Source of the DNA: Bermanella sp.
GTDB lineage: Bacteria; Pseudomonadota; Gammaproteobacteria; Pseudomonadales; Oceanobacteraceae
Reading direction: 5' to 3'
Assembly (NCBI GenBank): GCA_034111105.1
Contig: JAWUXY010000031.1
Location: 1 to 27,342, forward strand
DNA: 27,342 bases
Shown: positions 1 to 27,342 of the stretch, piece by piece
How positions within the stretch are numbered: the stretch's first letter is position 1
Layout of the letters: each line of letters starts with the position of its first letter
Notes under the pieces: generated by a model
Told to the model about the DNA's origin: nothing
Databases searched by the model: none
Seen by the model: only the letters and a program-made list of their open reading frames with translations
Translations under genes and position numbers: made by a program

Positions 1-83
1 AGAATACCGTCTTTTCCAGTGAGGTCTTGACCTTCACGTAGGGCTTTAAGGGCGGCTTCCATATCGAATGTTGGTTTGGTCAT
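1..83 (-). mobile_element. 5' end of an IS256-family transposase gene, truncated by the window edge
   Basis: Reverse complement of 83..1 reads MTKPTFDMEAALKALREGQDLTGKDGIL, resembling the N-terminus of IS256-family (Mutator-type) transposases. Not in the supplied ORF track because it runs off the window. Confidence 0.7.
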
Positions 84-114
84 ATGTCATCTCTTTTTTA
101 GTGATTTTAAAGAA

Positions 115-312
115 ATGACACAGAATTTTGAACACTACCAACTTGATGTTTACGAATTAAATGAAATTGTCGGTATAGCACTTAAAGATGGTGTGGTAGA
201 TGATAATGAAAAACGTGTATTGGCCAGTATCATTGCAAGGTTAAATGCAGAAGAATTAGTCGGCGAGCTTGCAGACAAAGTGGCCGAATTAAGAGCCGAG
301 CACGGTTTTTAA
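115..312 (+). CDS. Small hypothetical protein (TerB-like helical flavour), possibly 5'-truncated by the adjacent IS
   Basis: ORF from the internal ATG: MTQNFEHYQLDVYELNEIVGIALKDGVVDDNEKRVLASIIARLNAEELVGELADKVAELRAEHGF. Confidence 0.45.
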   Translation: MTQNFEHYQLDVYELNEIVGIALKDGVVDDNEKRVLASIIARLNAEELVGELADKVAELRAEHGF

Positions 313-390
313 TCCTATTGTTTATCGAATAGTGGTTACAAAAAAGCCAGCATTAGCTGGCTTTAAATTGAGTAGGGGTCAGTTGTGAGG

Positions 391-969
391 TTAAATCACA
401 TGTACTCCAAACTCATCCAACATTTTAATCAACTGAATTAAGGGTAAACCAATCAAAGTATTGGGATCATTACCTTCTAAGCGTTCAAACAAGCTAATAC
501 CTAAGCCCTCTGACTTAAAGCTGCCTGCGCAGTTGTAAGGCTCTTCTTTTTTTAGATAGTTTTCGATCTGCCCATCGGTTAATTCTTTAAAATAGACATA
601 GAAGGGCTCAACAGTCTCTTTGTATTGATTTGTGCCGGCATTGAATACACATAAACTCGTATAAAAAGTCACCGTGCGGCCGCTGGCATTTTTTAGTTGC
701 TCTATGGCACCTTCATGATTACCGGGCTTACCAATAATATGGCCATCTAAGGTGGCACATTGGTCACTGGCAATAATAATAGACTGTGGATGGCGCTGTG
801 CTATGGCTTGTGCTTTTGCTTTTGCTAAGCGGGCAACCATGTCTTTGGGTTGTTCATCTTTTAACGGGGTTTCGTCGATGTCAGGACTGTCACAATCGAA
901 GCTTAAATCCAGCTTTTCTAAGAGGGCTTTACGGTAAGGTGAGCTTGAGCCTAAAACTAAACGGGCCAT
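391..969 (-). CDS. Maf/YceF-family nucleotide pyrophosphatase
   Basis: MARLVLGSSSPYRKALLEKL...DIDET...IASDQCATLDGHIIGKPG is the Maf family signature. Start moved to the internal ATG at 969. Confidence 0.9.
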   Translation of the reverse strand: MARLVLGSSSPYRKALLEKLDLSFDCDSPDIDETPLKDEQPKDMVARLAKAKAQAIAQRHPQSIIIASDQCATLDGHIIGKPGNHEGAIEQLKNASGRTVTFYTSLCVFNAGTNQYKETVEPFYVYFKELTDGQIENYLKKEEPYNCAGSFKSEGLGISLFERLEGNDPNTLIGLPLIQLIKMLDEFGVHVI

Positions 970-1012
970 AGGAATCTGCCAAAAATGAAATTTGGCTAAG
1001 TGTACGGGATTT

Positions 1013-1043
1013 TGAGCAAAAAAAAACAGGCCCAAAGGCCTGT
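1013..1043 (-). terminator. Rho-independent terminator for sodB
   Basis: Stem aacaggcc/ggcctgtt (1024-1031/1036-1043) with an A-run 1018-1025 on the + strand, i.e. a U-run on the transcribed minus strand. Confidence 0.75.
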
Positions 1044-1068
1044 TCTTCTTTTTAGACTGGGGTCTAAA

Positions 1069-1653
1069 TTACTTAGCCAAGTTTTCGTTCGCGAAGTCCC
1101 AGTTTACTAGCGCCCAGAAGCCTTTTAGGTAATCAGGACGTACATTGCGGTAATCAATGTAGTAAGCATGTTCCCAAAGGTCAACGGTCATAAGTGGCGT
1201 TAGGCCAGCTTCAGTGATTGGAGTTGCTGCATTAGACGTGTTTACGATGTCTAAAGAGCCGTCTGCTTTTTTAACTAACCAAGTCCAGCTAGAGCCGAAG
1301 TTGTTTACAGCAGAATCATTGAATTTAGCTTGGAATTCTTCAAAAGAACCAAATGCTGCGTTGATTGCATCTGCAATCGCGCCAGTAGGTGCGCCGCCGC
1401 CGTTAGGGCTTAGGCTGTTCCAGTAAAAAGTGTGGTTCCAGATTTGAGCAGCGTTGTTGAAAATGCCGCCAGAAGACGTTTTAACGATTTCTTCTAGAGA
1501 CTTGCTAGCAAGCTCAGTACCTTCAACTAGGCCATTTAGCTTAGTTACGTAGGTGTTGTGGTGTTTACCGTGGTGAAAATCAAGGGTCTCAGCGGAAATA
1601 TGTGGCTCTAAAGCATCTTTTGCATAAGGTAGTGCTGGTAGTTCGAACGCCAT
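1069..1653 (-). CDS. sodB: Superoxide dismutase [Fe]
   Basis: [36 protein letters not shown]...[15 protein letters not shown]...[19 protein letters not shown]. Confidence 0.97.
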
Positions 1654-1887
1654 GTTGGGCTCCCGTTATTATGGTTGGACTCTCATCATCAATACTTACG
1701 AGGTGTTATTCGTAAGTACCTAAAAATAGGTGAGTGAATAATAGCACTAGAACCACAGGCTTTCTATTGATCTGCTGGACTAATGAATTGCTCATTGTGA
1801 ACAAATTAACCAAAACAGTGACACTGACTTGCCAAATATCAACTAACTGCCACAATAGCCAAAATTCAAGATAATTTTATAGCCCTT

Positions 1888-2622
1888 ATGAATAAAGACA
1901 AAGAACCAGAACAGTTAGCATCCATAGCAATGAGCCGCGAAGAAATTGCGAGTCGTCAGCGTTCGACGGGTAAATTTAAAGCCCCCGCGTCCAGCGGTGG
2001 ATCGTCCGGTGCCTCAAAAGTCTTATGGGCATTATCGGTCTTTTCCCTGATTTTTTGTGTGGGTTTATTGGTCGAACTTTATAACGTAAAAAAACAGTCT
2101 GAATTACAATTACAGGCACTCACGATTTTACAAGATAAATTAACATCGACGGATGAGCAGGCAAACTTATCTGTGGATGCAGTGAAAATTTTACTTAGAG
2201 AGCAAGACCATGAAATAAGAAAATTATGGGACCTTGCCAATAAGCGTAACAAAGTTGATATCAGTAAAAATACAGGTCGTCTTACAGCGCAAAGTAAACT
2301 GATAACCAAGCAAAGCAGTAAAATGGATGCCCTTAATAAAAACGTAGCTCAACTAGAAAAAAATACAGCCAAACAAATTCAAACGGGTTTAAAACCGATC
2401 AGCGCAGAAATGGAACAAACAAAAACCAATGTCTTATTACTTGAGACAAAATTGGATTCAGGTTTATCAGGCTTACCAAAAAACATTAGCAAAACACTTG
2501 ATGAGCACGGTAAGGGCATCAAAGCAATGGATGCGACACGCTTGCAATTGATGCGTCGAATACAAGCACTTGAAAAAGAAATAAAATCACTTCAAACCCC
2601 CGCACCTGCTGCTCAGCCTTAA
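1888..2622 (+). CDS. Hypothetical single-TM protein with long coiled-coil region
   Basis: One TM (VLWALSVFSLIFCVGLLVELY) followed by a long heptad-like, K/Q/L-rich region and an AP-rich tail. Confidence 0.7.
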   Translation: MNKDKEPEQLASIAMSREEIASRQRSTGKFKAPASSGGSSGASKVLWALSVFSLIFCVGLLVELYNVKKQSELQLQALTILQDKLTSTDEQANLSVDAVKILLREQDHEIRKLWDLANKRNKVDISKNTGRLTAQSKLITKQSSKMDALNKNVAQLEKNTAKQIQTGLKPISAEMEQTKTNVLLLETKLDSGLSGLPKNISKTLDEHGKGIKAMDATRLQLMRRIQALEKEIKSLQTPAPAAQP

Positions 2623-2638
2623 TTGAGCAGTATGAAAT

Positions 2639-2661
2639 AAAGCCCTAATAGGGCTTTTTTT
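2639..2661 (+). terminator. Rho-independent terminator
   Basis: aaagccct-aat-agggcttt followed by a T-run. Confidence 0.8.
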
Positions 2662-2676
2662 GGATTTAATATGCAT

Positions 2677-3570
2677 ATGTCTTTCGAAGATCAGTTAGCT
2701 CTGCCCTGTTATAGCGATTTTGATGAATTCTCACGTGTGGTTTTATCCTATGATAAAACCAAGAGTCTTGAGGCGGTATTAATGCTCGGATTACGTTGCT
2801 CTAATTTGTCTCAGGCATTTGCGTTAGCTTATCGTTGTGCTTTGCAATCTTTGTTGCCGCAATTAAATCAAAGCCAGTGGGCCGCTATGTGTGTCACCGA
2901 AAGCCAAGGTAATCATCCTAGAAATATCCAGGCTCATATTAATCAAGATGGCAGTGTCACTGGCGAAAAGAGTTTTGTCACCATGGCAGGCTTGGCCGAG
3001 CAGTTGTTAGTGATCGCTAAAGCACAGGGTGAGCAAAAAGATGATTTGCGCCCAGTATTAAAAGCCGTGTTAGTCGATTATCAGCAAGCAGGGGTAAGTG
3101 TTGCGCAAATGCCCGCCATGAAAATGTTGTCTGATATACCCCATGGCATATTAACGCTGAACAACGCTGCGTGCGATATTTTAACGGGTGATGGCTATTC
3201 GGATTACAGCAAACTTTTTAGAGTATTAGAAGATGCCCATATTTTAATGGCAGCCAGTAGTTTTATCTTAAATCAAGCGTATCGAGCAGGGCAGGTTGAT
3301 GTGGTGGCAAAAGCTTTGGCCATGGTTGGTTTACTTAATGGAATACCACTGGTATCAAATCCTTGGGTGCACTTGCAGCTTGCGCAGGGATTTGATCAGT
3401 TTTTACAGTTATGTGAGATGTTTGAGCAAGAACTCCCTAAATATAATGGGGCTGTTTCTGATGCGTGGTTTGTGGATAAAAAATTATTTTCGATTGCATC
3501 AGGTGCGCGAAAAATGCGCACAGAAAAGGCATTACACTGGGTAGCTGCTAAGTCTAGGGGCGAGGTGTAG
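2677..3570 (+). CDS. Divergent acyl-CoA dehydrogenase-like protein
   Basis: Central stretch 'HINQDGSVTGEKSFVTMAGLAEQLLVIAK' resembles the ACAD middle domain (GEK..WIT.A..A); C-terminal half is helical ('DYSKLFRVLEDAHILMAASSFILNQAYRAG'). Confidence 0.45.
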   Translation: MSFEDQLALPCYSDFDEFSRVVLSYDKTKSLEAVLMLGLRCSNLSQAFALAYRCALQSLLPQLNQSQWAAMCVTESQGNHPRNIQAHINQDGSVTGEKSFVTMAGLAEQLLVIAKAQGEQKDDLRPVLKAVLVDYQQAGVSVAQMPAMKMLSDIPHGILTLNNAACDILTGDGYSDYSKLFRVLEDAHILMAASSFILNQAYRAGQVDVVAKALAMVGLLNGIPLVSNPWVHLQLAQGFDQFLQLCEMFEQELPKYNGAVSDAWFVDKKLFSIASGARKMRTEKALHWVAAKSRGEV

Positions 3571-3994
3571 AGACTAAACCGCCTTGGTTTATGACGCCAT
3601 TTGTATAATGGCTACCGTAGCTTGACTCATAATAGGTATTAACAGGAATATTATTTTGCACTTGTATGGTGGGGGCTCGGCGCTCTTCTAGCGTATTTTG
3701 ATTCTCTTTTAACGACAGAATCTCTTCTTCACGGGCATCGGGAATAAGTGCAGTCGTTTCTCCCTGCATATCTAAACGGGTTTCATCCAGCTCATTCAAG
3801 TCTAAGCGGTTTAGCTCAATGCTTTGTGCCGTGGTGCGCTTATAGCGATAAGTGCTGCTGTAGTCATAATGATGTGGGCGTTCTTTTGCTTGATTAACGG
3901 CATCAATTAAATCATTGGCATAATAATTATCCATAGGTTCAACGCCATTGCTGTTTATACTGATGAATATTAAAATAAATAATAACGTCTTCAT
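3554..3994 (-). CDS. Hypothetical secreted protein, paralogous to the next ORF
   Basis: N-terminal signal-like segment, YYANDLIDAVNQAKE...RTTAQSIEL...TNGVINQGGLVSTPRP. Confidence 0.6.
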   Translation of the reverse strand: MKTLLFILIFISINSNGVEPMDNYYANDLIDAVNQAKERPHHYDYSSTYRYKRTTAQSIELNRLDLNELDETRLDMQGETTALIPDAREEEILSLKENQNTLEERRAPTIQVQNNIPVNTYYESSYGSHYTNGVINQGGLVSTPRP

Positions 3995-4032
3995 AAATAT
4001 CTATTCTTATTGTTTGGTTAGATGCTAAACAG

Positions 4033-4560
4033 CTACGGCCTTGGTGTGCTGGTAATTGTACCATTAGTGGTTAAGTTATTCGTTCTTACTGTATCGCCAC
4101 GAGGAAATTCGTGAAAAATTTCAGCTGTGAACTTTGCATTACTCTCTGGGATAGCTGGTGGGGCTTGTCGCGTTATTTGTGTTTTTTGATTCGGTTTTGT
4201 TTGCTCTAAATTCTTTTGCAAAGTTTGCGCTTGCGCGTCACCTGGAATATTGTCAGGCGTGCTGACTTTACCCGCGGCAGTAGGTTGCAGTGCGCCCTCT
4301 AGGCGTTCTTGTTCAAGTGCTTGGCTGCCAAGCTTAGGCAAATCAAATGACTGCGATGTAGTGCGGTTGTACCAATAACGATTGGCATAATTAACGTTCC
4401 GATCGTTTTGCTTTGCCTCTAAAATAGCGGCGTTAATGTCATTGCCATAATAATCTTCTCCCATACGAATGCTGTCTTCAGCCAAAGCAAAGGGAAGTAA
4501 TAAGCATATTGGGAAGAACAACACCAATATCTTGCCACTTTTGATTAAAATTCGTTCCAT
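4033..4560 (-). CDS. Hypothetical secreted protein, paralogous to the 3554..3994 product
   Basis: Signal peptide (ILVLFFPICLLLPFALAE), YYGNDINAAILEAKQ...RTTSQSFDL...TNNLTTNGTITSTPRP. Start chosen at internal ATG (MERILIK). Confidence 0.65.
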   Translation of the reverse strand: MERILIKSGKILVLFFPICLLLPFALAEDSIRMGEDYYGNDINAAILEAKQNDRNVNYANRYWYNRTTSQSFDLPKLGSQALEQERLEGALQPTAAGKVSTPDNIPGDAQAQTLQKNLEQTKPNQKTQITRQAPPAIPESNAKFTAEIFHEFPRGDTVRTNNLTTNGTITSTPRP

Positions 4561-4672
4561 GATGTGAAATTCCAGTCGCACTTATTTTGTTATTTTTTGT
4601 AATTATGTCATCATACCGGAATATTTAAAGCGTGTTACCTCTTCGCTAGTAAGAGGCGCATAGAGTCTAAAA

Positions 4673-5368
4673 ATGATAAAAATAATAACGACCATTTTTG
4701 CAACACTCGTACTAATTTCTACGTCTGGCTGCTTACACATATACCAATCCATCGGACATAACTTTGGGGCTTATATCGCCACGGTTTCTGGTAAGGAGTA
4801 TTCCCAAGTGGGCAATCGCTGGGACTATGAAAACAAAGCCTTGTTGTATGTTTATCGTCCTAATAGCGAATGGGCTGCCGACGAAATTGAAGCGCCAAGC
4901 TTTTATTTAGAAGACGAGCGTGTCTTTAATATTCGCGCCAATGGTTACACTTGGTTTGAACTTGAACCGGGTGAATATGAAGTGGTCATGCGTCGTCCGT
5001 TAATGGGCTTAGAAGGGATTGCAACAGACAGCTTCGAATTTGACCTTAAGCGAATTGCTCAAATGAACTTAGCGGTTGAAGCCGATAAAGTATATTTTTT
5101 GCGTTACAGCGAAATTGACCCGCCACAACCCGAGCATCAAACCATAAAAGAAGACATCCCTTTAGGCGATGGCCCGCTCATGCTGGTATCAACAGAATTA
5201 GCCCATACCGAATTAGCGGTGACTCGTATGTTGCCAGAAGGAGGGCGTTTCATTAAATCGAAAGGCCCACTTAGTGAAGATGAGCTTGAAGAAGTGTTCG
5301 ATAGCCGTGTTATTGATTTAAGTAACGAAGAGCCAGAAGACACAAATACAATGAAATGGTGGTGGTAA
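4673..5368 (+). CDS. Lipoprotein, DUF2846-like
   Basis: Lipobox 'ISTSGC'; 'ALLYVYRPN...SFYLEDERVFNIRANGYTWFELEPGEYEVVMRR' resembles DUF2846 proteins. Confidence 0.65.
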   Translation: MIKIITTIFATLVLISTSGCLHIYQSIGHNFGAYIATVSGKEYSQVGNRWDYENKALLYVYRPNSEWAADEIEAPSFYLEDERVFNIRANGYTWFELEPGEYEVVMRRPLMGLEGIATDSFEFDLKRIAQMNLAVEADKVYFLRYSEIDPPQPEHQTIKEDIPLGDGPLMLVSTELAHTELAVTRMLPEGGRFIKSKGPLSEDELEEVFDSRVIDLSNEEPEDTNTMKWWW

Positions 5369-5453
5369 TCGCTTCTGCGGTTACGTCATTTTAAGCCACC
5401 ATGCTACAATATCCCCACAACTATTATTAAATTGATTATTGAGAGACCCTGCC

Positions 5454-6968
5454 ATGACTGTGATCAAGCAAGAAGATCTGATCCAGAGTGTTGCTGATGC
5501 CCTTCAGTATATTTCGTACTATCACCCACTCGACTTCATTAAAGCAATGGAAGAAGCCTACGAGAAAGAAGAGAGCCAAGGCGCGAAAGATGCCATTGCT
5601 CAAATTCTAATCAACTCCCGTATGTGCGCCATGGGCCACCGCCCAATCTGTCAAGATACCGGTATTGTGACCGTATTTTTGACCATTGGCATGGATGTAA
5701 GATTTGAAGATGCCACCATGGATGTAGAAGCCATGGCCAATGAAGGCGTGCGCCGTGCTTACTTGCTGCCGGATAATATTTTACGTGCATCTGTATTAGC
5801 GGACCCTGATGGCAAACGCGAAAATACCAAAGACAACACACCAGCAGTTATTCATACCAAGTTAGTACAAGGTAATACGGTTGATGTACATGTGGCAGCC
5901 AAAGGCGGCGGCTCTGAAGCTAAGTCAAAATTTGCCATGTTGAATCCATCTGACTCAGTGGTTGATTGGGTATTAGAACAAATTCCTAAAATGGGTGCCG
6001 GTTGGTGTCCACCAGGTATGCTTGGCATCGGCATTGGCGGTACGGCTGAAAAAGCCATGATGATCGCCAAAGAAGCACTGCTTGAGCCAATCAATATCAA
6101 AGAGTTGCAAGCTCGTGGTGCGCAAAACCGTTCTGAAGAATTGCGCTTAGAATTATATGAAAAAGTAAATAAGCTCGGTATTGGCGCACAAGGTCTTGGC
6201 GGTTTAACCACTGTTTTAGATGTAAAGGTTGCTGACTACCCAACGCATGCTGCAAATAAGCCCGTGGCGATCATTCCAAACTGTGCAGCAACGCGTCATG
6301 CACATTTTGAACTAGATGGCTCAGGCCCGGCTCAATTAGAGGCGCCAAAACTAGAAGACTGGCCTGAAATCACGTGGGAAGTAGGCGAAAGCGTACGTCG
6401 TGTTAACTTAAACACCATTACCCGTGAAGAAATGAAAGAATGGAAGCCAGGCGAAACGATTTTATTGAATGGTAAAATGTTAACTGGGCGTGATGCGGCT
6501 CATAAACGCATGGTCGATATGATCGAAAAAGGCGAAGAGTTGCCAGTTGATCTTAAAAACCGTTTTATCTATTACGTAGGCCCAGTTGACCCTGTTCGTG
6601 ATGAAGTGGTGGGACCAGCTGGCCCAACGACTGCAACACGCATGGATAAGTTTACTCGTACGGTATTAGAAAAAACGGGCTTAATGGGCATGATTGGTAA
6701 AGCTGAGCGTGGCCAAATTGCGATCGATGCCATTAAAGACAATCAAGCGTCTTATTTAATGGCCGTTGGTGGTGCCGCCTACTTGGTATCACAAGCCATT
6801 AAAAACGCCGAAGTGGTTGGTTTTGCAGACCTAGGTATGGAAGCCATTTACGAATTTGACGTAGTGGATATGCCCGTAACGGTTGCCGTTGATGTGAACG
6901 GTACGTCTGTTCATAAAACAGGGCCGCAAGAGTGGTATGCAAAAATTAATGCGAAAGAAGTGAGCTAA
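5454..6968 (+). CDS. Fumarate hydratase, class I (Fe-S)
   Basis: RPICQDTGIVTVF, KGGGSEAKSKFAMLNPSDS, PPGMLGIGIGGTAEKAM, GGPAGPTTATRMDKFT motifs; starts at internal ATG 5454. Confidence 0.95.
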   Translation: MTVIKQEDLIQSVADALQYISYYHPLDFIKAMEEAYEKEESQGAKDAIAQILINSRMCAMGHRPICQDTGIVTVFLTIGMDVRFEDATMDVEAMANEGVRRAYLLPDNILRASVLADPDGKRENTKDNTPAVIHTKLVQGNTVDVHVAAKGGGSEAKSKFAMLNPSDSVVDWVLEQIPKMGAGWCPPGMLGIGIGGTAEKAMMIAKEALLEPINIKELQARGAQNRSEELRLELYEKVNKLGIGAQGLGGLTTVLDVKVADYPTHAANKPVAIIPNCAATRHAHFELDGSGPAQLEAPKLEDWPEITWEVGESVRRVNLNTITREEMKEWKPGETILLNGKMLTGRDAAHKRMVDMIEKGEELPVDLKNRFIYYVGPVDPVRDEVVGPAGPTTATRMDKFTRTVLEKTGLMGMIGKAERGQIAIDAIKDNQASYLMAVGGAAYLVSQAIKNAEVVGFADLGMEAIYEFDVVDMPVTVAVDVNGTSVHKTGPQEWYAKINAKEVS

Positions 6969-6990
6969 ACTTTACTGACATCGTATCAAG

Positions 6991-7013
6991 AAAGGGGCTT
7001 ACGCCCCTTTTTT
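6991..7013 (+). terminator. Rho-independent terminator after fumarase
   Basis: aaaggggc-ttac-gccccttt followed by T-run. Confidence 0.8.
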
Positions 7014-7043
7014 ATTGGGCATTTAAAATCCAAGGAGCAAAAG

Positions 7044-7379
7044 ATGTTAGCGCAAGAAAGTTGTGAAGCGTGTCGTGCGGATGCGCCAAACGTGACGGAT
7101 ATTGAATTAACCGATTTTATGCCGGCCATACCTGAATGGCTTAATATAAATGAAGAAAGCGTTGCGAAGTTGCGCCGTAGCTTTGCTTTTAAAAGCTACA
7201 AGCAAGCGCTTAGTTTTACCAATGATCTGGCTTATTTAGCCGAGCAAGAAGATCATCATCCCGATATTTTATTACAATGGGGGAAAGTAACCGTTACATG
7301 GTGGACGCATAAAATTAATGGGTTACACAAAAACGATTTTATCATGGCTGCCAGAACAGACGCATTATACAAACATTAA
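7044..7379 (+). CDS. phhB: 4a-hydroxytetrahydrobiopterin dehydratase (pterin carbinolamine dehydratase)
   Basis: [55 protein letters not shown]. Confidence 0.92.
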
Positions 7380-7714
7380 CGGCTGAGTCTTAATGTATCG
7401 ACTTTAAGTACTCGACCTTCACAGTCGCTTGTGATTACGGTGAGTGACAGACCACTTTTAAGTGCTTCAAGCGCCATTAAAAAGCGTCTTTGCGCGACCG
7501 TGTCATACTCACTGTATACGCGATAAACATTAGATGGCTTACCGCCACAGTTGTGTATCTTATTAGCCGAATGAATATCAAACGGCGCTTCTTCATCATC
7601 GACTCTTTGTTCTAAGCCGCTCACTGACAAGCCTTCTACTGCACGTTCATTTCCCCGAGCATTGGTCATAAAAGCGCAGACGCAGAGAATAATCATTAGT
7701 CGATGTAAAAACAT
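7376..7714 (-). CDS. Small hypothetical secreted protein, divergent from the motor-like cluster
   Basis: N-terminal hydrophobic signal ([15 protein letters not shown]); two Cys in the mature part (HNCGG, TSDCEG). Confidence 0.6.
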
Positions 7715-7864
7715 TGTTGTCCTAATTTCAAGTCATCTTATCCTTATCTAAGTATCGACGTAAAAGCTGAAAACTAAAGGATTTTAACAACTAAACATAG
7801 CGTGTACTCATGCTTGAGCTATGCTTTGTAATTGAGTGTATGGCGAAAATGGATGATGCCAAGG

Positions 7865-8965
7865 ATGAAGCAGGACAACGGACTTTACTCGAATAAATAT
7901 GTAATTTTATCGGCGCTATTCTTTATATTATGCGCCATATTTTCGTCGTATGCCTTTTCTGAAACCCGAGTAGTGACATCAGATGTTCCCGGTTTTGGAT
8001 TGCCCCCTACCATGTATGCTGGCTTTTCTCGTCTATTAGATGACGAAAGTATCCTTGTACCCGAAGAGTTATTAGATGTTGATAAAAACATCAAACGTAT
8101 CGCATTTTATTTTAATGGCGATCGCCTGCATCGAAAAATCCCAAAACAAGTTCACTTAATGATTGAGAATAAATTGCTTGGCAAGTTCATGGGGTTAGGC
8201 CGATTTGAAGTGATCGATTGCATTGAGTGTCGTACTACCCGCGTTAATTTCGAAGACTCTCGTATGCTGATTAGCCAGAGTGCGCAAAGTAATCAGGACT
8301 TGCGTGATTTATCTAAAGATGTGCGAGCGGATGCTTTTTTGTTATGGAGCGCCAGTGTGCATGAAGACAAATTCACTATTAATTTACGATTAGTCAGCGC
8401 AAAAAGTAATGAATTAGTGTGGTTAAAAGAATATGCGAAAAAAACCACACGAGAACAAGAAGAGCTTGAATTTGAAAGTATTGAAATGGAAATGGTCGTC
8501 AGCTCATGGGGATTGGCCGCAGAGCGTGATGGCGTTGGAGCTGTCGAAGATGCCACGCTCAGTGGCGTGACCGCTTTTGGAATTCGACGCCGAGAATACA
8601 CCACTTTAAATAAGGATGTAGAATACAGTTTGGGCGTTGAATATTTTAGGAACTTCTCAAGCAGTGATGAATTTGATGTCAGTGGTTTTAATTTAGAAGG
8701 GCGAATATTTGTTAATATTTCTGCGTTAAAAGATTGGGTTAATACCAAAGCCTACGTAGGAATCGGCCAAGCCTTTTTCAGCGGCAGTCACGGTTTGATG
8801 ATGAAATTCGGTTTAGAGTTTCCATTTGTGACTAATGGCTTTATGGCGATTGGAGCCGTGTACTTGGTTAAAGAAGATGTTGAATGGGATAGTAATGCCG
8901 ATTATGAAGACAGCTCTGAATTTGGTGGTGCTGGTTTGGACTTAACCCTCGGCTATCGGTTCTAA
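7865..8965 (+). CDS. Envelope protein: CsgG/FlgO-like N-domain plus C-terminal outer-membrane beta-barrel-like region (motor-like cluster gene 1)
   Basis: ORF track start is TTG 7832; internal ATG 7865 (or 7853) precedes a signal peptide (YVILSALFFILCAIFSSYAFSE). 'LRDLSKDVRADAFLLWSASVHEDKFTINLRLVSAKSNELVW' is the CsgG/FlgO-type pattern. C-terminus has alternating aromatic strands and ends '...GGAGLDLTLGYRF'. Confidence 0.7.
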   Translation: MKQDNGLYSNKYVILSALFFILCAIFSSYAFSETRVVTSDVPGFGLPPTMYAGFSRLLDDESILVPEELLDVDKNIKRIAFYFNGDRLHRKIPKQVHLMIENKLLGKFMGLGRFEVIDCIECRTTRVNFEDSRMLISQSAQSNQDLRDLSKDVRADAFLLWSASVHEDKFTINLRLVSAKSNELVWLKEYAKKTTREQEELEFESIEMEMVVSSWGLAAERDGVGAVEDATLSGVTAFGIRRREYTTLNKDVEYSLGVEYFRNFSSSDEFDVSGFNLEGRIFVNISALKDWVNTKAYVGIGQAFFSGSHGLMMKFGLEFPFVTNGFMAIGAVYLVKEDVEWDSNADYEDSSEFGGAGLDLTLGYRF

Positions 8966-8975
8966 GGAATAAAAT

Positions 8976-9605
8976 ATGAAAACCATTTTATTACTCCTGT
9001 TTATAATGGTCGCTTGTTTAAGTGGCTGCTCGATTGAACAGCTGGCCATGGAAAAGGATCCATTTATGGAACAAAAACCAGCAGAAGATATCGATCCTTT
9101 AAATTCAGAGAGTGCGGAATACGCAAAAAACAATCATGGCGTTGTGAATATACACCGCCATGGCCCAGGTTATGACGTCATGATGATGCTGAACGCAGGC
9201 GAAAGCGATATTATCTTCAGCATGGATTTACCTGTAGGTGGCGCAACCTATATGCCAGAAATTTCAGAGCAAATGAAAGCACATCGAAAAAAAGGGAAGG
9301 GTTCTAATAACGCTGAAGAAGAGAATGATTTTTTTAATGAAAAAGCCTTATCACTTTTCTCTGATGCGACAAAACATATGCTCAGTGCACAGGCTTTGTT
9401 TTATCGTAAATCGTATTGGAAAGCACTCGAGCAAACGAACAAAGCAATGTCTCTAGTGCCGGCGTCTGCACAGGCTTATGCTTTGAAAGGCAGTATTTAT
9501 TACAAAATGGGCCGTAAAAAAGAAGCCAAAGTATCATGGCAGCAAGCATTGCAATTAGACCCTTCTTTAACGGAAGTTAAAGAGAGTTTAAAGCTCGTTA
9601 AGTAG
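8976..9605 (+). CDS. TPR-repeat lipoprotein (motor-like cluster gene 2)
   Basis: Lipobox 'VACLSGC'; C-terminal TPR pattern 'ALFYRKSYWKALEQTNKAMSLVPASAQAYALKGSIYYKMGRKKEAKVSWQQALQLDPS'. Confidence 0.85.
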   Translation: MKTILLLLFIMVACLSGCSIEQLAMEKDPFMEQKPAEDIDPLNSESAEYAKNNHGVVNIHRHGPGYDVMMMLNAGESDIIFSMDLPVGGATYMPEISEQMKAHRKKGKGSNNAEEENDFFNEKALSLFSDATKHMLSAQALFYRKSYWKALEQTNKAMSLVPASAQAYALKGSIYYKMGRKKEAKVSWQQALQLDPSLTEVKESLKLVK

Positions 9606-9614
9606 GGAATATCT

Positions 9615-11555
9615 ATGCTGAAAAAATATGGATTATTATGGGTAGTGTTAGCCAGTTTATCGTTAATAGCGCAGGCCGCGACGAACACGCCTGTTGAAGT
9701 ACAAACAAAAACCGATGACTTAGAAGAGCTACAGCTTAAATCACAACTAGAAGATAGTCTGGCTCGTGATATTCAGTCTTATCTTGGCCATAATCGATTT
9801 ATTGTCAACGTGAAAGTAAACCTTGAAAAAATTCGCCAAGTTATTAAAACAAAATCAAAACAATCAACACCATTATCTAAAACATACCAACCTACTTTTT
9901 TGCCAAAGCTCACGTTTCCTAATGCAGTTGAAGATGATACTTATGAGGTAGAAAGCTTACCCGGGTTGCCCTTTGTTGATATTCCGGGCGATAAAGAAAA
10001 AGACGCTGAACTGAAGTTTATGCGAGAACAGGTTGAACGTTTACAGCAAGAACAGCGTCAACCACGTTGGCAGGATAGAGAAAACGAAGATGCAAGCGGT
10101 AATGGTGGCTCAGAAGAAACCGTAGGGGTATTTAATCGTATTGCTAAACTAATGGTTACATTAGCGGTTGAAGAAAATGTGAGTGCAGAGCAAGAAGCTT
10201 TTTTAAGAAATTTAGTTTACCAAAAAGCGTCGCTTAATGACTTACGGGGTGATGAGCTTAAAATTATTAGAACACAGTTTTCCAGTATCCCTATAACGGA
10301 AAAAGAAAAGGAACAAATTGCGTCGCCGTTTTCTGATGAGTCAGCGCCGGCACAAAATTGGATGGATGAAAATTTCAATGCGCTATTGTTAGGGTTGTTA
10401 AGTTTATTAGCATTACTGCTAATTAGTTTGATTGTGTTATCAATGCGTAAAAAATCACAACCAAGCGAAGCACAAAATATGTCATCCAGTGACATATCAC
10501 ATACACCTAATGTGTTAGCCACTCCTGAAGCGGAAGGCCCAGACAGTAAGCTCATCATGCAAAAAACTCGGCAAGATATTATATCGCTCGGTTTAGGTCA
10601 GCCTCAGCATGTTCAAGGCACAATGGACCAATTATTGAGCCAAGAAGAAAAAATACCCATGGCGGCGTCTATTTATAAAGTATTGGGTCGCAGCTTGTTT
10701 CGCTCTATTTTTCCTAATATTGAGCAATTTCAGTTGCAAAGTATCATGGCTCACTTAGCCGATCAGCCGCCGGATGACGATCAGCAATTTCAAGACACTC
10801 AAGATTTTTATCAATTATTGCAAAAATCCGTGCAAGAAACAGCAGAAGTAAAATCGCACCCTTTTGAATTTTTAGGCAAATTAAATGACAGCCAAGTTTT
10901 GTATTTGATGCAACATGAAGATGCTCGCATTCAAGCTTTGGTGATTAGTCAACTGCAAGCGCAGCAAGCCGCGCGAGTACTCAATCGCATTAATGAAAAA
11001 CGCCAAGCCCAAGTCATTGCAGAGTTAGGCCAGTTTGAAACATTCCCGTTGGATACCTTTAAAGATGTCGCCGATCGTTTAGCTAAATCTGCATTAAACG
11101 TCCCTAGCTTTGAAAACGTTAATGCTGATGGTTTGCATATGTTAATGAACATGTTGGATAACATGAATTCAACCGAAGAGAACAAAGTATTAAAACGCTT
11201 AAAGCAAGATAAGCCGGATACGTTTTATAAGCTGCGCCAACAATATTTTACCTTTGCAGATGTTGTTAAAACCCCAAGACAAATTCTTAGTAACGCACTG
11301 CGTGAAGTGGAGCGCAGTTTCATTGGCCGTGCGATTTGTGGTACTCCTGATGATTTTAAAATTCATGTGTTGTCATCATTGACGCCCAAGTTGAAAGCCT
11401 TAGCAAAAGAGGACTTAAAGCGTTATGAAGGGCGCATTGGTGCCAAAGATGTGGAATCTGCTCGTAAAGCGATTGTGCATAAGTTGCGTGAGTATATTCA
11501 TACGGGCAAATTCTCTATGGACGAACTGCAAGTCAAAAAGCAGGCTGAGTCATGA
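9615..11555 (+). CDS. FliF(RBM3+TM)-FliG-like natural fusion protein (motor-like cluster gene 3)
   Basis: Signal peptide aa 1-21. aa ~36-226 resembles FliF RBM3 ('QLEDSLARDIQSYLGHNRFIVNVKVNLE', 'NRIAKLMVTLAVEENVSAEQEAFLRNLVYQKASLNDLRGDELKIIRTQF'). TM aa ~255-277. aa ~340-635 aligns by eye with FliG N, M and C domains. Confidence 0.8.
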   Translation: MLKKYGLLWVVLASLSLIAQAATNTPVEVQTKTDDLEELQLKSQLEDSLARDIQSYLGHNRFIVNVKVNLEKIRQVIKTKSKQSTPLSKTYQPTFLPKLTFPNAVEDDTYEVESLPGLPFVDIPGDKEKDAELKFMREQVERLQQEQRQPRWQDRENEDASGNGGSEETVGVFNRIAKLMVTLAVEENVSAEQEAFLRNLVYQKASLNDLRGDELKIIRTQFSSIPITEKEKEQIASPFSDESAPAQNWMDENFNALLLGLLSLLALLLISLIVLSMRKKSQPSEAQNMSSSDISHTPNVLATPEAEGPDSKLIMQKTRQDIISLGLGQPQHVQGTMDQLLSQEEKIPMAASIYKVLGRSLFRSIFPNIEQFQLQSIMAHLADQPPDDDQQFQDTQDFYQLLQKSVQETAEVKSHPFEFLGKLNDSQVLYLMQHEDARIQALVISQLQAQQAARVLNRINEKRQAQVIAELGQFETFPLDTFKDVADRLAKSALNVPSFENVNADGLHMLMNMLDNMNSTEENKVLKRLKQDKPDTFYKLRQQYFTFADVVKTPRQILSNALREVERSFIGRAICGTPDDFKIHVLSSLTPKLKALAKEDLKRYEGRIGAKDVESARKAIVHKLREYIHTGKFSMDELQVKKQAES

Positions 11556-12349
11556 TTAGTTTTAGTACGCTCATTGGTATCACAGCAGGTATTGGCTTAT
11601 TTGTTTTGGCCATTGCCAGTAGTACAGATAACTACATGATGTTTTTAAATCTTGCCAGCGCCATGATGGTGATCGGCAGTACGTTTGCAGCATCGCTCAT
11701 TAGCTTTAGTTTTTTAGAAGTGATGCACGCTGTGAAAGCCATGTTTCAAACGCTTGCGGCTGGGCATACGACACAAGTGCATTTACGCGACCTAGTAAAG
11801 CGCTTTGTGGAATTTAGCCGCATTTATCGTGATGGTGGTATTTCTGCCTTAGAAGATAGTTTAAGCAATAAAGAAAAAAATGATGATTTCTTGTCGTTAG
11901 GGCTAGAGCTAATGGGCTCGGGTTACAAGCAAAGTGATATCCGTGTGATTATGGGGGATGCCATGGACAGCCATTGGCAGCGCCAAAGTCTAGAAGGTAA
12001 AATCCTTAATACCATGGGCATTTATGCACCCGGCTTTGGCATGGTGGGCACCATTGTTGGTTTGATTATCATGCTGGATAACATGGGCGATGATATGGCC
12101 AATCTAGGCAAAGGGTTAGCGTTGGCGTTAATTACGACGCTTTATGGAGTGTTACTCGCTAATCTTTTGTTTAAACCCACTGCGGCGCAAGTGACAGAGA
12201 AACAAGAGCAAGAGTATTTCCGTAATCAATTAATAACCGATGGTTTTGTATTACTGGCTGAAAAAAAGGACGCACTTGTAATGCAAGATCGCCTTAATGC
12301 GTATGTGAAACCCAACAAACGCTTCACCATAGTCGAAACCAATGAGTGA
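11552..12349 (+). CDS. MotA/PomA-family stator-like protein (motor-like cluster gene 4)
   Basis: 265 aa, four hydrophobic segments, cytoplasmic 'SRIYRDGGISALEDSL' loop and 'GIYAPGFGMVGTIVGLIIMLDNM' as in PomA; 4-bp ATGA overlap with the previous gene. Confidence 0.92.
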   Translation: MISFSTLIGITAGIGLFVLAIASSTDNYMMFLNLASAMMVIGSTFAASLISFSFLEVMHAVKAMFQTLAAGHTTQVHLRDLVKRFVEFSRIYRDGGISALEDSLSNKEKNDDFLSLGLELMGSGYKQSDIRVIMGDAMDSHWQRQSLEGKILNTMGIYAPGFGMVGTIVGLIIMLDNMGDDMANLGKGLALALITTLYGVLLANLLFKPTAAQVTEKQEQEYFRNQLITDGFVLLAEKKDALVMQDRLNAYVKPNKRFTIVETNE

Positions 12350-13022
12350 CAAGACTTACAAGCGAGGCTTAAGGCGTCGCCGTGCTACGTTTGATGCTGA
12401 CGGTGAAGGTTGGTTAGTAACCTATGCCGATGCCATTACATTGCTACTGGCGTTTTTTGTGATGATTCTTTCGGTATCGGATCTCAATCAAGGCAAGATC
12501 GAAGCCTTAAAAGAAGGCTTAGCGAGCATTATCTCAGGCAAGCAAGCTCAAACCCCGTTTAACGATATTAAAGACGCGCTGGATGACATTGTTAAGCAGC
12601 ACGGCATGCAAGACTATGTGGCGGTTGATATCGATATGAAGGGGGTTCGGGTTGAATTCTCTAATTTCTCTTTATATCAGTCAGGCAGTGCCGCAATTAA
12701 ACCCGAAGCCTTGCCCATGCTGGCTGAGGTCACAAGAGTTATTAAAGACACCAGTTCATCGACGCACCTCATCGAAATAGAAGGACACACAGACGATGTG
12801 CCCATACATACCGAGCGCTTCCCTTCGAACTGGGAACTCAGCGCTTCGCGCGCCAGTAATGTGGTCAAATACCTTTTGGGCAAGGGCGTTGATAAAGAGC
12901 GATTGAAGGCGTCAGGTTACGCCGACTCTCGCCCTAAGGCTGTACTTGAGCCGGGGCAGGCTTTTACTGAAGACGACAGGGCGGCCAACAGGCGAGTCGT
13001 TATTTATGTAAAGCGTTACTAA
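12342..13022 (+). CDS. MotB-family stator-like protein with OmpA-like peptidoglycan-binding domain (motor-like cluster gene 5)
   Basis: 'GWLVTYADAITLLLAFFVMILSVSD' (Asp30) and 'EIEGHTDDVPIHTERFPSNWELSASRASNVVKYLL...GYADSRP'. Confidence 0.93.
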   Translation: MSDKTYKRGLRRRRATFDADGEGWLVTYADAITLLLAFFVMILSVSDLNQGKIEALKEGLASIISGKQAQTPFNDIKDALDDIVKQHGMQDYVAVDIDMKGVRVEFSNFSLYQSGSAAIKPEALPMLAEVTRVIKDTSSSTHLIEIEGHTDDVPIHTERFPSNWELSASRASNVVKYLLGKGVDKERLKASGYADSRPKAVLEPGQAFTEDDRAANRRVVIYVKRY

Positions 13023-13052
13023 CATCTATAAAACCCGTAACTCCTATTTCAG

Positions 13053-13083
13053 GCCCTATGTGAAAGCATAGGGCTGTTTTTTT
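13053..13083 (+). terminator. Rho-independent terminator ending the motor-like cluster
   Basis: gccctatg-tgaaag-catagggc followed by tgttttttt. Confidence 0.85.
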
Positions 13084-13310
13084 GATGGGTAGTTTTTGCT
13101 TGGTCTGCCATAGGAATTCTTTTGTATTTTGCTCCATTATTTGAGCGATCAACAGATTACTTAATGACCGATTTATTGCTTTTAGTTGTGCAGTTATAAG
13201 TAAAAAGTACTCGGTTACTAGGTGATGGGTTTATAGCAGGTGCCTAAAGTGGCGAATGATGACTATCTCGCCTGAAAAATAGACTATTCTGAATATTATG
13301 AAAAAGATGA

Positions 13311-15077
<1,767 letters not shown>

Positions 15078-15102
15078 ATTTTTACGATTAACCGTTATTT
15101 GA

Positions 15103-16419
<1,317 letters not shown>

Positions 16420-16451
16420 ACGCTACTTGCGTTGTTGAAATGCAGTTAAAA

Positions 16452-16499
16452 ACTTAGGTAGGTTGTTTCAAATGCAAGCGTCGACCTAAGTGTTTTTTT
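16452..16499 (+). terminator. Probable eno terminator
   Basis: acttaggt (16452-16459) / acctaagt (16484-16491) followed by a T-run; loop is long. Confidence 0.5.
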
Positions 16500-16553
16500 A
16501 CTCTGTTTCAACTGCCTACGTGATGCACAAAGTGTATCGTGAGTAGTGAACAT

Positions 16554-16579
16554 AAAAGGGAAACTTAGGTTTCCCTTTT
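16554..16579. repeat. Perfect 11-bp inverted repeat with 4-nt loop (hairpin/second terminator-like)
   Basis: aaaagggaaac-ttag-gtttccctttt. Confidence 0.7.
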
Positions 16580-16656
16580 GTGCATTTAGAATGATGTAAT
16601 GCACTATTGTATGAGGGTGCCTTGCGCCCGATCTATAATCGGATAACGATAATAAT

Positions 16657-16968
16657 ATGGCCTTTTCTGATTCATTTAAACAACACGCCTGGAAACCGTT
16701 TGCGTTAGTCATTTTTATTTGGCTGCAATATCAATTGTGGTTTGATGATACCGGTGTGTTCGCTAACTATGCTTTAAAAGATCAGATCGAAAACCAAGAA
16801 GAATTAAATCGTGCCAGCAAAGCACGTAACCAAGTATTAGAAGAAGAAATTTGGGCCATTAAATCAGGTATGGATACGATCGAAGCAAAAGCCCGTAAAG
16901 AGTTGGGTATGGTTAAAAAAGATGAAACCTTTTTTATCATAGTCGATCCGGAAAACAAACATGAGTGA
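16657..16968 (+). CDS. ftsB: Cell division protein FtsB
   Basis: Short protein, N-terminal TM then coiled coil, 'ARKELGMVKKDETFFIIV', located directly between eno and ispD. Confidence 0.9.
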   Translation: MAFSDSFKQHAWKPFALVIFIWLQYQLWFDDTGVFANYALKDQIENQEELNRASKARNQVLEEEIWAIKSGMDTIEAKARKELGMVKKDETFFIIVDPENKHE

Positions 16969-17656
16969 TAAACTTTACGCTGTTGTTCCCGCCGCTGGGA
17001 TTGGTTCACGCATGCAAGCGGATCGTCCTAAGCAATATTTATCCCTTCTGAATAAAACCATTTTAGAGCATACGCTTAATCAGTTATTAGGGTTTTCTGC
17101 GTTTAAAAAAATAGTTTTGCCCATTGCCGAGCATGATGAATATTTTGCCAAGCTTGATATTGCGCGCCACCCAAAAGTGGGTACGTGTCTAGGCGGTGCT
17201 GAACGTTTTGAATCGGTATTAAGCGGTCTTAAACACTTATTAGAAACAGGCGCAAGCGAAGATGATTGGGTGATGGTGCATGATGTTGCACGTCCTTGTA
17301 TAACCCAACAAGACTTGCAGTCATTGTTTGACCAACGTAATCAACACGGTGCGATTCTAGGCATGCAAGTGCGCGACACAATGAAACGTTGTGATGACAA
17401 GGGACATATTGTAAAAACCGTTAGCCGTGAATATTTATGGCATGCATTAACCCCACAAATGGCGCCCATTGGTTTATTAAAAGCATGCATCGAAACCTGT
17501 ATAACGAATCAACATAACATTACCGATGAAGCCAGCGCGTTAGAATATTGTGGCCATCAACCGATTATGGTGGCAGGCCACCCCAGTAACATTAAAGTGA
17601 CGCGCCCTGATGATTTAATGATGGCGCAGGTATTCTTACAGGAAATTCAATTATGA
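16961..17656 (+). CDS. ispD: 2-C-methyl-D-erythritol 4-phosphate cytidylyltransferase
   Basis: [22 protein letters not shown]...[12 protein letters not shown]. Confidence 0.96.
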
Positions 17657-18147
17657 CCTTTCGTATTGGCCACGGCTTTGATGTGCATAAATTTTCAGCT
17701 GCCAAGACTGATGCAAACATTATGATTTGCGGTGTTGCCATTCCTTATGAATGTGAGTTAATCGCCCATAGTGATGGCGATGTGGCATTGCATGCGTTAT
17801 GTGATGCGTTATTAGGCGCGGCGGCTTTGGGTGACATTGGTCATCATTTTCCTGATACCGACCCTGCTTTTAAAGGTGCTGACTCGCGCGTGTTATTGAA
17901 AACAGTATTGTCAGAAATTAAGAAAAAAGATTACGACATCAATAATGTCGATGTCACTATAATGGCGCAAGCGCCGAAGATGGCACCGTACATACAGCGT
18001 ATGCGTGAAACCATCGCGAATGATTTAAACTTAGATGTCGACCAAGTCAATGTAAAAGCGACCACTACCGAAAAGCTCGGATTTGTGGGTCGTAAAGAAG
18101 GCATCGCAGTAGAAGCCGTCGCATTAATACAAAAAGCGCAAGGCTAA
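17653..18147 (+). CDS. ispF: 2-C-methyl-D-erythritol 2,4-cyclodiphosphate synthase
   Basis: [11 protein letters not shown]...[36 protein letters not shown]. Confidence 0.97.
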
Positions 18148-18151
18148 GGTA

Positions 18152-19219
18152 ATGACCATGACAGATTTTACGCCAAACTGGCCAACAGCGTATCCAAAAT
18201 TGGATGTGAGTGCTGAGTTCCGTACCTTAGACGAAGATTTCTTAGTTAGTGAAATTACCAATCGTCAACTGCATGACAGCGGTCCGCATCTTTATTTACA
18301 GATTGAAAAACGTGGTACCAATACTCAGTGGCTTGCGCGCCAATTAGCTAACCATGCAAAAATAGATTTAAAAGACGTGGGGTATGCCGGTTTAAAAGAT
18401 CGTCATGCCATTACGCGTCAATGGTTTAGTTTACCCCTTAAAAATGCCGAGCCAGACTTAACCCACTTATTTGAAAAAGACGACTTTACCTTATTAGCCA
18501 AAGGTTATTATGGCGTTAAATTAAAGCGCGGTGCACTGGGTGGTAATGCGTTTCGAATCGTATTACGTAATGTGCAAGGCGAAAAAGCTAAGGTTAATCA
18601 ACGTTTAGAATTAATTCGTAACCAAGGTGTGCCGAATTATTTTGGCGAGCAGCGCTTTGGCCATGATTTTGAAAACCTAAAACAAGCAGAGCAATTGTTT
18701 GAAACGGGCAAGCGCCCACGTAATCGTCAAAAAGGCTCTATGTATATGTCGGCGGCACGCTCATTTTTATTTAATAATATGTTGGCCGAACGTATTGAAA
18801 CACATTGCTGGGACCAACCCATTGACGGTGAAGTGTTTGGTTTTGCGGGTAGCTTGCGCGGCTTTACACAAGAAAATACATCAGAAGAGCGCGCGCGTTT
18901 ACGCGCACAACGCATTCACCCAAGTTGTGCGTTATGGGGGAAAGGTGAAAGCTTGAGCAAGCATGCGTTAAGCGCACTAGAACAAAAGCAAGCGCAGCGC
19001 TTTCCAGTGTTAGCCGCAGGGTTAGAAAAACAAGGCATGAAACAAGAGCGCCGAGCAACGCGTATGTTGTTACCGGATTTATTCTGGCATTGGGTCGATG
19101 ACTCAACCTTAGTGCTGCGTTTTAACTTGGCGTCCGGTTACTTTGCGACGTCCGTGTTGCGTGAATTGGGCAATATTAATGTCGCCCAGCGCGGTATTGA
19201 AAATGAGTCAATGGAATAA
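18152..19219 (+). CDS. truD: tRNA pseudouridine(13) synthase
   Basis: DVGYAGLKDRHAITRQWFSL...NYFGEQRFG...; syntenic with ispF and surE. Confidence 0.95.
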   Translation: MTMTDFTPNWPTAYPKLDVSAEFRTLDEDFLVSEITNRQLHDSGPHLYLQIEKRGTNTQWLARQLANHAKIDLKDVGYAGLKDRHAITRQWFSLPLKNAEPDLTHLFEKDDFTLLAKGYYGVKLKRGALGGNAFRIVLRNVQGEKAKVNQRLELIRNQGVPNYFGEQRFGHDFENLKQAEQLFETGKRPRNRQKGSMYMSAARSFLFNNMLAERIETHCWDQPIDGEVFGFAGSLRGFTQENTSEERARLRAQRIHPSCALWGKGESLSKHALSALEQKQAQRFPVLAAGLEKQGMKQERRATRMLLPDLFWHWVDDSTLVLRFNLASGYFATSVLRELGNINVAQRGIENESME

Positions 19220-19222
19220 ATA

Positions 19223-19963
19223 TTGATGAAACTGTTACTAAGTAATGATGATGGTGTGCATGCTAAAGGCCTGACGGTTTTAAGACAATTTTGCCAACAA
19301 GCCGGTTGGGATGTGCAAGTAATCGCCCCTGATCGTGATCGCAGTGGCGCCAGTAATTCGTTAACACTCACCCGCCCATTGTCACCGTTATACCTTGCTG
19401 ACGGTGCCATTAGCATCGATGGCACGCCAACCGACTGTGTTCACCTTGGCTTAAATGTGTTGTGCCCTTATCAGCCTGAACGTGTCATTGCGGGTATAAA
19501 TGCAGGCCCGAATTTAGGGGATGATGTAATTTATTCCGGCACGGTCGCCGCGGCAATGGAAGGGCGTTTTTTAGATTTACCGCCCCTTGCCATTTCATTG
19601 GCGGGTAAAAATCATTACGAAACCGCCGCTCAAGTTTTAATTGAGCTATTACCTAAATTGCATGCACTGAATTTACCCGCTCGAACCTTATTAAATATAA
19701 ACGTACCCGATGTGCCGTTTGCTGAATTAGCTGGTACAGAAGTAACGCGTTTAGGACATCGCCAACGCAGTGATAATCCGGTGCATGCACAAAACCCTCG
19801 CGGTAAAGAATGCTATTGGATTAACGCACAGGGTAAAGCGGCTGATGCAGGCCCTGGTACCGATTTTCATGCAATAGAAAATAACAGAGTATCCATCACG
19901 CCCATACAAGTGGATATGACGGGTCATGAGAGTATTGATGTCTTAAAGGATCAACTGCTATGA
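19223..19963 (+). CDS. surE: 5'/3'-nucleotidase SurE
   Basis: [16 protein letters not shown]...[10 protein letters not shown]...[24 protein letters not shown]. Confidence 0.97.
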
Positions 19964-20625
19964 CGCCGTTGCAACTGCAAGGCATTGGCATGACCAGCCA
20001 GCGAACGCGTGATCGTTTAATCGCGCGTTTGATGGATAAAGGTATTAAAAATACACATGTACTTGAAGTCATTGCAAATACGCCGCGCCATTTATTCGTA
20101 GATGAAGCCCTTAGTCACAAAGCCTATGAAGATACGGCCTTGCCTATTGGTTATGGGCAAACAATTAGCCAGCCTTATACGGTTGCTAAAATGACGGAGA
20201 TTTTACTCGAGGCCGGTGAATTAGATAACGTATTGGAAATTGGCACAGGTTGCGGTTATCAAACCGTGGTGTTATCTCAATTGGTCAGGCGAGTTTACAG
20301 TGTTGAGCGTATTGCGCCGCTACAAAAAAAGGCGAAAGAGCGCATGCAGTTATTGCGCGTGAATAATGTTCGCTTTCAGCACTCAGATGGCAACTGGGGC
20401 TGGCCTGACGAAGGGCCATACGATGCCATATTGTCGTGTGCGGCACCGGAAACCATTCCAATGGAATTAGTGTCTCAATTAAAGATGGGTGGCCGTTTGT
20501 TAATGCCAGTGGGCCCAGATGGCAAGCAAATGTTGCATCTACTTATTCGTGAAGAAGACGGTGTGATCAAAAAAATAATTGAGCCGGTTAACTTTGTGCC
20601 CATGCTCAGCGGCACACTAAAATAA
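19960..20625 (+). CDS. pcm: Protein-L-isoaspartate O-methyltransferase
   Basis: [21 protein letters not shown]...[18 protein letters not shown]. Confidence 0.97.
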
Positions 20626-20657
20626 CCGTACTGTTCGTCTATTAAATGCAATAGGCA

Positions 20658-27342: not shown

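Follow-up and report, generated by a model that had tools for sequence, protein, structure and literature searches.

Results

Five co-directional genes in a housekeeping region

The window analysed here is the whole of a 27,342-nucleotide stretch of Bermanella sp. DNA (contig JAWUXY010000031.1), and at 7832-13022 it carries five closely packed open reading frames that run in the same direction on the + strand. These genes and the features that accompany them are:

7796..7852, + strand: conserved non-coding stretch upstream of gene 1, with the inverted repeat CATAGC...GCTATG
7832..8965, + strand: gene 1, 377 aa; outer-membrane barrel plus LpoB/FlgO/CsgG/TolB-N-like periplasmic domain
8976..9605, + strand: gene 2, 209 aa; TPR lipoprotein
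9615..11555, + strand: gene 3, 646 aa; candidate rotor protein, a signal peptide-RBM3/beta-collar-TM-FliG fusion
9957..9971, + strand: LPGLP motif, gene 3 aa 115-119, in the loop between two long collar strands
11385..11426, + strand: torque-helix equivalent in the FliG_C-like domain, gene 3 aa 591-604, PKLKALAKEDLKRY, placed by residue-level alignment to T. maritima FliG
11552..12349, + strand: gene 4, 265 aa; MotA/PomA/MotP-type stator A subunit
12342..13022, + strand: gene 5, 226 aa; MotB-type stator B subunit
13052..13085, + strand: intrinsic terminator-like hairpin that ends the operon; 10-pair stem with 5 G-C pairs, then GTTTTTTTGA (T-run)

Genes 1 and 2 lie 10 bp apart and genes 2 and 3 lie 9 bp apart; genes 3 and 4 overlap by 4 bp (ATGA) and genes 4 and 5 by 8 bp. 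Such short gaps and overlapping stop and start codons, followed by a single terminator, suggest that the five products are made together from one operon. A sequence-only reading of this DNA had described five packed, co-directional genes ending in a terminator, and the open reading frames, their spacing and the hairpin are all found on the + strand. Its coordinates hold for all five frames, with one small correction at the beginning of gene 1: the TTG at 7832 lacks conservation as a start codon, being replaced by ATA in locus L001, so the true start is probably the ATG at 7853. The stretch 7796-7852 is almost unchanged among the window and loci L001, L002, L003 and L006, with divergence farther upstream, and may be an operator, a promoter or a 5' leader; it has no Rfam match and its RNA fold is not significant (z=-0.4). 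No exact sigma-54 or sigma-28 consensus occurs upstream of the module.

The remaining genes of the window are housekeeping genes, including maf, sodB, fumA, phhB, pyrG, eno, ftsB, ispDF, truD, surE, pcm, nlpD and rpoS. The absence of any flagellar, export or chemotaxis gene from the window, as claimed earlier, thus stands. The nucleotide composition of the module matches that of its flanks.

Gene 3 encodes a FliF RBM3-TM-FliG fusion

The gene 3 product begins with a cleavable signal peptide (aa 1-21), followed by a periplasmic domain resembling the RBM3/beta-collar of the FliF S-ring (aa 27-220) and a single TM helix predicted from hydropathy (aa 254-278). Beyond the helix, a disordered tether leads to a FliG-like region of full length (aa 309-640). 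This fusion architecture had been proposed from the letters alone, and the homology to both FliG and FliF is now strongly supported by profile, PDB and fold comparisons. On the FliG side, Pfam FliG_M (E=1.5e-12, 48 bits) and FliG_C (E=1.8e-17, 64 bits) both exceed their cut-offs, T. maritima FliG is matched in the PDB at E=7e-22, and Foldseek aligns full-length FliG over 315 columns (E=2.5e-10). On the FliF side, Foldseek matches the S-ring/RBM3 structures 8z5v, 8ftf, 6sd1 and 8z4d (probability 1.0, E=2e-3 to 1e-2), and the AF2 model (pLDDT 71.5) displays a split RBM topology with two long strands. The Pfam match to YscJ_FliF_C (PF08345) is weak in gene 3 itself (E=0.006, 17.5 bits against a cut-off of 23.8), but this family is recorded for many homologues and exceeds the cut-off in P0394. 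The pTM of the fusion model is 0.29, so that the model does not give the relative placement of the domains.

Gene 3 is nonetheless distinct from the flagellar proteins that it resembles. It falls below the fliG equivalog TIGR00207 (79 bits, cut-off 226.7) and NF004260 (29.6 bits, cut-off 550), and as a 646-aa membrane protein it does not have the soluble format of FliG, which is about 330 aa long. Its periplasmic part comprises just about 195 residues after the signal peptide and it has one TM helix, against two in FliF, which also carries a C-terminal tail for binding FliG. No YscJ_FliF Pfam match corresponding to the SctJ-like RBM1/RBM2 is found in it. The FliM-binding EHPQR motif is not kept either: gene 3 has QHEDAR where T. 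maritima FliG has SEHPQT, and only the Glu of this region is conserved across the family. A protein that lacks both RBM1/RBM2 and the FliM-binding motif cannot be a flagellar MS-ring.

Two sites in the fusion protein stand out. K592, E599 and D600 align with torque-helix residues of T. maritima FliG; we take K592 to be the counterpart of E. coli FliG R281, and E599/D600 those of D288/D289. Among 132 full-length family representatives, position 592 is R or K in 114, and acidic residues occur at 599/600 in about a third. The LPGLP motif is conserved in the same set (L in 121/132, P in 127/132, G in 123/132) and sits in a loop of low pLDDT that joins strands 62-79 and 166-186 of the AF2 model; this loop is a candidate site at which a partner in the periplasm could bind.

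Genes 4 and 5 encode a stator pair of the flagellar type

Gene 4 had been called PomA/MotA-like and gene 5 MotB-like, and both assignments are borne out. Gene 4 has four TM helices by hydropathy, and R93 and E101 in its cytoplasmic loop align with PomA R88/E96. It matches Pfam MotA_ExbB (E=1e-21) and, over its full length, C. sporogenes MotA (E=3e-36) and PomA (E=2e-29) in the PDB. Its best named NCBIfam families are MotP (163 bits, cut-off 394), MotA (141 bits) and PomA (136 bits, cut-off 341), all scoring below their cut-offs. Equivalents of PomA T158/T185/T186 are present in gene 4, but C. sporogenes MotA has them too. Among the module MotAs, R93 is found in 42 of 47, E101 in 40 of 47 and P209 in all 47; R93 and E101 vary in the most distant modules.

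The gene 5 product consists of a TM helix with the channel aspartate D30, a plug/linker and an OmpA-like peptidoglycan-binding domain, as reflected in its Pfam matches to MotB_plug (E=2e-14, 53 bits) and OmpA (E=1e-16, 61 bits) and its PDB matches to MotB and PomB (E=1e-25 to 1e-20). NCBIfam MotD (180 bits, cut-off 283) and MotS (129 bits) are both below cut-off. All seven of the module MotBs that were inspected have the channel aspartate. In pairwise scores the module MotAs are mostly nearer to each other than to flagellar MotA or PomA, which suggests that the module stators form a group of their own close to the flagellar stators MotAB/PomAB, the "FIT" clade (PMC12505986).

Genes 1 and 2 encode predicted outer-membrane-side proteins

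Gene 1, previously read as a CsgG/FlgO-like domain joined to a beta-barrel, fits that description. It has a signal peptide with cleavage near AFS/ETR, a periplasmic alpha/beta domain of the LpoB/FlgO/CsgG/TolB-N kind (about aa 85-205) and a C-terminal 8-stranded beta-barrel that ends in the beta-signal GYRF. A CxxC pair, C130/C133, is invariant in a 20-sequence alignment (A2). The AF2 model (pLDDT 78) is matched by Foldseek to NspA, OmpX and OmpA (E=1e-6 to 1e-5), to the LpoB C-domain (E=6e-5) and to TolB (E=2.5e-4). The Pfam FlgO (PF17680) match is weak and under the cut-off (E=0.0017, 18.6 bits, cut-off 22.6), and weak matches recur in the family to FlgO (13/20 members), CsgG (4/20), FlgT_M (4/20) and LpoB (2/20), a pattern that speaks for a common fold superfamily rather than for membership in the FlgO family itself. 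Its homologues are all annotated as "hypothetical".

Gene 2 is a TPR lipoprotein, as had been proposed: its sequence shows an LSGC lipobox with Ser at +2, and a conserved beta-rich N-terminal region precedes C-terminal TPR repeats (TPR_1 E=3e-10, TPR_2 E=1e-8). Homologues of gene 1 (by profile search) and of gene 2 (by Jackhmmer) occur in 11 of 11 distant loci tested.

The five genes are conserved as a unit across phyla

The five genes are indeed kept together elsewhere: they occur jointly in each of the 40 genome loci and in 10 of 12 contexts at greater distance. These come from at least three phyla (Pseudomonadota, Fibrobacterota and Balneolota), with hosts among the Oceanospirillales, Ectothiorhodospiraceae and Fibrobacterales as well as a Vibrio and Balneola. 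In the distant loci L041-L048 the set persists though the fusion proteins share only 17-33% pairwise identity (alignment A3), and the order is permuted to motA-motB-g1-g2-g3 or g3-g1-g2-motA-motB. The fusion family comprises about 160 clusters at 50% identity (E<=1e-30), alike in length and architecture. Open reading frames are intact in every locus examined, and dN of 0.02-0.16 with saturated dS points to strongly purifying selection on the module.

In Bermanella, Oceaniserpentilla, Oleispira, Thalassolituus, Oceanobacter and Bacterioplanoides the module occupies a fixed site in the housekeeping backbone. Flagellar genes do not adjoin it in the window, in any of the 40 genome loci or in 10 of the 11 further contexts that contain the module. 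One distant module directly follows fliR-flhB, and one adjoins a Wza/Wzz/Wzy polysaccharide export cluster. The hosts of established biology are all flagellated or possibly so: Bermanella marisrubri and Oleibacter marinus 2O1 (DSM 24913), the latter the host of the module-bearing locus L028, each have a single polar flagellum (PMC6248924). By this indirect route, the question raised by the sequence-only reading, whether the host has a separate flagellar system, would be answered in the affirmative.

Relation to known systems

The nearest relatives of four of the five module proteins, or of their domains, belong to the flagellar motor core (FliF, FliG, MotAB/PomAB). Both share the RBM3/beta-collar fold, the FliG N/M/C domains with the torque-helix charges, the MotA R/E loop with its conserved prolines, and the MotB channel aspartate, plug and peptidoglycan-binding domain. 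However, the module lacks RBM1/RBM2 and the N-terminal TM of FliF, joins S-ring, TM and FliG in a natural fusion, has lost EHPQR and is without genes for FliM, FliN, export gate, rod, hook, filament or chemotaxis. It misses every NCBIfam flagellar equivalog cut-off by a wide margin, and it brings its own outer-membrane barrel and TPR lipoprotein.

Fusions of this general kind have precedents. The Chlamydiaceae FliF-FliG protein (Bergeron 2016, PMC4768692) likewise joins, in nature, a FliF-like periplasmic ring domain and a TM helix to a cytoplasmic part that resembles FliG, and it too occurs outside a complete flagellar set. At about 330 aa, it contains RBM2, an unassigned RBM and only the M domain of FliG, no dedicated MotAB has been reported for it, and an injectisome has been proposed as its partner (PMC4768692). 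Gene 3, in contrast, combines RBM3/collar with FliG of full length, and a MotAB pair is always linked to it. Engineered Salmonella and Vibrio FliF-FliG fusions also place S-ring and FliG on one polypeptide, and they form rings of about 34 subunits (PDB 8z4d; PMC11481574), which shows a fused design to be mechanically feasible. They were, however, made in the laboratory from the complete FliF and FliG, and they work inside a complete flagellum.

The module also recalls the stator scaffolds of high-torque motors (the Vibrio MotX/MotY T-ring and FlgT/FlgO/FlgP H-ring; Campylobacter PflA/PflB/FlgP/FlgQ), in which outer-membrane and periplasmic proteins with TPR/Sel1 repeats and FlgO/FlgT/LpoB-like folds accompany MotAB-type stators. 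It differs in that the similarity lies under Pfam cut-offs, gene 1 adds an 8-stranded barrel and there is no basal body to assemble on. More broadly, it is like the 5:2 ion-driven motors (TolQRA-Pal, ExbBD-TonB, AglRQS-Glt, GldLM/T9SS and Zorya), which combine an inner-membrane motor with periplasmic or outer-membrane partners for envelope work and in which TPR lipoproteins (GltE, CpoB) and OmpA-like anchors recur. Those motors, however, have A subunits of the TolQ/ExbB/GldL type and couple through TM helices or periplasmic rods, and none uses FliG.

Membership in three of these systems was considered and rejected. For Tol-Pal and ExbBD-TonB, the matches are weak, with TolQ (E=0.0065) reaching 16 bits where its cut-off is 221 and ExbB at E=0.0049, and the partner is FliF/FliG-like. 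For Zorya, the ZorA match is marginal (E=7e-4, TM core), that to ZorB is generic and genes 1-3 have no PADLOC match. For Myxococcus Agl-Glt, the GltE match (20.7 bits, cut-off 225) reflects generic TPR repeats only. The earlier statement that the composition corresponds to no named system agrees with a full-text literature search, which found no named or described system of this composition.

Discussion

What does a FliG-bearing membrane protein do beside its own stators and outer-membrane proteins, in a genome region devoted to housekeeping? [quoted passage not shown] The sequence-only reading had likewise inferred a torque-generating complex across the envelope, with surface motility, secretion, envelope work or defence as candidate roles. 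None of the five module genes encodes a part of the flagellar export apparatus, rod, hook, filament or switch, and residues that carry torque in flagella are retained on both sides of the presumed interface (R93/E101 of the MotA and K592/E599/D600 of the FliG-like domain). Further support comes from the joint conservation of the five genes, the purifying selection, the stator lineage that the module MotAs seem to form, the location among housekeeping genes and the normal polar flagellum of related module-bearing strains. On the other side, the acidic torque-helix residues are kept in only about a third of the distant family members, and R93/E101 vary in the farthest modules. Ring formation, rotation and independence from the flagellum would be expected on this reading.

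A less likely explanation is that the module is an accessory of the host's polar flagellar motor, providing an extra rotor/stator ring, alternative stators with an adaptor, or an outer-membrane scaffold, and that it functions solely within the flagellum. FlgO/FlgT-type proteins build, together with TPR or Sel1 proteins (MotX, PflA/PflB), the stator scaffolds of high-torque motors. The weak likeness of the gene 1 N-domain to FlgO and FlgT_M would suit such a role, as would the flagellar type of the MotA/MotB pair, with its plug, and the distant module immediately behind fliR-flhB. Hosts of known biology have polar flagella (PMC6248924). However, a FliG-like torque ring mounted on its own S-ring protein would be redundant beside FliF and FliG, and gene 3 has lost the motif with which FliG binds FliM. 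Moreover, flagellar neighbours are missing from the window, from the 40 genome loci and from all but one of the 11 other contexts, and the exact sigma-28 and sigma-54 consensus sequences are absent upstream.

It is unlikely that the module is an envelope energiser akin to Tol-Pal or Ton, with the MotAB-type unit driving gene 3 as a single or small-oligomer TolA/TonB-like protein; gene 3 would then reach an outer-membrane partner and serve membrane integrity, lipid or polymer handling, or division. The parts do run parallel: a MotA/TolQ-like and MotB/TolR-like pair, a transducer anchored in the inner membrane, a TolB-N/LpoB-like domain, a CpoB-like TPR protein and a peptidoglycan binder of the OmpA type, encoded at a core-genome site beside housekeeping genes and, in one distant case, next to polysaccharide export genes. 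Yet gene 4 scores 135-163 bits against flagellar stator families and about 16-17 bits against TolQ/ExbB. Tol and Ton couple through TM helices, whereas the conserved partner surface of the module is a cytoplasmic FliG_C torque helix, and the periplasmic fold of gene 3 is that of the ring-forming FliF RBM3/collar rather than an extended TolA/TonB rod.

It is very improbable that the module defends against phages in the manner of Zorya, with a MotAB-like motor as the sensor of a perturbed envelope. Although the MotB matches ZorB models at E=1.5e-18 and the MotA matches ZorA marginally (PADLOC), these similarities go no further than the general fold of MotB and the TM core of MotA. The module lacks ZorC, ZorD, a nuclease or any other effector, and its composition is the same as in the flanks. 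The stable core-genome location, across several Oceanospirillales genera and unlike that of variable defence islands, argues against defence together with the lack of PADLOC matches for genes 1-3. Finally, that the module is a functionless, decaying remnant of a second flagellar system, as the flagellar homologies and the presence of another flagellar system in the hosts might suggest, is strongly disfavoured and hardly credible given the intact reading frames, the low dN relative to dS, the recurrence of the same set in permuted order in three phyla and the many diverged clusters of a single architecture.

If the module is indeed a self-contained rotor-stator machine, its working could be envisaged as follows. 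The five proteins would be expressed jointly from one operon, and gene 3, exported by means of its signal peptide, would cross the inner membrane once. By homology with FliF RBM3 and SpoIIIAG, its S-ring-like RBM3 and beta-collar would form a ring of a few tens of subunits, thereby setting the FliG-like domains as a ring beneath the membrane. Genes 4 and 5 would, again by homology, form a MotA5B2-type unit that, once unplugged, is anchored to peptidoglycan by its OmpA-like domain and passes H+ or Na+ by way of D30. Ion flow would turn the MotA pentamer, which would push the FliG-like torque helix through charge pairs between R93/E101 and K592/E599/D600, so that the gene 3 ring would rotate. 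With no FliM, FliN or CheY-binding motif, rotation is expected to proceed in one direction without switching.

On the outer-membrane side, the products of genes 1 and 2 could provide a static scaffold that places or activates the stators, comparable to MotX/MotY, FlgT/FlgO/FlgP or PflA/PflB. Alternatively, they could be the load that is turned by the periplasmic collar, perhaps through the LPGLP loop. Because the module encodes no cargo, adhesin, secretion gate or axle, its output is a matter of guesswork; our guess is that this apparent miniature rotary motor, driven by ions and equipped with outer-membrane proteins of its own, would perform mechanical work in the envelope or on the cell surface rather than power swimming.

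Operon structure and genomic surroundings

The module comprises five co-directional genes, which encode a putative outer-membrane barrel protein (gene 1), a TPR lipoprotein (gene 2), a predicted rotor fusion (gene 3), a MotA/PomA-type subunit (gene 4) and a MotB-type subunit (gene 5). In gene order, they are spaced by a 10-bp gap, a 9-bp gap, a 4-bp overlap (ATGA) and an 8-bp overlap.

Features of the module and its immediate surroundings (window coordinates)
7376-7714, - strand: 112-aa ORF with a signal peptide, divergent from the module; no family assignment
7796-7852, directly 5' of gene 1: conserved non-coding stretch with the inverted repeat CATAGC-N17-GCTATG
7832-13022, + strand: five ORFs of 377, 209, 646, 265 and 226 aa
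13052-13085, 3' of the module: G+C-containing hairpin of 10 pairs, followed by a T-run

The module shares the base composition of its flanks, and the window around it is a typical gammaproteobacterial housekeeping backbone, with maf, sodB, the class I fumarase gene fumA and phhB upstream and pyrG, eno, ftsB, ispD, ispF, truD, surE, pcm, nlpD and rpoS downstream. The rest of the window yielded no gene for flagella, export or chemotaxis. The sequence-only reading had described tightly packed ORFs with a closing terminator and no flagellar-system genes nearby; the ORFs, their gaps and overlaps and the hairpin are all there, only housekeeping genes surround them, and the description of the locus is accurate except for the start of gene 1. 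Since the TTG at 7832 is not kept in close relatives (it is ATA in locus L001) and homologues start with MMPRMK or MPRM, translation probably begins at the ATG at 7853.

The stretch at 7796-7852 is nearly invariant in the window and four Bermanella-like relatives, while sequence further upstream diverges. It has no match in Rfam, its RNA folding is not better than that of shuffles, and exact sigma-54 and sigma-28 patterns have no match upstream of the module. It may be a binding site for a regulator.

Several features of the flanks deserve mention. The divergent 112-aa ORF is kept beside the module in many Oceanospirillales loci (35-68% identity) and is absent from all distant modules; occurring only in the Oceanospirillales clade, it was ruled out as a sixth component. 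In the window (7044-7379) and across Oceanospirillales loci, phhB is a close upstream neighbour of the module; the unrelated locus L044 also has it (6083-6430), two genes before the module, which may be coincidence. The pyrG ORF as listed (start 13323) carries a 40-residue extension (13323-13442) unlike CTP synthase; the conserved CTP synthase start lies at [11 protein letters not shown] (about 13443), leaving an intergenic region of ~360 bp after the module terminator. Downstream of rpoS, the window encodes a DUF3127 protein (23976-24362) and a protein of the RebB/'killing trait' R-body family (24527-24964).

The predicted rotor fusion

Gene 3 begins with an N-terminal signal peptide (…LIAQA/ATN) and contains a single strongly hydrophobic helix by hydropathy (aa 254-278). 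Pfam detects FliG_M (E=1.5e-12) and FliG_C (E=1.8e-17), and weakly YscJ_FliF_C at aa 55-222, while the alignment with T. maritima FliG reaches E=7e-22. An AlphaFold2 model built from 14 homologues has a pLDDT of 71.5 and a pTM of only 0.29. When its parts were compared with the PDB by Foldseek, the cytoplasmic 330 residues matched full-length FliG of Aquifex and Salmonella (E=2.5e-10, 315 columns), and the periplasmic part matched the FliF RBM3/beta-collar S-ring of Salmonella and Vibrio (E=2e-3 to 1e-2, probability 1.0); SpoIIIAG was a weaker match to this part. The modelled periplasmic domain is a split RBM: a beta-alpha unit leads into a long strand (62-79), the chain returns along a second long strand (166-186) after an insertion modelled with low confidence, and an alpha-beta unit completes the domain, in the manner in which the collar interrupts RBM3 of FliF. 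From these matches and the split-RBM model, gene 3 is predicted to consist of a signal peptide, an S-ring domain, a TM helix, a flexible tether and FliG N/M/C. The proposal of an RBM3-TM-FliG fusion, made earlier from the sequence, is thus borne out by Pfam, the FliG alignment and Foldseek alike.

The residues K592, E599 and D600 align with torque-helix positions of T. maritima FliG, which we take to be those of R281, D288 and D289 in E. coli FliG. Position 592 is R or K in 114 of 132 full-length family representatives, and the acidic pair is present in about a third. The FliM-binding motif EHPQR reads HEDAR in the window protein and only its Glu is conserved family-wide, a loss in keeping with the lack of FliM and FliN. 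An unexpected further motif, LPGLP (aa 115-119), is almost invariant across the whole family. It sits in the insertion that separates the two strands of the collar, where a binding partner could be accommodated, and is a candidate interaction site.

Stator-type subunits and predicted envelope proteins

Gene 4 is a four-TM MotA that, among named families, scores best against MotP, MotA and PomA (135-163 bits, all under the equivalog cut-offs), with TolQ and ExbB reaching only E about 0.005. Its full length can be aligned with MotA of C. sporogenes (E=3e-36) and PomA of V. alginolyticus (E=2e-29), and its R93 and E101 align with R88 and E96 of PomA, the loop charges that meet FliG. Of 47 module MotAs, 42 retain the arginine (2 have K), 40 retain the glutamate (4 have D) and none lacks the TM4 proline. 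The module MotAs mostly score higher against one another (116-352 bits) than against flagellar MotA or PomA (88-137 bits) in pairwise comparison, which suggests that the stator diverged together with the module. The threonines of the PomA Na+ site (PMC6677748) are conserved in gene 4, but since C. sporogenes MotA has them too, an assignment of the coupling ion on this basis was set aside. Gene 5 is a short MotB with MotB_plug and OmpA domains and the TM aspartate D30.

The remaining two proteins point to the outer envelope. Gene 2 is a TPR lipoprotein with the lipobox LSGC. The homologues of gene 1 are all annotated as hypothetical, and a sequence search of the PDB returned no relative. Its structural model (pLDDT 78) combines an N-terminal LpoB/TolB-N-like domain with a C-terminal 8-stranded barrel that resembles NspA, OmpX and OmpA (E=1e-6 to 1e-5), and its C-terminus is an outer-membrane beta-signal (…GYRF). 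Weak Pfam matches in the family are to FlgO (13 of 20 members) and also to CsgG, FlgT_M and LpoB. When close relatives are compared, gene 1 shows the highest conservation in the module: it is 97% identical to its counterpart in L001, whereas the value is 84% for the rotor fusion and 87% for the lipoprotein of gene 2. Its CxxC (C130, C133) is invariant in the 20-sequence alignment A2.

Distribution and conservation

Close and mid-range homologues of the fusion occur in Bermanella, Oceaniserpentilla, Oleispira, Thalassolituus and related MAGs, which puts the source of the window among Bermanella-like Oceanospirillales. A scan with one genome per species gave 40 loci, each of which holds every module gene that its contig has room for. 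The same upstream neighbours, fumA and phhB, are kept from Bermanella to Thalassolituus, so that the module belongs to the vertically inherited core genome. Loci of a gammaproteobacterial MAG and an Ectothiorhodospiraceae MAG encode fusions 28-30% identical to that of the window, in the order motA-motB-g1-g2-g3.

An exhaustive profile search of 1.84 billion cluster representatives recovered 160 clusters at E<=1e-30, nearly all of them 580-720 aa long, with alignments running from where the periplasmic domain ends to the C-terminus, and a profile of distant members (A3) gave at least nine matches, including Fibrobacterales and Elusimicrobiota. The taxonomic picture is partial, as most family representatives are unnamed metagenomic proteins. 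The neighbourhoods of 12 distant representatives contain the module in 10, with the gene order of the window or g3-g1-g2-motA-motB. Among the hosts are chromosome 2 of Vibrio sp. SCSIO 43136, a MAG of the Fibrobacterales and a genome of Balneola; exact matches to neighbouring RpoC and TrpS sequences led to the Balneola (RpoC) and Fibrobacterales names. Profile and iterative searches identify the ~360-aa proteins and the TPR proteins of these modules as true homologues of genes 1 and 2. The five genes, whose joint conservation the sequence-only reading had staked its claim on, are thus found together in 40/40 loci, as contigs allow, and 10/12 distant neighbourhoods. Against close relatives, dN is 0.02-0.16 with dS saturated, which rules out decay, and the five-gene association is obligate and under purifying selection.

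The other two distant representatives are variants without MotAB nearby. One (L049, 9001-12709) is a 771-aa protein followed by a KAP-family NTPase, with no MotAB, gene 1 or TPR partner within 9 kb. The Elusimicrobiota variant (L050, 1343-13884) has the order RBM3, FliG_M, FliG_C, C-terminal TPR; it comes after a TPR protein of 508 aa and a small one that resembles FlgD_ig, and two uncharacterised giants (1615 and 1105 aa) follow. Its TPR was considered as a Rosetta-stone link to the periplasmic TPR partner and rejected, because it is cytoplasmic and lies C-terminal to FliG_C.

The neighbours of distant modules differ by locus and give no consistent hint at the output. They include fliR-flhB, which the module directly follows, and a response-regulator GGDEF protein (L041, 157-9700), a BBP2 barrel with a Wza/Wzz/Wzy polysaccharide export cluster (L043, 10614-16819) and, in Vibrio, a large 781-aa Ig-like/CarboxypepD_reg surface protein (L046, 4845-7190).

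Discussion

The analysis establishes the operon structure, the homology of three of its proteins to the flagellar rotor and stator, and the retention of the channel Asp, the plug, the peptidoglycan-binding domain and the rotor-stator charge pairs. We read the module as a rotor-stator unit of the flagellar type, placed in a new and self-contained setting that would span the envelope. The flagellar motor core is the nearest known system, and on paper the module, known here from its genes, works like it. The module is no flagellum: it has neither RBM1/2 nor the FliM-binding motif nor any other flagellar gene, and it scores under the equivalog thresholds. The fusion lacks RBM1 and RBM2, which in FliF surround the export gate, and judging from this and the loss of the FliM-binding motif it cannot be the flagellar MS-ring/FliG of these bacteria, and on the same evidence the module would come on top of an ordinary flagellar system. 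According to Thomson et al. (PMC6248924), a single polar flagellum propels both Bermanella marisrubri and Oleibacter marinus 2O1, and strain 2O1 (DSM 24913) is the strain of the module-bearing locus L028. Every host with established biology is flagellated or possibly so.

Our search of open-access papers and bioRxiv for natural FliF-FliG fusions found only the chlamydial protein, which is short, joins RBM2 to the FliG M domain and has no MotAB (PMC4768692). The same sources, searched for a non-flagellar FliG/MotAB module or FliG-domain proteins, yielded nothing beyond this fusion, engineered counterparts and stator phylogenies of a general kind. The engineered FliF-FliG proteins form rings (PDB 8z4d; PMC11481574), indicating that a fused design is feasible. 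A 2025 stator phylogeny labels the MotAB/PomAB-type clade 'flagellar ion transporters' and describes no FliG-linked non-flagellar member (PMC12505986). Neither gene 1 nor the fusion as a whole has a family in NCBIfam, Pfam or PADLOC, and public records annotate such proteins as 'hypothetical protein' or 'FliG C-terminal domain-containing protein'.

By homology, the S-ring domain would let gene 3 assemble as an inner-membrane ring, below which the FliG-like parts would form a second ring, and peptidoglycan-anchored MotA5B2-type units would conduct ions and turn this assembly via the torque helix. Rotation would be expected to be unidirectional because there is no switch complex. The proteins of genes 1 and 2 could be either a static scaffold for the stators, to which MotX/MotY, FlgT/FlgO/FlgP and PflA/PflB of wide flagellar motors are analogues, or the load that the collar drives. 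On balance we lean towards reading the module as a stand-alone rotor-stator machine. More tentative is the fuller scenario of a previously unrecognised free-standing rotary machine, in which dedicated stators spin the S-ring-TM-FliG ring coupled to its own outer-membrane proteins for work other than swimming; it is a serious possibility, though we would not yet bet on it.

Alternatively, the module could be an accessory of the host's flagellum. The hosts are flagellated, gene 1 has a FlgO/FlgT-like fold and one distant module directly follows fliR-flhB, but a second FliG ring would be redundant, the FliM site is lost and the module is almost everywhere sited away from flagellar genes, making this scenario unlikely. 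Still less probable is a linear energiser of the Tol-Pal/Ton kind: the parts lists run strikingly parallel (TolB-N-like domain, TPR protein, OmpA-like anchor), but the A subunit belongs to the flagellar type and the conserved interface is a cytoplasmic torque helix. A Zorya-like defence system is disfavoured by the PADLOC result and the fixed synteny and was rejected as very improbable, and that the module is a relic, given the selection on it and the breadth of the family, is less credible again.

To our knowledge, FliG and flagellar-type MotAB are currently regarded as flagellum-specific. If the module is indeed a stand-alone machine, it would be the first known FliG-MotAB torque interface in use outside a flagellum, and the flagellar torque generator would be able to act as an independent module, without export apparatus or filament. 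It would also offer structural and single-molecule studies a minimal rotor-stator model, made up of one rotor and two stator proteins. How the flagellar motor arose becomes testable with FliG, RBM3 and MotA trees rooted with the module family; we consider it a long shot that the lineage is, rather than a reduced flagellum, a sister or relic of the rotor-stator unit that joined an SctJ-like secretion ring to give FliF and the flagellar motor. The module points to an envelope function in abundant marine hydrocarbon degraders (Oleispira, Thalassolituus and Bermanella), which are culturable and partly genetically tractable.

Follow-up and report, generated by a model that had tools for sequence, protein, structure and literature searches.

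The window analysed here (the whole stretch of 27,342 nucleotides) contains a five-gene operon (7832–13022) encoding a probable outer-membrane protein, a TPR lipoprotein, a protein combining FliF and FliG domains (the fusion), MotA, and MotB. Spacers of 10 and 9 nt separate genes 1 to 3, whereas genes 3 to 5 overlap, by 4 nt between the fusion stop and the motA start (ATGA) and by 8 nt between motA and motB. A terminator-like hairpin located 30 nt past the motB stop probably marks the end of the operon. The features identified are as follows.

7832–8965, forward strand: gene 1, open reading frame for OM377, a secreted 377-aa protein with an N-terminal signal sequence (hydropathy)
8976–9605, forward strand: gene 2, TPR lipoprotein, 209 aa, with lipobox LSGC (Cys18) and C-terminal TPR repeats (TPR_1, E = 3e-10)
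9615–11555, forward strand: gene 3, FliF(RBM3)-FliG fusion, 646 aa, uninterrupted open reading frame
9615–9677, forward strand: putative signal peptide of the fusion, aa 1–21, MLKKYGLLWVVLASLSLIAQA with cleavage before AT; short h-region, standing where FliF has TM1
9693–9851, forward strand: RBM3a and ascending β-collar strand, aa 27–79 (AlphaFold2: β 27–31, α 35–57, long β 62–79)
9852–10109, forward strand: collar-top insertion, aa 80–165, mostly disordered, with the LPGLP motif and a conserved helix (aa 127–148)
9957–9971, forward strand: LPGLP, aa 115–119, invariant motif in the collar-top insertion
10110–10280, forward strand: descending collar strand and RBM3b, aa 166–222, including an invariant RGD (aa 211–213)
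10368–10454, forward strand: single TM helix, aa 252–280 (Kyte-Doolittle 3.08; AlphaFold2 helix 247–279), aligned with the FliF TM2 region
10545–10850, forward strand: cytoplasmic helical domain, aa 311–412, five helices (AlphaFold2, pLDDT 82–89)
10851–11114, forward strand: FliG middle domain, aa 413–500 (PF14841; alignment with T. maritima FliG)
11115–11534, forward strand: FliG C-terminal domain, aa 501–640 (PF01706; 1lkv, T. maritima FliG MC, E = 7e-22)
11552–12349, forward strand: gene 4, MotA/PomA-type stator A subunit, 265 aa, four TM helices (MotA_ExbB, E = 1e-21)
12342–13022, forward strand: gene 5, MotB-type stator B subunit, 226 aa (MotB_plug, 2e-14; OmpA, 1e-16)
13052–13085, forward strand: intrinsic-terminator-like hairpin, 10-bp stem followed by a T-run

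The peptides that the first-pass annotation had quoted for a natural fusion of a truncated FliF to FliG were found in the translation of the forward-strand open reading frame at 9615–11555, and both sequence profiles and the predicted fold bear out the fusion. From the N-terminus, the confirmed layout is a putative signal peptide, the FliF RBM3 and its β-collar, a single TM helix, a helical N-like domain, and lastly FliG_M and FliG_C. The N-terminus has a short h-region (aa 5–23; Kyte-Doolittle hydropathy of 2.5 over 13 residues) that ends in AQA before AT, and residues −1 and −3 of the putative cleavage site are small in all family members, with AxA-type sites throughout; as had been proposed, this stretch looks like a signal peptide that replaces FliF TM1. 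RBM1 and RBM2, the SctJ-homology region of FliF that houses the export gate, were also correctly recognized as missing: no PF01514 (YscJ_FliF) match was found in the query or in 66 family members, and the profile alignment (HMM) begins at Salmonella FliF residue 234, the approximate counterpart of the start of the presumed mature fusion. In Salmonella FliF, RBM3a comprises residues 228–270 (PMC11739650).

The proposed two-part RBM3 with an intervening insertion is likewise upheld. In the 646-aa query alone, YscJ_FliF_C (PF08345) spans aa 55–222 (profile positions 3–147 of 147) at E = 0.006 and 17.5 bits, under the 23.8-bit cut-off; it was detected in 23 of the 26 full-length relatives (best E = 3.8e-9). 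A family profile of aa 22–350, which takes in the TM helix and two distant homologues, had Salmonella FliF (residues 234–522) as its sole PDB match (E = 2.5e-8), and a shorter profile of aa 22–245 reached FliF at E = 2.6 only. AlphaFold2 predicts β-α-long β, a disordered loop with a helix, and long β-α-β, an order that indicates an RBM3 divided by the β-collar insertion. When this N-terminal model was compared with the PDB by Foldseek, the best 18 matches (E of 5e-6 to 1.6e-4) were without exception chains of the FliF S-ring/RBM3, followed by PrgK (E = 0.09) and SpoIIIAG (E = 0.2), which places the region inside the RBM3/collar fold, not outside the ring-building-motif fold. Where FliF has two flanking TM helices, the fusion has one strong TM helix, also in agreement with the first-pass annotation. 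The fusion is colinear with FliF from about residue 230 to the C-terminus (RBM3a, β-collar, RBM3b, TM2, and a putative cytoplasmic tail; residues 234–555 in Salmonella), and it then runs straight into FliG.

Within the collar-top insertion, pLDDT falls below 50 at aa 80–125 and 149–165. The LPGLP motif is strongly conserved, with L115, P116, and G117 retained in 37–39 of 40 family members at 17–34% identity, and it aligns (HMMER) with 'VPGAL(SN318Q)' in the flexible loop 305–354 of FliF; in Salmonella, this loop holds the rod, and the N318T substitution loosens it (PMC11739650). The RGD motif in the descending half corresponds to FliF 'KRGDTLNVV', and D213 is present in 40 of 40 members.

The first-pass annotation had also assigned FliG N, M, and C domains to the cytoplasmic part. 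The M and C assignments stand: both FliG_M (PF14841; aa 426–496, E = 1.5e-12) and FliG_C (PF01706; aa 528–634, E = 1.8e-17) score over their curated Pfam cut-offs, and both were detected in 66 of 66 family members. The fusion scores 79.4 bits against TIGR00207, the NCBIfam FliG equivalog, below its cut-off of 226.7. The torque helix carries K592 in place of E. coli R281 and E599/D600 in place of D288/D289 (numbering checked against Salmonella FliG). K592 is found in 26 of 26 members, with R or K at that position in 33 of 40 distant members; All 26 have D or E at position 600, and 13 of them have E or D at 599 as well. An invariant Cys stands where E. coli has K264, and R297 is not conserved. 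The FliM-binding EHPQ motif of FliG_M has become H434-E435-D436-A437, and only E435 and R438 are invariant.

The N assignment is less firm. Of the helical domain at aa 311–412, the first part (aa ~311–342) is possibly the FliF C-terminal FliG-binding helix; the full-length fusion profile aligns with FliF as far as residue 555, and the region by itself matches nothing in the PDB. The remainder may be FliG_N-like, with FliG_N at aa ~345–380 being a weakly supported assignment suggested by the predicted fold, for which Foldseek aligned 315 columns with full-length FliG (3hjl/8umx_B). A comparison of aa 348–405 with residues 8–66 of Salmonella/Vibrio FliG by hhalign gave a weak match (E = 0.009), a profile of aa 280–420 found nothing in the PDB, and Pfam FliG_N matches in the family mostly cross-map onto the M domain.

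Because fliF and fliG are neighbours in canonical operons, a read-through fusion of the two is easily made, and annotation pipelines call the protein 'FliG'; an assembly or frameshift error joining two genes, or a decaying remnant of a second flagellar system, was therefore weighed. The fusion is a single open reading frame of ~640 aa in 40 genomes, and ~159 metagenomic clusters at 50% identity match it at E ≤ 1e-30. Each of the 40 genome loci carries the full set of five genes, with OM377 syntenic and the TPR gene adjoining the fusion gene in every case; two loci (L038 and L040) have the rearranged order MotA-MotB-OM-TPR-fusion. Among 11 distant metagenomic loci (L041–L051), examined by single-protein contig look-ups, the same five-gene set was found in L047, L048, L050, and L051, and partial sets were found in L042–L046 and L049, of which L045, L046, and L049 have no MotAB within 6–7 kb; in L041, the fusion relative adjoins a KAP NTPase instead. 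The TPR gene adjoins the fusion gene in 10 of these 11 loci, and OM377 was detected in six. The fusion gene is under strong purifying selection, with pN of ~0.04–0.05 in every folded domain against a (saturated) pS of ~0.7. The single reading frame, the many clusters, the conserved synteny, motifs that stay invariant at 17–34% identity, and the selection acting on every domain make an artefact or remnant extremely improbable and, in practice, rule it out.

What the first-pass annotation overlooked is the decisive context: the operon also encodes a MotA/MotB pair of its own and two proteins of the envelope. MotA matches the NCBIfam MotP, MotA, and PomA families at 1e-48 to 1e-39, under the equivalog cut-offs (for MotP, 162.9 against 394), and matches C. 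sporogenes MotA (2.6e-36) and PomA (2e-29). Its R93, aligned with PomA R88, is present in 15 of 15 orthologues; at position 101, the counterpart of PomA E96, 13 orthologues have E and two have D. The TM helix of MotB carries the invariant channel residue Asp30, and the protein also has a plug and an OmpA-like domain of the peptidoglycan-binding type; the TY(A/S)D motif is conserved and Asp30 kept in all 15 orthologues down to 43–46% identity. Its match to NCBIfam MotD (5e-53, 180.2 bits) falls under the cut-off of 283. Both subunits are paralogues, not orthologues, of the named flagellar stators. The stator is of the flagellar type, with matches to MotP, PomA, and MotD at 1e-39 to 1e-53 versus ~5e-3 for ExbB/TolQ and 7e-4 for ZorA, and it has the corresponding features (a four-TM MotA with cytoplasmic, FliG-facing Arg and Glu; a MotB with channel Asp, plug, and OmpA-like domain).

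We also considered the Zorya (ZorAB) anti-phage system, in which ZorA has a long cytoplasmic tail and ZorC/D or other effector genes accompany the pair. This assignment was rejected; the PADLOC ZorA match reached only E = 7e-4 over the shared channel region, the ZorB matches were of the generic MotB type, and PADLOC gave no match for the other three operon proteins.

The periplasmic domain of OM377 contains an invariant C130-x-E-C133 motif, and its C-terminal half shows about eight amphipathic β-segments and a final ...LGYRF (hydropathy and strand alternation), on which basis OM377 is probably an outer-membrane β-barrel protein. OM377 matches Pfam FlgO at E = 0.0017 and 18.6 bits, under the gathering score of 22.6; sub-threshold FlgO matches were found in 10 of 15 orthologues, together with occasional LpoB, CsgG, and FlgT_M matches. 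No relatives were found in the PDB with either the single sequence or a profile, and no NCBIfam family was matched. The TPR lipoprotein has weak NCBIfam matches to TPR lipoproteins of the PilW, GltE, and BatC types.

An operon that encodes an outer-membrane protein and an outer-membrane lipoprotein, the latter with weak similarity to gliding and pilus TPR lipoproteins (GltE, PilW), and that has no linked rod or bushing genes would also suit a non-rotary force transducer. The FliG domain would then only dock and activate MotAB, and ion-driven work would pass via the single-pass fusion to the TPR lipoprotein and outer-membrane protein. Such a device would resemble TolQRA-Pal or ExbBD-TonB; it could serve the integrity of the outer membrane, uptake, or the handling of surface polymers, and would neither close into a ring nor rotate continuously. 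The other non-flagellar systems of the MotAB/ExbBD type known so far (Tol, Ton, GldLM, Agl-Glt) all energise the outer membrane by way of a partner that spans the periplasm. However, the periplasmic part of the fusion is the ring-forming RBM3/β-collar of FliF, which self-assembles as a fragment in Salmonella, the stator is of the flagellar and not the Tol/Exb type, and the torque-helix charge pairs used for rotation are retained; we thus regard a non-rotary transducer as unlikely.

The surroundings of the operon are of the housekeeping kind (fumA ... pyrG-eno ... rpoS) and not a flagellar cluster; no flagellar genes, including fliM/fliN, export, and rod genes, were found elsewhere in the 27-kb window. 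A σ70 consensus scan gave no more sites than shuffled sequences, inspection by eye of 7700–7831 revealed no σ28- or σ54-like promoter, and no Rfam families were found anywhere in the window. This setting bears on whether the fusion and its partners could be accessories of an ordinary polar flagellum, placed around or beside the basal body in the manner of the H/T-ring proteins FlgO/FlgP/FlgT/MotX/MotY or of PflA/PflB, and recruiting a second stator type, with the operon MotAB driving the flagellum. TPR and Sel1 proteins do scaffold stators in Vibrio and Campylobacter, and the sub-threshold FlgO, FlgT_M, and LpoB-type matches of OM377 point the same way. Relatives of the host clade in culture bear an ordinary polar flagellum, which is encoded elsewhere (PMC3759055, PMC6248924), and the O. 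antarctica genome paper interprets a second MotAB as an alternative stator for the flagellum (PMC3759055). Against this stand the housekeeping location, the lack of a flagellar-type promoter in the stretch inspected, the loss of the FliM-binding EHPQ motif, and the presence in the fusion of its own torque-receiving FliG_C and ring-building domain, which would be superfluous for a scaffold; a role as flagellar accessory seems improbable.

With no export machine, rod, or filament, the operon resembles an undescribed stand-alone relative of the flagellar motor, and we consider it somewhat probable that the fusion serves as rotor subunit in an envelope machine that is made up of the five gene products alone and is derived from, or shares common ancestry with, the flagellar motor. 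RBM3 would oligomerise into an S-ring and β-collar above the inner membrane, which would create a ring of FliG domains beneath it; ring assembly by the fusion is plausible, since a Salmonella RBM3 fragment alone forms an S-ring and β-collar (PMC11739650). The dedicated MotAB stator would rotate, or pull on, this ring: peptidoglycan-anchored MotA5B2 units would use ion flow to push FliG_C and turn it. The residues of the rotor-stator interface are retained, both the rotor-facing Arg and Glu of MotA and the matching Lys and Glu/Asp of the FliG_C torque helix. We would guess that the conserved collar loop grips the putative FlgO-like domain of OM377 and/or the TPR lipoprotein, these being the likeliest partners in the periplasm; torque or force could then reach the outer membrane with no need of type III export, a rod, a hook, or a filament. 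The suggestion in the first-pass annotation of a minimal MS-ring/C-ring rotor in one polypeptide thus survives in part; a rotating ring is what we infer, and a C-ring in the strict sense is unlikely because EHPQ is replaced by HEDA and no fliM/fliN are linked. More tentatively, and at somewhat less than an even chance, the operon may represent a previously unrecognised class of stand-alone, ion-driven rotary machine. In it, dedicated MotAB stators would spin a ring of RBM3-FliG subunits, and the β-collar loop would couple this ring to an outer-membrane β-barrel protein and a TPR lipoprotein; neither an axial filament nor a type III secretion core would be part of it.

This reading shares with the canonical flagellar motor the FliG M and C domains with torque helix, the MotA Arg/Glu pair, and the channel Asp, plug, and OmpA-like anchor of MotB. 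It differs in that FliF and FliG are one polypeptide without RBM1, RBM2, and TM1 and with a signal peptide instead; in that an outer-membrane protein and a TPR lipoprotein take the place of linked fliM/N, flagellar type III secretion, rod, hook, and filament genes; and in that all NCBIfam flagellar equivalog cut-offs are missed and EHPQ is not retained.

In the searchable literature, which we also examined for non-flagellar FliG proteins and FliF paralogues, the only natural FliF-FliG fusion that we found is that of the Chlamydiaceae (Bergeron 2016), and we found no description of the present family. The chlamydial protein (~330 aa) comprises RBM2, an unassigned RBM, a FliG_M-like domain only, and both TM helices, without an RBM3/SpoIIIAG-like domain and without a dedicated MotAB (PMC4768692). 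Both families combine a FliF-like periplasmic ring-building region, a TM helix, and a FliG-like cytoplasmic region in a non-flagellar setting, but what the present family retains of FliF is the other half (RBM3 and collar), together with FliG N-like, M, and C domains; with the domain content thus reversed, membership of the chlamydial family was rejected. Engineered FliF-FliG fusions form rings (PDB 8z4d/8z4g; PMC10941966, PMC11481574), and 8z4d was matched by both halves of the fusion query. These Salmonella and Vibrio constructs (PMC10941966, PMC11481574, PMC6079021) likewise allow ring assembly with FliF and FliG in one chain; they differ in being laboratory constructs with full-length FliF (RBM1–3), both TM helices, and a complete flagellum. 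SpoIIIAG and SctJ/PrgK share the RBM fold, and the β-insertion of SpoIIIAG forms a collar-like barrel, but their similarity to the fusion is far weaker than that of FliF (Foldseek E = 0.09–0.2), and they have no FliG domain or stator partner. GldLM (T9SS), AglRQS-Glt, TolQR-A, ExbBD-TonB, and ZorAB are inner-membrane ion-driven motors of the 5:2 type tied to outer-membrane or periplasmic partners, as proposed here, but none has a FliG/RBM ring as the driven element.

Every part encoded by this operon is a flagellar-motor homologue, yet together they do not make a flagellum: there is a rotor and a stator, but no secretion system, rod, hook, or filament. If the proposed machine is real, it would provide the first case of a FliG-MotA torque interface employed outside the flagellum, would mean that the flagellar rotor-stator pair can work, and may have evolved, without an export apparatus, and could represent a fifth use of MotAB/ExbBD-type motors beside flagella, Ton/Tol, gliding/T9SS, and Zorya. 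If the ring forms and turns, ~650 residues of one protein would make up the smallest natural FliG/MotAB rotor known. Since engineered FliF-FliG fusions already give cryo-EM rings, structural and single-molecule torque work looks feasible. The existence in nature of a rotor-stator module by itself would make testable the question of how, at the origin of the flagellum, a secretion system was joined to an ion-driven motor. For genome annotation, the operon MotAB may be counted as a 'second flagellar stator', leading to misleading inferences on motility; annotation pipelines label the fusion proteins 'flagellar motor switch protein FliG'.

The fusion gene is an uninterrupted open reading frame (9615–11555, + strand) encoding 646 aa in the ORF listing of the window, and all peptides quoted by the first-pass annotation lie inside it. 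It is the third gene of a five-gene operon set among housekeeping genes, and no flagellar genes were found in the remainder of the window.

Features of the fusion operon and its surroundings
Upstream of the operon: maf, sodB, fumA and pcd, housekeeping
7832–8965: gene 1, secreted protein of 377 aa (OM377)
8976–9605: gene 2, TPR lipoprotein of 209 aa, lipobox LSGC
9615–11555, + strand: gene 3, FliF(RBM3)–FliG fusion
11552–12349: gene 4, MotA-type protein, start overlapping the fusion stop
12342–13022: gene 5, MotB-type protein
13052–13085: hairpin with T-run, after gene 5
Downstream of the operon: pyrG, eno, ispD, ispF, truD, surE, pcm, nlpD and rpoS, housekeeping

Hydropathy placed a short hydrophobic stretch at aa 5–23 of the fusion protein, ending AQA/AT, and a single strong TM helix at aa 252–280. 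The Pfam model YscJ_FliF_C, which represents FliF RBM3, aligned with aa 55–222 (profile 3–147 of 147) at 17.5 bits, below its cut-off of 23.8 bits; because the query alone was thus borderline for FliF, family profiles were used. A homologue search yielded 186 relatives at E ≤ 1e-5; among the 120 matches listed, most span 95–100% of the query at 36–100% identity, and their source genera are Bermanella, Oceaniserpentilla, Thalassolituus, and Oleispira. YscJ_FliF_C was detected in 23 of the 26 relatives scanned singly (best E = 3.8e-9). A whole-protein profile matched Salmonella FliF (E = 1.6e-5, FliF 353–555), and a profile of aa 22–350, based on 15 orthologues, two of them distant, had Salmonella FliF as its sole match in the whole PDB (E = 2.5e-8), in a colinear alignment with FliF 234–522, i.e., RBM3a, β-collar, RBM3b, and TM2 (domain limits as in PMC11739650). 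The profile of aa 22–245 alone gave FliF at a non-significant E = 2.6 against the PDB, and no RBM1/RBM2 signal (YscJ_FliF) was found in any of 66 family members scanned.

AlphaFold2 models were obtained from a 26-sequence alignment (mean pLDDT 72) and for the N-terminal 224 residues (pLDDT 69). The N-terminal half was modelled as β27–31, α35–57, and a long β62–79, followed by a low-confidence stretch with a helix at 127–148 and then a long β166–186, α191–204, and β214–220; this order of elements is that of an RBM fold interrupted by a collar insertion of two strands. Foldseek comparison of the N-terminal model with the PDB returned 18 matches (E = 5e-6 to 1.6e-4), all of them FliF chains with the S-ring/RBM3 region, which places this part of the protein within the ring-building-motif fold; the runners-up were PrgK (0.09) and SpoIIIAG (0.2). 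RMSDs to the FliF chains were large (about 20 Å), which we attribute to the collar hairpin of the free monomer model probably lying outside its in-ring orientation. A sequence invariant in the family, LPGLP, was aligned by HMMER to FliF 'VPGAL', immediately ahead of S317-N318.

In the cytoplasmic half, Pfam FliG_M (aa 426–496, E = 1.5e-12) and FliG_C (aa 528–634, E = 1.8e-17) both scored above their curated cut-offs; aa 415–632 matched Thermotoga FliG over its M and C domains (phmmer against the PDB, E = 7e-22), and the full model aligned with full-length FliG (3hjl and 8umx_B) over 315 columns (Foldseek, E about 2e-9). Mapping through the Thermotoga FliG alignment and checked Salmonella numbering shows that the torque helix is retained: K592 corresponds to E. 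coli R281 (K in 26/26 close members, R/K in 33/40 distant members) and E599/D600 to D288/D289, position 600 being acidic in 26/26. In the conservation table of the family, an invariant Cys stands at the position of E. coli K264, and R297 is not conserved. The FliM-binding motif EHPQ reads HEDA in the fusion, where only E435 and R438 are invariant. A FliG N-terminal domain is supported by the predicted fold and, faintly, by sequence: hhalign gave a weak match of aa 348–405 to Salmonella/Vibrio FliG 8–66 (E = 0.009), a profile of aa 280–420 had no PDB match, and Pfam FliG_N matches fall mostly on the M domain (cross-mapping). Because the whole-protein profile alignment reaches FliF 555, aa ~311–342 may represent the FliG-binding helix at the FliF C-terminus, which we note as a lead. 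Family profiles, predicted fold, and Pfam thus uphold the architecture proposed in the first-pass annotation, a truncated FliF (RBM3 and TM) joined to FliG, and a single chain holds the parts that, in the flagellar rotor, build the ring, form the collar, span the membrane, and receive torque.

The fusion gene was found at 40 distinct genome loci, with a single ORF of about 630–710 aa in 39 of them; at the remaining locus, L017, the end of the contig cuts the gene short. When 1.84 billion representatives were searched exhaustively with an HMM, 159 clusters scored E ≤ 1e-30, most of them about 560–730 aa long and aligned from RBM3b to the C-terminus, and in 40 representatives the motifs LPG (aa 115–117), RGD (211–213), PFxFL (416–420), E435, and G506 survive at 17–34% identity. 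In comparison with an 82%-identity orthologue, non-synonymous differences amount to 0.04–0.05 per site in RBM3a, the N-like domain, FliG_M, and FliG_C, while synonymous sites are near saturation (about 0.7). The single ORF, the clusters, the surviving motifs, and the low non-synonymous divergence rule out two genes joined by an assembly or frameshift error, a concern raised with the original proposal, and we consider it exceedingly improbable that the gene is a remnant or artefact. Databases label family members 'flagellar motor switch protein FliG' or 'FliG C-terminal domain-containing protein'.

The MotA-type protein has Clostridium MotA (2.6e-36) and Vibrio PomA (2e-29) as its nearest matches, and scores 1e-39 to 1e-48 on the NCBIfam MotP, MotA, and PomA models, under their equivalog cut-offs. 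The MotB-type protein has a plug and an OmpA-like domain (MotD, 5e-53). MotA R93 and the channel Asp30 of MotB are invariant in 15/15 orthologues, at identities down to 43–46%, and MotA position 101 is E or D in 15/15; we take R93 and E101 to correspond to PomA R88 and E96. OM377 has a signal sequence and about 8 amphipathic β-segments and ends in ...GYRF, an architecture that fits an outer-membrane β-barrel, and its periplasmic part gave matches to FlgO, LpoB, CsgG, and FlgT_M, all sub-threshold. At aa 130–133 of OM377 (window 8219–8230) lies a Cys-x-Glu-Cys motif (…FEVIDCIECRTT…), invariant in 15/15 orthologues down to 28% identity, which may be a periplasmic disulfide or metal site. A 12-nt inverted repeat (ACTAAACATAGC at 7790–7801 and GCTATGCTTTGT at 7818–7829, 83% complementary, 16 nt apart) stops 3 nt short of the gene 1 start codon and may act as an operator or form a 5′ hairpin.

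In a tblastn survey, every locus on a long enough contig had the complete five-gene set; L038 and L040, the most distant two of the genomes, keep all five in the order MotA-MotB-OM377-TPR-fusion. Ten distant metagenomic representatives, looked up by contig, gave eleven loci, in which OM377-like genes were checked for homology. The five-gene set is complete at L047, L048, L050, and L051; L042 carries TPR-fusion-MotA-MotB, and L044 the fusion, two ORFs, and then MotA-MotB; L043, L045, L046, and L049 have TPR and fusion, with or without an OM-like gene, and no MotAB nearby. Inherited together with the fusion is a flagellar-type stator, which retains its ion-path and rotor-facing residues. The finding is larger than first reported: a conserved and widely distributed five-gene module.

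At L041 (8001–11709 of a 2.1-Mb contig), the 771-aa family member P0157 lacks MotAB, TPR, and OM partners in its neighbourhood and is followed by a KAP-family NTPase gene; this sub-branch may therefore have a different partner. Directly after MotB at L042 (8953–12262) lies a 'Bat'-like set (MoxR AAA ATPase, DUF58, DUF4381, VWA), and the TPR lipoprotein of the window gave a weak BatC-type TPR match. At L047 (1–15827) and L051 (1–13884), the neighbours of the module are a gene for a TraG/VirD4-like ATPase, conserved ORFs (about 505 and 250 aa) and, downstream, further ORFs (about 1045 and 395 aa); L047 terminates in a gene for a phage integrase. In some lineages the module may be mobile. Locus L013 (JBLHVV010000051.1) is deposited as part of a Crocinitomicaceae (Bacteroidota) MAG, yet is Bermanella-type; its fumA and pyrG are 94% and 90% identical to those of the window, and the contig is therefore probably mis-binned.

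The closest known system to the module is the flagellar rotor–stator. The Salmonella RBM3 fragment by itself builds S-ring and β-collar (PMC11739650), and engineered FliF–FliG fusions form rings (PDB 8z4d/8z4g; PMC10941966, PMC11481574). The fusion would assemble an S-ring/collar bearing a FliG ring, rotated by peptidoglycan-anchored MotAB units, while the LPGLP loop would grip a periplasmic partner where the flagellum has its rod, most plausibly the OM377 periplasmic domain or the TPR lipoprotein, so that torque or force would reach the outer membrane. We favour this reading, a fusion ring turned by MotAB and coupled through LPGLP to the outer membrane, with slightly better than even confidence. 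The same stator and putative outer-membrane partner would also suit a non-rotary, Tol/Ton-like force transducer, which the ring-building and torque-helix homologies lead us to regard as rather unlikely. The PADLOC results do not back a Zorya-type defence system.

Family members lack RBM1/2 and one of the two TM helices of FliF as well as the EHPQR motif of FliG, show no linkage to an export apparatus, and miss equivalog scores; the family is therefore a paralogous offshoot, neither FliF nor FliG. The only natural FliF–FliG fusion found in the openly accessible literature, that of Chlamydiaceae, keeps RBM2 and a FliG_M-like region only, without RBM3 (PMC4768692), and hence the half complementary to that kept here; a search of that literature for natural fusions, non-flagellar FliG, and FliF paralogues found no description of the present family. 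The module draws on homologues of the flagellar rotor and stator and has neither secretion nor axial components.

Cultured bacteria related to the host clade bear a single polar flagellum of ordinary type (PMC3759055, PMC6248924). In O. antarctica its genes form a flagellar cluster at another genomic site (PMC3759055); in Oleibacter marinus 2O1, which shares the number DSM 24913 with the L028 genome, one giant flagellin is the only flagellin annotated (PMC6248924). The O. antarctica paper assigns 'two stator systems MotAB and PomAB' to the single flagellum (PMC3759055), an assignment that would accommodate a role of the module as a polar-flagellum accessory or second-stator scaffold; with the missing flagellar linkage in the window, we hold this to be improbable. 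Since Oleispira genomes carry the operon (L021, L023–L025, L030, L034, and L039), that 'MotAB' may instead be the dedicated stator of the fusion operon.

Divergent from the operon, 7376–7714 (− strand) encodes a small secreted protein (112 aa) with a signal peptide, a cysteine in the mature part, and no Pfam family; the gene is syntenic in most close loci (34–68% identity) and was not detected at two distant rearranged loci. At 24527–24964 (+ strand) lies a gene of the RebB family ('killing trait', R-body; E = 1.3e-24), next to a DUF3127 gene (23976–24362). The CTP synthase ORF (13323–15077, + strand; 584 aa) starts about 40 codons 5′ of the conserved N-terminus, and its true start is probably an internal Met.
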